A stretch of 64,000 nucleotides of DNA from Planctomycetota bacterium (GCA_965228735.1 OZ245838.1:3008001-3072000); one strand, 5' to 3'. Shown: positions 1-64,000, counted from the stretch's first letter. Numbers and translations: made by a program. The notes: generated by a model from the letters alone, not told the origin.

Positions 1-1
1 C

Positions 2-1966
2 AAGACCGCGAGCAGCCCCGCTCGCGTCGAGTTCGTCGTCGCCACCTTTCGACACCTCGAGATCGCCGTGACGGACCCGCAGGGTGACCCCGTCGCGGAC
101 GCGACGGTCCTCCTGGGTTCGAAGGAGGTCTCGGCGGCAGGCACGCTGGCAGCCGTCACGGACGCCAGCGGGCACGCTCGGATCGACTCGTTCGACCGAC
201 GCGACCTGGTGGCGGTCACGAAGGACGGCTGGCGCAGCACCCAGCGCCTGCCCGTGACGGCGGCCACCCCGATTCCCGGCGACGGCCGCCAGCGGCTCGC
301 GTTCGTGCTCGAACCACTCACGAACGGCGACACCATGCCGGGCCGCGTCGTCGACGCGCTCGGTCGCCCGATCGCTGGGGTTTCGATCCGTTGGCACAGC
401 GGCGGACGGCGCGAACGGCGAGGCGGTTTCCTGACGCGCCTGCCGGCACCGGACCGGGAACTCAGCGACCGAGCCGGTCGGTTCACGATACGCCATTGCG
501 GCCGGCCCGGGCGATTGGTCGCGCGCAAGAACGGGCTCGCCGACGTCTCGCGAACCATCGCGGCGGCCGACCTCGACACCTCGATCCTGGAGATCACGAT
601 GGTGGCGGAGTCGACGATCACGGGCTGGGTCCGCGACACGGCCGGCCAGGCGGTCGCCGGCGCGACGATCGTGGGGGCCGGGACCGATGGCATCGAATCC
701 ACCGCGCTAGCCGACGCAGCCGGCCGATTCGTGCTTAGTGGACTCAGTCCCATGCCCTCTCGATCGGAGTCCGGCCCCAAGGCCGAATCCGAGTCGGGGG
801 TCCGGGTCGCCGCGTTCCATCCGATCCACGGCGCCGCGCGCGCGTGGGTCCCGTGCTCCCACGCCTCGAGTGCGACCGTGAGCCTCACGCTGGCCGGCAC
901 CCGGATCCGCGGTCGGACTCGGCGAGGCCCGACTCCGGTGATCGGCGCGCGCATCCGGATCCAGGGCACGGTCCCGAGTTGGCGCGGGGAAGGCTGGGAC
1001 CACGAGGGCTACGAAGTCGAGTCCACGGCACCGGACGGCGAGTTCGTGATCGTTCGGCCGAACAGCGGTCGCTGGCGGCTCGTGGCCACTCCCCCGGACC
1101 GAGCAGAGGCTGTCGCCATCCCGGTGGAGTGGCAGGGCTCGCGCCTGCCGCAATACCTCGACATCGACCTGGCCGTGGCGGAGGCCGACGCGGGGACGGT
1201 TCGCCTGACCGTCGTCGGCGACGGCGGCGAACCGATCGACAGCTACTACCTCAGGCTGCGGCAAGAGGACGGTAAGGGAACGCAGTCCTTCTACTGTGGC
1301 GCCGAAGACGGCGGACTCGAGGCAAGGGTCCGGTCCGGAACCTACCGCGTCGCCATCAGCCCGCGCGGCGGTGGACTGGTGCAGGTCGTCGGCGAGGTCA
1401 CGATCGCGCCGAACGCGGTCGCCGACCTGGGTGAGGTTCGCGTCGCCGGGCCAGGGACGCTCCGAGGCACCCTCCAGCCCCCCGCCGGGACCACCGTGCC
1501 AGACGCCGTCTTCGGCCGCATCGTCGCCAAGAACCGCTCACCGATCGTCCACACTTGGACCGGTCCGTTCGGCCGCTGGCAAATGGACCATCTCGCACCC
1601 GGGCGCTACGAACTCGCGCCGGGAGAGCGATCGCTGATCGACTTCGAGCCACGGTCGATCGAGATCGGCCCCGGCGACAACGAGGAGATCCAGCTGTTCG
1701 GCCGCCCATGTTGGCGCGGCAGGGTCGAGGTTCTCCTGCCCGAGTCGAGCCTCGGCATCTGGTCGATACGGTACGAGAACTGCCACGGCGTGCCCGAACA
1801 ACGGATGTTCGACGCCAGTTCGGCCGTGAACGGCGTCGCCCGAATCGACGGCGTCCATCTGCGGCCCGGCGTCTCGAACGTCAGGGTCGACCGCCCCGGT
1901 GGCGCTGCCACCGATCACGAAGTGCAGACGACGGGAGCCCGCTTCTTGCGGCTGGACCTGCGATGA
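2..1966 (+). CDS. Carboxypeptidase-regulatory-like (beta-sandwich) repeat protein, 5'-truncated by the window edge
   Basis: Frame is open from base 2 to TGA at 1964-1966. It has repeated 'GRVVD..GRPIAGV.I', 'GWVRDTAGQAVAGATI' and 'ADAAGRFVL.GL' motifs. Confidence 0.7.
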   Translation, partial: KTASSPARVEFVVATFRHLEIAVTDPQGDPVADATVLLGSKEVSAAGTLAAVTDASGHARIDSFDRRDLVAVTKDGWRSTQRLPVTAATPIPGDGRQRLAFVLEPLTNGDTMPGRVVDALGRPIAGVSIRWHSGGRRERRGGFLTRLPAPDRELSDRAGRFTIRHCGRPGRLVARKNGLADVSRTIAAADLDTSILEITMVAESTITGWVRDTAGQAVAGATIVGAGTDGIESTALADAAGRFVLSGLSPMPSRSESGPKAESESGVRVAAFHPIHGAARAWVPCSHASSATVSLTLAGTRIRGRTRRGPTPVIGARIRIQGTVPSWRGEGWDHEGYEVESTAPDGEFVIVRPNSGRWRLVATPPDRAEAVAIPVEWQGSRLPQYLDIDLAVAEADAGTVRLTVVGDGGEPIDSYYLRLRQEDGKGTQSFYCGAEDGGLEARVRSGTYRVAISPRGGGLVQVVGEVTIAPNAVADLGEVRVAGPGTLRGTLQPPAGTTVPDAVFGRIVAKNRSPIVHTWTGPFGRWQMDHLAPGRYELAPGERSLIDFEPRSIEIGPGDNEEIQLFGRPCWRGRVEVLLPESSLGIWSIRYENCHGVPEQRMFDASSAVNGVARIDGVHLRPGVSNVRVDRPGGAATDHEVQTTGARFLRLDLR

Positions 1967-2796
1967 GCGGTGCGACAGGTCACTCGCAACGCGGCCTGGT
2001 CGAGGTGCTCGCCACCAGCGGCTGGGGGGCGCTGCTGGTCTTCGGAGGCGCCGCCAAGCTCCGGCGGTGCGACCCGCGAGATGCGCACGTCACCTGGCTG
2101 ATCGAACAGGTGCTGCCCGGCGTGGCCTGTGAAGTCCTGATCGCACTCGAGTTCACGCTCGGCGCCGTCATTCTGTTCGGCCCCCGCACGCGGGCGTTCT
2201 GGCTGAGTTGCGTCACCGGCGGGATCTGTGTGCTGGCCCACATCGGACTCTGGTTCGTCAACGGCAACGTCGATTGCGGGTGCCTCGGTGAAGTCCGGGT
2301 CTCGCACGTGATCATGGCGGTGACTGCCGGCAGCCTCGTCGCCTTGGCAGCGCTCGGTCGAACTCGGGGACCGGTCGTGCCAGGAGCAGAACGAGCCGCT
2401 CCCGTCGCCGCCATTGGCCTGGCGCTCGCGCTTGCCTTCTGGGTCGGCGGCAACACGACATCACCGAGTCGGTGGCTGCCGCTGCTGGACGGGTTCGCTG
2501 CGAGCGGGGACATCGTGCTCTTCGGATCCTCGTCATGCGAGGTATGCACGGCGATCACGAGCCACGGCGGCATGCTGGTCGAAGGCCGCGAGTATCCGCT
2601 CGAAGCAGTCGTCCTGGTCCATCGGCGGGGCGATGGGACGGTCCACGGCCATGAGCTCTACAAAGGCAACGTCACGATTCCCGAGCCCGCATGGTGGGCC
2701 GCGGTCGGGGCCGCAGCTCCCGCTGCCTACGAGATCACGGCGGCCGGGGCACGTCGCGTCGAAGTCAGCCGATCGCAACTCCGGCGTAGCCGCTGA
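1963..2796 (+). CDS. MauE/DoxX-like membrane protein with C-terminal CxxC thioredoxin-like segment
   Basis: ATGA overlap with the upstream stop. It has several hydrophobic helices, a MauE-type 'DCGCLG' motif and a downstream 'SSSCEVC'. Confidence 0.6.
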   Translation: MSGATGHSQRGLVEVLATSGWGALLVFGGAAKLRRCDPRDAHVTWLIEQVLPGVACEVLIALEFTLGAVILFGPRTRAFWLSCVTGGICVLAHIGLWFVNGNVDCGCLGEVRVSHVIMAVTAGSLVALAALGRTRGPVVPGAERAAPVAAIGLALALAFWVGGNTTSPSRWLPLLDGFAASGDIVLFGSSSCEVCTAITSHGGMLVEGREYPLEAVVLVHRRGDGTVHGHELYKGNVTIPEPAWWAAVGAAAPAAYEITAAGARRVEVSRSQLRRSR

Positions 2797-2886
2797 TCCA
2801 CGCGCATCGGTTCGGCTTCGGACGAACGCCGCGATCGTCGCATGCCACCTCGACGGCGGCAGCGACTCGCACGAGCTTGCGCTTGC

Positions 2887-5553
2887 TCACAGCGCGATGT
2901 CATTGACATCGTCGTAGCGCAACTGCAGCGGGATCCGGTGGACGACCTCGTCGTCGTCGTTCAGCAGCTGCAGTTCGACCGCCGTGTCCGGCACCTGGTA
3001 GACGGGTGAGCCACCCGATCGCACGGCCAGCCGGCGGAACGAGGAGATGACGTCCGGGCGGTGGACCGTGGTCACGATGGCCTGGCCCGCGGCATCCACG
3101 ACCTGCAGCTGCGTCACGCCGGCGGGGAACGTTCCGACGAGGCGGAACTTGCCCTGGCGCGCGACGACGATGCGCCCGTCGGCCCCGGGCGCGGGCACGT
3201 CGTGCGTGCCATCGACGATCCCGGGGCCGGTGAGCCACAGCCGCACCCCGCGCTGCGGACAATCGGTCACGCGCCACCGCCCTGCTGCATCGGTGCTCCC
3301 GGCCCGCGGCAGGGAGATGAACGTCGAGCTCGACGGTCCGCGCTCCGTCGTCGCGGTCACCGCGACCCGCACACCCTCGACCGGCTGGCCGAAACGGTCG
3401 ACGACCATGCCCGACAGCTCCGGCAGGATCGCGTCGACCGGCGCGCGCAGCACGACGTCGGTCGACCCGGCGGCAATCGGACCCGACTCGATCACGAGCA
3501 GCGACGTCGGTTCGACGATACGCAGCGAATACTCGCGCGGCAGGAGCGAGCCGATCTCGAAGGACCCGTCCGCGCCCGTCAACCACTCGCCGCCGCGCTG
3601 CCGCCCGTCGAGCCAGGCCTCGAGCGAACCGGTGAACGTGCCCCACGTCGTGCCGTCGTCGAGATAGACGTTGGCCTTCGCGAGTGGCTCGCCGTCCGGA
3701 CCGAGTGCGCGGCCACGGATCGTGAGCGGCTCGCCGCCGAGCGTCAGTGTCAGGTCCCGCCCGGCCGCGCGGTCGGCGCGCAACCGCGGCGCCAGCCCGT
3801 CCATGACCGCCGGCTGGAAGCCGACGAGGTGCGCCGTCACGGGTCCATCGAACCCGCTGCCGCCGATCTCGAACTCGAACCGCCCGTTCGCGTCGGCGGT
3901 CGCTCCCGTGCTGCCGAAGCGCACGTAGGCCTCGGCCGCGGGTCGACCGTCCGCGTGCCGGACGACGCCGGACACGATGGTGCGCTCGCTCGCCGGCGCG
4001 GCCCGCAGGGTCCAGGTGACGGGCGGCACGACCTCGTCCGCCGGAGTCGACAGCGTCACGTGACCGCGCTTCTGCGCCGTGACCCGCAGCAGCGCGTGGG
4101 CCGGAACCGTCCCGAGGTCGAACGTCCCGTCCGCGCTCGAGCTGTCGCTGAACGATCGATACCCCGACGAGTGCTCGAACCGCTGCGCGATGCCGGGCAG
4201 CGACTCGATGCTGTAGCCGACGCTGACGTACGCATCGTCGATCCCCGCCCCGTGGTCGTCGACGATGCGACCCGCAACGTGAACGGCCGGCCCGACGATC
4301 ATCGTCACCTGGCGGTCGTTCGGCAGCACGCCGTAGCCGTAGAGGATCCAGTCCGTCCCTGCGATGCGCAGATACTCGGCTTCGTCCGTGCCGACGATCT
4401 CGAACTGCCCGCGGCCATCGGTCGCGGCGCGCGGCCGCGTCGCCGTGCCGAGGAGCAACTGCTCGACGAACTCCGCATCGTGGCCGAACTGGCTCGCGAA
4501 ATGACGCCGCGCGGGTTCGATGGTGCGCAGCTGCTGCAGGTGGCCAGGCTCGAGCGTCATCGACATGTTCGGCCAACGCAGCTCGTTGCCGACGAGCTGC
4601 GGCAACTTCGGATCGAAGTGCACGACCTCGATGCCGGGCAGCGGCCGACCATCGACGGTCAGCACCTGACCCGCGAAGCGACCGCCCTCGGTCGGCGCGT
4701 CGACGTCCGTAGTCGATTCCGCAGCGGTCGCGACCGCTTCCCGCGTGGGTCTCGGATCCGCCGCGACGTCGGCGCGTTGGACGTTCGCCGCCGCCGTTGC
4801 CGTGGACCGGCCGGTCGAATCCGGCACGGGCTCGCGCCAGTCGACGCCGATGACTTCGAGACCGAGAACGAGCGCCAGCACGGCGCCCACGAGCGGCAAC
4901 ATCCACTTCATCGTGAGGCTCCCCAGGAGAACGATCATGGGAACGCCAGCACCGGCCGCAGCAGCGGTCGCCTTCGCCGCCCCGCGGGCGGAGAACAGCG
5001 GCAGCAACGCGGCACACCAGGCCTGCCGGTCGCCGAACTCGTCGTCGAGCCGCGCCCGCATGCGCTCGAGCCCGCGCTGGAGCTGCGTGCGCACCGTGTT
5101 CACGGGGCGGTCGAGACGTTCGGCGATCTGCCGCGGCTCGAGGTCGTCGAAGAAGCGGAGCAGCACCACGGTGTGATACGGCTCGTCGAGCTCGAACAGC
5201 TCGTCGACGAGGCGCTTGTGCGCGGCCGCGCGTTGCGCGGCCTCGGCCGGATCGTCGCTCGGGTCGTGCGCGCGAGCGGCCACCGATTCGGCGGCGACCG
5301 TTGCCTCACGACGACGACGACGACCGTCCTGGCGACCAAACCCGCGCGCGGCGTTCTTCGCGACCCGCGCGAGCCAACCCTTGGGATTGGTCAACGCGCG
5401 GGGCGGCCGCGTCATGGCCTCGAGCATCGTCTGCTGCGCGACGTCGTCGGCGCGCGAAGGATCGGCCACGAGGCTGCGCGCGAGCGCGCGGACCCAGTCC
5501 TGGTGGGCGAGCAGAGTGGCGATGGTCGAATCGGTTCCGGTCATGGCGTTCAC
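2887..5553 (-). CDS. ECF (sigma-70 family) sigma factor fused to a TM helix and extracytoplasmic carboxypeptidase-regulatory-like repeats
   Basis: N-terminal region 2 'WVRALARSLV.D...ADDVAQQTMLEA...GWLARVAKN' and region 4 'LDEPYHTVVLLRFFDDL...IAERLDRPVNTVRTQLQRG', then a TM segment 'WMLPLVGAVLALVLGL' and beta-sandwich repeats. Start is GTG 5553 or ATG 5544. Confidence 0.85.
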   Translation of the reverse strand: MNAMTGTDSTIATLLAHQDWVRALARSLVADPSRADDVAQQTMLEAMTRPPRALTNPKGWLARVAKNAARGFGRQDGRRRRREATVAAESVAARAHDPSDDPAEAAQRAAAHKRLVDELFELDEPYHTVVLLRFFDDLEPRQIAERLDRPVNTVRTQLQRGLERMRARLDDEFGDRQAWCAALLPLFSARGAAKATAAAAGAGVPMIVLLGSLTMKWMLPLVGAVLALVLGLEVIGVDWREPVPDSTGRSTATAAANVQRADVAADPRPTREAVATAAESTTDVDAPTEGGRFAGQVLTVDGRPLPGIEVVHFDPKLPQLVGNELRWPNMSMTLEPGHLQQLRTIEPARRHFASQFGHDAEFVEQLLLGTATRPRAATDGRGQFEIVGTDEAEYLRIAGTDWILYGYGVLPNDRQVTMIVGPAVHVAGRIVDDHGAGIDDAYVSVGYSIESLPGIAQRFEHSSGYRSFSDSSSADGTFDLGTVPAHALLRVTAQKRGHVTLSTPADEVVPPVTWTLRAAPASERTIVSGVVRHADGRPAAEAYVRFGSTGATADANGRFEFEIGGSGFDGPVTAHLVGFQPAVMDGLAPRLRADRAAGRDLTLTLGGEPLTIRGRALGPDGEPLAKANVYLDDGTTWGTFTGSLEAWLDGRQRGGEWLTGADGSFEIGSLLPREYSLRIVEPTSLLVIESGPIAAGSTDVVLRAPVDAILPELSGMVVDRFGQPVEGVRVAVTATTERGPSSSTFISLPRAGSTDAAGRWRVTDCPQRGVRLWLTGPGIVDGTHDVPAPGADGRIVVARQGKFRLVGTFPAGVTQLQVVDAAGQAIVTTVHRPDVISSFRRLAVRSGGSPVYQVPDTAVELQLLNDDDEVVHRIPLQLRYDDVNDIAL

Positions 5554-5559
5554 GACCCC

Positions 5560-5588
5560 AGTGCCGCGGGGCCGCGAGCGGACTCACG
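5560..5588 (-). promoter_or_regulatory. Candidate ECF promoter, copy 1 (CGTGAGTCC-N13-CGGCACT)
   Basis: Same bipartite motif and 13-nt spacer as three other copies. It ends 6 nt before the GTG of the sigma fusion. Confidence 0.65.
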
Positions 5589-5648
5589 AATACCCCGATT
5601 CTACCCCGACCTCGGCCAGGATCTCGCAAGACCCGACTGACAAGGTGG

Positions 5649-6929
5649 TTACGACCAGGCGTCGAGCAGCCGCCGGCACTCGGCGAGCAGCCAATCGGAC
5701 TCTTCGAACGGCCGCAGGCTGATGTCCTGCCACAGGATGCGCCCCTTCGGATCGACGAGGAACGTGCCGTGCAGCGCTTCGTCCGAGAACTCGTCCCAGC
5801 AGTTCCACTGCTTGAACACCGCGCCCTGCGGGTCGCACAGGACTTCGAAGTGCAGCGGATCGACGCCGTTCTCCTGCGCCGCCTGCCACGCCGCGCGCAC
5901 GGCGTTCTGATCGTCGGTGCCGATCGTCACGACCTCGATCCCGGCGGCGTTGAACTTCGGGGTCTTGGGTTCCAGCTCGACCAGCTGGGCGACGCAGTGC
6001 GCTCAACCAAAGCCGAGGAAGAACACGACGAGCACGGGTTTGCCCGCGTAGTCGGCGAGCTTGCCGCGACCGTTGAGGCCGCGGGGGAGATCGAATGCCG
6101 GGGCCTGCTGCGGCTGCCATTCCAAGCCGTCCTCACTGCCACCCATCAGGACCGTCAGCTTCGACAAGTGGCCGTCCGGGAGCCAAAGCCGTGGGAAGTG
6201 CAGCTGCGGATGCCGCGGCAGCCGCGGCGCCACCCGCGTGTTCAGGTCCAGGCGCGCACTACCGAGGCCGCCCACGGACTCGCTGTAGCCGGGAACCAGG
6301 AACGGCATCGCGGCCATCCGCCGCATGTAGCCGTTGGCCGCCGAGTAGAACGCTTCGAACGTCGCCAGCGATGGTGACGAGTCACCATCGCAGCCCGCCC
6401 TCGTCTTGGGCCCCAATGTTCGAGCCTGCTCGAATCCCGCGAGCCTCGCGGCCAACGAGCCGTCGATCTCGCGCAGCCGCGCAATCAGCGTCTCGGCACG
6501 CTCGACGGGCTCCTTCTGAAAACCCGCATCGACGAGCTCCGGCTGCCGATCGACTCCGAAGTACTCCCGATACGCTGCGACGATGGCCGCTTCGGGCGCC
6601 GGCGCCTTGCCGACGAACTTGTTCGCCTGCCACACGAGCCGCGCCGCGCGGTTGTTGTTCGACCGCAACGACAGCGCGAGCCCGAGATGCGCGATCGCCC
6701 GCTCCGGCTCGCGATGCGCGAGCTCGCGGAACATGCGGGCCGCCTCCCAGCCCCAACCCGCGGCGAGCCGTTCGAGGCCCGCGTCGAGCAGTTCGGTGCT
6801 CGACAATGCCGGATCCGGCCGGCGCCACGGCAGGTCCCGCGCCAGATCCTGCGCTCGCAACGGTGCTACCGCGCACGTCACGAGCAGCACGACCGTCGCG
6901 ACGGCGCGGAAACGAACTTCGGTTCGCAT
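5649..6929 (-). CDS. Secreted TPR + AhpC/TSA (redoxin) protein, predicted selenoprotein (U-x-x-C; TGA at 6005-6003)
   Basis: ORFs 6003-6929 and 5649-5930 are in the same frame, separated by a single TGA: ...VLVVFFLGFG-[TGA]-AHCVAQLVELEPKTPKFNAAGIEVVTIGTD...LHGTFLVDPKGRILW. The redoxin fold continues across the TGA, which sits at the first Cys of CxxC, and a hairpin follows. Confidence 0.85.
5972..5988 (-). promoter_or_regulatory. Candidate bacterial SECIS hairpin (CCAGCU-GGUCG-AGCUGG)
   Basis: Perfect 6-bp stem with a 5-nt GU-containing loop at +15 to +31 after the in-frame UGA. Confidence 0.7.
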
Positions 6930-7209
6930 GCGGAAAGCTTAGCCTCGGCGGCGCTTCCGACCACCGGCGCCGCCGTCACGATCGCGTCCCGAAACCTTAC
7001 CGTGGCACGCCGCTATAGTCGGGCGCACTTGCCGGCACTCGCGCCGGCCAACCTCGTCCCTTCTCGCCCCATCGTGCCGGACCGCCCTCCGAGGCGGCGC
7101 GCGGCCACTTTTCTCAGAATCCGACAACTTCGCGAACCGGTCCCGACACCGATGTTCCGAAGCGGCCCCCTCGAAGGCCACTCGCCCCCGATTCTCCCGA
7201 TATCTACCG

Positions 7210-8931
7210 ATGCGGATACCCCTATCTCTCGCCGGCCTTCTCCTGGCCAGCTCTCCCGCGCTCGCGCAGACGCTCGTCCTGCTCGGGGCGCAATCGCCCG
7301 GCGCCGAGCCCAACCACGACGACCCGTACGTGCTCGTCCAATCGCGACCGTGGTCGTCGCCATCGTTTCCGGCAGGGCTCGTCGGCGATCTGCGAACGGT
7401 CAGGTTCACGGGCCACGTCGTGCCCGACGTCATCACGATCATGAACCAGCGCGTCGTGCTGTGCGACGCCCCGGGCATTCACGACACGTGCGGCTGGCTG
7501 ACGCCCACCGGGCAGGACCCGGTCTACGCGGTGGCCGCGCTGCCCGGCCACGGCGTCGCCGGCGGTGATCACCCGACACTCGACGCCATCCTGACCGCGA
7601 CGAGCAATGGCCTCGTCCGCCTTCGGATGGGAAGCGCCGCCGTGGTCTCCGCACCAGTCGCCGACGCGACCTGGAACGACGTGCGCATGCTCGCCACCCA
7701 CCCGGATGACGCCACCGTCGTGTACGGCGTGACTTCGTCGGGCGCGGGCCGGATCGGGACGTACGACTCGATCACCGACGACTTCGTGTCGACCTCGCCC
7801 GCCGCTTTCGATCACTCGACGAGCACGGTCATCGACATCGAGTGCGTGAACTGGGACAACGACAGCAACGGCGAGAGCGAGGTCGCGGTCCTCACGGTCG
7901 ACGGTCTCTTCGTGCACGATCGCCTCGGGGCCGTCGTCGCGTCGTTCCCGTTCGTGACGACGATGGCCGCCGACATCGCCCGATTGCACTCGGGCGCCAA
8001 CGCGGTGGACGATCCCGGCACGCCGTCGATCACCGAAGTTCCCGAGAGCATCGCCTGCCTGCGGCCGGCCGCCGGTGGCGGCAGCGAGCTCGCGCTCTTC
8101 AGCTCGTTCGAGACCCAGAGCGTGCCGCTGAACGGCGAAAGCTACGTCGGCGTCGTCGCCGGTGACTGGAGCGGTGACGGCAACGAGGAGCTCGTGCTCT
8201 CGACGTCCCAGAACATCTACGTCTCGGTGTTGACGAACCATGCCGCCGGCAGCGGCGCGACCGACTTCTTCTACGGCGCTGCGACCGCGTTCCACGTCGC
8301 CGTTGCAGCAACGGCCAACCGGGCACACAACGGCTCCGCCGGCGTCATGGCCGACTTCGACGCCGATGGCGACCAGGACCTGTTCGCGGCGCTCGCGATC
8401 GAGAATCCGGGCGGCGAGAGCAGCGCGCCAGCGTACTCGCTCGTCGACAGCAAGCTGATCCACGTCGAGCCCAACGCCACACCGCTGTATCCGGTCGACA
8501 TCGCCTACACCGAGGACATTCACCAGATCCACGGCCAGCTGCACTTCGAGTTCGACGCGCCGGGCGGATCGAGCACGCATACGGAGATCGTGCTGTGGCC
8601 GGTGGTCGACGGCCAGATCGACATCACCCATTCGCAGCGGCGTTCCGCGCGCGTGCCCAACGGCCCCCCGGGAACGCGAATGCGGCAGACGATCGACATC
8701 GACCGCAGCTTCCTCGTGATTCACGAAGCGCAGTACGCCTGTATGGTGCGACCGATCAGCATGGCCAACGACAAGGTGACCGACGTCACGATGGCCACGC
8801 TGTTCGTGACCGGTTTCGGCTACCCGAAGGACGGCAACGGCAACCTGACGCCGCCGCCGAGCCCGCCGCCGCCGAGCGAACCCCTGCCGCCAGGCGACGA
8901 TCCCGAAGACCCGCCGTCGAACGGCGGTTAA
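7210..8931 (+). CDS. Secreted FG-GAP/VCBS-repeat protein with Pro/Asp-rich C-terminal tail
   Basis: Signal peptide MRIPLSLAGLLLASSPALA; repeats 'NWDNDSNGESEV', 'GDWSGDGNEELV', 'ADFDADGDQDLF'; tail PPPSPPPPSEPLPPGDDPEDPP. Confidence 0.75.
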   Translation: MRIPLSLAGLLLASSPALAQTLVLLGAQSPGAEPNHDDPYVLVQSRPWSSPSFPAGLVGDLRTVRFTGHVVPDVITIMNQRVVLCDAPGIHDTCGWLTPTGQDPVYAVAALPGHGVAGGDHPTLDAILTATSNGLVRLRMGSAAVVSAPVADATWNDVRMLATHPDDATVVYGVTSSGAGRIGTYDSITDDFVSTSPAAFDHSTSTVIDIECVNWDNDSNGESEVAVLTVDGLFVHDRLGAVVASFPFVTTMAADIARLHSGANAVDDPGTPSITEVPESIACLRPAAGGGSELALFSSFETQSVPLNGESYVGVVAGDWSGDGNEELVLSTSQNIYVSVLTNHAAGSGATDFFYGAATAFHVAVAATANRAHNGSAGVMADFDADGDQDLFAALAIENPGGESSAPAYSLVDSKLIHVEPNATPLYPVDIAYTEDIHQIHGQLHFEFDAPGGSSTHTEIVLWPVVDGQIDITHSQRRSARVPNGPPGTRMRQTIDIDRSFLVIHEAQYACMVRPISMANDKVTDVTMATLFVTGFGYPKDGNGNLTPPPSPPPPSEPLPPGDDPEDPPSNGG

Positions 8932-9042
8932 CCCACCTCGCTCTCGCTTCGCAGGCGGTCGCCCGATGCCGGCCGCCGCAGCACCTCACGGACGATCGCG
9001 TCGCCCTGGCGCGTGAGCCGGAGGAGCGAAACGGGCCGGCGC

Positions 9043-11451
9043 TCAGCGCGGCGCGGCAACGTCCAGTCCCGTGACGCGCATCCCGGCGAAGTAATAGGGC
9101 TCCGCCCGGCCGGGCGCGCGGGCAACGGCACGCCGGGCCTCGAACATCGCCGCGCTGAACGTCTGCCCTTCGCTCCACCGCTGCAGTGCGCCAGCGAGCA
9201 GGTCGCGCGTCGCGCCGACCGACAGATCACCATGCGCGAGCGCCACACAGTCGGCGCCGGCGAGCAGGAACGCGCCGCCCAGATGGTTCACCCCACCGTC
9301 ACCGAGCCGGGACGGGCCCGCTGCTGCGCCGCAGACGCCGAGCATGACGAGCGGTGGCGCTGCAAGACTCTCGACACCATCGGGGAAGACGGGCTCCGCG
9401 CCAGCGAGCAGCACGCCGGCCGGTCGCTCGCGACGATAGTCGTAGACCCCGTGCGAGAACACGCAGAGGGCGCGCGCCGCAGCCGTCTCGCGATCGCGCA
9501 GAGCCGCCGGCGTCGCCCGCGCGCCCCAGAGCGCGCGCACACGATCCGCAGCGAACGGTGCCGTGAACCGCGACCGCCGCGCCGCCGACATGCCGATCGG
9601 TTCGACACCCCAGCGCGCAGCGGTCTCGACGTCGAACTCGGGATCCCCCACGACCGTCAGGTCCTTGCCATGGGCCGGCGCGCCCTTGGCGGCGCGGGCT
9701 TCACGGCGGAGCCGGAGCGCCTGCCCGACGGCGACCGACGGCAGGAAGCGCATCGGTGTCTGCAGGCACCACCAGCCGTCGCTCCACGGCAGCAGCTGGA
9801 ACGTGCGGCTCGACAGCTCCGGGCCGACGAGCACGACCTCGCGCCAGCCCGCGACCCGCTCGCGCACCGCCGGCGGCAGCAGATAACCCGCCACCCGCGT
9901 CGCGATCTCACGCACCGGCACCCCCGACGGGCGGCGGTCGAGACTGTCGCGCAGCGCGTAGGCATCGGGCCAGAACGCCCGCCCGAGCGGCAGCGTGTGA
10001 TGCTCCCCGCCGTTCTCGTCGATCAGGAGCAGCGACGCGGACCACGGGCTGAACACGAACATCAGCAGGCCGCCGCCGCTGGGGACCAGGCTGCGCGCGA
10101 CGTCCAGGCCGACCGGCGCGCCATCCGCGACGAGCCGGCGGGACAGGGTGCCGAGCGCGAACGCCGCCTCCATGTGGCCGAACGCGGCCGCGATCCCGCC
10201 ATCCCCTCCGGCCGTCGCCCGATCGAGCTCGAGCAACGTGCCGAGCAACACCCGCTGGTTGCCGTACTGCAACGCCCCTCCGCCGCCATGGCGCACCGGC
10301 CGCCGCCGCCAGGACTCGAGCCAGTCCCGGGTCGCCCGTTCGAGGTCACGATGCAGGGCGCGCAACTCGGCGCGCGGCCGTGCCGCGGCGAGCGCGGTAC
10401 GCGCGCGCAGGGCCAGGATCTCGGCGTCGGTCCTGGTCGGCTCCGTCGATTCGCCGAACAACTCGTCGAGCATCCGCTCCGCGCGCTCCGGATCGCCGAG
10501 CTCGAGACAGATCTCGACCGCGATGATGCCGGCGCGCAAGGCACTGCCACCGAGCAAGCGGACGCGCAACTTCAACAGGTCGTCTAGCACACTCGAGAGC
10601 GCCACGGCGTCGGCCGCGAGCTGATAGCGCGCGAGCAGCAAGCGATACTCGAGATCGGTGCGCTGCGACTCGTTCAGCCCGGCGAACGCAGAATCGGCGA
10701 GCGCGCCCCGAGCTCGCTTCTGCACGCGATCCGTTCGCCCGAGCGCGAGCTGGACATCGAGCTCGAGCACGAGCACGTAGTAGCGCCACCCCAGATCGTC
10801 CTTCACGAGCTCGGCGAGGGCTTCGAGGTCCCCGAACGCGCGGTCCGGCAGCCCGAGATCGAGATGGCAGCGAATCCGTTCGGTTCGCAGCTGCTGCCAC
10901 ATGTAGCGCGTCAGCGCGCCCCTCGAGCCCGCCTGCACCAGGCCCTCGTCCGCGGCCGCGAGCAGCTCGAGCCCTTCCCATGGTCGTTCTTCGAGCCGAA
11001 CGACGCTCGCCTGGTAGACCCGGGCGAGCGGGTGATACTGCTCGACCGGACTCGCGAGCACCGCCCGACAGCTCGCGCGCGCGACGTCGTAGGGCGCCTT
11101 TCGCAGGTCGGCGTCGATCTTGCCGATATGCGCCCGCACGGCGGCCACGGCCTCGGCCGACGGCTGCTGCGCTTCGGGCCCGACCGATGGTTGCTCGGTC
11201 TCGGCGCTCGCCGATGGCTTCGGCGCGGCCTCGACCGGCTCACCCCGATCGAACGCGCCGAGGATCGCAGCGCCCCAGATGCCCGCGCCGAGGACGACGG
11301 CGGCGGCGAACAGAACGCCGGCTCGGCCCGAAACGGACCGCCTCAGAAGAGCGGGTGACTCGCGACGAAGGTCTCGTTCCGGACGAACGCCGTCACCTGC
11401 CAGATCGCCGTCTGCGGCAGGCCGTCCAGTACGGCTTGGGTCAGTCGCCAT
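9043..11451 (-). CDS. CHAT-domain (caspase-like) protease with N-terminal TM anchor and TPR-like helical region
   Basis: Catalytic His 'VFSHGV' and Cys 'LVMLGVCGAA', followed by 'LGGAFLLAGADCV' and the C-terminal 'PYYFAGMRVTG'. N-terminal hydrophobic segment 'AGVLFAAAVVLGAGIWGAAIL'. Start uncertain: ATG 11451 overlaps the upstream gene by about 110 nt. Confidence 0.8.
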   Translation of the reverse strand: MATDPSRTGRPAADGDLAGDGVRPERDLRRESPALLRRSVSGRAGVLFAAAVVLGAGIWGAAILGAFDRGEPVEAAPKPSASAETEQPSVGPEAQQPSAEAVAAVRAHIGKIDADLRKAPYDVARASCRAVLASPVEQYHPLARVYQASVVRLEERPWEGLELLAAADEGLVQAGSRGALTRYMWQQLRTERIRCHLDLGLPDRAFGDLEALAELVKDDLGWRYYVLVLELDVQLALGRTDRVQKRARGALADSAFAGLNESQRTDLEYRLLLARYQLAADAVALSSVLDDLLKLRVRLLGGSALRAGIIAVEICLELGDPERAERMLDELFGESTEPTRTDAEILALRARTALAAARPRAELRALHRDLERATRDWLESWRRRPVRHGGGGALQYGNQRVLLGTLLELDRATAGGDGGIAAAFGHMEAAFALGTLSRRLVADGAPVGLDVARSLVPSGGGLLMFVFSPWSASLLLIDENGGEHHTLPLGRAFWPDAYALRDSLDRRPSGVPVREIATRVAGYLLPPAVRERVAGWREVVLVGPELSSRTFQLLPWSDGWWCLQTPMRFLPSVAVGQALRLRREARAAKGAPAHGKDLTVVGDPEFDVETAARWGVEPIGMSAARRSRFTAPFAADRVRALWGARATPAALRDRETAAARALCVFSHGVYDYRRERPAGVLLAGAEPVFPDGVESLAAPPLVMLGVCGAAAGPSRLGDGGVNHLGGAFLLAGADCVALAHGDLSVGATRDLLAGALQRWSEGQTFSAAMFEARRAVARAPGRAEPYYFAGMRVTGLDVAAPR

Positions 11452-12128
11452 TCGGTTGCTTGGATCGCGGACTTCTCGAACCGCGGGGTCGCGGTCGTGT
11501 CCGCGCTGGCGAACACGGCGAGAGTGTAGTCCGTCCCGGGTGGAATGCCGCCCCCGGGCAACTCGAGCGTCCACGAGAGGAGCAGCTCGGCACCATCCGC
11601 CTGGACCCGCAGCACGAGTTCTTCGTCACCGAGGGTCTGGTTATCGTCGTTCGTCGGTTGCGCGGGCCCGGAGAAGACGCCGACCGCCCACAGCAGCAGG
11701 ACAGCGGCGGCCGCCGCGCCCGCGAACATGCCGATGCGCGCCGGGCCGCGCCGCAGCGTCGCGGCCGTCGGTTCCTGGGTCCCGGATCCGCGCACCTCGG
11801 GTTCATCCGCACCGCCCGGCAGCGGCCGAACGGCACCGGTGTCGCCGCCACCGAGGGCGAGCTGCCGCAGGGTCCTCGCAACCGTCGACTCCTCGGCCGA
11901 GCTCGTCGCCATGGCCTCGGCCTCGGCGAGCAGTTCGCGCTCGCGTTCGGCATCGGTCGCCAGCTGACCCTGCACGTCCTGCAATTCGGTGAGCGCCGCC
12001 GCGAACGCGGGGTTCTGCGCGGCCGCGGCCGCAACGTCGGGATCGTCACCCGCACGCTCGCCGGTCACGACGGCCGCGAGCAGCTGCTCCTCGCGATCGG
12101 ACAGTGGTGTTCGTGGTGTTCCGGTCAT
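11343..12128 (-). CDS. Putative single-pass anti-sigma factor
   Basis: ATGA-coupled directly downstream of an ECF sigma. It has an N-terminal helical domain (MTGTPRTPLSDREEQLL...), a TM 'IGMFAGAAAAAVLLLWAVGVF' and a C-terminal beta-rich domain. Confidence 0.6.
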   Translation of the reverse strand: MTGTPRTPLSDREEQLLAAVVTGERAGDDPDVAAAAAQNPAFAAALTELQDVQGQLATDAERERELLAEAEAMATSSAEESTVARTLRQLALGGGDTGAVRPLPGGADEPEVRGSGTQEPTAATLRRGPARIGMFAGAAAAAVLLLWAVGVFSGPAQPTNDDNQTLGDEELVLRVQADGAELLLSWTLELPGGGIPPGTDYTLAVFASADTTATPRFEKSAIQATEWRLTQAVLDGLPQTAIWQVTAFVRNETFVASHPLF

Positions 12129-12724
12129 TCTCCGTCCTCCTCCCTGGACCGGTAGAAACGGCGCAACGAGTCGAGTCCGCGGTAGTACCGCGATTTGACA
12201 GTGTTCGGAGACAGCAGAAGTTGCGCAGCAATCTCGAGAAAAGTGAGGCCCTGGTAGTGCTTCTTCCGGATGACCTGCGCTTCCCCCGGTGGCAACGCGT
12301 CGATCCCCTGTTGCAGCCGCTCGGAGTCGGCGTCGAACTCCGGCGCGGGCGCGGCCAGCTCGGCGACGTCGTCGAGGGAGACGCCGGTCCGCGACCCGGA
12401 GCCGACGCGGCGCAACGCGTTGCGCATCTGGAAGTCGCAGATGCGGAACACCCACGTCTCGAGCGCGGCATCACCGCGATAGTCCGCGAGCCGGCGCCAG
12501 ACGACGGCGAGCACATCCTGCACGATGTCGTCGAGGATCTCGGGCGCGAGGCTCTGACGACGACGGGCCGCGAGGCACTTCACGAACCGTGGGACGCAGT
12601 GCATCCGCTCGATGAACTGGTCGAGCGCGTCGGGCTGGCGGGCCAGAACATCGGCCACGAGCGCGAGATCCGCCGTGGCCGGTGACCGCTCGCCGTCGCC
12701 CGCCTCAGCTCCGGACGCACCCAT
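12125..12724 (-). CDS. ECF RNA polymerase sigma factor
   Basis: 'DDIVQDVLAVVWRRLADYRGDAALETWVFRI' (region 2) and 'ALPPGEAQVIRKKHYQGLTFLEIAAQLLLSPNTVKSRYYRG' (region 4). Start uncertain. Confidence 0.9.
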   Translation of the reverse strand: MGASGAEAGDGERSPATADLALVADVLARQPDALDQFIERMHCVPRFVKCLAARRRQSLAPEILDDIVQDVLAVVWRRLADYRGDAALETWVFRICDFQMRNALRRVGSGSRTGVSLDDVAELAAPAPEFDADSERLQQGIDALPPGEAQVIRKKHYQGLTFLEIAAQLLLSPNTVKSRYYRGLDSLRRFYRSREEDGE

Positions 12725-12805
12725 GCAGCGACCCGCATTCGGGAAAAAGTGGGCGATCGGGCGAGCGGCGCCGGGCGGCAAACATGGCCACCCAGCATAG
12801 CGCCG

Positions 12806-12826
12806 CGGTGGCCATGAGGGCCACCG
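12806..12826 (-). terminator. GC hairpin, possible terminator
   Basis: CGGTGGCC-atgag-GGCCACCG, a perfect 8-bp stem just after the stop at 12836. No U-tract. Confidence 0.35.
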
Positions 12827-12835
12827 GGTCCCGGA

Positions 12836-14026
12836 CTACTGCTTCATGAACCGCTCGAGGTCGGCCACGTAGTGGTCGTCCTCATGGAGTGCTATGGCCT
12901 TCTTCGCCGCCTTCACCGCCTTCTCGGTCTGGCCGTTGAGGTGCTGGCACCAGGCGACCGTGTTCCAACAATAGGCCTCGTACTTCGCGAGCTTCTCGGC
13001 GTCGTCGCCGCCTTCCGCTTTCTGGTCCGCGACCTTCTTCTGCATCTTCGTGAGCGCGCTCTCGGCGAGCTGCAGCGCGAACTTCTTCTCCTTGCTCGTG
13101 CGCTCGTCGCCGTTCTCGACGATCCAGCGCGCGACGCCATTCGACCAGTCGACGACCTTGTCGTCCGGGCAGGTCTTCCACGCCGAGTGGAACGCGGCGA
13201 ACGCGGCCTGGTCGTCCTCGCGCTTCAGCTCCATGTTGCCGATCTGCACCCAGGCCTCGTGCCTGGCCTCGGCCGGCTTGACGAGTCGAACGTGCGCGTA
13301 GAGCGGCTCGAGGTCCCACTTGCGGATGCGTTCGGCGCGCTGCGCGTCCGTCTCCTGCATCCCGTCGCCATCCTGGCCGTCGCCGTCGCCGTCGCCGCCG
13401 CCGACGATCTCCCGAATGACGTCCTGCATGCGAACGCGCGCGCCGACGACCGTCTTGCCCTTGCTGTCGATCGTCCGGATCGACTCCATGAGTTCGTCGT
13501 GGCGATCGTCGTTGCCGAGCGCCTGGACCTTGCCCGCGAGGGCCCAGCGCGCCTCGATGTCCTCGGTGCTGCCGTCCTCGTGCTGCTCGATCTGCCGCCG
13601 CAGACCGCGCACGGTGCCCTCGCCCCTCCGGATGCGCCGGAGTTCCGCGTCGAAGTCGGCCACGGGGATGAACCCCTGGATCAGATCGTCGGCCTGACCG
13701 TCGGGCGTCAGGAACAGGATCGTCGGCAGCGTCCGAACGCCGTACTTCTCGAACACGTCCTGCACGCCGTCACCGCCGTGCTTGGCGCTGTAGCACACGA
13801 ACTCGCGCATCGCGCCGGCGGCCTCGTCCGTGCTCAGCGTCTCCTGCCAGAGCTTGCCGCAGTAGTCGCTGCCGTCGGCCCAGCAGTAGACCAGGATCGG
13901 GCGGTCGGACGCCGCCGCGCGCTCGGTCGCATCAGCGAGCGAGTAGACCCAGTCGACGGGCCGGGGCGGCGTCAGCGGCAACGCGGCGGCGAGCAGGAGA
14001 ACGGAGACGAACGGAGTCGGGGTCAT
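12836..14026 (-). CDS. Secreted thioredoxin-like (Thioredoxin_7/SoxW-type, SxxC) + TPR-like protein, paralog A
   Basis: Signal peptide; 'VDWVYSLADATERAAASDRPILVYCWADGSDYCGKLW...YGVRTLPTILFLTPDG'; helical TPR-like C-terminus. Confidence 0.8.
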   Translation of the reverse strand: MTPTPFVSVLLLAAALPLTPPRPVDWVYSLADATERAAASDRPILVYCWADGSDYCGKLWQETLSTDEAAGAMREFVCYSAKHGGDGVQDVFEKYGVRTLPTILFLTPDGQADDLIQGFIPVADFDAELRRIRRGEGTVRGLRRQIEQHEDGSTEDIEARWALAGKVQALGNDDRHDELMESIRTIDSKGKTVVGARVRMQDVIREIVGGGDGDGDGQDGDGMQETDAQRAERIRKWDLEPLYAHVRLVKPAEARHEAWVQIGNMELKREDDQAAFAAFHSAWKTCPDDKVVDWSNGVARWIVENGDERTSKEKKFALQLAESALTKMQKKVADQKAEGGDDAEKLAKYEAYCWNTVAWCQHLNGQTEKAVKAAKKAIALHEDDHYVADLERFMKQ

Positions 14027-14087
14027 CGCTTGGACTTTCTCGGTTGGGAGTGGTGAGGTCGCGCGGCGTCGCGCGATACGTCCTCCG

Positions 14088-14117
14088 AGTTGCCGCGCGA
14101 TCCGCATCGGACTCACG
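14088..14117 (-). promoter_or_regulatory. Candidate ECF promoter, copy 2 (CGTGAGTCC-N13-CGGCAACT)
   Basis: Intergenic, oriented toward thioredoxin paralog A. Confidence 0.65.
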
Positions 14118-14155
14118 CCGATCCACGGCCGGGAAACGAACCCGACCCGCCCGTG

Positions 14156-16684
14156 TCACAACGTGACCCGACCACCCCCGGCCGGCACCGCCGCGCGCCG
14201 CACGATCGCGCCGTCGCGATAGCCCACGACCTGGACGGCCGTCGCCGGCAGCCGGAACGCCTCCGTCCGACCACCGAGGATCGGCACCCGATCCGTGCGC
14301 TGATTCTCGTTCCCGCGCGGGATGTCCACGACGAGCGCCCGCCCCGCGGCGTCGATGACCGCGACGAGCTCGACCGCGCCCGGCTCGACCACTTCGACGA
14401 CGAGCGTGTGCTCGCGCACCAACTGCACCTCGAGACCGCCTGCGATCGCCGCCTCGAGTTCGATCGTGCGGCCGACGTAGCCCGCGCGGTGCAGGCGCAG
14501 ACGCAGATCGCCGACCGGCACGTCGTAGAGGAAGAACTCGCCGTCCGGCCCGGTCACCATCGCGCCGCGGCGGTAGGACTGCCGGAACACCGGGTGGCCG
14601 GCGGCGCTGACCTCGCAGATCGAGAGGTCGATCGTGACGCCGACGCGCGCGAGCGGCCGACCGAGCTCGTCGACGACGCGGCCCCGGAGGCGTTCGTGCA
14701 CCGCGCTGCCGAGCTGCAACGTGACGTGGTCCGCGCCGGCTGCGATGGTCTGCGGGTCGGAGCGCAGCAACGTCTTCTCCTGCCCGGCGCGCACGACATA
14801 GTCGCGGGCGTCGAGCCCCGTGATCTCGAATGCGCCGTCCGCGCCCGTGATGGCAGGCCGCAGCGGCACGCCCCGGTCGCCGAGCAGGTCCTCGACGAAC
14901 TCCGGATGGCGCGCGTTCGGCGACCGACCGTTCGCCGACCGGGAGCGCTCGCCGATGCGACCGAGCGCGGTCTGGAGGCACGTCCGCTCGGCGAACGAGA
15001 ACGGCGTGGGATCCGTGATCCACACGCAGGCATTCCGCACCGGTCGCCCGCGACCGTCGACGACCTGACCGCGGATCGCGCGCGGCCGGTCACCGAGCTG
15101 CAGAACGAGTTCGCCGCGCTCGCGATCGAGGGCCGCCGACCGCGCGATCGACGCGGGCAGCCGCTCGGGCGCGACCGCGATGACGCGGTCGCCGACCGCC
15201 GTCCTCGGCAACCAGAAGCTGCCGGCGTGATCGGTCCGCGTCACGGCGTCGCCGCACGCCACGCGCACGTCACGCGCAGCCGAACCGTCGTGGTCGAGCA
15301 CGGTGCCGACGATCGCGCCGCGCGGCGCTGGTTCCCTGGACAGAACGACCTCGCACGTGGCCGCGGCCGGCAGCGCGGACCGCTCGATGCCGAAGCCCTC
15401 GCGGCGCACGACGAGCTGCGCGCCGGCGATCGCCGGGATCGCAGCGAGATCGAACCGGCCGTCCGCGCCGGTCGTCACCGCGAACGACTCGGTGCGGGCC
15501 GCCGCCACGCGCGCGCCGAACCGCGCGCGGAGTTCGGCGGGCAGCTCGATCGCCACCTCGGCGAGCGCGAGCGGCCGGTGGTTCATATCGACGATGCGCC
15601 CCGCGAGTCGCCGCCGCGGCGCAACGACGACACAGAGATCCGACCGCACCGCCGCCGTGCCCGCGACGGCTGCCAGGACCGTGACGACGTTCTCCGACAA
15701 CGCCGTCACGAAACCGCTGCCCGACGCCGCGAGCTCGAACGCCCCATCGGTGCCCGTCAACGCGATCTTCGTGCCGCGACCACGATCGCGTTCGGGCTCG
15801 AACCGCAGGACGAGGCCGGGCGCCGGCGCACCGTCGACCGACAACGCCACGCCAGCGAGCGCCCGTTCGGGCATCTTGACCGCGCCCCAGTCGATGCCGG
15901 CGTCCGACTGCACCCCGGCCGGAGTGCGATCCGGCATCGCCGGCGCCGGATCCTCGCCCGCCGTGCCCGCGGCGGCGGTCCGGGTCGGCGGCGGCGGCAC
16001 CGGCGTCGGCTCGGCGCTCCGCCACACACCCGTCGACCACAGCGCCAGCGCCGATACGGCAACGGCAGTCACGGCAGCAGTGACGATCGCGACACCAGCC
16101 ACGCTGCTCGACGGCACCACGCGATCGCCCTCGAGCCCGGGCACCAACGTGACGAGCGGCAACAGCGCCTGCCGTCGTTCCGCCGCGCCGCCGTAGCGAT
16201 CGTCGAGCTGACCGCGGAGCTGCTCGAGCCCGCGCTGCAGCCGGGTCTTCACCGTCGCGATCGGCATGGCCAGGGTGCGCGCGATCACGGTCGGCGACTC
16301 GTCGAGAAAGTAGCGCCGCAGCAGCACGAGGCGGTAGTGCTCCGGCATCCCCATCACGGCGTTGACGACCGCGCGATGGGCGTCGACGCGCTCCACGAGC
16401 TCCGCGCTGCTCGGCTCCTCCTCGGGGCGGATGGCCGCGGCCTCACGGCAGGTGCGGCGCTCGTCGCGACGAACGCGCTCCCACAACACGTTCCGCAGGA
16501 CCCGCGACAGCCAGGCGCGCGGCGAACGGATCTCGACGGGATCCGCCTCGAGTGCCGCCAGCATCGTCTCCTGCGCCAGATCGTCGGCGTCATCGGGATC
16601 GCGCACGAGCTGCGCCGCGAGCGCCCGCACCCAGTTCGTGTGTTCGAGCAGGGTGTCGAGCGCGAGTTCGGGAGAACGGGCCAT
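14156..16684 (-). CDS. ECF sigma factor fused to a TM helix and carboxypeptidase-regulatory-like repeats (paralog of 2887-5553)
   Basis: 'LLEHTNWVRALAAQLVRDPDDADDLAQETMLAAL...AWLSRVLRN' and 'MPEHYRLVLLRRYF...IARTLAMPIATVKTRLQRG'; TM 'VAIVTAAVTAVAVSALALW'. Confidence 0.85.
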   Translation of the reverse strand: MARSPELALDTLLEHTNWVRALAAQLVRDPDDADDLAQETMLAALEADPVEIRSPRAWLSRVLRNVLWERVRRDERRTCREAAAIRPEEEPSSAELVERVDAHRAVVNAVMGMPEHYRLVLLRRYFLDESPTVIARTLAMPIATVKTRLQRGLEQLRGQLDDRYGGAAERRQALLPLVTLVPGLEGDRVVPSSSVAGVAIVTAAVTAVAVSALALWSTGVWRSAEPTPVPPPPTRTAAAGTAGEDPAPAMPDRTPAGVQSDAGIDWGAVKMPERALAGVALSVDGAPAPGLVLRFEPERDRGRGTKIALTGTDGAFELAASGSGFVTALSENVVTVLAAVAGTAAVRSDLCVVVAPRRRLAGRIVDMNHRPLALAEVAIELPAELRARFGARVAAARTESFAVTTGADGRFDLAAIPAIAGAQLVVRREGFGIERSALPAAATCEVVLSREPAPRGAIVGTVLDHDGSAARDVRVACGDAVTRTDHAGSFWLPRTAVGDRVIAVAPERLPASIARSAALDRERGELVLQLGDRPRAIRGQVVDGRGRPVRNACVWITDPTPFSFAERTCLQTALGRIGERSRSANGRSPNARHPEFVEDLLGDRGVPLRPAITGADGAFEITGLDARDYVVRAGQEKTLLRSDPQTIAAGADHVTLQLGSAVHERLRGRVVDELGRPLARVGVTIDLSICEVSAAGHPVFRQSYRRGAMVTGPDGEFFLYDVPVGDLRLRLHRAGYVGRTIELEAAIAGGLEVQLVREHTLVVEVVEPGAVELVAVIDAAGRALVVDIPRGNENQRTDRVPILGGRTEAFRLPATAVQVVGYRDGAIVRRAAVPAGGGRVTL

Positions 16685-16696
16685 GGGTATCCGGCG

Positions 16697-16726
16697 GGTC
16701 GCCGCCGCCGCGCCACGGGACTCGCG
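16697..16726 (-). promoter_or_regulatory. Candidate ECF promoter, copy 3 (CGCGAGTCC-N13-CGGCGACC)
   Basis: Ends 12 nt upstream of the ATG of the second sigma fusion. Confidence 0.6.
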
Positions 16727-16747
16727 AACCGGTATTCTTGCAGAACT

Positions 16748-16777
16748 CGTGAGTCCGTCGCCGCTCCGGCGACGACT
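16748..16777 (+). promoter_or_regulatory. Candidate ECF promoter, copy 4 (CGTGAGTCC-N13-CGACGACT)
   Basis: Back-to-back with copy 3 and oriented toward thioredoxin paralog B. Confidence 0.6.
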
Positions 16778-16886
16778 CTCCTGGGTGGCGGTTCCCGTCC
16801 CACCCGCCACGAGACCCCTCCGACCACGCTCCGCCAGGTCCTCCCGCATGCCCAACCACGGCCCACGATCTCTCGTATCTTGCTGC

Positions 16887-18053
16887 ATGCAAGGTGTTTA
16901 CGCGATCATTGGCGCGATCGTCCTGGCCGCCCCGGTGACGGCCGGCCAACAGGCACCGGACGCTGACGGGTCCGCCGGCGCCGCGGGCGCGACGATCGAA
17001 TGGCAGAGCGGCGAACTGACCAAGAGCCTCGCCCGCGCCGAACTCGCGGGGCAGCCGCTGCTGCTCTACTTCTGGATGGATGGCAGCCAGCACTGCCAGA
17101 ACCTCTGGGGCCAGACCCTGACCCAGCCCGCGGCGGTGACCGCGCTCCAGCAGTTCGTGTGCCACAGCGCCGACGTCGCGACGCCGGCCGGCAGCAAGCT
17201 CGTGCAACGGTTCGGCATCAAGACGCTGCCGAGTCTGCTCGTCGTCACGGCGAACGGCGCGGTCGATGACGCGATGCTCGGCTTCGTGCCGCTGGCCGCG
17301 TTCTTGAGCGAGGCGCAGCGCATCACGAACGGCACGGGCACCGTCACCGCGCTGCGGGCCGCCGTCGACGCCGCACCCGACGATCTCGACCGCCGCTTCG
17401 CGCTCGGCCAGAAGCTCGAGTTCGTCGGCGACGAGGCGGCCGGCGACGCGATGTTCCAGTCGATTCGCGCGGCCGACCCCGAGGGCCGCACGACACCGGG
17501 CGCCGAACTGCTGTTGTTCGACATCCGCAATCAGATCCTCGACCGCGCGTCGGATCGGAACGACCCGGCGACGTGGGACCTCGCGCCGCTCTACCGTCGA
17601 CTGCGGCAGACGAAGCAACCAACGGTGCTGTGGAAGGGCTGGAGCTTCCTCTCGCGGATCGAAGGCGAACGCGGCGCGCCGCGCGAACAGGTCGCGGCCT
17701 ACGCCGCGGCGTGGCCGCACGCGCCCGCGGTCGAACGCGACGAATGGGGCTCGAACGTCGTCGAGAACCTCTGGAGCCGCCGCGACACGGTGCGCGCCGC
17801 CGGTCGCAAGCTGGCGCGCGAGATCGCGCGCACGCTCGCCGCACACGCGGACGCGCCGGCCGCTGATCCGGCGGGCAACGGCAGAAAGCCGCCCACGGCC
17901 GAGCAACGCGCGTTTTTCCTCGCGTCCGCGGCGCGCGGCATGGCCCTCGGCGGGCGGCGACGGGCCGCCCTCGACCTCGTCGCCAAAGCTCGCGAACTCA
18001 CGCCCGACGACGCGGCCCTCGAACAGCTGCAGCAGCAGATCGAGCGCCGCTGA
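16887..18053 (+). CDS. Secreted thioredoxin-like (SxxC) + TPR-like protein, paralog B
   Basis: Signal peptide; 'IEWQSGELTKSLARAELAGQPLLLYFWMDGSQHCQNLW...FGIKTLPSLLVVTANG'. Aligns by eye with 12836-14026 (WDL.PLY, G.GTV..LR). Confidence 0.8.
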   Translation: MQGVYAIIGAIVLAAPVTAGQQAPDADGSAGAAGATIEWQSGELTKSLARAELAGQPLLLYFWMDGSQHCQNLWGQTLTQPAAVTALQQFVCHSADVATPAGSKLVQRFGIKTLPSLLVVTANGAVDDAMLGFVPLAAFLSEAQRITNGTGTVTALRAAVDAAPDDLDRRFALGQKLEFVGDEAAGDAMFQSIRAADPEGRTTPGAELLLFDIRNQILDRASDRNDPATWDLAPLYRRLRQTKQPTVLWKGWSFLSRIEGERGAPREQVAAYAAAWPHAPAVERDEWGSNVVENLWSRRDTVRAAGRKLAREIARTLAAHADAPAADPAGNGRKPPTAEQRAFFLASAARGMALGGRRRAALDLVAKARELTPDDAALEQLQQQIERR

Positions 18054-18059
18054 CCGCCG

Positions 18060-19199
18060 TCAGCGCAGCCCGGCGTAGGCCGTCGCCGGCACGACGCAGA
18101 ACTCGATGCGGCGGTAGCCGTCCGCCTCGTAGAGGCACCCGAGACCGCCGCCGCCGGGCATCGCCACGAGGCACGAGTAGGCGCTGCCCCCGGGATGCAG
18201 CACGTGCTGCCACGGCCAGGTCTGGCCGCCGTCCGTGCTGAGGCGCAGCGTCATGACCTCGCGCTTCTTGCCGTGCGCCGGGTTGCTGAACGCGATCAGG
18301 CCCGGCTCAGCGCCCTCGGCCCAGCGTACGCGCCGCAGACTCGCCTGACACGTCGGCTCGACGAGCGCGGGATCGTGCCGTTGGTCACGCCACGTCACGC
18401 CACCGTCGAAGCTCACGCAGACCTGGCGTCGTGACTGCGCACGGTCGTAGTTCCGCATGTTGAGCAGCAGGCTGCCGTCCGCGCGTTCGACGACCTCGCA
18501 CTCGTTGACCTGATCCTGCGGCGACGAGCCACCGCGCCGCCACGTCACGCCGTGATCGTCCGAGTAGATCACGTGCGAGTAGTACCGCTTCGTCGCCGCC
18601 TCGATGTGGTCGCACGGGATCACGAGCCGGCCCGCGTGCGCCCCGCGTTCGAGCTGGATCCCGGCACCCGGGCCCGTCGCGTACCACGTCCAGTCCGGCA
18701 GTTTGGTCGGGTCCGTGATCTCGCGCGGCGGCGCGAACGTGCGCCCGTCGTCGGAGCTGCGCAGCAGCCACACCGTGCGCGTTCCCTCCGAGGTGCCGCG
18801 GATGATCTCGGACTCGTGATCGTGGCCGAGATTGTGCGTCGCGAGCAGCAGCACGTCGCCGGTCGTGCGATCGACCACGGGGCACGGATTGCCGCAGGTG
18901 TTGGGCCCGTCGTCCCACACGACCGACACGGCGGACCACGTGCGCCCACCGTCGGTCGAACGCCGCATCAGCAGATCGATGTTGCCGGCATCGCCGCGGC
19001 CTTGGACCCGGCCCTCGGCGAACGCGAGCAGGTCACCGTTCTTGGCAGCGATGATCGATGGGATGCGATAGGTGTGGTAGCCGCCTTCGCCGCTGACGAA
19101 GACGTCGGTTCGCTGCATCGGCAGCGGCCCGGACTGGGCCGCGAGACCGGCGACGAGCAGGGACGACCAGACGAGGCTCGAGTCGAGGGCACGGCGCAT
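18060..19199 (-). CDS. Exo-alpha-sialidase-like glycoside hydrolase (GH33, BNR repeats)
   Basis: 'YRIPS' motif; Asp boxes STDGGRTW, SSDDGRTF, SDDHGVTW, SFDGGVTW, STDGGQTW; 'AYSCL'. Confidence 0.9.
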   Translation of the reverse strand: MRRALDSSLVWSSLLVAGLAAQSGPLPMQRTDVFVSGEGGYHTYRIPSIIAAKNGDLLAFAEGRVQGRGDAGNIDLLMRRSTDGGRTWSAVSVVWDDGPNTCGNPCPVVDRTTGDVLLLATHNLGHDHESEIIRGTSEGTRTVWLLRSSDDGRTFAPPREITDPTKLPDWTWYATGPGAGIQLERGAHAGRLVIPCDHIEAATKRYYSHVIYSDDHGVTWRRGGSSPQDQVNECEVVERADGSLLLNMRNYDRAQSRRQVCVSFDGGVTWRDQRHDPALVEPTCQASLRRVRWAEGAEPGLIAFSNPAHGKKREVMTLRLSTDGGQTWPWQHVLHPGGSAYSCLVAMPGGGGLGCLYEADGYRRIEFCVVPATAYAGLR

Positions 19200-19218
19200 G
19201 CCGTGATCGTCGGCCTCG

Positions 19219-20055
19219 TCAGTCGCCGCCGCAACCACCGCCGCAACCGCCACCGCCGCCGCAGCCGCTGTCGCCGCCCGCGTCGTCGAATCCGTCCGCA
19301 TCGTCGAAGTCGTGCGTCTTGCGGTCGGTGCCGCCCCCATCGACGAAGAACGCGCCGGCCCGAGCGGTGTCGTCGCCCCGCCCAGCGCGTTCGCGCCGCA
19401 CCTGCTCACGGTCACCGCCGTGCCGAACGGCGCCACGCCAGACCTGCGAAACCATCAACAGCAGGAGGGCGATGAGACCGACGGCGACGGCCGTCGCGAG
19501 CAGGCTGTCGGTCGACGTCGTGTCGCCGGCGCACGCCGCGAAGAGCAGGAACACGGCCATGGTCATGCCGCCGGCGACCACGCCGCGCGACACGACAACA
19601 TGCTGCCCGAGCTCGACTCGGCGATAGCGGGCGTAGAAGCGTTGGTCTGCCGACGGCCAGATGTCACGCGGTGGCGGCGTCCCGAACTCGCGCTCGTAGC
19701 TCGCCAGCGTGTTCTCGTACCACTCCCGATACTTCCGCGACTCCGCCGCGCCGCCCGCCGTCGGACCGTGATGCAGCGGCCGGCCGAGCACTTCCCCGCA
19801 CATCTCGTCCCAGTACGACCGCGTGTAGGTCAGGTGCAGATGCCAGCACTGATCCACCTCGTCGGACGGCGTCACCGGGTGACCGGCCGTCATCGCGAGA
19901 TAGACGAAGCGCTTGTACTCGCGCTCGACGCGCTCGGCGAACGCCAGCGACCAGCCGTTCTCGCGCGCCACGCGCTGCGTGAACGTGAGGGCCGCATCGG
20001 TTGGTCCGATCGAGAAGCGTTCGAGACGAGCGCGGAGCGTGGGCTGCGGGATCAT
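19219..20055 (-). CDS. Glycine-rich-domain / TIGR04222-like membrane protein
   Basis: 'ARENGWS...EYKRF...TPSDEVDQCWHLHLTYTRSYW...LHHGP', two TM helices and a C-terminal GCGGGGGCGGGCGG tail. Confidence 0.8.
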   Translation of the reverse strand: MIPQPTLRARLERFSIGPTDAALTFTQRVARENGWSLAFAERVEREYKRFVYLAMTAGHPVTPSDEVDQCWHLHLTYTRSYWDEMCGEVLGRPLHHGPTAGGAAESRKYREWYENTLASYEREFGTPPPRDIWPSADQRFYARYRRVELGQHVVVSRGVVAGGMTMAVFLLFAACAGDTTSTDSLLATAVAVGLIALLLLMVSQVWRGAVRHGGDREQVRRERAGRGDDTARAGAFFVDGGGTDRKTHDFDDADGFDDAGGDSGCGGGGGCGGGCGGD

Positions 20056-20256
20056 GTCTTCCTCCTCCAGGGTGTCGGGGGATGCGCGCGGTCAGCCAAA
20101 CCGCGGCGTGGGCAAAGCGTAGTGGCCGGGCCCCGCGCCGCGACCGTCACCGAAAGCACCAAGTCCGTATCGATACGGTAGTTGCGGACGGGGGTCGGAG
20201 ACCGCATTTGACGGGGATCGCTTGCCGCGACCGCAAGGATCCGTATGCCGTGCAGC

Positions 20257-21603
20257 ATGGCAGGTTCCCGCAAACGTCTCGCGCTGCATTGGTGGATCCT
20301 GATCGCGATGGTCGGCGGCGTGCTCGCCGGCCTGCTCGCGGTCTTCGCCGGCGGCGAGAGCGGCGCGGAGTTCGTGACCGCCTGGATCAAACCGGTCGGC
20401 ACGATCTTCCTCAACCTGCTGCGCATGATCGCGGTGCCGCTCGTGCTGTTCTCGCTCGTCGCCGGCGTCGCGAGCCTCAACGACATGAGCAAGATGGCGC
20501 GCATCGGCGGCAAGACGATCGCGCTCTACCTCGGCACGACGGCGATCGCGATCACGATCGGCTTGCTCGCGGTCAACGTCATCCAGCCCGGCAGCGGCAT
20601 GTCGGTCGAGGCCAAGGAGTCCCTGCTGTCCGGGCTCACGCAGAAGTTCGGCGACGAGGCCCAGGCCCGGGTCGAGGCGATGCAGGAGGTCAGCATCGTC
20701 GATCAGATCGTCGGCATCGTGCCGCAGAACCCGTTCCACTCGCTCGCGAACACGGAGATGCTGCAGATCGTGTTCTTCGCGCTGATGCTCGGCATCGGCC
20801 TGACGCGACTCGGCAAGAAGGGCGCCCACGTCACGGCCGTCTTCCAGACGCTGTCCGACGCGATCATCGAGATGGTGCACATCATCATGAAGATCGCGCC
20901 AATCGGCGTGTTCGCGCTGATGTGCTCGGTCATCGCGCAGTTCGGTGAGGACAGCGAGAAGCTCGGCGAACTGCTGACCGCACTCGTCTCCTACATGGGC
21001 ACCGTCGTCCTCGGGCTCGCTCTGCACCTCGTGCTGGTCTACGGGCTGCTGCTCAAGTTCATCGCGAAGGTGCCGTTCCGCGCGTTCATGAAGGCGCTCG
21101 CCCCGGCCCAGCTGCTCGCGTTCTCGAGCAGCTCGTCCGCGGCCACGCTGCCGCTCACGCTCGAACGCGTCGAGAAGCACGTCGGCGTCGAGGAGGAGGT
21201 CTCGAGCTTCGTCCTGCCGCTCGGCGCGACGATCAACATGGACGGCACGGGGCTCTACCAGGGCGTCGCGGCCGTGTTCATCGCGACGATCTGCAACATC
21301 GACCTCACCCTCGGCGATCAGCTGACGATCGTGCTCACCGCGTCGCTCGCGTCGATCGGCACGGCTGCAGTCCCGGGGGTCGGCCTGATCATGCTCACGA
21401 TCGTGCTGGTGCAGATCAACGTGCCGCCGACGGCCATCGCACTGATCCTCGGGGTCGACCGCCCGCTCGACATGCTGCGAACGGTGCTCAACGTGACGGG
21501 CGATGCGACGGTGGCAACGACCGTTGGCGCCTCGGAGGGGCTCATCGATCGCGACGTGCTCGCGGGCAAGGCCCCACCGCCACCATCACAACCAGCAGCC
21601 TGA
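20257..21603 (+). CDS. Dicarboxylate/amino acid:cation symporter (DAACS; GltP/GltT-like)
   Basis: 'AFSSSSSAATLP', 'LPLGATINMDG', 'GVDRPLDMLRTVLNVTGD'. Confidence 0.95.
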   Translation: MAGSRKRLALHWWILIAMVGGVLAGLLAVFAGGESGAEFVTAWIKPVGTIFLNLLRMIAVPLVLFSLVAGVASLNDMSKMARIGGKTIALYLGTTAIAITIGLLAVNVIQPGSGMSVEAKESLLSGLTQKFGDEAQARVEAMQEVSIVDQIVGIVPQNPFHSLANTEMLQIVFFALMLGIGLTRLGKKGAHVTAVFQTLSDAIIEMVHIIMKIAPIGVFALMCSVIAQFGEDSEKLGELLTALVSYMGTVVLGLALHLVLVYGLLLKFIAKVPFRAFMKALAPAQLLAFSSSSSAATLPLTLERVEKHVGVEEEVSSFVLPLGATINMDGTGLYQGVAAVFIATICNIDLTLGDQLTIVLTASLASIGTAAVPGVGLIMLTIVLVQINVPPTAIALILGVDRPLDMLRTVLNVTGDATVATTVGASEGLIDRDVLAGKAPPPPSQPAA

Positions 21604-21652
21604 CGAGCCGGCGGTTGACGCGGTTCTTCGAGCCGCGCATCGTCCTGGCCGC

Positions 21653-23365
21653 ATGCCCCCCGCCGCCGACAGCCACCGCAGCCCTGACGGTGATACAGCC
21701 ACGAGCGCGCCGCGTTGGCTCGATCGCGCGGTCGTCGGCCTCGGCCTCGGCTACCTCGTCATCGCGTTCTGGGTCATGCTCGATGCCGCGCCCAGGGTGC
21801 CGTACGCGGACACCTATCGCTTCCTCGCGACGTTCCTCGAGCAGCCGTTCCCGGCCGATGTCCTGCAGCCGGACAACGGTCATCGCGAGGTGGTCACCAA
21901 CACGATTCGGGTGCTCGAACTCGAATTGCTCGACGCCAACCAGTGGCTGCAGATCAGCGTCGGGTTCGGGCTCCTCGCCGTCCTCGGGTGCGCGCTCGCG
22001 ATGCTGCGCACGGCGCCGCGAGCCAGCCGCCCGGCTGCGGCCGGCCTGCTGATGCTCGGGCTGTTCTGGCTCGGCAACTGGCGCAAGCTCGCACATGGCA
22101 GCGAGGTCATGCACCTGACGTTCGTGTTCCTCGGTCTCGTGCTCGGTCTGCGCGCGCTCATGACGGGGACCACGCGCGGCGCGATCGCGGCGGCCGGGCT
22201 CGGCCTCCTGGCGACGCTCTCGTTCGGCAGCGGCCCGGCGTGCTTCGCCGCGTTCTTCGTCACGTTGCTCGTCCAGCGGGCCCCGCGATCGCACTGGCTC
22301 TGGGTCGCGTTCGGCGCGCTGCTCGCAGCGGCGGCCCTCTTCGGGGCGCGCGAATCGGGCACCGCCAGCGTCGTGTTCGCGCCGTTCGAACAGCTCGCCA
22401 ACCTGATGCACCTGCTCGGCGCACCGTTCGTCTGGGTGTTCTCGCCGCTGCTCGACGCCGAGCACGCCGCCCGCCTGCCGGGGCCGCTCGCGCCGATCGC
22501 CGGACTCGTGGCGCAGCCCCTCGAGGCCGCGACCGGACCACACCTGCAAGCCCGCTGGCCCGCGGTCGGCTTCGGCGCGCTCGGCCTCGGCGCCCTGCTC
22601 TGGCATTCCGGAACGACGATTCGCGCCGCTGGCACGAGCACGCGCGCCGAGCGGTTCGCCCTCGGGCTCATGTGGTTCGGCGTGACGGTGCCCGCGCTGA
22701 TCGCCCTCGTTCGGGTCGGCTACTTCCGCGTGCACCCCGAGCAGCTCACGACCCAGCGCTATCTGCCGTGGGTCATGATCTTCTGGATCGGCTGCGCGTG
22801 GCGCATCGTGATACGGCCCACGGCGTCGCCCCGACGCATCGGCTGGTTCGCGCTCGCGATCCTGCTCGTCTTCGCGCCGAGCCAGGTCTGGAACTGTCGC
22901 AACGCCTATCGCCAGTACGAAGTCGCCGACGCGACCGCCGCCGCAGCAGCGGTCGGCGTACTCGATCGCGAGTTCGACCTCACCGAGACCGAGCCGAAGG
23001 ACCTGGCGCGCGCGCTGCCGCTGCTGCGCCAGCACGGCACGGCGATGTTCGCGTGGCCGGAGACGGCCCTGCTCGGCACCAGGCCGGACGTCGAATCGGA
23101 GCCCGCCCGGAACGTGCGCATCACGCCAGTCGCCAACGCCTTCTCGGATCCGACGATCACCGGCAAGGCGATCGGCGACCCGTACTTCACCGGTCCGGGC
23201 TGCGGCGTGACGTTCGCGTTCGACGGTTCGGCCGCGCGCCTCCTGCTCCTGGACGCGACGGGGACCGTCCGCGGCCTCGCCGTGCCGGCGGGCCAGAACT
23301 GGCGAGGCTGGTGGCGCGGCGCGGCACCGCCGAACGGCACGCTGCTCGTCGCCGACCAGGAGTGA
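21653..23365 (+). CDS. Polytopic membrane protein, possibly a GT-C-type glycosyltransferase
   Basis: Many TM helices; first loop 'RVPYADTYRF...QPDNGHRE'; 'QRY' near the late TMs; soluble C-terminal domain. Confidence 0.45.
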   Translation: MPPAADSHRSPDGDTATSAPRWLDRAVVGLGLGYLVIAFWVMLDAAPRVPYADTYRFLATFLEQPFPADVLQPDNGHREVVTNTIRVLELELLDANQWLQISVGFGLLAVLGCALAMLRTAPRASRPAAAGLLMLGLFWLGNWRKLAHGSEVMHLTFVFLGLVLGLRALMTGTTRGAIAAAGLGLLATLSFGSGPACFAAFFVTLLVQRAPRSHWLWVAFGALLAAAALFGARESGTASVVFAPFEQLANLMHLLGAPFVWVFSPLLDAEHAARLPGPLAPIAGLVAQPLEAATGPHLQARWPAVGFGALGLGALLWHSGTTIRAAGTSTRAERFALGLMWFGVTVPALIALVRVGYFRVHPEQLTTQRYLPWVMIFWIGCAWRIVIRPTASPRRIGWFALAILLVFAPSQVWNCRNAYRQYEVADATAAAAAVGVLDREFDLTETEPKDLARALPLLRQHGTAMFAWPETALLGTRPDVESEPARNVRITPVANAFSDPTITGKAIGDPYFTGPGCGVTFAFDGSAARLLLLDATGTVRGLAVPAGQNWRGWWRGAAPPNGTLLVADQE

Positions 23366-23436
23366 GACGATGCACCTCGATCGATTCGGGACCACCGGCT
23401 TGCTTATCATTGCGGTATCGGTTAACTATTGCCAGA

Positions 23437-23925
23437 ATGAGCACGCATCCGCACACCACCAAACCCACCCCACCCGGCTGGCCCCGGATCTCCCCCGCCC
23501 TGTTCTACGACGACGCCGCGGCCGCGATCGACTGGCTGTGCGACGTCTTCGGCTTCGAGGTCATCCTCAAGGTCGAAGGGGAAGGCGGCCGGATCGAACA
23601 CTCCGAACTCGGGTTCGGCGACGGCCTCGTGATGGTGAGCAGCCCGGGCGGCTCGTCGGGCCGCGAGACGCCGATGCCCGGACGGAGCCCGCGGGCCGTC
23701 GACGGCGCCAACACGCAGTGCCTCGCGATCTACGTCGACGACGTCGAGGCCCACTGCGAACTCGCCCGGAAAGGCGGCGCGAAGATCATGGACGAGCCCA
23801 CGACCTCGGACTACGGCGAGGACTACTGGTCGGACCGTAGCTATCGCGCGGAGGACCCGGAAGGACACCAGTGGTGGTTCATGCAGCGACTGCGCACCGG
23901 CGGCGGGGCGACGGGTGGCAAGTAG
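23437..23925 (+). CDS. VOC/glyoxalase family protein
   Basis: 'ISPALFYDDAAAAIDWLCDVFGF...HSELGFGDGLVMV...YRAEDPEGHQWWF'. Confidence 0.9.
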   Translation: MSTHPHTTKPTPPGWPRISPALFYDDAAAAIDWLCDVFGFEVILKVEGEGGRIEHSELGFGDGLVMVSSPGGSSGRETPMPGRSPRAVDGANTQCLAIYVDDVEAHCELARKGGAKIMDEPTTSDYGEDYWSDRSYRAEDPEGHQWWFMQRLRTGGGATGGK

Positions 23926-24250
23926 CGTCGACGACGCGTTCACCGCGCTCGCGGATCCGACGCGCCGTCGGGTCGTCCGTCTGCTCGCGAAGAAGCCGCG
24001 GCGGTCGAGCGACCTCGCCGACGCGCTCGAGCTCAGCCGCCCCGCGACGAGCAAGCATCTGCGGGTCCTGCGGCGCGCGGGGATCGTGCACGAACGGATC
24101 TCCGAGGCCGACGCGCGCGAACGGATCTACGACGTCGATCCGAAGCGGCTCGCGCCCGTGCGCACGTGGGTCGAACAGGTCGAGGCGTTCTGGAACGAGC
24201 AGCTCACGGCGTTCGCCGAGCACGTCTCGCGCCGGAGGCGCGGCCGATGA
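23915..24250 (+). CDS. ArsR/SmtB family transcriptional regulator
   Basis: 'FTALADPTRRRVVRLL...LSRPATSKHLRVLRRAGIV'. Confidence 0.9.
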   Translation: MASSVDDAFTALADPTRRRVVRLLAKKPRRSSDLADALELSRPATSKHLRVLRRAGIVHERISEADARERIYDVDPKRLAPVRTWVEQVEAFWNEQLTAFAEHVSRRRRGR

Positions 24251-24798
24251 CCCGCAGCGACGGGAGTTCGCCACCCGGCGACCGCGCGCGCGCGACCGTC
24301 CACGTCCGCATCTCGCCAGCCGAGGCGTTCGAGGTCTTCACGGCCGAGATCGACCAATGGTGGCGGCGCGGACCGAAGTACCGCGCGAGCGGCCGCACGG
24401 TCGAGGAGGACCGCGGCGTGCTGCGGCTCGAACCCGAGGTCGGCGGCCGGCTATTCGAGTCGATCGACGGTCCGACCGGGGTCCGCGTCGTTCAGACCGG
24501 CACCGTCCGGGTGTGGGAACCGCCGAGCGCGCCAGAGCCGGCCGGCACGCCGGCCGGGCGCCTGGTGCTCGATTGGCGCGGCCTCAACTTCGCGCCCAGC
24601 GAACGCACCGAGGTCGAAGTCACGTTCACGGCCCGCGCGGGCGGCACCGAGGTCGTCGTCACGCATCGTGGTTGGAGTCAGATCCCGCCCGATCATCCGG
24701 TTCGCCACGGCCAGGACACCGTCGCGTTCCTCCGCATGATGGGCCTGCTGTGGGGCGATCTGCTCCGGTCGCTGCGCGAGCACGCGCACCGCGCCTGA
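24247..24798 (+). CDS. SRPBCC/AHSA1 (START-like) domain protein
   Basis: 'EAFEVFTAEIDQWW...TEVEVTFTARAGGTEVVVTHRGW'; the usual ArsR-SRPBCC pairing with ATGA overlap. Confidence 0.85.
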   Translation: MTRSDGSSPPGDRARATVHVRISPAEAFEVFTAEIDQWWRRGPKYRASGRTVEEDRGVLRLEPEVGGRLFESIDGPTGVRVVQTGTVRVWEPPSAPEPAGTPAGRLVLDWRGLNFAPSERTEVEVTFTARAGGTEVVVTHRGWSQIPPDHPVRHGQDTVAFLRMMGLLWGDLLRSLREHAHRA

Positions 24799-24845
24799 AC
24801 CGCGGCGCTACTTCTTCGCGGCCTTCTTCCTCGCGGCCGACCGGC

Positions 24846-25187
24846 TCACGTTGGCCCGGGCAGCTTGCTCGCGACGAGCTCGTAGCTGAGCTCGACGAGG
24901 TCGCGCAGCTCGGCGTCACCCGACAACGCGCTCTCCGCGACGCTGATCCAGCCGTAACGCCCGACGTACTTCGCGACCTCGATACCGGGTCGCGTGATCA
25001 GGATCGCCTGGCGTTCGAGGCCGACCTTCACCCCCATCGTGCCGCCTCCGGCTTCGACGTGGGCGCCGGCGAAGATCTTGCCGCGCACATAGAAGTGCGG
25101 CTCGCCGCCGAGCCGCGTCGACTCCTCGGTGTCCGGGAGCGCGAGCGCGACCTTGCGCACGCGCGTCAACAGGTCCTGTTTCGGCAT
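24846..25187 (-). CDS. MmcQ/YjbR family protein (C-terminus possibly frameshifted)
   Basis: 'LALPDTEE...FYVRGKIFA...AKYVGRYGWI...LVELSYELVASKLP'. Confidence 0.85.
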   Translation of the reverse strand: MPKQDLLTRVRKVALALPDTEESTRLGGEPHFYVRGKIFAGAHVEAGGGTMGVKVGLERQAILITRPGIEVAKYVGRYGWISVAESALSGDAELRDLVELSYELVASKLPGPT

Positions 25188-25214
25188 CGTTCCTCCGTTG
25201 GGCAACCGCTCTCC

Positions 25215-26045
25215 TCAGAGCTTGGCGCCGCAGTGATAGCAGTGCACCGCGGCGTCGCGGTGGTCTTCCGTCGAACAGCTCGGGCAAGACCGGGTCGACG
25301 TCGCGTCGCGCTGACTGCGCACGAGCTCCGACGACACGATCCCGGTCGGCACCGCGATCACCGCGTAACCCATGAGCATGACGCCCGACGCGACGGCCTG
25401 GCCGATACCGCTCTGGGGCGAGATGTCGCCGTAGCCCACGGTCGTGAGTGTGACGATCGCCCAGTAGATCGACCGCGGAATGCTGTCGAATCCCGACTCG
25501 CGGCCCTCGATCACGTACATCAGCGTGCCGATCACGACGACGGTGCAGAAGATCGACAGCAGGAAGACGACGATCTTGGGCGTGCTCTTCCGCAGCGCCA
25601 GACGCAGCGTCCGCGCTTCGCCGAGGAACTGCACGAGCTTGAGCACGCGGAACACGCGGACGAGCCGGATGACGCGCACCGTCCCGAGCTGGTGACCACC
25701 GGCGAAGACGAGCGCGGCGTAGGCCGGCAGCACCGCGACGAAGTCGATGATCCCGTAGAAGCTCGTGGCGTAAGCGAGCGGTCGGCGCACGCAGTACAGC
25801 CGCACCATGTACTCGACCGTGAAGATCGCGGTGAAGCCCCATTCGAGGCGCGTCAGCAGCGGCCCCCAGGCCTCGCGGTAGTCGTCCACCGTCTCGACGC
25901 AGATCGCGACCACGCTCGCGACGATGAGCACGAGCAGCGCGATATCGAATGCGCGGCCGGCCGGCGTCTCGGCCTCGAACACGATCGCGTGCAGCTTCGC
26001 GCGCAGCCCTCGCCGCCTGGAGTCGTCCGCCGCACGGTCGGTCAT
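25215..26045 (-). CDS. Voltage-gated-type potassium channel (ion transporter) with C-terminal Zn-ribbon
   Basis: S4-like 'VRVIRLVRVFRVLKL', selectivity filter 'TLTTVGYGD', C-terminal CPSC...CYHC. Confidence 0.92.
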   Translation of the reverse strand: MTDRAADDSRRRGLRAKLHAIVFEAETPAGRAFDIALLVLIVASVVAICVETVDDYREAWGPLLTRLEWGFTAIFTVEYMVRLYCVRRPLAYATSFYGIIDFVAVLPAYAALVFAGGHQLGTVRVIRLVRVFRVLKLVQFLGEARTLRLALRKSTPKIVVFLLSIFCTVVVIGTLMYVIEGRESGFDSIPRSIYWAIVTLTTVGYGDISPQSGIGQAVASGVMLMGYAVIAVPTGIVSSELVRSQRDATSTRSCPSCSTEDHRDAAVHCYHCGAKL

Positions 26046-26151
26046 GCCAGCGCCGAGCAGAGCGCAGGAGCGCCCGCGAGGCAAGTTCTGGCGCTGGCAA
26101 CAGTTCCTGCGGACGATCGGCCACCTCACGGTCACGCCCGCCGCCCCCACC

Positions 26152-26700
26152 ATGGAATCCACCACGACGCTCTCGCCCGAGCCCGCACCCGGCGACGCCC
26201 CCGACGTGTCGGGCAGCCCGACGGAGTTTCGCCTGCACCCGCGCGCGGCGGCCGTGTGGACGACGATCACGGCGGTGGTGATCGCGGTCCCGGTCACGGG
26301 CGGGACGATCGCGACGCTGATCCTCGGGCTCTACTGGGTGCCGCCGCTCATCTTCGGCCTCGGCGGACTGATCCTGTGGCTCGTGAGCCGCTACTACCGC
26401 CGCTACGTCGCGGCGCTGCGCTGCGAACTGTCCCGGCGCGGCCTGCTCGTCGTGCGCGGCGTCTGGTGGCGGACGGAGATCTTCGTGCCGCGTGAGCGGG
26501 TTCAGCACACGGACATCGACCAGGGGCCGGTCGCGCGCCGCTGCGGCATGGCGACGCTCAAGGTGTTCACGGCCGGCAGCGAGCACAGCCAGATCCAGGT
26601 CGACTCGCTGAGCCACGATGATGCGAGCTTCGTGCGCGACGACCTGATCGAGCCCGAGCACCGACCGTCGCGTGAGACGACGCCAACCGCCGATGCGTGA
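26152..26700 (+). CDS. Bacterial PH-domain membrane protein (YdbS-like)
   Basis: Two TMs, then 'VVRGVWWRTEIFVPRERVQHTDIDQGPVARRCGMATLKVFTAG'. Confidence 0.85.
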   Translation: MESTTTLSPEPAPGDAPDVSGSPTEFRLHPRAAAVWTTITAVVIAVPVTGGTIATLILGLYWVPPLIFGLGGLILWLVSRYYRRYVAALRCELSRRGLLVVRGVWWRTEIFVPRERVQHTDIDQGPVARRCGMATLKVFTAGSEHSQIQVDSLSHDDASFVRDDLIEPEHRPSRETTPTADA

Positions 26701-28303
26701 CGCAGCCACGGAACCGACGACCGAAGCGGAACCGCACGCGCCCGAAGACGGCGCAGCGGCCGCCGGCGCCGGCAGCGACGAGCGGCGGCTGCATCCGTTC
26801 TCGTGGCTGTTCGTGCTCATCACCCGACTGCGGCCGTTCGTCCTCCCGGCGCTCGTGCTGCTGTTCGTCGGGCGCGGTTCGAGCTGGGAGCTCTGGGGCG
26901 CGCTCGGCGCCGTTCTGTTCGCGATCTACGCGCTGATCTACGCCTTCGGGTTCCGCTACCGCATCGCCGGCGAAGAGCTCATCGTGCGCGAGGGCGTGAT
27001 CTTCCGCACCGTGCGCCACGTGCCGTTCCAACGCGTCCAGAGCGTGGTGCAACGCCGCAACGCGCTGCATCGGATCTTCGGCGTGACGGAGCTGCGGCTC
27101 GAGTCCGCGGGCGGCACCAGGCCCGAGGCCGTGATGAACGTGATCACCGCGGCCGAGGCCGACCGCCTCGAACACCTGCTGCGATCCGGCGAACGCCGAG
27201 CGAGCGCCCGCAGCAACCTCGAGTCCGATGCCGACGCGGCCGCCGGCGACGGCGAGTCGGCCACGGCAGACGAGCGCGCGCCCGAAGTGCTGCAGCGCCT
27301 GACCGCCGGCGAAACCCTGCGACTCGGCCTCATCAGCAACCGGGGCTGGATCATCGTCGGCATGCTCGTCGGCCTCTACTGGCAGTTCGGCCCCGAGGAC
27401 GGCGAGATCTTCGAGTTCGTCAAGGACACGATCGGCGACCTGTTCAGCATCTGGGGCAACGACCAGTGGAGCGCGCTCGCCGGGCTCGGGCTGCTCGTGC
27501 CCGCGATCATCGCGTTCGGCCTCGTCCTCAAGCCCTTGTCGATGGTGATGACGTGGCTGCTGTTCCACGACTTCACGCTCACGCGCGACCACGGCCGACT
27601 CGCGAGCGTCGCCGGTCTGCTGACGCGCCGATCGGCCAGCGCCCGCGCGGAACGGATCCAACGCCTCACGGTGCGCGAGCCGCTGAGCGCGCGGCTGCTG
27701 CGCCGCCGCATGCTCGCATGCGATGTTGCCGTGCAACGCAGCGAGGGTGGCGACAACGACGAGATGAGCCGTCTGCACTGGCTCGCCCCGATCGCGACGC
27801 CCGCGGCGACCGGCGAGCTGATCCGGGAGCTGTCACCGGATCTCGCGCTGACGGAGCGTGACTGGCGACCGCTGCACCCGGCTGCGTGGCGGCGCGTGTT
27901 CAAGCGCTTCGTGCTGCTCGCGCTGATCGTCGGTGTGCCGCTGTGGCTGCCGCTGCGCGAGCTCACCGTCGTCCCGGTGATCGCGATCCTGGTCTACGGC
28001 TGGTTCCACGCGAGGGGCTGGGCGAGGTTCGCGGCGTGGTCCTTCGACGGGCGCACGTTCGCGTTCCGCGCCGGCTTCCTCATGCGCCAGTGGACCATCG
28101 CCCGCCTCGCGGACGGCCACGCCGTCGTGCTCGGCGAGACGCCGTTCGATCGCCGTCGCGAGATGGCGTCGGTGCGACTCACGACCCAGGGGGCGTCACG
28201 CGTCGGGTTCGGCCTGCGCGTGCCCTACCTGCCGGTCGGCGACGCCCGCACGCTCGCGCAGGAGCTGCAGGCCCGGGTCGCCGACGCTCGCGGTGAGCCA
28301 TAG
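26693..28303 (+). CDS. Multi-PH-domain membrane protein (YdbT-like)
   Basis: 'RRLHPFSW', 'VREGVIFRTVRHVPFQRVQSV...HRIFGVTELRLESAGG'; follows the YdbS-like gene. Confidence 0.85.
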   Translation: MRDAATEPTTEAEPHAPEDGAAAAGAGSDERRLHPFSWLFVLITRLRPFVLPALVLLFVGRGSSWELWGALGAVLFAIYALIYAFGFRYRIAGEELIVREGVIFRTVRHVPFQRVQSVVQRRNALHRIFGVTELRLESAGGTRPEAVMNVITAAEADRLEHLLRSGERRASARSNLESDADAAAGDGESATADERAPEVLQRLTAGETLRLGLISNRGWIIVGMLVGLYWQFGPEDGEIFEFVKDTIGDLFSIWGNDQWSALAGLGLLVPAIIAFGLVLKPLSMVMTWLLFHDFTLTRDHGRLASVAGLLTRRSASARAERIQRLTVREPLSARLLRRRMLACDVAVQRSEGGDNDEMSRLHWLAPIATPAATGELIRELSPDLALTERDWRPLHPAAWRRVFKRFVLLALIVGVPLWLPLRELTVVPVIAILVYGWFHARGWARFAAWSFDGRTFAFRAGFLMRQWTIARLADGHAVVLGETPFDRRREMASVRLTTQGASRVGFGLRVPYLPVGDARTLAQELQARVADARGEP

Positions 28304-28329
28304 TCGCGCACCGCACTGGCCAACTCTCC

Positions 28330-28357
28330 ATGGTGTAGAGGGGCCCCTCTACACCAT
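28330..28357. repeat. Perfect 28-bp palindrome between convergent genes
   Basis: ATGGTGTAGAGGGG|CCCCTCTACACCAT; overlaps the radical SAM stop codon. Confidence 0.85.
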
Positions 28358-29500
28358 CTTGCCGTCGTTCTCGTTCGCGTCGGCGCTCGCAGCCGGCTGC
28401 CGCAGCCACTGCTTGTCGAAGTGTGAGTTCGCGACCAGGATGTCGCAGGTTCTGCAGACTTCGGGGTAGTCCCGATCGTTCATCCGGCGACGGAACTCGC
28501 GATACTTCTCGCCATTCCAGATCTCGGCCATCGACTGGTCGTTGACGTTGCCCATGAGCAGCTCGCGCGGGCCGCGGCAACACGGGAACACCTCGCCGCT
28601 GGGCTCGATCTTGACGTAGCTGGTGGCCATCGAGCAGAAGTGCGGGAAGCGCTCGCGCACCTCCTCGAGCATGACCGAGAGGATCTCGGGCGAGATCTCG
28701 CGGACCATCGGCGCTTGCATCGCGACGTTCCGCCGATACGGGTCGTCCATATCGACGTGGAAGATCATCCCGCGCTCGCGCGCGCGGTCGCACGCCCGGT
28801 CGATGTGCGCGATGATCTGCTCCTCGGTGTAGGCGGCGAACACGTTCTGGTCGCGGCAGCGCTCGGCGTTGTCGAGCATCGGCTGGATGCGCAGGTCGGA
28901 GCGCGATTCGACGGCGCCCAGATCGGCGAGGAAGTCGACGAGCTCGTCGAGGTGCTCGACGTTGTCCTTGACGAGAACGGCGACGAAACCAACCGGGATC
29001 CCGAGCTCGGCCGCGGCCGCGACGATCTCCTTCATGTTCGCGACGACCGTGTCGAAGTCGGCGCGGTCGCGCAACATCTCCAGGACTTCCTTCCTCGGGC
29101 TGTCGAACGAGATCCACAGCTTGTGCACGCGGTCGGCCATGTCACGGAACGCCTTGCCGTCGAGCAGCGTCGCGTTCGAGTACATGTTGAGGTAGACCTC
29201 GTGTTCGCGGCACTTCTGCAGCACCATCTTGAAGTTCGCGAGCATCGGCTCCGACAACGCGGACGGGGTCCACACCGACATCGTCGGCAGGATCTCGTCG
29301 AGCAGCTGCACCGCGTCGGCCGTCTTCATCACCTGGACCGGCAGGCCGTCGGCCTGCGCGCACATGATGCAGCGCAGGTTGCAGACGTTGTTGGGCGCGA
29401 ACTCGAGCCACGCCGGCTGTGCCGACCATTCTTCCGTGCGCGTCGCGAGGTCCGCGATCACGGAGTAATAGTTGCGGAGTTCGCGGGCGATTTTGGTCAT
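28349..29500 (-). CDS. Radical SAM protein with SPASM/Twitch domain
   Basis: CNLRCIMC; C-terminal 'FCSMATSYVKIEPSGEVFPCC...MGNVNDQSMAEIWNG...CRTC'. Confidence 0.9.
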   Translation of the reverse strand: MTKIARELRNYYSVIADLATRTEEWSAQPAWLEFAPNNVCNLRCIMCAQADGLPVQVMKTADAVQLLDEILPTMSVWTPSALSEPMLANFKMVLQKCREHEVYLNMYSNATLLDGKAFRDMADRVHKLWISFDSPRKEVLEMLRDRADFDTVVANMKEIVAAAAELGIPVGFVAVLVKDNVEHLDELVDFLADLGAVESRSDLRIQPMLDNAERCRDQNVFAAYTEEQIIAHIDRACDRARERGMIFHVDMDDPYRRNVAMQAPMVREISPEILSVMLEEVRERFPHFCSMATSYVKIEPSGEVFPCCRGPRELLMGNVNDQSMAEIWNGEKYREFRRRMNDRDYPEVCRTCDILVANSHFDKQWLRQPAASADANENDGKMV

Positions 29501-29874
29501 GAACGGTCGGAGGCGGATTGGCAGTCGGGGCGCGGTCGAACCGACGCCCGCTGATGCGAGCCTACGACACCCGATCGGCATCGACGACCCTCACTCTTCG
29601 GCTCGCTACAGCCGGTTCGTCGCGCGAACGCGGCAAAGGTCGATCGCACCGCGTGATCCGTCCGCCGGTCCGGCCCAAAGGCGCGCGCGGCTCCGCCAGA
29701 ATCACGAACCCGTGAACACGGCCCGCCGCAATCCTCGCGAAACTACTTCACCGCCAACCGGATTTCTGCCCTCGTCGGGCGCCGTTCCTGAGGGAGAATG
29801 CTTCCCCGGTTTTGCGATCTCCCGCCACGTTCAGGCGTTCGGCAAGACCGGATGATCTGCCCCTCCAGACTCTC

Positions 29875-31599
29875 ATGCGAATCAAGACGCTCCTCGCGGC
29901 CGGCCTGCTGGCCGCCACCGCCACCTCCCAGGACTGCCTCTTCTCCGGCAACACCCCGCCGGGCACCGATCTCATGCTCGGCGACGACCAGACGGTCACG
30001 CTGCCGCTGCCCTTCTCGTTGCCGTGGAACGGCGGCACGGTCGACGCCATCTCGATCTGCTCCAACGGCTACGTCTGGCTCGGCGTCGAGACCAGCGTCG
30101 ATTGGTCGGACTCGGAAGCCGAGTTCCTGTCCCAGGGCCCGCGCCTCGCGCCGTGCTGGGACGACCTCAACCCGTCTGCTGGCGGTGCGGTCTACTACAA
30201 CGAGACCGCGACGCAGGTCTCGGTCGTCTGGCAGGACGTGCCGTACTTCGGCCAGACCACCAACCTCGCGAACATGGAGCTCGTGATCTCCATCAGCGGC
30301 ACGATCTACTTCCACTACGGCGCGAACCACTCCGTCCACACGAGCTCGGCCATCACCGGCATCACGGTCGGTGGCGGCGCCACGCCGAACGCGCTCGACA
30401 TCTCGGGCAACCCGGCGATCGTCGGCGCGACCGGCTACGAGCTGTTCGCCGGTGGAGCGTTCGACCTGAGCGGGCTCACCCTCGCGCTCACGCCGACGAC
30501 CGCCACCGACTACCAGGTCAGCCAGACGAGCTTGCCAGGCTGCCCGGCGACGCAGGGCCCGAACCTCACCCCCGCCGCCAGCACGACGTTCGGCATGGGC
30601 TGCCCGTCCGCCGGCACGGTCCCGACCGGCAACTGGTACGAAGAGTTCTCGGCCTCGACGCTCGACGTCAACAACCAGAGCTACCTCTACGTCTACGCCG
30701 GCACGACCTACGTGATGGTCCCGGGCGGCGGTTGGGACACCAACTTCGGCACGCCGGTCACCCTCGGTGACGACACCCAGGTCAACGTCTCCCTCGCGGG
30801 GATGGGTGGCCTGCCGTTCCTCGGCCAGACGCTGCAGTCGATCGACATGTGCTCGAACGGCTTCTTCTGGATGGCCCCCAACACCAGCAACGACTTCTCG
30901 CCGACCGCGCAGGAGTTCGCCGACCAGGGTCCGCGCATCGCGCCGTGCTGGATGGACCTCAGCCCCAACAACGGCGGCACGGTCTACTGGAACGAGACCC
31001 CGGCCTACTGCATGGGCACGTGGGAGAACGTCCCGTCGTACGGCAACCCCGGCACGTCGGCCAACACGTTCCAGATCAAGTTCTTCCCGGACGGCAGCGT
31101 CGAGGTCAACTACATGACCGTCGACAACAACGCGACGCTCGCCGACGAGGCGATCATCGGCTTCAGCTCGGGCGTCGGCCAGCCGACGCCACCGGTGGAC
31201 GTGTCGATGTTCGTCGGCGGCGCGTTCGACATCGCGCCGCCGCCGGTGCCGCTCACCCACACCCCGGACACGGACCCCGTCATCGGCACGAGCTACGATC
31301 TCACGACGGTGGACGCGCCGATCGGCAGCGTCTTCGGCGCGACGTTCGTCGGCTTCAACCAGCTGAACATCCCGCTGGGCGGCCTCGGCGCGCCGAACTG
31401 CACGCAGTACGCGGAGAACCTGGCCGTGTTCCTCTCGGTCCTCAACGGTTCGACGACGTTCACGCACTCGCTCCCGGTGCCGTTCTCGCTCGACTTCATC
31501 GGCGTGACGTTCATCTCGCAGGGTGCGGTCTACGAGCCGAGCCTCAACCCGCTCGGCGTCGCGTCCAGCAACGGCGCGACGGGCACGATCGGCACCTAG
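29875..31599 (+). CDS. Secreted protein with two nidogen(NIDO)-like repeats and a C-terminal beta-rich domain
   Basis: Signal peptide; duplicated 'LGDD...CSNG..W...EF..QGPR.APCW.DL.P..GG.VY.NET'. Confidence 0.75.
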   Translation: MRIKTLLAAGLLAATATSQDCLFSGNTPPGTDLMLGDDQTVTLPLPFSLPWNGGTVDAISICSNGYVWLGVETSVDWSDSEAEFLSQGPRLAPCWDDLNPSAGGAVYYNETATQVSVVWQDVPYFGQTTNLANMELVISISGTIYFHYGANHSVHTSSAITGITVGGGATPNALDISGNPAIVGATGYELFAGGAFDLSGLTLALTPTTATDYQVSQTSLPGCPATQGPNLTPAASTTFGMGCPSAGTVPTGNWYEEFSASTLDVNNQSYLYVYAGTTYVMVPGGGWDTNFGTPVTLGDDTQVNVSLAGMGGLPFLGQTLQSIDMCSNGFFWMAPNTSNDFSPTAQEFADQGPRIAPCWMDLSPNNGGTVYWNETPAYCMGTWENVPSYGNPGTSANTFQIKFFPDGSVEVNYMTVDNNATLADEAIIGFSSGVGQPTPPVDVSMFVGGAFDIAPPPVPLTHTPDTDPVIGTSYDLTTVDAPIGSVFGATFVGFNQLNIPLGGLGAPNCTQYAENLAVFLSVLNGSTTFTHSLPVPFSLDFIGVTFISQGAVYEPSLNPLGVASSNGATGTIGT

Positions 31600-31691
31600 G
31601 CCAGCAGTCAGCCCGAGCAGCCGCGATCCTGCCGCGGCGCGCCATACCATCTGGCCCATCGCGGCTACGTCGGCGGTATGGTCGCGCCACG

Positions 31692-32558
31692 ATGCGCAAC
31701 GAATCGACGCAGGATCCCGGCGGCCGCCCCGCCGTTCGGCTGCAGGCCGACGGCACCGGCGATGACGTCGTCATCGCCGCGACCGGCGCGCAGGTGCTGC
31801 GATGGCACCGCCGCGGCCGCGACGTCCTCTGGACCGCGAGCGCGCCGGCCTTCGATCCAGGCAAGCCCGTGCGCGGCGGCGTGCCGATCGTGTTCCCCTG
31901 GTTCGGCGACCACCGGAGCGATCCGGATCTGCCGGCCCATGGCTTCGTTCGCAACCGCGACTGGCAACGCGAACCGCTCGATCCGGACTCGGCAGCCGCG
32001 ACGTTCACGCTGACGGACGACGTGGAGAGTCGAGCCATGTGGCCGTTCGCGTTCGCCGCGACCTTTCGCGTCGTGCTCGACCCGGAAGCCGGCCTGCACC
32101 TCACGTTCGCCGTCGAGAACCGCAGCGCCGAGCGGATGCCTTGCGAGGTCGCGCTGCACACCTACTACGCCGTCGGGGACATTCATACCGCGAGCGTCGA
32201 CGGGCTGCAGGGGGTCCGCTTCGTCGAACACGCCCGCGAACCCGAAGGCGACTGGGACCACGACGCGCCGCTCCGCTTCCGTGCCGAGACGGACCGCGTC
32301 TTCCAGGACGTGCCAGACCAACTCGTCATCGACGCGCCGGCACTCTCGCGGCGACTCACCCTGACGACGACGAACGCGCGGTCGGCGATCGTCTGGAACC
32401 CCTGGCCGAACAAGACCGCCCGACTATCGCAGATGGCACCCGACGACTGGCAGCGTTTCGCCTGCGTCGAATCGGCGAACGTGCACGACAACGCGCTCGA
32501 GCTCGCCCCGGGCGAACGTCACGAGCTCACCCTCGCGATCCGCTGCGACGAGGTATGA
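31692..32558 (+). CDS. D-hexose-6-phosphate mutarotase / aldose 1-epimerase family (YeaD-like)
   Basis: 'GAQVLRW...[13 protein letters not shown]...HGFVRN...ALHTYY...IVWNPW...FACVE'. Confidence 0.9.
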
Positions 32559-32559
32559 C

Positions 32560-32952
32560 CTACCGCCAGCGCAGGACCGCAGCCTGCACCGTCCGATCGA
32601 CCGAGATCGATTCACATTCGCCCCCGCTCTCCAGCACCAGGCTCCCGCCGAGCAGGAGGATCGCGTCACCGCCGAGGCGCCGGGCCTCGCCCTTCATCGC
32701 CTCGACGATGTCGGCGAACGACATGAAGTCCGAGCCCTCTCCGACTACGCGACCGATGCGGTCATAGCCACGCTCTGGCGGCTCGTCCGGTTCGAAGACG
32801 AGGATCGGGTGACCGAGCGGTCGGCCCGGGAACACCTCCGCGCCGAGCCGCACGGCGGACGCCGAGACGCAGCCGCCGAGCGACGCGGGCAGCGCGCAGA
32901 ACAGGGCGGCACCGAGCGCGATGTCACGGCGACGAGACAGGTGGAGCGACAT
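32560..32952 (-). CDS. Hypothetical lipoprotein (YbjQ-like fold possible)
   Basis: Lipobox-like 'SLGGC'; 'YDRIGRV...[14 protein letters not shown]'. Confidence 0.55.
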
Positions 32953-33024
32953 GACCGCCCAGGAGCAAAGCGCATGCCGCAAGGGCCGGGAGAAACGCAC
33001 CGAACCCGGTATGGTCATCCGCTC

Positions 33025-34938
33025 ATGCCCAGCCCCTGCAGCACTCCGGATGCGAGCGCCTTCCTGCCGACGACGGCGGCCGCGATGCGCGCGCGCGGCT
33101 GGGACGCGGTCGACGTCGTGTTCGTCTCGGGCGATGCCTACATCGACCATCCGTCGTTCGCGATGGCGCTGCTCGGCCGCGTCCTCGAGGCCGAGGGCTT
33201 CCGCGTCGCGATCCTGAGCCAGCCGGACTGGCAGACGGCCGATGCGTTCCGCGAGTTCGGCCAGCCGCGCGTCTGCTTCGCGGTGAGCGCCGGGAACATG
33301 GACTCGATGATCAACCACTACACGGCGAACAAGAAGCGGCGCAACGAGGACGCCTATTCGCCGGGTGGCGCGATCGGCCGGCGGCCGGACCGCGCGACGA
33401 ACGTCTACGCGCAGCGCTGCCGCGAGGCGTTCAAGGGCGTGCCCGTGATCGCCGGCGGCGTCGAGGCATCGCTGCGGCGCATCGCGCACTTCGACTACTG
33501 GTCCGAGACCGTCCGCCCGAGCATCCTCCTGACGTGCAAGGCCGACCTGCTCGGCTTCGGCATGGGCGAGCGCGTGCTGACCGAGATCGTGCGACGGCTC
33601 GCGGACGGCCGTGGTGTCGAGAGCTGCCGCGATCTGCGCGGCGTCGCCTACCTGCTCGGCAGCAAGGAGGCGGTGCCGGACCACCGCTTCGACGACGCCG
33701 CGTGCGACAACCGCACGGTCGAGCTCCCGAGCTTCGAGGCCGTCAAGACCGACAAGCGCGCGTTCGCCGAGGCGACGCGGCTGCTGCATCACGAGACCAA
33801 TCCGCTCAACGGCCGGCGGCTCACGCAGCGCCACGGCGACCGCACGCTCGTCGTCAACCCGCCCGCGCTCGCTCTCAGTGAGGGCGAGCTCGACACCATC
33901 TACGACCTGCCCTACGTGCGGCGACCGCACCCGAGCTACGACCGCCCGGTGCCGGCGCACACGATGATCAAGGATTCGATCACGACGATGCGCGGCTGCT
34001 TCGGCGGGTGCACGTTCTGCTCGATCACGATGCACCAGGGTCGCGCGATCCAGAGCCGGAGCGAGGCGTCGATCCTGCGGGAGGTGCAGCAGCTCGCGAG
34101 CGATCCCGACTTCAAGGGCGCGATCAGCGACGTCGGCGGGCCGACCGCCAACATGTATCGGATGCGCTGCACGCGCCCGGAGATCGAAGCGAAGTGTCGG
34201 CGGCTGTCATGCGTTCATCCGACGGTCTGCAAGCTGCTCGGCACCGACCACGGCCCCACGAAGAAGCTGCTGAAGCAGGTGCGCGAGACGCAGGGCATCA
34301 AGAGCGTGCGCGTCGCGAGCGGCATCCGCATGGACCTCGCCCGCCTCGACGAGGAGTACGTCGAGGACATGGCGCGCCACCACGTCGGCGGCCAGCTCAA
34401 GGTCGCGCCGGAGCACAACAGCAGGAAGGTGCTGGAGCTCATGAAGAAGCCGGCCCACCACACGTTCGACGAGTTCGCGGACAAGTTCGCGGCGGCGAGC
34501 AAGCGGGCAGGCAAGGAGCAGTACCTCGTGCCCTACTTCATCGCATCCCACCCGGGCTGCGGCGTCGAGGAGATGATCGAGCTCGCGGTGTTTCTCAAGC
34601 AGCGCGGCTACCGCCCGCGGCAGGTGCAGGACTTCATCCCGGCACCCATGGACATCGCGACGTGCATGTACTGGACCGGCCTCGACCCGACGACGATGCA
34701 GGAGGTCGAGACCGTGAAGAAGCTCAAGGACCGCGAGGTCCAGCGCGCGCTGATGCAGTACTTCAAGCCGGAGAACTGGTTCGCCGTCCGCAAGGCGCTC
34801 GTCGACGCGGGGCGTCAGGACCTGATCGGCAGCGGCCCGCAGTGCCTGATCCCGAACGATCCGCCGAAGGCCGCGCTCGCGGCGCGGCGCGAGGGGGCGA
34901 ACGATCCGCGGCGCCGCCGGGGCCGGGAACCGCGATGA
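33025..34938 (+). CDS. ygiQ: YgiQ family radical SAM protein
   Basis: '[10 protein letters not shown]', '[11 protein letters not shown]', '[10 protein letters not shown]', '[10 protein letters not shown]'. Confidence 0.93.
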
Positions 34939-34941
34939 ACG

Positions 34942-36000
34942 CTACACCGTGACGCCGATCGCGCCGTTGTAGACGAAGTGCATCAGCATGCACGGCAGCA
35001 GGCTCTTGCTGCGTTCGCGGAGGAAGCACAGGTAGAAGCCGATGCCGACGTGGAAGGGCAGCGCGAGGGTGACCCCGTGCGCCAACCCGAACGCAGCGCC
35101 CGTGACGACGATGCCGATGTAGCGCCCGAGCAGGGCGCAGAACCGCCCCTGAACGGCGCCACGAAACGCGATCTCCTCGAACACGGCCGGGGTGAACGCG
35201 AGCACGAACAGGAACCACCCGTAGCCGAGTCGATCCCGCAGCTGCGCGTACATCGAGCCGGCTTCGCCGTCCTCGAGCTCGAACAGCTCCTCGATCAACT
35301 CCCCGTAGCCCATCGCCAGCAGGTAGACGATCGCCGCGACGGCCACCGCTTCGATGAAGTAGACGAGGTGCGCCCGCCGAAAGCCGGTGAACGCGTACGG
35401 ACTCGACAAGGCAGCGATCAGCACGACCGCGACCCCGGTGACGAGCGACGCGAACGGCATCGCGAGGGCCTGCGCTTCGCCCTCGAGCGACAAACTGATG
35501 GCGAGCTGCGGCAGCAGGAACGCGCACATCATCAGCGCAAGCTCGAGGATCGCCGCGTTGGTCCACTTCTGCTTCGTCTCGACGGTGCCGTGCTGCACCG
35601 TGCCCGGCGCCATCGCGGCGGCGACCGGCATCTGCCGCGCGCTCGTCTCGCCCGCCTTGACCGGGATCTCCAGCCGCCCCTGGTCGTCCCGCGTCACCTT
35701 CGGGGTCGGCAACCGCGCGTCGCCGCCGTCGTCGAACACCTGGAACGCGCGCGGGTCGGCGACCTCGCGCTTCGGCACCTGCACGTAGACACCGCACGAG
35801 CACCGCAGCTTGAACCCCGCCATGTCGGGATGCACGCGCCACGGCGCGCCGCAGCCGCTGCACCGGGCCGCGATCGCGGTCTCGGGATCGAGCGGCTCGT
35901 TCGGGGGCCACTGCCGCACGACGGGTAGATCACTGCGCGGCTGCTCGTCCGCGCTGCGGTCGACTTCGTCGCCGTCGTCTACCGCATCCTCGCCCGTCAT
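34942..36000 (-). CDS. CPBP (Abi/CAAX type II) intramembrane metalloprotease with N-terminal Zn-ribbon
   Basis: 'PAVFEEIAFRG', 'FGLAH', 'HFVYN'; N-terminal CSGC...CSC. Confidence 0.9.
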   Translation of the reverse strand: MTGEDAVDDGDEVDRSADEQPRSDLPVVRQWPPNEPLDPETAIAARCSGCGAPWRVHPDMAGFKLRCSCGVYVQVPKREVADPRAFQVFDDGGDARLPTPKVTRDDQGRLEIPVKAGETSARQMPVAAAMAPGTVQHGTVETKQKWTNAAILELALMMCAFLLPQLAISLSLEGEAQALAMPFASLVTGVAVVLIAALSSPYAFTGFRRAHLVYFIEAVAVAAIVYLLAMGYGELIEELFELEDGEAGSMYAQLRDRLGYGWFLFVLAFTPAVFEEIAFRGAVQGRFCALLGRYIGIVVTGAAFGLAHGVTLALPFHVGIGFYLCFLRERSKSLLPCMLMHFVYNGAIGVTV

Positions 36001-36004
36001 CGCC

Positions 36005-37018
36005 TCAGTTCTTCTTCTTCTCGTACTTCGTCATGCTGAGGGCCAGCTGGCTCGCGGTCATGCGACCCGGCAGCTCCTCGACGACCGTCGTGTTGGCGTC
36101 GGTGACGAACGGCCGCAGGCTCACGCTGGTCTGCGCGAGCACGTTGTCGTCCGCGTCGCGCAGCTGCAGCCAGACGTCCTGGCCCTCGCGCACCATCGTA
36201 TCGCGCAGCTTGTCGGCCTCGGTCACGTTGCCCGCCTCGCGCCCGTCCCACTCGGCGCTCGTCTTCGGATAGTCGGCGCCGCGGCGCAGCGTGACCTCGT
36301 AGGCACCCCAGTGGTTCTCGAGTTCGACGTCGAGCAGCCCGTCGAACGGTCCGAGCTCGACCCTGACGCCCGCGGCGTTGGCCGCGAGCAGCGCATCGAC
36401 GAGGCCCGACCGCCACGCCATGAGGCCGAACGCGACGATCAACAGCGGAATCGCCAGCACGACCTCCTTGCGCCTGAGCATGGACTGCCATGGCGGCGCA
36501 GCCTGGATCTCGTCGGGCTTGTCCCCCGCCGTCACGGGGCGCATCCGAGTCAGCGTGTCGACCCCATCACCGGCCGGCGGCGGCGCGACTGCGCGGAACA
36601 GGGTCTCCGCGACCTCGCTGTCGAACACCATCGTGCAGCGCAGCGTCGATTCGACGGCGCCCTTCGTCGCCGCGGCGATCGCCTGCAGCTGCCCGAGCAT
36701 CTCGGCCTGGGCGTCGGCATCGAAGCGCGAACCCGGCACGCGCTCGTTGGCCGGCAGCAGCGAGTACTTGCCGCCGTCCTGTTCGAGCGAGAACTCGCAG
36801 ACGCCGATCTTGTTGAGCCTGGCCACGGCCCGCGCGATGGCGGGACCGTCCTTCACCCGGCCGTCGAGGATGCCGTCGATCGTCACCCACTCCGGCGGGC
36901 CCGCGGGCATCGTCGGCTGCGCGTCGTCGTTGCTTCGACCTTCGCCGCTGCCGTTGCCGCTGCCGCTGCCGCTGCCGGCATCGCCATGACCGCTGTTGTC
37001 GTCGTCGTTGGTCATCAC
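36005..37018 (-). CDS. Hypothetical single-pass membrane protein
   Basis: Coupled to the upstream gene; central TM 'VVLAIPLLIVAFGLMAW'; low-complexity G/S/D N-terminus. Confidence 0.7.
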   Translation of the reverse strand: MMTNDDDNSGHGDAGSGSGSGNGSGEGRSNDDAQPTMPAGPPEWVTIDGILDGRVKDGPAIARAVARLNKIGVCEFSLEQDGGKYSLLPANERVPGSRFDADAQAEMLGQLQAIAAATKGAVESTLRCTMVFDSEVAETLFRAVAPPPAGDGVDTLTRMRPVTAGDKPDEIQAAPPWQSMLRRKEVVLAIPLLIVAFGLMAWRSGLVDALLAANAAGVRVELGPFDGLLDVELENHWGAYEVTLRRGADYPKTSAEWDGREAGNVTEADKLRDTMVREGQDVWLQLRDADDNVLAQTSVSLRPFVTDANTTVVEELPGRMTASQLALSMTKYEKKKN

Positions 37019-37581
37019 GCCTCACCCAGCTGTTCGCCGACCTCGCCGATCGACACCCAGTCCGTCATGCCTTCGCACCAGACGAGGGTCGAATCCGGAA
37101 TCTCCTCGTCGAGCCACATCGTGCGCAACGCCGCACTCGACACCGGCCCGGAGCGCTCGCCGTCGACCGCATAGAACCACTCGCGCGCGGGCTGCGGCGG
37201 CGCGGACGCGTGCTCCGGCAGCGGCGGGGGCGGCGGCGCGTCGCCGGGCAGCTCGGCGGCAGTCGTGTCGAGCCCGAGCGCGCGGTCGTGCACACCGAGC
37301 CGCTGGCCGTGCGCCTGGTGCCGCTGGTCGGAGATCTGCCGTTCCTTCTTGAGCTGCTCGCGCAGCTTGCGAGCCTCGTCGCGGTGACGCCGCTCCTTCT
37401 CGGCCTCCTTCTTCAGGTCCGGAATCAGCAGCAGGATGATGATGCCGAGACAGCCCGCGAGGAAGCCGATGAAGAACCAGCCGACGCCGCTGCGGCCGCG
37501 CGACGGCGCGATCACCGCGCACACGATGCCGAAAACCGCTCCGACGATCAGGTTGATGATGATGAATGCGCCGTCGTCCAT
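37015..37581 (-). CDS. Membrane protein with coiled coil and C-terminal GYF_2 (DUF4339) domain, paralog 2
   Basis: 'WFYAVDGERSGPVS...TLVWCEGMTDW'; N-terminal TMs 'IAPSRGRSGVGWFFIG'. Confidence 0.85.
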   Translation of the reverse strand: MDDGAFIIINLIVGAVFGIVCAVIAPSRGRSGVGWFFIGFLAGCLGIIILLLIPDLKKEAEKERRHRDEARKLREQLKKERQISDQRHQAHGQRLGVHDRALGLDTTAAELPGDAPPPPPLPEHASAPPQPAREWFYAVDGERSGPVSSAALRTMWLDEEIPDSTLVWCEGMTDWVSIGEVGEQLGEA

Positions 37582-37587
37582 TGCGTG

Positions 37588-38265
37588 TCAGTCCTCGTCG
37601 TCAGCTCCATCGGTCGCGCGGCCGTCACCCGCCATCTCGTCGACCTCGCGGATCGCGACCCACTCCGCCAGCCCCGACCGCCAGACCAGCGTCTCCGCAT
37701 CGATCCGGCCATCGCGCCAGAGCAGCCAGAGTTTGGCGCGCGGCACCGGGCCGCGCTGCTCACCGTCCAGGGCGTAGTACCATTGCTCGCCCGGGTCAGC
37801 GCCGGCGCCACCCGCTGGCGCGGGCCCCGGCCCTGGCCCCGGACCTGGCCCCGACCCCGACCATTGGGCGGCGTCGCCCCGATCCTGCCCCGGCCCGAGC
37901 AGCGCCGGGTCACCGGCCGACGAGGTATCCACCCCGAGCGCGCGGTCGTGCGCGCCGAGGCGCTCGTCGTGCGCGCCGTGCCGGTGGTCGCTGACCTGGC
38001 GCTCCTTCTTGAGCAGCTCGCGCAGCTTGCGGGTCTCCGCGCGCCGCCGCTTCTCCTTGGCCTCTTCTTCCTTCAGGTTCGGCAGCAGCAGGATCAGGAT
38101 GATCCCGATGCACTGCGTCACGACGCCGATGAAGAACCAGCCGACCGGGCTGCGACCGCGGCTCGGCGCGATCAGCGCGCACACGACGCCGAACACGCTG
38201 TAGATCAGCACGACGACCAACAGGCCGACGAGCACACCGACCGCTTCACTGACGGCGATCATCAT
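37588..38265 (-). CDS. Membrane protein with coiled coil and C-terminal GYF_2 domain, paralog 1
   Basis: 'WYYALDGEQRGPV...TLVWRSGLAEW'; 'IAPSRGRSPVGWFFIG'; PG-repeat linker. Confidence 0.85.
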   Translation of the reverse strand: MMIAVSEAVGVLVGLLVVVLIYSVFGVVCALIAPSRGRSPVGWFFIGVVTQCIGIILILLLPNLKEEEAKEKRRRAETRKLRELLKKERQVSDHRHGAHDERLGAHDRALGVDTSSAGDPALLGPGQDRGDAAQWSGSGPGPGPGPGPAPAGGAGADPGEQWYYALDGEQRGPVPRAKLWLLWRDGRIDAETLVWRSGLAEWVAIREVDEMAGDGRATDGADDED

Positions 38266-38711
38266 GTCGTCGCGGCGAACCAGCCGAACGCGCGCGCCGC
38301 CCACGCGAACAGGATGCCGACGAGGAACAAGCGGTGACCGAGCCACCGCAGCGTCCGATGCGCCGAGAGCATGTGGCCGCGCCGCATCACGTCGAGGTGC
38401 AATAGCACGGCCGCCGCCGCGAGGACCGCGACGACGAAGCCGCCGGGGTTGAGCGCGAGCGCCTCGTCGAAGCGGCCCTGCACGACCATCGACGTGCTGC
38501 GCGTGAGCCCGCAGCCGGGACACGCGCACTCACCGAGCAGCGAGCCGAGCGGGCACGGCGGGCCCTCGACGCCGAACAGCGTGGCGGACTCGCGGGACAC
38601 GGTCGTGGTCGCGGCGATCACGAGCGCGCCAGCCGCCGGCACCATCATCAGCGCCGCCGAACGACGAACGGCCGCAGGGGCCGAGGTCTCGCTGTGCGCG
38701 GCGGTGCTCAA
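38262..38711 (-). CDS. DUF2752 domain membrane protein
   Basis: 'PCPL...ACPGCGLTRS...ALALNP'. Confidence 0.85.
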   Translation of the reverse strand: MSTAAHSETSAPAAVRRSAALMMVPAAGALVIAATTTVSRESATLFGVEGPPCPLGSLLGECACPGCGLTRSTSMVVQGRFDEALALNPGGFVVAVLAAAAVLLHLDVMRRGHMLSAHRTLRWLGHRLFLVGILFAWAARAFGWFAATT

Positions 38712-38712
38712 C

Positions 38713-38961
38713 TCAGAACCAGGCCTTCTTGCCGACCTGATACTCGCGGATGAACTCCTCGTCCGACTTGGTCAGATAGATGATGCCCTCGATCAGGCCG
38801 ATGATGGAGCCGACGCACAGGAACCCGAGGATGAGGCGAATAACGCCACCGCCGACATCCCCGAGAACGAAACGGTGCAGGCCGAACCCGCCGAAGATGA
38901 TCCCGAGAACGCCGCAGAGGACGCGCTTGCTGTCTTGGGGAGTGGGAGGAGGTGTGCTCAT
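38713..38961 (-). CDS. TM2 domain protein
   Basis: 'KRVLCGVLGIIFGGFGLHRFVLG...IGLIEGIIYLTKSDEEF..EY...KKAWF'; AAGGA RBS upstream. Confidence 0.9.
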   Translation of the reverse strand: MSTPPPTPQDSKRVLCGVLGIIFGGFGLHRFVLGDVGGGVIRLILGFLCVGSIIGLIEGIIYLTKSDEEFIREYQVGKKAWF

Positions 38962-39053
38962 GGGTCGAATTCCTTCTACGAGAGGGGCGGACAGATATCA
39001 GGGAAACGCCCCAGAACCAACCGGCTCCCGCAATTCCGGCCCCCGACACGGGT

Positions 39054-39824
39054 TCAGCCGCCGAGCGCGTCGCGGTGCGCAGGCAGGTTCTGGGCGATGC
39101 CCTGGTACGTCGCGGCGAGCTCGAGCGCATTCGTGAGCTCGGCGTTCCAGCTGCGATAGGCCGCCCGCTTCGTGAGCTGCACCGCCTCGGCCGGCAGCTC
39201 GGCGATCGCCGCGGCCCGCCGCTTTGCGGCGGCAAGCAGGTCCTCGGGTTCGACGACATCGTGCACGAGCCCGATCCGCAGCGCTTCGTCCGTATCGACG
39301 ATCCGGCCCGTGAGCATCATCTCGAGTGCACGCGGGAAACCGATCGTCCGCGCGAGGAAGAACGCGCCCCCATCGCCCGGCACGAGGCCCACGCGCACGA
39401 ACGTCGAGCCGAGCTTCGTGCCACGCGCCGCGATCCGGATGTCCGCCATGCAGCAGAGGTCGAGACCCGCGCCGATCGCAGCACCGTGGATCGCCACGAC
39501 GATCGGCACGCGCGTCTCGGCAAGGGCGCGCGGCACGGCCTGGATGCCGTCGATGTAGCGTCGGCGCAGTTCGGCCGGATCGCCGGCGAACATGCCGGAC
39601 CGCGCCTTCATCGCCTTGACGTCGCCGCCCGCGTGGAACGTCTCGCCGTCGCCGTGGAGCACGACGCAGCGCACCGCTGGATCGTCGTCCGCGGACCGGA
39701 GTGCCGCGACGAGCTGCGCGCACATCTCGTCGCTGTAGGCGTTGCGCGCTTCGGGGCGCGCGAGCGTCACGAGCGCGAGGGCATCCTCGACTGCGTAGCG
39801 AACGTGCTCAGGGGTACTGGCCAT
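39054..39824 (-). CDS. Enoyl-CoA hydratase/isomerase (crotonase) family
   Basis: 'FHAGGDV', 'AIHGAAIGAGLDL...DIRIA', 'VGLVPGDGG'. Confidence 0.93.
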   Translation of the reverse strand: MASTPEHVRYAVEDALALVTLARPEARNAYSDEMCAQLVAALRSADDDPAVRCVVLHGDGETFHAGGDVKAMKARSGMFAGDPAELRRRYIDGIQAVPRALAETRVPIVVAIHGAAIGAGLDLCCMADIRIAARGTKLGSTFVRVGLVPGDGGAFFLARTIGFPRALEMMLTGRIVDTDEALRIGLVHDVVEPEDLLAAAKRRAAAIAELPAEAVQLTKRAAYRSWNAELTNALELAATYQGIAQNLPAHRDALGG

Positions 39825-39936
39825 GGCGATGTTGTAGCAGGCCGGGCAGGCCGATGGATTCTCCGAGTCGCCCCGGCGATCGCAGGGGCGATGACAAGCA
39901 CGTGAGGCTCCCTGCCGTCACCACGAGGCCTCGCCG

Positions 39937-42900
39937 ATGCGCCCGCGCCCCACCGGCCCACTCCCGGCACCCGTCTGCCTGCTGTCCTTCCTGCTGCCGA
40001 CCCTGCTGACCGAGCTGCCCGCCCAGGGTGAGTTCGTCAACTTCGAGGACCCGCAGGTCCGCCCCGTCGCGATCGCGACCATCAGTGCGGGGCCGAGCGC
40101 GCGTCGCTTCGCGCTCGTCTGCAACACGCCGGACAACTCCGTCGAGATCTACTCGGCCGCCGCACCGTTCGACTTCGTGGCGCGCGTGCCGGTCGGCCTG
40201 TCGCCCGTGACGGTGCGCTGGAACGCGGACAACGGTCGGTTCTACACCTGCAACTACCTCGGCGACTCGGTGACGGCGGTACGCCTCGATCCGGCGAGTT
40301 CGCCCGCCGGCGTCCGGCCACGCGTCGAGCGCACGGCGTTCGTCGGCGATCAACCGACCGACATCGTGTTCGTCGAGAACAACACCCAAGCGTTCGTCGC
40401 GCTCGAGGGCAGGAACGGCGTCGCCCACCTGAGCCTCCCCGACATCGCGACGATCACGCCCAATGTGCGACTGCAGGTCGCCGGCGCGCAGGGCCCGCTC
40501 ATCAATCACATCGTGAAGATGCCGCGCCGGCTCACTGTACTGCCGGACGGGCGGTTCTACGCGCTCAACCTCATGGGCGGCGACATCGACTCGCCGCCGC
40601 TGCTCGACATGGGGCTGTTCACGTTCGACCCCAACAACCCGCCGACGGGCGCGGCCGGGCACTTCCACTCGCTCCGCGACCTCGGCAGCACCAACCTCGG
40701 CTGCCGCATCAACGCGGCCGGCGACCGCATGTTCGTCGTCGCGCAGATCGCGCAGAACGACGCGGCAGGCGTCGACGCGGTCGCGGCACAGCCGACCGGC
40801 TTCGTGCAGACGTGGCTGCAGGTCGTCGACCTGTTGCCCGGCGCGGCGGGCGATCCGCCGCAGCTCGTGCCCGAGCAGGTGACGGGCAGCGGCCAGAAGG
40901 CGCTGCTGCAGAGCATCAATCTCAACCGCGACTACTCGCAGAACGCGCTCACGGCGGTCCAGCCAACGGACGCGATCGCGCAGGTCACCGACGTCGCGCT
41001 CGTCGAGGGCGCGACCGGCATCGAGCGCATCGTGCTCGCCGCGTTCGGCTCCGACAAGATCGTCGTGTTGACGCCGGACGGCAGCCAGCCGAGCGGCTAC
41101 CGCGCGCGCCACATCCGCCTCCAGGTGAACCCGGCGGCAGGCGACGGCTACTCCGCCGTCGGGCCGCGCGGTCTCGCGTATGACGAGAACGGCGCGGACC
41201 CGGCCGGCGGCCTGCGACCCGGCCTGGTCTGGTGCGTCAACCGGCTCGACAACTCGCTCGCGATCGTCAACCCGTGGACGGGCACGCTCGTGCTGCACCG
41301 CCCGCTGCGGCACGACCCGACGCCGACCGAGATCCGCGCGGGGCGCAAATTCCTCTACAGCGCGTGGGCGACGTCGGGGAACGGAATGGTCTCGTGCTCG
41401 AGCTGTCACGTCGATGCGCGGACCGATGGGCTCACGTGGAACCTCGGCAACCTCGACGCGCCCGGGCCCGGCATCCCCGCGCACTTCCACGACGGCAACG
41501 ACCAGGACCTCGGCTCGATGCCGGACTGGCCGAACAGCAAGGGCCTCATGGTCACGCAGACGCTGCAGGGGCTGCTCGATTCGCACGTCGAGCCCTACCG
41601 CATGCGCGCCGTCGCGACGAATGCGCCGTATCACTGGCGCGGCGACAAGTTCGACTTCCCGGACTTCAACGAGGCATTCGTGCGGCTGCAGGGCATGCCG
41701 GACGAACCGACGATCCCGGGGCTCAGCGGGCTCGACGCCGACGACATGACGGCCTACCACCGCTTCATCAACACGGTCCACCACGCGCCGAACCCCGAGC
41801 AGCGCAAGGACCGGCGGCTCGGCGGCGAGCTCGGCGACCCGGACGATCCGATGGACGGCAGCGGTGGCCTGCTCGGCATGAAGCTGTTTCACATCATCCC
41901 GACGGTCGGGCCGCGCTCCTGCGTGAACTGCCACACGCTGCCCGACGGCAGCAGCAACACGCTGACGCTCACCGAACTCATCGACGGCGAGCTCGGCACC
42001 CCGGCGCAGACCCAACCGATGGAGACCGCGGCCACGCGCAACCTGTTCCAACGCGAGATCACGATCCCCAACGGCTTCGACGCGACCGATCTGTCCGGCA
42101 ACGTGCCGCTGCTCGTCACCGGTTCCCACGGGCTGCTCCACGCCGGCATCTTCTCCTTCCCGTCACTCAACAACTCGCTGACGATCAACGACTTCATCCA
42201 TCGGTCGTTCGGGTTCGCCCCCGATGCGACGGTCGACCACCTGCTCAAGCTCGCGACCACCGAGTTCGTGCGGCAGTTCGACAGCGGCACGGCCCCGATG
42301 ATCGGCGTCGCGTGGACCGTCGACCCGGGCGACCCCGCTGCCAACAACAGCGTCCTGTCGCTGCTCGAGCGCGAGGTCGACGAGGCCAACGTCGGACTCG
42401 CCGTCTACACGCGATCGGGCGGCATCGAGCGCGGCTTCTGGTTCGACCCGCGCGATCAACAGTATCACCAGGAGAACGGCCCGGCCGTGCTCGACCGCGC
42501 CGGGCTGCTGGCGCTCGCGGGTCCTGGCGGCGACGACGTGGTGATCGCGCAGGCCACACCGACGGGCAGCGAACGCCGCATCGCGAGCCTCAGCGGCCGC
42601 CCGGCGACGCTGACGGGTGCCGCCCCCGATCCGCAGACGATCGCGCTCGTGCCGATGGCGCCCAACACGTTCTACGTCGGCGTGCCGAGCCTCACGGGCA
42701 ACTGGGACCCGAACCACCCGACCCTGCCGTTCCAGTGGAACGTCGCCAACAATGGCCCCGAACCCGTGAGCATGCGGTCCATCCGCGAGCTGCAGACGTC
42801 GCTCGCCGGCACGTTCGGCGTGCCTTTGAGCCCGCTGCGCCACGAACCGCCGCGCCGCCTGCGGGTGATCGGCGCGGGCATCCGCCCCAACGCCAAACTC

Positions 42901-43221
42901 GTGCTCGGGATGCCGCGCCAATCACCGACGAGCGGCCCGATCCAACAGGTCCGCTTCGACCTGGCCCCGACGAAGTACGTGAGCCACGGCCTGCCCGTCT
43001 GGGAGACCGCCGAGGAGCTCGACCCGATGCAGACGCTCGCATTCCTGCACGGCGGCTACTGGTCGCCGGGCGTGGTGCAGGTCATGCGGGCCGACTACTC
43101 CGGCGTGCCAGCCCTCGACCCCACGACCTGGAACCGCTACGTCGTCGCCATCGAGAACGAGGACGGCACGATCGGCGTCGCAGCGACACGACAGTGCCTG
43201 ACGCTACAAGACGACCGCTGA
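39937..43221 (+). CDS. Secreted YVTN/YncE beta-propeller fused to a di-haem cytochrome c (CCP/MauG-like) region
   Basis: Signal peptide; 'VPVGLSPV', 'VGDQPTDI', 'GPRGLA' propeller repeats; CSSCH (41395-41409), 'NAPYHWRG', CVNCH (41920-41934). Confidence 0.8.
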   Translation: MRPRPTGPLPAPVCLLSFLLPTLLTELPAQGEFVNFEDPQVRPVAIATISAGPSARRFALVCNTPDNSVEIYSAAAPFDFVARVPVGLSPVTVRWNADNGRFYTCNYLGDSVTAVRLDPASSPAGVRPRVERTAFVGDQPTDIVFVENNTQAFVALEGRNGVAHLSLPDIATITPNVRLQVAGAQGPLINHIVKMPRRLTVLPDGRFYALNLMGGDIDSPPLLDMGLFTFDPNNPPTGAAGHFHSLRDLGSTNLGCRINAAGDRMFVVAQIAQNDAAGVDAVAAQPTGFVQTWLQVVDLLPGAAGDPPQLVPEQVTGSGQKALLQSINLNRDYSQNALTAVQPTDAIAQVTDVALVEGATGIERIVLAAFGSDKIVVLTPDGSQPSGYRARHIRLQVNPAAGDGYSAVGPRGLAYDENGADPAGGLRPGLVWCVNRLDNSLAIVNPWTGTLVLHRPLRHDPTPTEIRAGRKFLYSAWATSGNGMVSCSSCHVDARTDGLTWNLGNLDAPGPGIPAHFHDGNDQDLGSMPDWPNSKGLMVTQTLQGLLDSHVEPYRMRAVATNAPYHWRGDKFDFPDFNEAFVRLQGMPDEPTIPGLSGLDADDMTAYHRFINTVHHAPNPEQRKDRRLGGELGDPDDPMDGSGGLLGMKLFHIIPTVGPRSCVNCHTLPDGSSNTLTLTELIDGELGTPAQTQPMETAATRNLFQREITIPNGFDATDLSGNVPLLVTGSHGLLHAGIFSFPSLNNSLTINDFIHRSFGFAPDATVDHLLKLATTEFVRQFDSGTAPMIGVAWTVDPGDPAANNSVLSLLEREVDEANVGLAVYTRSGGIERGFWFDPRDQQYHQENGPAVLDRAGLLALAGPGGDDVVIAQATPTGSERRIASLSGRPATLTGAAPDPQTIALVPMAPNTFYVGVPSLTGNWDPNHPTLPFQWNVANNGPEPVSMRSIRELQTSLAGTFGVPLSPLRHEPPRRLRVIGAGIRPNAKLVLGMPRQSPTSGPIQQVRFDLAPTKYVSHGLPVWETAEELDPMQTLAFLHGGYWSPGVVQVMRADYSGVPALDPTTWNRYVVAIENEDGTIGVAATRQCLTLQDDR

Positions 43222-43225
43222 CACC

Positions 43226-43272
43226 CGGCCGTACGGTACCTCGGCCGTACGGTACCTGGTTCATTCTGCCGG
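43226..43272. repeat. Degenerate copy of the REP-like element with a 16-bp tandem duplication
   Basis: CGGCCGTACGGTACCT x2 (43226-43257); 43245-43272 matches the arm at 47908 at 25 of 28 positions. Confidence 0.75.
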
Positions 43273-43282
43273 GTCCCGGCGG

Positions 43283-44617
43283 CTACTTCCTGAGTTCGGC
43301 GACGAGGCTCTCGTACTCGCGCCGAACACCCGCAGCCTCCTTGCTGCCGAACAGCAGCCCCGCGAACGTCGCATCGAGGGTGGCCGCCGCGTCGAGTGCG
43401 TTCTTCAGCGCGCCGTTCTGGTCGATCGCCACGAGCAGCTTCTTCGCGGCATCGGCGTGCGCCGTCGCGCGGGCATCGCCGCGGTGCCGCAGCCAGGCGA
43501 CGCGCACGAGCAACACGCGCAGCTTGGTCATCTGCAAGAACTCGCGGTTCTTGCGGCGTTCGCGAATCCGGTTGGCGGCCTGCCGCTGCGCCGCGAGGAT
43601 CTCCTCGTCACCCGTCACGACGAACCCGGAGAACATCGCCACCGTCGTCATGTCGCCGACGTCGCCGAGCGCCGCGAGCGCCGACAGGCGCGCCGGGTGA
43701 TCCTGCTGGCCCGCGATCTCGTGCAGCGCGAAGAACGCGTCCGGATGCGCCGACGCCGACAGGGTGCGGGCGGCGAGTCGCTGCGCCTGCAACCCGGCCG
43801 TCGGATCCTGCGCGATCGCGACGAGGCCGGTGTGCGGCACGCGTTCACCGGGCAACTTGCTGAGCGCGCGGAACGCCGCCGCCGCGACCGCCTGGTCGCG
43901 ATGCCGGCACAGCCGCAGGACCTTCGCGACGATCGTCGGGTCCGCGTGCCCGTACACCGCGACGCCGTCGAGCGCACGCAAGACCTGATGGCGGTAGCGC
44001 GCCCGCGGCTCCGCCTTCTTGCGATCGCCGAACGCGACCAGCTCACCCGGCGCGTCGAGCCACGGCACGAGCACCTGCATCGGATCGTGCGGCGGCAGGT
44101 AGCGCGCGGCTGCGGTCTCGTCGGGATCCTCCTTGTTCTTCAGCTCGAGGAACATCGCGGCCGCCTTGCCGCGCTGCGCGACCGGGTGCTCGAGGAACCA
44201 CCCGACCGCCGCGCCACCGCGATCGCGCATCGCCTTCTCGGCGTTGTCCTGGTTGTGGCTGTCGAGCGCGCCGAGGTTCCACGCGGCGGCGCGCATGAGT
44301 TCCTCGGGGTCGAGGCGCGCGAGCTGCGGGCCGGCGTGGCGCCAACCCTCGTACATCGCGATCCACTCGAGCAACGCGACGTCCTCGTGTTCGGCGAGCG
44401 CGAGCACCCACGACTTCTTGGTGCGCGCGTCGCCGTCCGCATCGCCGGTCGCCGCGCGGAACGCGACCCACCGGCCTTCGAGATCGCGTTCGCCCCAGTC
44501 GGCCGGCAGTTCCGCGGGTTCGATGGGCTGCGGCTTGACGCGTTGCGGCGTGACTGGCGCTGCAAGCAGGCCGCCGACGAACAGAAGCAGACAGCGCGCG
44601 GTCGTCGATCGCATCAT
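43283..44617 (-). CDS. Secreted HEAT/ARM-repeat-like protein
   Basis: Signal peptide; helical repeats 'AVAAAAFRALSKL', 'RLAARTLS', 'RLSALAALGDVGD'. Confidence 0.6.
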   Translation of the reverse strand: MMRSTTARCLLLFVGGLLAAPVTPQRVKPQPIEPAELPADWGERDLEGRWVAFRAATGDADGDARTKKSWVLALAEHEDVALLEWIAMYEGWRHAGPQLARLDPEELMRAAAWNLGALDSHNQDNAEKAMRDRGGAAVGWFLEHPVAQRGKAAAMFLELKNKEDPDETAAARYLPPHDPMQVLVPWLDAPGELVAFGDRKKAEPRARYRHQVLRALDGVAVYGHADPTIVAKVLRLCRHRDQAVAAAAFRALSKLPGERVPHTGLVAIAQDPTAGLQAQRLAARTLSASAHPDAFFALHEIAGQQDHPARLSALAALGDVGDMTTVAMFSGFVVTGDEEILAAQRQAANRIRERRKNREFLQMTKLRVLLVRVAWLRHRGDARATAHADAAKKLLVAIDQNGALKNALDAAATLDATFAGLLFGSKEAAGVRREYESLVAELRK

Positions 44618-45246
44618 CGGGTCTCCTCCTGGCTGGCCCCCAGGCTCGCGACGCGCGCCACGCGGTCGCCCTCGATCTCGACGAGCAACCGCGGCAGTCC
44701 GTCGGCCTCGAGGTAGCAGCCCAGCGCGCCGCCCGTCGGCAAGGTCGCCGTCCGGAACGTCACCGTCGCGGGCCAGCGGCGCGCGCTCGTTCGTGGCGAA
44801 CCCTCGACACCGACGATCTCCACGCCAGCAGGGCCGAAGGCGCGCTGCGGCACCCGGCGCCAGTCGATCGCCGCGATGCGGCTGGGACAATCGGAGGCGA
44901 CCTCGCCGCCCTGCCGGACGACGAGCCGCAGCGCATCCTCGCGGAGCAGCCGATCGAGCTCCTCGGCCGTGCGCAGATTGCTGCCGGACACACCCGCGAG
45001 GCCGGGAACGGGATCGACTCCGGGGCCGAACGCCGAGATCGTCAGCTGCAGCCAGCGGGCATCGTCGTCCTCGGCACCGCCGGCCATCAGCTCGGCCCGC
45101 ACGCTCGCCACGGGGCGCGGCACGAGCGCGTCCTCGTCGTAGAGCGCGGTCTTCGCATCGACCACGACGGCCACTGGCGCGGGAGGCTGCCCGACGACGG
45201 GCAGCAGCGCGAGCAGGAGGGCGAACGAGCAGATGGTCCAGGGCAT
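44614..45246 (-). CDS. Hypothetical secreted protein
   Basis: Signal peptide; stop overlaps the next gene's ATG, with GGAGG RBS before the next gene. Confidence 0.6.
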   Translation of the reverse strand: MPWTICSFALLLALLPVVGQPPAPVAVVVDAKTALYDEDALVPRPVASVRAELMAGGAEDDDARWLQLTISAFGPGVDPVPGLAGVSGSNLRTAEELDRLLREDALRLVVRQGGEVASDCPSRIAAIDWRRVPQRAFGPAGVEIVGVEGSPRTSARRWPATVTFRTATLPTGGALGCYLEADGLPRLLVEIEGDRVARVASLGASQEETR

Positions 45247-45301
45247 GATCTGAACTCCGGGCAGGCTGCGGGTGGAACGCGACGATCCGAGGATACGAAC
45301 G

Positions 45302-45327
45302 AACGCCGCCGCCGTGCCCTCCGTTCA
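45302..45327 (-). promoter_or_regulatory. Possible ECF-type promoter (TGAAC-N17-CGTT)
   Basis: Matches the generic ECF AAC/CGT pattern upstream of 45246. Single instance only. Confidence 0.3.
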
Positions 45328-45389
45328 TTTCCGAAACGGGCAGCGGAGCGGAATCCCTCGCGCGGGACAGCAACCGCCCGCCCTTTCGC

Positions 45390-47156
45390 TCACCGCGACC
45401 ACAACTTGACCGCCTCGTACCACTTCGTGGCCCAGCACTGCTTCTGGATCTGCTCGTAGATCACGAGCCGGTCGCTCTTGTTGCCCGCCTTGCGCGACTT
45501 CGCGAACAGGCGGTCCGCCGCCTCTTGCTGCTCGGCGCGGAGCTTGTTGTAGCGCTCGAGGATCGGCGCGGCGGCCGGGGCCGTGCCGAACTCGCGGCGG
45601 AACGCGAGGAAGTCCTCGATCCACTTGCCCTGGCCGCTGCGGTCGGAGTCCATGCGGGCCTGGAGCCGTTCCATCACCTTGGCGGTTGCCGCCGCGAGTT
45701 CGACCGGCAACGACTCGTCGACCAGGCCATCGGAGGAGTCCGGATGCCGCCCGTTCCGACGCGCGAGCAACGCGCCGACGTCACGCCAGGCCCCGGCCGC
45801 GGCGCGTTCGCCGGCGAACTCGGTGAGCTTCTCCGGCGATGGTGAGCTCACGCCATCGAGCCACCGCACCGCGTCGTCGACGGGCAGGAGCGCGAACTGG
45901 TGCCCGACGTTCTTCGGCGCGAACAAGCGCGCGAACGGGAACCCACCGTCCATGATCCGGCTCTCGCAATACTCCCCCGCCGAGTATTTCACGACGTCGT
46001 CGGCCTGCCCATGGATCATCGCGATGGCGACCTCGTGCTGCTCCTTCTGGCGCCCCGCCGGGAAGTTGTCGGGCTCGCACTGCACGAGCAGGTTGCAGCT
46101 CATCGGGAACGCGCCCGCGAGCAACTCGGGATAGAACATCACGAGGCAGTAGGTCAGGAAGCCACCCTGGCTGTGGCCGCCGAGGAACCAACGGTCGACG
46201 CCGAGCTGGTCGCCGAGTTCACCGAGGGCGCCGGCGACGAGCGCGGGGCTCTGCTTCTGCGCCCAGATCGGGCCGACACCCGGGCCGCCGAAGTTGACGT
46301 AGGTGTAGTTGAAGCGCAGCGCGTCGGGCTTGCTCGCCGGGCTCATGCGTTCGCCGTCCAGCCCGACGACGAGGTAGTCCTTCGCGAGGTCGGGCCAGGC
46401 GGACACGATCGTGTCGACGTAGGCCCGGCTGCTCATGTTGGAGCCGTGCAGGATGCAGATCGCCGCCCGCTTCCGGCCCGGCTCGTAGTCCGCGGGCCAG
46501 TGCACGTGGTAGCGCACGCCGAGCTCGGTCTGCCCGCTCGTCGTGGCGCCGGGTTCGATAGCCGCGTTCGCCGGCACCTTGCGGTATGCCCCCCAGAAGC
46601 GGTCCTTCGCCTTCTTGCCGAGCAGCACGTCGCCGCCATTGAGTTCGAACGTGCCGCTGCCCGAATCGCGCCCCTGCTCGTAGTCGAACGCGAGCTTCCG
46701 ACCCGTGACGTTCCCCGTGATCGAGCCCGTGCTACCCCAACCATAGGTGCCCGTGACCTTGGCGCCGTTCTGCGTGAGCTGCATCGGGCCGACCGACGAC
46801 ATCCACTCGCCGCCGAACGACGGGAGGGCAACGGCAGCGCCGCCTCGCCGTACGACCAACGTCAGCAGGTCAGCGCAGCGGAACGCCCTCGGCTCGCCCG
46901 CGACCTCGACCGCGAGGAGGGCCGGCCCGAGGTTGCCGCGCAGTTCGACGCCGGCCGCGACGACGACGTCGGGGTCGCCGAACGTGATCTGCTCGAGGGT
47001 CTCGGTCCGGATCGTCGCGCGGCCGAAGTCGGTGGCCATCGTGAAGCTCTCGACGGGCCAGCGGGCGACCACGGGATCACCGGCCTTCGGCGCAAGTTCG
47101 ACCTCGACCGGTCCCTGCGGGGCGACCACGACCATCGACAACAGAGCAGCGAGCAT
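45390..47156 (-). CDS. Secreted alpha/beta hydrolase (esterase-like) multidomain protein
   Basis: 'ILHGS', nucleophile elbow 'GHSQGG', 'IHGQADDVV', 'VGH'. Confidence 0.8.
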   Translation of the reverse strand: MLAALLSMVVVAPQGPVEVELAPKAGDPVVARWPVESFTMATDFGRATIRTETLEQITFGDPDVVVAAGVELRGNLGPALLAVEVAGEPRAFRCADLLTLVVRRGGAAVALPSFGGEWMSSVGPMQLTQNGAKVTGTYGWGSTGSITGNVTGRKLAFDYEQGRDSGSGTFELNGGDVLLGKKAKDRFWGAYRKVPANAAIEPGATTSGQTELGVRYHVHWPADYEPGRKRAAICILHGSNMSSRAYVDTIVSAWPDLAKDYLVVGLDGERMSPASKPDALRFNYTYVNFGGPGVGPIWAQKQSPALVAGALGELGDQLGVDRWFLGGHSQGGFLTYCLVMFYPELLAGAFPMSCNLLVQCEPDNFPAGRQKEQHEVAIAMIHGQADDVVKYSAGEYCESRIMDGGFPFARLFAPKNVGHQFALLPVDDAVRWLDGVSSPSPEKLTEFAGERAAAGAWRDVGALLARRNGRHPDSSDGLVDESLPVELAAATAKVMERLQARMDSDRSGQGKWIEDFLAFRREFGTAPAAAPILERYNKLRAEQQEAADRLFAKSRKAGNKSDRLVIYEQIQKQCWATKWYEAVKLWSR

Positions 47157-47217
47157 TCCGCGAACCTACCGCATCCCGCCGTTGCCCGGAATCCGCCCCG
47201 CACGCTACGGTGCGGTC

Positions 47218-47904
47218 ATGACCGACGGCGTGGCCAAGGCCAAACGCGCAGCGGCAGTCGCCGCCGCGAATCTCGTCGAGTCCGGCATGCGGGTCGGGCT
47301 CGGCACCGGGTCGACGTTCGCGTTCGTCATCGACCGACTCGCCGAACGCAAGAAGGCCGAGGACCTGTCGTTCGTCGGCGTCCCGACCAGCACCCAGACG
47401 GCCGAGCTCGCGACCGCGGCCGGCCTGCAGCTGGCCGAGCTCGACGACCTCGACGAGCTCGACCTCGCGATCGACGGCGCCGACGAGGTCGACCCACGGA
47501 AGAACCTGATCAAGGGCGGCGGCGGTGCCCACCTGCGCGAACGGATCGTCGCCGCGACCGCGCGCGAGCTCGTCGTCATCGTGGATGAACACAAACTCGT
47601 CGACGTGCTCGGCCAGCGCTTCCTGCTGCCGGTCGAGGTCGTGCCGCTCGGTTGGCGCCACGCTGCGAAGCGCCTCAGAGCGACCGACTGCGAGCCGAAG
47701 CGCCGCGAGCGCGACGGCCAGCCGTTCGTGACGGACAACGGCAACTACGTCCTCGACTGCAAGTACGACGGCATCCCCGACCCGGCGGCTCTGGCGACGA
47801 CGCTCGACGGCACCGTCGGCGTCGTCGACCACGGCCTGTTCGTCGGCATGGCCGGCCGCGTCATCATCGGCGACGAAGCCGGCTCCGTGCGCGTGATCGA
47901 GTAA
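47218..47904 (+). CDS. rpiA: Ribose-5-phosphate isomerase A
   Basis: 'VGLGTGST', 'DGADEVD', 'IKGGGGA', 'TDNGN', 'GVVDHGLF'. Confidence 0.97.
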   Translation: MTDGVAKAKRAAAVAAANLVESGMRVGLGTGSTFAFVIDRLAERKKAEDLSFVGVPTSTQTAELATAAGLQLAELDDLDELDLAIDGADEVDPRKNLIKGGGGAHLRERIVAATARELVVIVDEHKLVDVLGQRFLLPVEVVPLGWRHAAKRLRATDCEPKRRERDGQPFVTDNGNYVLDCKYDGIPDPAALATTLDGTVGVVDHGLFVGMAGRVIIGDEAGSVRVIE

Positions 47905-47907
47905 CTG

Positions 47908-48000
47908 CCGTACGGAACCAGGTTCATGCTGCCGGCCGCGAGCCAGCTACCTCGCGGGTAGCGTCCCGGCGGCCGGCAGCATGAACCTGGTTCCGTACGG
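47908..48000. repeat. REPIN/MITE-like element: perfect 32-bp inverted repeat around a 29-nt spacer
   Basis: CCGTACGGAACCAGGTTCATGCTGCCGGCCGC (47908-47939) and its exact reverse complement (47969-48000); inner GCTACC/GGTAGC stem; lies between convergent rpiA and purK. Confidence 0.9.
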
Positions 48001-48003
48001 GTG

Positions 48004-49146
48004 TCAGCGGGTATCCGCAGTCGCGCGGGCTGCCAGCGCGCGCTCGCGGGCGGACTCGAGGGAGTCGTCGACGACCGTGAGGTGGCCCATCTTGCGGCCG
48101 GGGCGCGCGTCCTGCTTGCCGTAGAGGTGCAGCGCGACGCGGTCGTCGCGCAGGGCGGCGGCCCAGTCGGGCTCACCGTTCTGCCAGAGGTCGCCGAGCA
48201 GGTTGACCATCACGCCGGCGGGGGCGATGCGCTCGGTCGAGCCGAGCGGCAGACCGCAGACGGCGCGGACCTGCTGTTCGAACTGGCTGCAGTGGTGCGC
48301 ATCGATCGTGACATGGCCCGAGTTGTGCGGGCGCGGCGCGAGCTCGTTCACGAGCAAGGTTCCGTCCTCGAGCCAGAAGAGCTCGACGCAGAGCACGCCG
48401 ACCACGTCGAACTTCTCGAGCACGGTGCGGCCGATCTCGCGCGCTCGGTCGCGCACCGCATCGGCGACCGGCGCGGGACACAGCGTGACGTCGAGGATGT
48501 GATTGCTGTGCTCGTTCTGCACCGGCTCGTAGAGTGCGACCGCGCCGTCGAGGCCGCGCGCGCCGACGACCGAGAGCTCGCCCTGGAACGCGATCATCCG
48601 TTCGAGCACGGCCGGCTGCGAGCCGAGCTCTTCGAACGCCACAGCGAGCGCCACGGCATCGCGCACGACGCGCTGCCCGTGACCGTCGTAGCCCCACGCG
48701 CTGGTCTTGAGCACGGCCGGAAAGCCGACCGTCTCGGTCGCCGCAGCGAGGTCCGCCGCGCTCTCGATCTCGGCAAACGTCGCGACCGGCAGCCCCGCGG
48801 CCTGCAGCGCGCGCTTCTCGCGGATCCGGTTCTGCGTCGTGTGCAGCAGCTCGCCGGCCGGTCGCACGGGCGCGTGCCGCAGCGCCTCGGCCGCTGCACG
48901 CGCCGGCACGTTCTCGAACTCGAACGTCACGACATCGACCGCCTTGCCGAGCTTCGTCACGGCGTCGAGATCGTCGTAGGGCGCGACGATGACCTCGTCC
49001 GCCGTCTGCGCGCCCGGCGACTCGGCCGCGTCCGTCAGCACCGTGACGCGATACCCCATCTGCCGCGCCGCGATCGCGAACATGCGGCCGAGCTGACCGC
49101 CGCCGAGAACGCCGAGGTTGCTGCCGGGCAGGAGTACTCCGCTCAC
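48004..49146 (-). CDS. purK: N5-carboxyaminoimidazole ribonucleotide synthase
   Basis: '[12 protein letters not shown]', 'TFEFENV', 'GYDGHGQ', '[12 protein letters not shown]', '[11 protein letters not shown]'; GTGA overlap with the purE stop. Confidence 0.97.
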
Positions 49147-49652
49147 GACAGCTCCGAGTTCCTCGCCTTCTCCTCCGCCGCCGCGCGCAGCGTCTCGAGC
49201 CGCGCGCGCACCGCGGCGTCGTGCGGCGCGAGCAAGCGCCCGGCGAACAGCGCCGCATTGCGCGCGCCGGCCTTGCCGATCGCGAACGTGGCGACCGGCA
49301 CGCCGCCCGGCATCTGCACGATCGACAGCAGCGAGTCGACGCCCTTCAGCACGCGGCTCTCGACAGGCACGCCGAGCACCGGCACATGGGTCCAAGCGGC
49401 GAGCATGCCCGGCAGGTGCGCAGCACCACCCGCGCCGGCGATGATCGCCCGCAGCCCGCGGCCTTCGGCTTCCTGGGCGTAGCTGCGCAGCAGCTCCGGC
49501 GTCCGGTGCGCGGAGACGACGCGCGACTCGTGCGGGACTCCGAGTTCGGCGAGACAATCGGCGGCGTGCTGCATCGTCGGCCAGTCCGAGCTGCTGCCCA
49601 TGACCACGCCGACGATCGGATCGCCGCCCCGGGAAGAATCGTTCGAAGCCAA
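49143..49652 (-). CDS. purE: N5-CAIR mutase
   Basis: '[11 protein letters not shown]', 'SAHRTP', '[11 protein letters not shown]', '[11 protein letters not shown]'. Start uncertain (TTG 49652). Confidence 0.95.
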
Positions 49653-49809
49653 GATCGTGCGATTGCTGATGAGTGAATGCCCCAACCGAGCGGCAGCGCA
49701 CGCGCGACGGTCGGCAGGGCGGAGGCCGTAGTAGGAAGCCAGCGCGCGGCATTGCAAGCCCGAGGGCTCCCGATTCGCCAAGCGGCCGTCCGCCGGCTAA
49801 CCTCGCTCC

Positions 49810-52437
49810 ATGGCAGTCCTCGCCGTCACGCTGATGACCCTCGCCCCGATCGGTGCCCAGGACCCGGCCCCCGGGATCGCCCGCGAGCTCGCGCGCACCC
49901 GCAAGGCGCAGATCGAGAACGTCGAATACGACCTGCACTTCCGCCTCGAGGACGGCGCGCCGGCGATCGCGGGCGAGGTCTGGATCCGCTTCGAGCTCAA
50001 CGCCAGCAACGACACCAACGGGGACGAGGAGCCCGACCTGCCGGTCGTGCTCGACTTCGGCGGCGAAGGCCTGCAGAACCTGCGCGTCAACGATCGCGAG
50101 ACGGCGCCGCGGATCGTCCACAACCACATCGTCATTCCGCCCGAGCAGCTCGTGCTCGGGCTCAACGGGATCGTCGTCGAGTTCCGCTCCGAGATCGCGC
50201 CGACCGGCACGCCACTCACGGTCTACGAGGACCCGACCGACGGCCGGCGTTACTACTACACGCTCGTGGTCCCGGCCGACGCGCACCGGCTGTTCCCGTG
50301 CTTCGACCAGCCGGATCTGCGCGCGCGCTTCCGCTTCACGCTCGACCTGCCGGCGACCTGGCAGGCCTGCGCGAACACGGCGCTGACGGACGACGGCGTC
50401 GAGGCGATCGAAGGCGGCGAACGCTGGCCCTTCGAGCAGAGCGAGCCGCTGCCGACGTATCTCATGGCGTTCGCGTGCGGCCCGTTCGCCGTCGCCGAGG
50501 GACCGACCCCGCCCGCCCCCGGCATCGACGGCTCGCCGCTGCGCGTGTTCTACCGCGCCTCGCAGGGCAAGCACCTCGACATGCAGGCGCTCGTGCGGCT
50601 GCACAACGACGGGCTGCGCTGGATCGCGAACGCCTTCGACGTGCCCTACCCGTTCAAGAAGCTCGACGTCGTACTCTGCCCCGGTTTCCCGTACGGCGGC
50701 ATGGAGCACGCGGGCGCGATCTTCTACCGCGAGTCGGCACTCGTCTTCGACCACCCGCCGACGGCCGCGGAGCTCGTGCGGCGCAGCACGCTCGTCTATC
50801 ACGAACTGTCGCATCAGTGGTTCGGCAACCTCGTCACGATGAAGTGGTTCGACGACCTCTGGCTCAAGGAGGGGTTCGCGACGTTCATTGGCTACCGCAC
50901 GCTCGAAGCGCTCGAGCCCGAGCGCAAGGCGTGGCTGCGCTTCCTGCAGCGGGTCAAGCCGCGCGCGTACGAGGTCGACGCGACGCCCGGCACGACGCCG
51001 GTCTACCAGGAGCTCATGAACCTGGCCGACGCCAAGTCCGCGTACGGCGCGATCGTCTACAACAAGGCGCCGGCCGTTCTGCGCGAACTGCACGACCGAC
51101 TCGGCGCCGACGTGTTTCGGGCCGGGCTCAAGACCTTCCTCACGCGGCACGCGTTCGACAACGCGGACTGGCGCGACCTCGCAAAGGCACTGGAAGGCGC
51201 CGCACGTCAGGACCTCGGGCGTTGGTCCGAACGCTGGCTGCTCGCGCCGTCGATGCCACAGGTGCGCGTCGAGTGGCGAACGGGCGACGACGGACTCGTG
51301 GCGGAGGCCAACCTCGTGCAGCGCGCGATCGGCGGCGGCGATGGATCGTGGCCGCTGCGGCTGACGCTGCTCGTGCGCGATGACAACGGCTGGCGCGAGA
51401 TCACGGCCGAGAGCGACGCGCCGAACACGCCGCTCGCGGACCTCGTCGGCAAGCCCGCGCCGCTCGCCGTACTCGCCAACCCGACCGACGTGGCCTACGG
51501 CCAGTTCGTCCCCGACGCCGTGACACGCGCGTATCTCGGCCAGCAGGCCAGCGCGCTCGAGGATCCGCTCGTGCGCGCGGTCGCGCTCTCGAGCCTGTTC
51601 GAAGCCGTGCGCGAGGCCGAGTTCGATCCGGCCACGTTCGCCGGGACGGTGCTCGACGTGCTCGCGATCGAACGCGACCCCGACACGTTCGGCTATCTGC
51701 TCGGCAAGCTGTCGACCTGCCTGCGGCGCTACCTGCCTGAAGGCCGCGCCAAGGCCCCCATGGATCGCGCGACCGCGCTGCTGCTCGGGCAGCTCGAGGA
51801 CGACGCGATCACGGGCAACGAGCTGTCGATCTTCCGGTTCCTCGCGCGGGCGTCGACCACCCCCGAGGTCCTCGCACTGTGCCGCAGCGTCGTTCGATCC
51901 GAAGATCTGCCAACGGGCCTGGCTCCCGGCAAGCAGGACCGCTTCCTCGCCGCCGCGGCGCTCCTCGCGGCAACGGGCAAGAGCGACGAGCTCGAATACC
52001 TCGAACGCGTGTACGACGGCGATGACGTCGCGAAAGAAGCGTTCCTCGCACGGGCCGCGACCGCGGATGCCGAGGTCAAGGAACGCTACTGGCAGCAGTA
52101 CCTGCAACTCGGCAAGCCGCCCGAGCAGTGGACGCAGGCGAGCCTGTCGTTCTTCCACTGGCCCGGCCAGGGCGAGCTCACCCTGCCCTACCTGCGGAAG
52201 GCGCTCGACCAGGTGGAGTGGGTGAAAGAGAACCGCCGCATCTTCTTCATGCCCGCGTGGCTCGACGGCTTCGTCAACGGTCACAGCTCGGCCAAGGCAC
52301 TCGCGATCGTCGACGAGTATCTCGCCGGCCCCGGGCAGCGACTGAGCCCCGACGTGCGCCGGAAGCTGCTGCAATCGCGGGACGGCCTCGAGCGCACGGT
52401 GCGCATCCGCGCCCGCTTCGGCGCCGGCGGCAGGTAG
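49810..52437 (+). CDS. pepN: M1 family aminopeptidase (aminopeptidase N-like), secreted
   Basis: 'FPCFDQP', 'GGMEH' (GAMEN variant), 'HELSHQWFGNLVTMKWFDDLWLKEGFA', 'YNK'. Confidence 0.9.
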   Translation: MAVLAVTLMTLAPIGAQDPAPGIARELARTRKAQIENVEYDLHFRLEDGAPAIAGEVWIRFELNASNDTNGDEEPDLPVVLDFGGEGLQNLRVNDRETAPRIVHNHIVIPPEQLVLGLNGIVVEFRSEIAPTGTPLTVYEDPTDGRRYYYTLVVPADAHRLFPCFDQPDLRARFRFTLDLPATWQACANTALTDDGVEAIEGGERWPFEQSEPLPTYLMAFACGPFAVAEGPTPPAPGIDGSPLRVFYRASQGKHLDMQALVRLHNDGLRWIANAFDVPYPFKKLDVVLCPGFPYGGMEHAGAIFYRESALVFDHPPTAAELVRRSTLVYHELSHQWFGNLVTMKWFDDLWLKEGFATFIGYRTLEALEPERKAWLRFLQRVKPRAYEVDATPGTTPVYQELMNLADAKSAYGAIVYNKAPAVLRELHDRLGADVFRAGLKTFLTRHAFDNADWRDLAKALEGAARQDLGRWSERWLLAPSMPQVRVEWRTGDDGLVAEANLVQRAIGGGDGSWPLRLTLLVRDDNGWREITAESDAPNTPLADLVGKPAPLAVLANPTDVAYGQFVPDAVTRAYLGQQASALEDPLVRAVALSSLFEAVREAEFDPATFAGTVLDVLAIERDPDTFGYLLGKLSTCLRRYLPEGRAKAPMDRATALLLGQLEDDAITGNELSIFRFLARASTTPEVLALCRSVVRSEDLPTGLAPGKQDRFLAAAALLAATGKSDELEYLERVYDGDDVAKEAFLARAATADAEVKERYWQQYLQLGKPPEQWTQASLSFFHWPGQGELTLPYLRKALDQVEWVKENRRIFFMPAWLDGFVNGHSSAKALAIVDEYLAGPGQRLSPDVRRKLLQSRDGLERTVRIRARFGAGGR

Positions 52438-52566
52438 CCGGTTCGCCTGGACCGAATCCGCGACGGAACCGCCCCATGCCATCGCGGCGAGGGGCCCGGG
52501 CGTCTTTCCAAGGGCCGCCGAATGAGGCATTCTTGTCCGGTGCCCCGGCAGCCCCTACCTCCTGCA

Positions 52567-54258
52567 ATGACCGCTTCCTCGCAACTCGCGTGCGCCCTGG
52601 CCATGGGCCTCGCCCTCAGTGCACCCGCCCTCGCCGCCACTCCGAGCGGCGGCGGCGGCACGACCTACGGCGGCGTCGACGTGCCGGCCGGCTTCCACGC
52701 GTTCGGCGCCGTCAACGATCCGCTCTCGCACGGCCAGGTCGGCGACAACTTCCTGTCGCTCAACGAAGCGATCCAGTTGCACAACAACACGCTGCTCCTC
52801 AATCAACTGTCCGCCGCGGAGCAGGCGCAGATCCAGCTGATCCCGGGCACGGGCCAGAGCACGTTCCTGAGTTGGGCGCGCTTCAACGGCGCGAACGTCC
52901 CCGTCATCACGATCGAGCAGAACCTCGACGTGATCGTCAACACGACTTACGGGCTGTTCCTGTCGAGTGACAACGGCAGCACGACGCTCGACTTCTCGGG
53001 GCCGAACGTGACGCGCGGCATGCTCGCGACGACGAACTCGCTGCAGATGCGCGACTTCGTGTTCTCCGGCGGTCCCTACGGCATCGACGTCGTGCAGACC
53101 GACATCGCGGGGCAGATCGGCTTCGCGATCAACGACTGCCGGTTCGAGGACCAGTCACAGTTCGGTGTGCGCATCCGGTCGACGACGGCGAACGGCATCG
53201 GCAAGGGCTACCTCGAACGCTGCGAGTTCGACAACGCAACGACCGGCTTCATCTGGGCTGCAGCCGCGGCCGGTCGGACGTCGTTCTTCGACCTGCACGA
53301 CTGCCGCATCGAGGGCGGCGACTCCGGGGTCGAGATCGCGGCCGGCGACGGCGGCGTCGCGCGCTACGTCTTCGATCGCCTCGTGATCGATGCACTGAAC
53401 ACCGGCATCACGATCGATCGCCCGGCCAACGCCAGCCGCCCGATGTTGCTGCTGTGGCGCAACGTCGAAGCGCGCGCAGCCGACGCGGTCCGCATCGCCG
53501 GGCACCCGACCGGCACCACGACGCTGCAACTCCAGATGTGCCACTTCGCGGCCGGCACCGGCAGCGTCGCGCTGGCGCTCGGCTCCGCGCCGGGCGACGA
53601 CATCGGCGGGCTGCTCGAGGACTCGACGTTCTCCGGCGACCTGACGGTGCGCACCGGCGGCGGCACCGCCGCTCTCGTGATCCAGAACGTGCGCTGCGAC
53701 ACGGGCAACACCGTGCTCACCCCGAGCGCATCGCAGGCGGTCGAAGTCAGCGACTCCCGCTTCGACCAGGGGACCTTGCAGAACGCGGGCTCCGCCGCCC
53801 TCTCGATGACCAACTGCTGCGTGACCGGCGCAGCCACGGGCACGATCCTGGCCGCGGACTCCTTCTTGCCGAACGCCGGCGCCGGCGTGACGCAGACGAC
53901 GCCGCGCCCCGCCGAGCAGCTCGGCAGCATGCGCGTGCTGCCGACGGTTCCGACGATCGGCGCCAACGTCATCTTCGAGGCGGACCTGCCGCCGGGCCTC
54001 TTCGGCTCGTTCCTGCTCGGGTTCACCGATCCCAACCCGACGCTGCTCGCCCAACCGCTGCACGTCTACAGCATCTTCAACAGCACGCTGCTGCTCCCCG
54101 GCATCTTCCGCTTCCAGCAGCAGTACGTCTGGCCGATCGCCAACAATCCGAACTTCATCGGCATCGACCTCGTGGCGACGATTGCGGTGCTGCCGGACCC
54201 GGGCGTCAGCGCGCTGCCGGTGCAGATCGCGCCGGGCCGGCGGTTCGCGCTGCAGTAG
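52567..54258 (+). CDS. Secreted right-handed beta-helix-like protein with C-terminal beta-rich domain
   Basis: Signal peptide; 'LSLNEAI'; repeats 'INDCRFE', 'LERCEFD', 'LHDCRIE', 'LEDSTFS'. Confidence 0.65.
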   Translation: MTASSQLACALAMGLALSAPALAATPSGGGGTTYGGVDVPAGFHAFGAVNDPLSHGQVGDNFLSLNEAIQLHNNTLLLNQLSAAEQAQIQLIPGTGQSTFLSWARFNGANVPVITIEQNLDVIVNTTYGLFLSSDNGSTTLDFSGPNVTRGMLATTNSLQMRDFVFSGGPYGIDVVQTDIAGQIGFAINDCRFEDQSQFGVRIRSTTANGIGKGYLERCEFDNATTGFIWAAAAAGRTSFFDLHDCRIEGGDSGVEIAAGDGGVARYVFDRLVIDALNTGITIDRPANASRPMLLLWRNVEARAADAVRIAGHPTGTTTLQLQMCHFAAGTGSVALALGSAPGDDIGGLLEDSTFSGDLTVRTGGGTAALVIQNVRCDTGNTVLTPSASQAVEVSDSRFDQGTLQNAGSAALSMTNCCVTGAATGTILAADSFLPNAGAGVTQTTPRPAEQLGSMRVLPTVPTIGANVIFEADLPPGLFGSFLLGFTDPNPTLLAQPLHVYSIFNSTLLLPGIFRFQQQYVWPIANNPNFIGIDLVATIAVLPDPGVSALPVQIAPGRRFALQ

Positions 54259-54297
54259 TGCGTGCCCGCATCGCGGACGCGGTCTACAGTCCGCGCG

Positions 54298-55761
54298 ATG
54301 AAGTTCACATACCCACGCGATGGCAAGGCGCTCGGGAGTGCTGCCCACGTTCTCGTCGTCGCGGCCAAGAACTGTTTCGGCCCGCGCAAGCGCGCGGCGG
54401 CGTTCGCCAAACTGCTGAAGAAGGACACCGCGGCTCTCGTCCACGAGCTCGGAGGCGAGGCCGGCACCGGCCTGCTCGGCGGCACGTCGACATCGCGCCT
54501 CGGCAAGCAGCGGATCACGGTCGGCGCGCTGGCCGACGACTTCTCGCGCCACAATTGCGCAGCGCGCGCCGAGAGTGTGCGGAAGGTCACCGCCGGCGCC
54601 GCGCTCGGCAATGCGGCGAAGAACGCGGTGCTGCTCGTCCTCGACGACGAGAGCCACCTCGTCGCCGCGGTCAACGCGGTCGGCCGCGCGCTGCCGGTGT
54701 TCTCGATGAAGAGCAAACCGACGGGCAACGGCTCGGTCGCGATCGTCGCCGCGACGCGCGCGGGCAAGCTTGTCGCGATCGGCAAGGACGTGCAGAACCT
54801 CGTTCACAATGCGCGCGAGGCGGCGCGTCTGGTCGACACGCCGCCGACGGACCTCGACCCGGCGGCGCTGGCGCGCGAGGCGAAGAAGATGCTGCGCTCC
54901 ATCAAGGGCGTGAAGATCACCGAGATCACGGGCGACAAGCTGCTCGAGAAGAAACTCGGCGGGATCCACGGCGTCGGCCGGACCGCGCGTTCGGCTCCCC
55001 GCATGATCGTCGCGACCGCGGGCGCGACGAAGAAGGGACGTCACGTCGCGCTCGTCGGCAAGGGCATCACCTACGACACGGGCGGCCTGCACATCAAGAT
55101 GCGGGGCGCGATGGAGACGATGAAGGGCGACATGGGCGGCTCGGCGGCCGTGCTCGGCGCGTTCGCGACGCTCGCGCAGAACGGCCCGCCCTGCAAGCTG
55201 TCGCTCGTCATGTGCATCGCCGAGAACGCGATCGGCCCGGCGTCCTACAAGCCCGACGACGTGCTCACGATGCACTCGGGCAAGACGGTGGAGATCAACA
55301 ACACGGACGCCGAGGGGCGCCTGCTGCTCGCGGACGGCTGTTCGTGGGCCGCGCGCGTACTGAAGGCCGACACGATCATCGACGCGGCGACGCTGACCGG
55401 CGCCCAGGGCGTCGCCACGGGCAACCTGCACGCGGCCGTCGTCAGCAACGACGAGGCCGTCGAGCGCGCGCTGCTCGACGCCGGCAAGAGCAGCGGTGAC
55501 CTGACGTGGGCGCTGCCGTTCGCGCCGGAGTTCTACCGCAGCGAGTTCAAGAGCCCGATCGCCGACATGCGCAACTCGGTGCGAAGCCGGAGCAACGCGC
55601 AGTCGAGCTGCGCGGCGATCTTCGTGCACTGGCACATCGCGGACACGAACGCGCGCTGGGGTCACATCGACCTCGCCTACCCGGCGATGCGCGGCGATCG
55701 CGGCACCGGCTACGGCGTCGCGCTGATCGCCGATGCCGTTCAGCGGCTCGGCGACAGGTAG
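54298..55761 (+). CDS. M17 leucyl aminopeptidase family protein (NPEPL1-like)
   Basis: 'VGKGITYDTGG', 'MKGDMGGSA', 'NTDAEGRL', 'ATLTGAQGVATG'. Confidence 0.92.
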   Translation: MKFTYPRDGKALGSAAHVLVVAAKNCFGPRKRAAAFAKLLKKDTAALVHELGGEAGTGLLGGTSTSRLGKQRITVGALADDFSRHNCAARAESVRKVTAGAALGNAAKNAVLLVLDDESHLVAAVNAVGRALPVFSMKSKPTGNGSVAIVAATRAGKLVAIGKDVQNLVHNAREAARLVDTPPTDLDPAALAREAKKMLRSIKGVKITEITGDKLLEKKLGGIHGVGRTARSAPRMIVATAGATKKGRHVALVGKGITYDTGGLHIKMRGAMETMKGDMGGSAAVLGAFATLAQNGPPCKLSLVMCIAENAIGPASYKPDDVLTMHSGKTVEINNTDAEGRLLLADGCSWAARVLKADTIIDAATLTGAQGVATGNLHAAVVSNDEAVERALLDAGKSSGDLTWALPFAPEFYRSEFKSPIADMRNSVRSRSNAQSSCAAIFVHWHIADTNARWGHIDLAYPAMRGDRGTGYGVALIADAVQRLGDR

Positions 55762-56591
55762 CCGCCGCCGCGGCTGCCGAAGGCCCGCAGCACGAAGTAG
55801 TCGTAGTCGGCCCACAGCAGCTGGCCGTCGACGAACGCGAGCCGGACGCCCAGGCCTTCGGCCTCCGACACGGTCCAGGCCCACACCTGCACGCTCGGAT
55901 CGTCGACGTGCGCGCTCGAGCAGCGCGGCTCGCCCAGAGCCTGGCGAACAGCCCTGAACGTCACGGGACGCGGCAGGGCCTCCACCCGCTGCACGAGCGC
56001 GGCGCGCGCGATCCTCGGATCCTCGTAGAACAGCAGCGCGGGCAAGATGATGATCGGTGCGAGAACGAGGCCGGGCAGGCCGATGGTCGACAGCACCACG
56101 ATCTGAGACGTCGTCGGGTGAGGCCCCGGCTTGTGGCGGGCGGTATCGAGCGGCTCGAGATCACGCCACTCGAACGGCACCTTGCTCGCCGCGACGACGC
56201 CGGGCAGCGCAGCGATCGTGTCGCGCCCCCAACCCCGTTGCCGCTCGAGCCAACCGAACTCCTCGAAGTCACACGCGAAGAGCGCGGCGACCAGCCGGTC
56301 ATCGCGATAGACCAGGAGATAGTTGGGGTGCGGGTAGAACGCCTGGCAGTGGTCGATGCGCCATTCGCCAGCCGGCCCGCCCGCCACCTCCGGATGGAAC
56401 CGCAGACGCGGTTCCGTCGCGGCATCGAGCAGCGGCGCGACCTCGGCCGGCGCCATGCCTGGCTCCAGGCTCTCGAGTCGCCGCGGGTCGAACCCGACGT
56501 TGCAAGCTGCCAGAGCCAGGACTGCGGCGTGAGCGAAGGCGCGGCGGGCGCCGCGCGTCGGGAATCGTTCGGGGATCGGATCGTGGATCAT
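55740..56591 (-). CDS. Hypothetical lipoprotein
   Basis: Lipobox-like 'VLALAAC'; internal hydrophobic segment; GGAGG RBS upstream. Confidence 0.55.
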   Translation of the reverse strand: MIHDPIPERFPTRGARRAFAHAAVLALAACNVGFDPRRLESLEPGMAPAEVAPLLDAATEPRLRFHPEVAGGPAGEWRIDHCQAFYPHPNYLLVYRDDRLVAALFACDFEEFGWLERQRGWGRDTIAALPGVVAASKVPFEWRDLEPLDTARHKPGPHPTTSQIVVLSTIGLPGLVLAPIIILPALLFYEDPRIARAALVQRVEALPRPVTFRAVRQALGEPRCSSAHVDDPSVQVWAWTVSEAEGLGVRLAFVDGQLLWADYDYFVLRAFGSRGGGYLSPSR

Positions 56592-56724
56592 CGAGACCTC
56601 CTGTGATCCGAAGTAGCCACGCGGTCCGTTCGCGTCCTCGAATTACCGGTGTACGATCCGTTAAGCACTGCGAATCGACGGCCGCACGTTTCGGGGCGAG
56701 CCGCTACACTGCGGGCCGCTTCTG

Positions 56725-58179
56725 ATGACCCCGGAGATCCTCATGCGAAGTCACCTCCAGCTCTCGGCACCGGCGCTCGCCGGCCTGCTGTTCCTGCCCG
56801 CCACCCTCGCGCAGTCCGCCGACTCCCGATCGAACGGGATCGAACGACCGGAGTTCGCCGCCCCGGTGCGGCTGCAGGCCGGCAAGGAGTTCCTCGGTCA
56901 GGGGCGCCTCTACCCCTCGCCGGTCTATCACGACATGAACGGCGACGGCCGGCTCGACATCGTCGTCGGCGACCTCTGGGGCAAGCTCACGGTAGCGCTG
57001 CGCGAGCCTGGCAGCTCGCCCGCGATCGCCGGCGAGACCAAGCTCAACGGCACCGATGGCGAGGTGCTCGACTTCGCCAACTGGTGATGCATCGGCATGA
57101 GTCCACAGTTCGTGGACTTCAACGCCGACGGCCACCTGGACATCGTCGCGGGCACGTTCTCGGGCTCACCGTGGATCGCGTTCGGCACGAAGGATGGCTT
57201 CGCGCAACCGGGTATGATCCACGACCGGAGCGGCGAGCGCATCGTGCTCAACCAGTTCTGGAACTACGACACCAAGAAGTGGGACTCGACGACGCGCTGC
57301 AATCCTGCCGGCGAGGAACTCGGCAACGGCCACGGCACGTCGGCGCTCGCGTTCGATCACGACGGTGACGGCGACTTCGACCTGTTGCTCGGCGACTACG
57401 ACACGGGTCACCTGTTCCTGCGCCGCAACGAGGGCAGCAACGCCGAGCCGAAGTTCGCGACGCACAACGAGCTCGTCCGGGCCGGCGGCGAGCCGATCAA
57501 CGTCGGCAAGATGGCGACGATGCGCGCGCTCGACTGGAACGGTGACGGCCACCAGGATCTCCTGATCGGCAGCTTCGGCGACAGCTACGGCCCCGGCACG
57601 GGCGGCGGCGTCTGGCTGTTCCCCGGCGCGACCCGCGCGGACAACGGCGACGCGCAGTTCGGCGCGCCCGTGACCTTCGTCGACCCGAGCAAGAAGGACG
57701 GCAGCGGCCCCGCGCGCCCGGACACCGGGCTCTACGCCGACGCGGCCGATCACGACGGCGACGGCGACCTCGATCTGATCGTCGGCGGCTACGCGATGTG
57801 GCAGCCGAAGAAGCCCACGCTCGGGCCCGACGAGGAGCGCGAGCTGGAAGGGCTGCGGAAGGACCACGAGGAAGCTCTCGCGCGCAATCGCGAGCTCAAC
57901 CTGGCGTTCTACGCGGCGCTCGAGGAGGTCCCCGAAGCCGACAAGGCGGCGATGCGCGCGAAGCTCATCAAGGCTCAGAAGGACCAGCGCGCCGAGGTGT
58001 CGCAGAAGCTCTCGAAGATCAACGAGCGCCTGACGGAGCTCGACCCCGGCATGCAGCGGCAGGCCTTCGTGTGGCTCTACGAGAACCTCGCGGTGAGCAC
58101 GCCCGCCACGCCTGGCCCCGATGGCCAAGAACAGGGTGGCGAGCAGGGACAGGGCGGCGAGCAGGGCGGAGTGCGCTGA
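56725..58179 (+). CDS. Secreted FG-GAP/VCBS-repeat protein, predicted selenoprotein (W-U-C; TGA at 57085-57087)
   Basis: ORFs 56725-57087 and 57097-58179 are in frame: ...EVLDFANW-[TGA]-CIGMSPQFVDFNADGHLDIV.... FG-GAP repeats lie on both sides (DMNGDGRLDIV; DFNADGHLDIV, DHDGDGDFDLL, DWNGDGHQDLL, DHDGDGDLDLI). No RBS before 57097; SECIS-like hairpin follows. Start may be ATG 56743. Confidence 0.75.
57100..57118 (+). promoter_or_regulatory. Candidate bacterial SECIS hairpin (AGUCCAC-AGUUC-GUGGACU)
   Basis: Perfect 7-bp stem with a 5-nt GU-containing loop at +13 to +31 after the in-frame UGA. Confidence 0.7.
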
Positions 58180-58181
58180 TC

Positions 58182-59561
58182 GTGCACCGCGCCGCCCTCC
58201 CCCTGCTGGCTGCCGCGATCGGCGGACTCGACGCGACCGCGCAGAACCCCGTCGATCGCAAGGCGCAGGAGCGCTTCCAGAAGGCCGAGAAGGCGGTCGC
58301 GGACAGCAAGTTCAGCGCGGCGCACAAGCTCTACCGGCAGCTCGCGCGCAAGTATCCCAACACCGCGTGGGGCAAGATCGCCGCGCTGCGCACCGAGCCG
58401 ACGGCGTTCCTCGGCTACGCCGATCTGCTGCGGCATGGTGAGCCGACCAATCGCGTGGACGTCGTCGTCATGGGCGACGGCTACGCGCTCGACGACCAGA
58501 ACGAGTTCGAGGACGTCGCGAAGTCGGTCGTCGACGTGTTCCGCCGCGAGAACGTGCTCGGCGAGTACTACGCGTATCACAACTTCGTGCGGGTCCACCT
58601 GACGAGCAAGGACCAGGGCGTCTCGGGGTTCGGCCGCAAGAAGGAGACCGCGCTCGGCGGCAAGATCGCCGGCAAGGTGCAGGGCCAGGTCGGGGTCGAC
58701 ATCCGCAAGACCAAGAAGTGGCTCGACCAGCTCGCCCACCACGACGGTTACGCGATCGCGATCGTCAAGGCGGGCTCGAGCGGCACGGGCGGCGGCGGCA
58801 TCGCGGCCGTCGGCGGCCGCGCGGACGGGACGCTCGTGCACGAATGGGGTCACGCGTTCGGCGGGCTGAGCGACGAGTATTCGACGTTCACCGGCCACCG
58901 CGGCTCGCCGCGCAACACGGTCAACGTCAGCACCACCGACGACCTCGCCAAGGTGCCGTGGAAACACTTCGTCGAAGCGAAGTATCCCGGCGTCGGCGCC
59001 TACCGCGGCGCGGACGGCCGCATCAAGGGCGCCTACAAGCCGACGTCCGGGCAGTGCCGCATGGGCAGCGCCAACGACTTCTGCCCCGTCTGCCGCGAAC
59101 GGATAGTGCTGCAGATCTACCGCCGCGTCGATCCGATCGACGCACACGAGCCGCGCACCGAGCACGACAAGAACCGTGCGACGATGATTCGCCGCGAGAC
59201 GAAGTTCGAGGTCACGGTGCTCGAACCGAAGTCGCATCGCCTCGATGTCACGTTCCACGTGATCCCGGAGCAGGCGGCCATCCGCCCGCGCAACGACGAG
59301 CGACTCGAAGACCGCCAGCGGCGCGGCAAGCTCGCGGACATCCGCGAGACGGTGCAGAAGACGAACGGCAAGTTCGGCGGCCGCGGCCGCTACTCGATCA
59401 CGATCGGGCCGCGCGAGCTGCCGCCGGGGCGCTTCCAGATCGTCTGCCGCGTGCGCGATGACAGCAAACCGAGCGGTGAGTCGCGACCGTGGGTGCTGCG
59501 GGACGACCGCGACCTGCTCGCGAGCGAGCGGGTGTGGTGGGTCGAGATTCCGGAGCGGTAG
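58182..59561 (+). CDS. M64 (IgA peptidase-like) family metallopeptidase with N-terminal TPR-like segment
   Basis: 'NRVDVVVMGDGY', 'HEWGHAFGGLSDEY', 'VPWKHF', 'CRM...FCPVC'. Confidence 0.85.
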   Translation: MHRAALPLLAAAIGGLDATAQNPVDRKAQERFQKAEKAVADSKFSAAHKLYRQLARKYPNTAWGKIAALRTEPTAFLGYADLLRHGEPTNRVDVVVMGDGYALDDQNEFEDVAKSVVDVFRRENVLGEYYAYHNFVRVHLTSKDQGVSGFGRKKETALGGKIAGKVQGQVGVDIRKTKKWLDQLAHHDGYAIAIVKAGSSGTGGGGIAAVGGRADGTLVHEWGHAFGGLSDEYSTFTGHRGSPRNTVNVSTTDDLAKVPWKHFVEAKYPGVGAYRGADGRIKGAYKPTSGQCRMGSANDFCPVCRERIVLQIYRRVDPIDAHEPRTEHDKNRATMIRRETKFEVTVLEPKSHRLDVTFHVIPEQAAIRPRNDERLEDRQRRGKLADIRETVQKTNGKFGGRGRYSITIGPRELPPGRFQIVCRVRDDSKPSGESRPWVLRDDRDLLASERVWWVEIPER

Positions 59562-59571
59562 CCGGCTACCG

Positions 59572-60783
59572 CTAGCGCGGGCGCACCTCGAACGTCACCT
59601 CCATCGCCTCGCCGTCGACGACGTCGATCTCGACGTCGGTCCCCCCTAAGAGTTTGGCGCTCCGCAACCGCAGCCGGTTCTTGCCGGGCGGCAGGATGCA
59701 ACGGAACGTGCCGTCCGGCATCACCTCGAAGCCCTGACACCAAAGAGCGAGCGGTCGCGCCGGACCGTTCACGGCGACGTCGCAGTAGCCCCTTGGCCGC
59801 ACCACGTTCCCCGCCGCGTCCACGAGGCGCCCACGAATCCGGCCGCCGCGAACGACCTGGACGAGTTGATCGGCCGTGTCCTTGCCGGCCTCGACGAGCA
59901 CGCCGGTCACGGCAATCACGGCGAATCCATCGATGTCGGCGAAGAGCAGATACTCGTCAGGAACGAGACCGTGAGTGCAGAACCTCCCACGCTCATCCGT
60001 CTCCGCCACCACCGACTGGCCAGCACCACCGGCGACGACCTGCACGCGCACCGCGGGGTCGCCGTTCGGCATTAGGACCACGCCGCAGATGCGGCCGCCA
60101 CGCTCGAGCGTGCAGTCGGCAGGTTTCGACGGATCCTCGACGAAGACGCGAGACTGCGCGTGGTGCGGCCCGCTCGCGAAGAACTCGAGCGTGTCGGTTC
60201 GTGGCAAGCCGCGCACGACGAAGCGGCCATCCGCGCCGGTGTGTGCGACCCACGGCAGGATCGGCGCGGTGGTCCAGAGCCGCCGGTCGGGATCGCCGAA
60301 GCTCGCCGGCCACACCCGGACTCCCGCGATCGGCAACCCGGTGTCCTCGTCCGTCACGCGGCCGCGCAGATCGACGCTGTCGGTCAGATCGACGCGCACC
60401 TTCGAGAGGTCGCCGCCGGGCAGCAACCGGGTCAGTCCGGACTTGCCCTTGCAGCGTGCGATGACCAGCACGCCGGTGTTGAGGCGCCGGTATCTGGGTA
60501 TCCACGGCACGCCCGGCATCGCGAAGCTACCGTCGGCCCCAGCGAGGCACTCACCGATCGCGGTCGCGCGGTAGCGCTGGAAGTCACAACGCCATACCGT
60601 CACCCGAACGGTCGCACCCTTCGGCACCCCCCGGACGACACCCGTGACGTCACGCCGGAGCTCGACCTCGCGCTTCTCTGGCGCCCCGTTCTCTGGCGCC
60701 CCGTTCTCTGGCGCCCCGCGCTCCTGCGCTGCGAGCCCTGAGCCGAGACCGAACAGGAACACTGCTACGAGAAACCGGTTCAT
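59572..60783 (-). CDS. Secreted carboxypeptidase-regulatory-like repeat protein, paralog 2
   Basis: Signal peptide; 'LRGRVTDEDTGLPIAGVRVWP', 'TDERGRF'. Confidence 0.75.
   Translation of the reverse strand: MNRFLVAVFLFGLGSGLAAQERGAPENGAPENGAPEKREVELRRDVTGVVRGVPKGATVRVTVWRCDFQRYRATAIGECLAGADGSFAMPGVPWIPRYRRLNTGVLVIARCKGKSGLTRLLPGGDLSKVRVDLTDSVDLRGRVTDEDTGLPIAGVRVWPASFGDPDRRLWTTAPILPWVAHTGADGRFVVRGLPRTDTLEFFASGPHHAQSRVFVEDPSKPADCTLERGGRICGVVLMPNGDPAVRVQVVAGGAGQSVVAETDERGRFCTHGLVPDEYLLFADIDGFAVIAVTGVLVEAGKDTADQLVQVVRGGRIRGRLVDAAGNVVRPRGYCDVAVNGPARPLALWCQGFEVMPDGTFRCILPPGKNRLRLRSAKLLGGTDVEIDVVDGEAMEVTFEVRPR
60674..60718. repeat. 15-bp tandem repeat x3 (encodes GAPEN)
   Basis: TTCTCTGGCGCCCCG three times, in frame after the signal peptide. 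Confidence 0.9.
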
Positions 60784-62003
60784 CGCCCCTTCTTCACGCG
60801 CCACACGACTTCGGTCGCCTCGCCTTCGACGACGTCGACCCACTCGGTCGGCTCCGAGTAGCCGTCCGTGCCACGCAGGTAGATCCGGTTCCTGCCTGCG
60901 GGCGCGCGGATGCGGAACGTGCCGTCCTTCTGCACGGGCACGCATTCGCACGAGCCACCGCTGCCGCGCGCCGGGCCGTACATCGCGACGTCCGTGTACC
61001 ACTTCGTCGGGATCGGCTTGCCGGTCGCGGCGTCGACGACCTTGCCGACGATGAATCCGCCCTTCACGAGCTGGACGGTGTGCCCATCGTCGAGTTCGCC
61101 GGGCTCGACCTCGATGCCGGTCACCGCGATGACCGTGAGCCCCTCGACCCGGGCGAAGACCTTGTAGACCTCGGGATTCAGCTCCGTGATCAGAAACCGC
61201 CCGTTCGCGTCCGTCACCGCGCGGCCGAGCCCCGCGCCCCGACCCGTGGCCGTGACGTGCACGTCGGGTGCCGGGTTGCCGTCCGGCAGGAGGACCACGC
61301 CGGCGATGCGCCCGCCGGCCGGGAGCGTGCCGAGGACGGGTTCGCTCGGATCCTCGACGTCGATCCACGTGCGCGCGTGATGCTCACCGCCGGCGATCAG
61401 CTTGATCGGTTGCAGATCGGGAACGCCGCGCAGCGTGAAGTTGCCCTTGTCGTCGGTCCACGCGACCCACGGCGGCAGCGGGCCCGTGAGCCAGACCGCG
61501 TACTTCGGCCCCAGGATCGACGGCCAGACGCGGGCCCCCGCGATTGGCACGTCGGTGTCGCGATCGCGCAGCTGACCGCGCAGCTCGATGCCCGGCGCGA
61601 GCGCGACCTTCAGCTTGCCGGGGTCGAACGCCTCACCGCGATACTGGCGCAACCCGACGAGGTCACCGCAGCGCGCGAGCAACACGACCCTGTGGGAGCC
61701 CCAGTCGTAGGCCCGAAACCACGGCACCTCGTCGAACGCGAACGTGCCGTCGGCCGCCGTCACCGTCTCCGCGATGGGCAGCACCTGCCCGCGCTTGCCG
61801 TCGTCGTGCACCAGCGTCACGCGCGCGGTCTTGCCGGCGGGCACGCCCTCGATCCGACCGCGAACGTCGACCGTGATGCGTTGCCCGTCGGCACCCTTCG
61901 TCGGCGCCGCGTTCTGTGGCAGGCTGTGCTGAGCGAACAGCGCCGCGCCGGCGGCCAGGATGGCCGCGACGAGACGCGCGACCGATCCCGGCGCGAGTGT
62001 CAT
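60780..62003 (-). CDS. Secreted carboxypeptidase-regulatory-like repeat protein, paralog 1
   Basis: Signal peptide; 'LRGQLRDRDTDVPIAGARVWP', 'TDANGRF'; ATGA overlaps at both ends. Confidence 0.75.
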   Translation of the reverse strand: MTLAPGSVARLVAAILAAGAALFAQHSLPQNAAPTKGADGQRITVDVRGRIEGVPAGKTARVTLVHDDGKRGQVLPIAETVTAADGTFAFDEVPWFRAYDWGSHRVVLLARCGDLVGLRQYRGEAFDPGKLKVALAPGIELRGQLRDRDTDVPIAGARVWPSILGPKYAVWLTGPLPPWVAWTDDKGNFTLRGVPDLQPIKLIAGGEHHARTWIDVEDPSEPVLGTLPAGGRIAGVVLLPDGNPAPDVHVTATGRGAGLGRAVTDANGRFLITELNPEVYKVFARVEGLTVIAVTGIEVEPGELDDGHTVQLVKGGFIVGKVVDAATGKPIPTKWYTDVAMYGPARGSGGSCECVPVQKDGTFRIRAPAGRNRIYLRGTDGYSEPTEWVDVVEGEATEVVWRVKKGR

Positions 62004-63502
62004 CGGTTGCGAGTGTACCAGGCGACGCCGTGCAGCGGGCGCTGCAGCGCCTTGTCGAGGAGGCCGTCGCACTCGACCTCGTAGACCCGGCAGGCCTCGA
62101 GCCCGTCGACCTCGAGGTCGAGCGTCCGGCCGTCTGGCATCACACCGACGCCCGAGATCGCGTGCTCGCGCGTATCGCGCGGCGGGCAGCCGTAGCTCTG
62201 ATGATGATCGTAGGTCCAGCTGCTGACGCTGAACGACGGCGGCAACGCGGACGCGACGTTGATCGGCGCGGTCATGCGCAGGCGGAACCCCTGGTCGGTT
62301 CGCGTGACCCGCTCGATCTCGAACGGCACCTTGCCGCGCCAACGCAGCTGCTGCAGGCCGTGCGTGCGGTTGCCGAGCGAGCCCCAGCCGCGGTTGCTCA
62401 GGCCGCACCACAAAGCCCCCGTCCTGGACCACAGCACGCGCGTGATGCCGCACTTCAGCCCGTGCCGGAACGGATAGCACGCGCCCTGGTAGCGGCCGTC
62501 GACCTTCTCGAGGGTCATGCGGAACACCTCGGAGCTGTATTGGTCACCGCAGAAGATCTGGCCCGCGAACGGCCCGAAGTTGCCTGCGGTATCCCAGACG
62601 AACCCGGCCGGCGAACGGCCGCACTTGTCGTACGGGATCCAGACGGCAGGCAGGCGGAAGTTGGGAATCGTGGCAACGGCCTCGGCCATGCGGATCCCGC
62701 TCTTCACCTCGCCGGGGTGGTCGACGAGGCTTTGCTCGAGCTTGCACGACTCGATGCCGTGCGGGTGCCCGTGGAAATCCCCGGTCTCGAGCAACGCGAA
62801 CTTGCTCGTCGCACACCACTCGCCCTGGTTGTCCGTGTACCAGATCTCGCCGCTGGGCGACGTGCCGACGCCCGCGGGCGATCGCAGGCCCGCGCAGCGC
62901 GGTTCGAACGTGCCGCCCTCGGGCGGGATCCGCACGGCCCAGCCGCGCCAGTCGGCCTTGCCGAACGGCTCGCTACCGAACGGCTTGTTGAGCGTCAGCC
63001 AGAGTCCGCCGTCGGGCCCGAGCGTCGGGCCGAAGCAGTACTCGTGGTAGTTGCCGGACAGCGGCCACCCCTGCGCGTGCGTCTCGAGCAGGTCCATGCG
63101 ACCGTCGCCGTTGGTGTCGGCCATGCGGGACAACTCACCGCGTTGACCGCACCAGAGCCAGCCGTCGTGGTCGAGCAGACCGAGCGGTTCCTGCAGACCC
63201 TGCGCCCACAGCGTCCACTTCGGACTCTGCCCGAGCGGATCGGTCGCGTGCCAGATCTCGCCGCGCCGCGTGCCGACGTAGATCTCGATGCTGCCGTCCG
63301 GGCGCGTGCGTTCGACGATGCCGCCGGCCTCGAGCACGACGTGCTCCGGAACTTCGACGTCGACGATCTCGATGAAGTCGTCCTCGGTCGGCTCGGCGGC
63401 CTTCGTCACGGGGCCGGGCGATGCGGGCTCCTGCGCGACACTCGCAGCGGCGAGCAGCAGAACAGCGAGCAGAGCCGGGATCGAGTGCGAGAACCTCACC
63501 AT
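62000..63502 (-). CDS. Secreted beta-propeller protein (glucose/sorbosone dehydrogenase-like, PVC-type)
   Basis: Signal peptide; 'LEAGG...TRRGEIW...GLQEPLGL...QRGELSR..DTNGDGRMD...NYHEYCFG...GLRSPAG...TDNQGEW'. Confidence 0.7.
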   Translation of the reverse strand: MVRFSHSIPALLAVLLLAAASVAQEPASPGPVTKAAEPTEDDFIEIVDVEVPEHVVLEAGGIVERTRPDGSIEIYVGTRRGEIWHATDPLGQSPKWTLWAQGLQEPLGLLDHDGWLWCGQRGELSRMADTNGDGRMDLLETHAQGWPLSGNYHEYCFGPTLGPDGGLWLTLNKPFGSEPFGKADWRGWAVRIPPEGGTFEPRCAGLRSPAGVGTSPSGEIWYTDNQGEWCATSKFALLETGDFHGHPHGIESCKLEQSLVDHPGEVKSGIRMAEAVATIPNFRLPAVWIPYDKCGRSPAGFVWDTAGNFGPFAGQIFCGDQYSSEVFRMTLEKVDGRYQGACYPFRHGLKCGITRVLWSRTGALWCGLSNRGWGSLGNRTHGLQQLRWRGKVPFEIERVTRTDQGFRLRMTAPINVASALPPSFSVSSWTYDHHQSYGCPPRDTREHAISGVGVMPDGRTLDLEVDGLEACRVYEVECDGLLDKALQRPLHGVAWYTRNR

Positions 63503-63999
63503 TGGTAGACCACCTCGACCTGCTGGCCGGCCGTCAGTTGCGAACGCGCCGGCGCGGGCCGACCGTCGACGAGCAGCGTCACGCCCGCGTTCTTCGTCCA
63601 AACGATGTCCATCGCGCCCTTGCGACAGCGGATCGTGCGCACGATCTCGCTGCCGCCGGCGACGAGCCGCGCGCGCGCCGTGTCGTCGTACGCGCAGCTG
63701 TCGTCCGCCGCCTCGACCATGAACGTCGGGAAACCGTCGTCCGTCACGCGGTGCCCGGCGACCATGCGATCGCCGGCGGCGAGCGCGAAGTCCTCGAGCA
63801 CGATCCACTCGTCCTGCGGCCCGAGCGGCTTCAGCAGCTTGCCCGCGCGACCGTGCCACGTGCCCGTCGCGTCGAGGAAGTCGCCGCGCCAGAGCCACAC
63901 GAGTCGGCCGCTCTCGACGTCGAACGCGTAGTGCGTGCGCTGCGCGGTCCCGACGGCGATGCACCGCGCGGAGACGCCGTCGAGGAACGCGCCGTGGAA
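63496..63999 (-). CDS. C-terminal part of a gene truncated by the window edge (operon partner of 62000-63502)
   Basis: Frame is open from the window edge: FHGAFLDGVSARCIAVG...HYAFDVESGRLVWLWRGDFLDATGTW...VEVVYQW*. Confidence 0.65.
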   Translation of the reverse strand, partial: FHGAFLDGVSARCIAVGTAQRTHYAFDVESGRLVWLWRGDFLDATGTWHGRAGKLLKPLGPQDEWIVLEDFALAAGDRMVAGHRVTDDGFPTFMVEAADDSCAYDDTARARLVAGGSEIVRTIRCRKGAMDIVWTKNAGVTLLVDGRPAPARSQLTAGQQVEVVYQW

Positions 64000-64000
64000 C

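Follow-up and report, generated by a model that had tools for sequence, protein, structure and literature searches.

Does the TGA codon that interrupts an FG-GAP repeat gene of a Planctomycetota bacterium separate two genes, record an error, or encode selenocysteine (Sec)? The gene lies on a 64,000-nucleotide stretch of DNA (GCA_965228735.1 OZ245838.1:3008001-3072000), here called the window, in which a first-pass annotation had proposed a new selenoprotein family with adjacent Sec and Cys residues. From comparisons across the family, we hold it to be very likely that the UGA of this gene is read as Sec beside a Cys. The whole reading developed below, a Sec-containing propeller whose envelope redox site would be recharged through DsbD, is one that we favor with moderate confidence.

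One in-frame TGA in a predicted exported protein

The reading frame from 56725 to 58179 on the forward strand has a sole internal stop, an in-frame TGA in the context AAC TGG TGA TGC (57079-57090; N-W-stop-C-I-G-M-S-P-Q in the peptide), and direct reading of these bases agrees with the first-pass annotation that a single TGA is followed at once by a Cys codon. The annotated read-through frame likewise stands, but its start is probably a different one: ATG 56743 is the likelier start because a Shine-Dalgarno-like GGAG precedes it (Table 1). Counted from there, the Sec position is residue 115; the alternative start at 56725 would give a product of 484 aa. The N terminus, with a hydropathy of 2.06 over 11 residues and similar counterparts in homologs, is predicted to be an export signal peptide, and the protein is predicted to be exported. 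A promoter/terminator scan found no promoter-like sites and one terminator-like site, against 1.8 expected. The adjoining downstream gene (window:58182-59561 (+)), 2 nt past the stop, codes for an exported metallopeptidase of family M64, the IgA peptidase family (76 bits in Pfam), which is not a conserved neighbor across the family loci.

Table 1. Features of the gene, in window coordinates
Feature	Position	Strand	Basis or remarks
Shine-Dalgarno-like GGAG	56733..56736	+	6 nt before ATG 56743; read directly from the sequence
Whole gene read through TGA	56743..58179	+	478 aa from the likelier start
Predicted Sec-pathway signal peptide	56743..56811	+	hydrophobic core, T-L-A cleavage site
FG-GAP DxDxDG loop, blade 1, predicted Ca2+ site	56932..56958	+	motif
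In-frame TGA, predicted selenocysteine	57085..57087	+	TGA in 164/164 stop-bearing sites; Cys in uninterrupted orthologs
Vicinal Cys codon (U-C motif)	57088..57090	+	Cys conserved after TGA
Bacterial SECIS-type hairpin (predicted)	57099..57119	+	loop AGUUC 57107-57111, 19 nt after UGA, G second in loop
FG-GAP DxDxDG loop, blade 2	57115..57141	+	motif
FG-GAP DxDxDG loop, blade 3	57355..57381	+	motif
FG-GAP DxDxDG loop, blade 4	57532..57558	+	motif
FG-GAP DxDxDG loop, blade 5	57748..57774	+	motif
Predicted three-helix insertion in last blade	57826..58041	+	AlphaFold secondary structure H339-410; alignment A1

The simplest account of the stop would be a sequencing error or a recent nonsense mutation that has left a pseudogene, for which nothing speaks beyond the stop itself. 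We found no base differences between the gene and contigs of four other studies, of which three span the whole gene, these being near-identical and flagged as possibly the source of the window DNA, and the fourth covers 57064-57347. The same TGA thus recurs in independent assemblies, which speaks against a base-call error, and relatives with as little as about 26% identity have it at that column too, among them two paralogs in the host genome. This conservation refutes both an error and a pseudogene, to which we leave practically no chance.

The interrupting codon is TGA throughout the family

A protein search returned 899 matches, the best 120 of which are all 329-354 aa long and cover 68-72% of the query, which is only the part after the stop; all 15 inspected among these 120 begin at the Met of ATG 57097. 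Such C-terminal pieces are what would be expected of two coupled genes, a 114-aa exported peptide and a protein begun at ATG 57097 under hairpin-controlled re-initiation, an alternative that we consider together with read-through by some other amino acid. The two-gene account also draws on GGTGAT (57083-57088), 8 nt upstream of ATG 57097, which is complementary to what we take to be the 3′ tail of 16S rRNA and could act as a weak ribosome site. For this reason, the two-gene account needed testing rather than dismissal, and the earlier remark that this ATG has no ribosome-binding site was overstated, while the companion remark, that the C-terminal piece lacks a signal peptide, holds (hydropathy 0.95).

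The codons at and around the stop speak against two genes. We pooled sites from loci L006-L258, removing duplicates and selecting sites by the residues after the column, and obtained 189 sites: 164 with TGA, five with TGC or TGT and 20 others, the last made up of a clade with Gly-Cys, two out-of-register UxxC variants and some matches due to chance. Wherever the column holds a stop it is TGA (164 of 164 distinct sites) and never TAA or TAG (0 each), whereas the terminal stops of the same 164 genes are divided among TGA (69), TAG (55) and TAA (24), with 16 open. The Met at +4 that would begin the second protein is present in only 78 of the 164 sites, and between TGA and +4 the amino acids are conserved while the codons change synonymously. 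A true stop with re-initiation is disfavored because the stop is always TGA, the Met is only partly conserved and the intervening codons vary synonymously. Uninterrupted Cys-Cys orthologs exist, and the cut would fall between blades 1 and 2 of a single modeled propeller. The annotated view that two separate genes are unlikely is thereby upheld by the TGA-only column, the partial Met and the Cys-Cys orthologs, and we regard two genes, or read-through by another amino acid, as very improbable. A general recoding of TGA was rejected, because the gene itself terminates at an ordinary TGA stop.

Other samplings of the family give the same picture. Among 151 genomes of the class, 66 have matches, and 86 of the 87 matches contain an internal TGA, the sole exception covering only residues 204-441. 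TGA occupies the column in 34 of 34 rows of one locus set and in 60 of 60 sites of another, the latter having gathered only stops near the column, and a further locus set has TGA in its strong matches except L104 (TGC, then Val). Weak matches to unrelated FG-GAP proteins have other residues at the column. A Cys codon directly follows TGA in 60 of 60 sites of one set and 48 of 50 of another; among the 164 pooled sites, which were selected on that Cys, it is TGC in 151 and TGT in 13. Homologs therefore have TGA or Cys-Cys at this column, the outcome that the first-pass annotation had named as support for Sec.

A hairpin downstream of the TGA resembles a bacterial SECIS

The predicted hairpin begins at the 13th base after the UGA, where it had first been placed, and its stem (57100-57106 with 57112-57118) comprises seven Watson-Crick pairs plus one G-U. 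Two of its codons, CCA and AGT, had been singled out as unusual, and both are indeed rare in the gene, where CCA encodes one Pro in 28 and AGT two Ser in 22. The hairpin has a predicted folding energy of -11.4 kcal/mol (z -3.4) and the 51-nt region around it one of -21.6 kcal/mol (z -3.8), and in each case none of 200 shuffles was as stable. The bacterial SECIS consensus as given in section 5 of PMC13188914 has a loop of 3-9 nt, a stem of 4-16 bp, a G in the first two loop positions, a spacing of 16-37 nt and an MFE <= -7.5. Checked by hand, the window hairpin lies within all of these limits, with a loop of 5, a stem of 8, the G in second position, a spacing of 19 and -11.4 kcal/mol. The loop G is outside the first two positions, one position later than in the model, in 20 of the 164 sites.

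In 75 Sec-type sites, the bases at +19 to +23, +25, +28 and +29 are invariant, and Val130 is encoded by GTG in 99% of cases, whereas the most frequent codon reaches 48-68% in the other columns with conserved Val. Across 71 distinct rows, 93.5% of stem cells are paired, against 27-43% with the partner slid, and 10 cells carry changes on both sides, against 3.6 in shuffles (0 of 500 as high), a count that is inflated by the relatedness of the rows; covariation measures based on pair counts are weaker, being equaled in 29 and 76 of 500 shuffles. In 17 of the 164 sites, G-C has replaced A-U, a compensatory change. Of the 164 TGA sites, 155 keep all five pairs of the stem, which none of the five TGC/TGT sites does. 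The cleanest control for the link between hairpin and Sec is the I-Y-x-C-I-G-S-S-P subfamily, in which peptides that are almost the same have the hairpin when the codon is TGA but not when it is TGC/TGT. By these patterns of conservation, the hairpin behaves like a SECIS.

Sec machinery accompanies the family

The host genome has selA, selB and selD matches over their cut-offs as well as a tRNA-Sec, and its selD itself has an in-frame TGA at U-x-x-K. Use of Sec is near-universal in the class, with selA in 147 of 151 genomes; in the phylum sample, selA is found in 227 of 301. Carriers of the family, counted as the union of two match sets with a TGA-bearing match excluding two genomes whose matches were all partial and C-terminal, have selA in 79 of 80 genomes, compared with 148 of 221 non-carriers (Fisher p 1e-10, which is overstated since kin are not independent), and the remaining carrier has selB. 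In the class and phylum samples together, three carriers have no selA match, and all three have selB. The Sec machinery on which the original proposal depended is thus present in the host and in carriers of the family.

The family occurs in 66 of 151 genomes sampled at class level and in about 80 of 301 at phylum level, often with several paralogs. Gene callers split these genes in two at the TGA, and databases keep the family as shortened "VCBS/FG-GAP" fragments from which the active site is missing, leaving the function invisible.

Cys-Cys orthologs suggest repeated loss of Sec

A profile search identified 10 full-length, single-stretch relatives among its best 150 matches, seven of them Cys-Cys and the others H-C, W-S and N-R, while a search from one full-length relative gave 70 full-length uninterrupted proteins, 68 of which are Cys-Cys. 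At the DNA level, TGC/TGT was seen at the column in five distinct sites. The Cys-Val form L104 comes from a genome with selA. Two distant members, L212 and L248, have U-G-S-C (UxxC) with the hairpin shifted along, and distant members without Sec (within L220-L258) carry a CxxC-like G-C-L-G-C in the same loop.

On a midpoint-rooted FastTree tree of 91 rows (60 of the 160 Sec-type rows and all 31 others), the non-Sec forms are scattered among the Sec forms, nine label changes are needed, and the Gly-Cys clade accounts for 11 rows. This arrangement suggests repeated loss of Sec in the direction from Sec to Cys, as read from a tree whose root is only a midpoint. Cys-Cys orthologs are found in the cultured planctomycetes Novipirellula aureliae, Gimesia alba and Allorhodopirellula heiligendammensis. 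Such natural orthologs, some of them fused to DsbD-α (WP_146601146.1, for example), mean that no Sec expression system is needed to test the chemistry.

A five-bladed propeller model with the predicted Sec-Cys pair in loop DA′

The only Pfam matches are FG-GAP repeats: PF13517 at 65.2 bits (cut-off 26.9) and PF01839 at 34.9 (22.1). Their DxDxDG loops are predicted to be calcium sites. We modeled residues 30-459 with AlphaFold from a 63-sequence alignment, with U modeled as C, and obtained a β-propeller with a helical insertion before the last strand (pLDDT 95.6, pTM 0.92); the insertion is short or absent in some homologs (alignment A1). From this model, we confidently predict a five-bladed FG-GAP propeller fold. 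The best structural matches are themselves five-bladed propellers, of families GH62 and GH43, with a Z of 17.4 and an rmsd of 4.1 over 274 aligned residues at 5-12% identity. Sequence-profile matches to integrin alpha-4 and CRTAC1 are weak (E 5e-7 to 6e-6), as are the integrin/CRTAC1 matches from Foldseek (TM at most 0.40), and ESM Atlas matches bear automatic FG-GAP names only.

In the model, the U-C dipeptide would fall in the loop linking strand D of blade 1 with strand A of blade 2, which is loop DA′ in the naming of PMC8023676. Judged from propeller topology rather than model coordinates, this loop would lie on the ligand face, opposite the calcium loops. Query positions 192 and 204 of alignment A1 are two further columns with Cys. 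Of the 63 sequences, 32 have a third Cys in the equivalent loop of blade 3 and 16 have another Cys 12 residues before that place, and the window protein has only this earlier one.

Candidate roles for the Sec-Cys pair

In the reading that we favor, the locus would be a single gene in which SelB binds the hairpin and Sec is inserted at the in-frame UGA, and the product would be exported as a five-bladed FG-GAP β-propeller. The Sec-Cys pair in loop DA′ would cycle between the selenol/thiol form and a vicinal Se-S ring as it reduces or isomerizes an envelope substrate, and DsbD-α, which is fused in some members and would act in trans here, would re-reduce the site. We favor an envelope redox site recharged via DsbD because of the DsbD-α fusions, the UxxC variants and a UxxC motif in a host DsbD.

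The fusions are found on both sides of the propeller. Of the 68 Cys-Cys proteins, 13 have a DsbD-α two-Cys motif, its two catalytic Cys residues invariant in all 13. Among 10 hand-picked proteins, seven score over the cut-off for Pfam DsbD_N, with the domain at one end of the protein or the other. The domain is N-terminal in both P0161 and L081, the latter a Sec gene verified in DNA. It is C-terminal in four truncated protein sequences (P0166, P0193, P0200 and P0237) that start where Sec-type pieces start. Because the fusion is found at both ends and in different subfamilies, it appears to have arisen repeatedly. In DsbD itself, the N-terminal domain (nDsbD) uses its Cys103-Cys109 pair to transfer reductant to partners in the periplasm (PMC3137068).

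Several observations weigh against this redox reading. The nDsbD partners described in PMC3137068 have thioredoxin folds and are not propellers, the window protein has no DsbD domain, and only one Sec-type gene among 222 loci carries the fusion (L081). Some relatives do without one or both of the residues (H-C, W-S, N-R, the C-V form L104 and the G-C clade). Neighborhood clustering revealed no conserved operon, and gene context gives no pathway because no neighbor family recurs in more than 6 of the 222 loci. Two family paralogs stand in tandem at L057, L060 and L013, and at L057 and L060 a neighboring protein has a DsbD-α-like two-Cys motif.

A binding or carbohydrate-active role is one alternative for a selenoprotein of this kind, and one that we consider unlikely. 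The Se-S ring would then serve as a stable platform or redox gate in the sugar pocket of a VCBS propeller. The position of W-U-C suits this idea, since loop DA′ forms the sugar pocket in tachylectin-2 and PVL, where it carries a GW motif (PMC8023676), and aromatic residues are conserved in the equivalent loops (Y63, W120, W179, Y337, Y356 and W359). The best fold matches are the glycosidase families GH62 and GH43, and a GH43 arabinanase with a vicinal disulfide is described in PMC8960804. Identity to these glycosidases is only 5-12%, however, with no GH Pfam match, and a fixed ring would leave the costly retention of Sec, the DsbD-α fusions and the UxxC variants unexplained. Sulfatase-like genes lie near family genes in 6-8 loci, but sulfatases are abundant in planctomycete genomes (PMC4807772), which makes their nearness weak evidence.

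Alternatively, the Sec-Cys pair might be kept reduced by DsbD and, in the envelope, bind or transfer a soft metal or metalloid (Cu, Hg or As), a role that we judge quite improbable. Here the parallels are the C-U and U-C dipeptides of SaoL, SaoC, HgcA, MbdU and CopZ-family forms (PMC13188914, Table 1) and the third Cys in the blade-3 equivalent loop. A host paralog is moreover fused to a methyltransferase whose best match, below cut-off, is an arsenite methyltransferase, but that match is generic, scoring 58 bits where the cut-off is 263. No metal-resistance neighbors recur among the 222 loci, and adjacent cysteines are usually not conducive to metal binding, according to PMC8960804. The DsbD-α fusions, too, would favor a redox over a metal role.

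Other Sec candidates in the host genome

A codon-model scan of the host genome gave 93 TGA sites with coding-like flanks, about 20 of which have textbook Sec motifs as judged by eye. A genome-wide scan for TGA with a stem-constrained loop gave 22 matches, among them the three family paralogs, while a loose scan for TGA with the loop sequence was swamped by chance matches. One family paralog (G000:C1:405960-408038 (-), L267) has its hairpin 19 nt after the TGA and bears an N-terminal in-frame fusion to a signal peptide and a SAM methyltransferase-like domain; a second (G000:C1:5871484-5872629 (-), L268) has U-C with the hairpin again 19 nt after the TGA.

Beyond the family, a candidate exported selenoprotein (G000:C1:5150271-5152226 (+), L261:372-2327) combines W-L-U-M-C and a hairpin with a C-terminal DsbD_N that retains both Cys residues, and has no NCBIfam match. 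A host DsbD-like protein (G000:C1:4263182-4265728 (-), L266) contains two DsbD-α-like repeats and a UxxC in its thioredoxin-like C-terminal domain. A small exported protein (G000:C1:1929-2543 (-), L262), also with no NCBIfam match, has two in-frame TGA codons in two similar repeats that resemble heavy-metal domains, making it a candidate double selenoprotein. Further read-through candidates lie on G000:C1 at 4855623 (-), 5497385 (+), 4375233 (+) and 7077822 (+), with the motifs CxU, UxxL, UxxC and one that is unclear; the first three have no NCBIfam match. A frame with FG-GAP and ASPIC/UnbV domains (G000:C1:5457255-5460275 (+)) has a TGA after a Cys (C-U) and a hairpin; it is probably of the kind listed in the S9 Table of PMC4807772, and this C-U kind is absent from the 2026 catalogue (PMC13188914, Table 1).

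On a still wider view, Sec would be the original residue of a large and overlooked family of exported redox propellers, which would be clients of DsbD-α outside the thioredoxin fold and a node in a selenium-based reducing network of the planctomycete envelope, one that takes in the roughly 20 host Sec candidates, including DsbD. We regard the case for this combined picture as evenly balanced.

Comparison with known systems

Most catalogued selenoprotein families are thioredoxin-fold proteins or cofactor enzymes (PMC13188914, Table 1). The 119 families in the whole of that table include none of FG-GAP, VCBS or propeller type, although the motifs GxUC and CU occur there in other families. In NCBIfam 20.0, no model scores over its cut-off: the window protein finds only XAC2610, below cut-off, and three Cys-Cys orthologs and one paralog have no match. 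The text and supplement of BSepDB and the main text of deep-Sep contain no VCBS, FG-GAP or propeller terms, and literature searches returned no description of the family, with Haft and Tolstoy 2025 (PMC12013261) covered only via the families cited in Table 1 of PMC13188914. The first-pass view that the family is undescribed agrees with its absence from that table and from NCBIfam but needs one qualification, in that a 2016 list already gave a hint of Sec in a protein with FG-GAP repeats: the S9 Table of PMC4807772 holds four Sec candidates labeled "ASPIC UnbV; FG-Gap repeat," aligned to Gly.

Like the window gene, these candidates are planctomycete FG-GAP-repeat genes split by an in-frame UGA, with a SECIS called in three of the four (PMC4807772, S9 Table). 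They differ in having an ASPIC/UnbV domain and Gly in the closest match, whereas the window protein is without ASPIC/UnbV and aligns to Cys. Both their description and a look-alike in the host genome would set the 2016 candidates apart, and they probably form a different, second family. The look-alike is the ASPIC/UnbV frame with C-U noted above, of 1006 codons, which has only repeat-level similarity to the window protein (blastp E 0.01 or worse). Membership of the window protein in the ASPIC/UnbV family was rejected, since it has no PF07593 match and none of the five PF07593 matches in the host genome is at this locus.

The FG-GAP propeller scaffold is known for adhesion and sugar binding. 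With the VCBS/FG-GAP propellers of integrin alpha, CRTAC1, ITFG2 and the PVL lectin (PMC8023676), the window protein shares DxDxDG loops, a signal peptide, PF13517 and PF01839. Integrins and PVL have seven blades, in contrast to the predicted five blades, helical insertion and Sec-Cys in loop DA′ of the window protein. The five-bladed fold is shared with GH62, GH43 and GH32 (Z as high as 17.4, with an rmsd near 4 over about 270 residues). Membership in these glycosidase families was rejected, given the lack of a GH Pfam match and the low identity in structural matches.

Vicinal pairs of this type are familiar from the C terminus of mammalian thioredoxin reductase, which holds a Cys-Sec redox site, and from PQQ methanol dehydrogenase, which has a vicinal disulfide ring within a periplasmic propeller. 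The window protein differs from such Cys-Cys and Cys-Sec sites in its order (U-C), its internal position and its five-bladed FG-GAP scaffold with no cofactor known. Like the Cys-Cys site of RexT (PMC8960804), it has adjacent chalcogen residues able to form an eight-membered ring. In its in-frame UGA, a hairpin that fits all constraints, its Cys orthologs and the selA/B/C/D of its host, the gene resembles other bacterial selenoprotein genes that contain a bSECIS. It is very likely a selenoprotein gene, of an uncatalogued and widespread Planctomycetota family in which a known recoding mechanism would serve a new scaffold in a new location, adding a fold and a cellular compartment to the bacterial selenoproteome.
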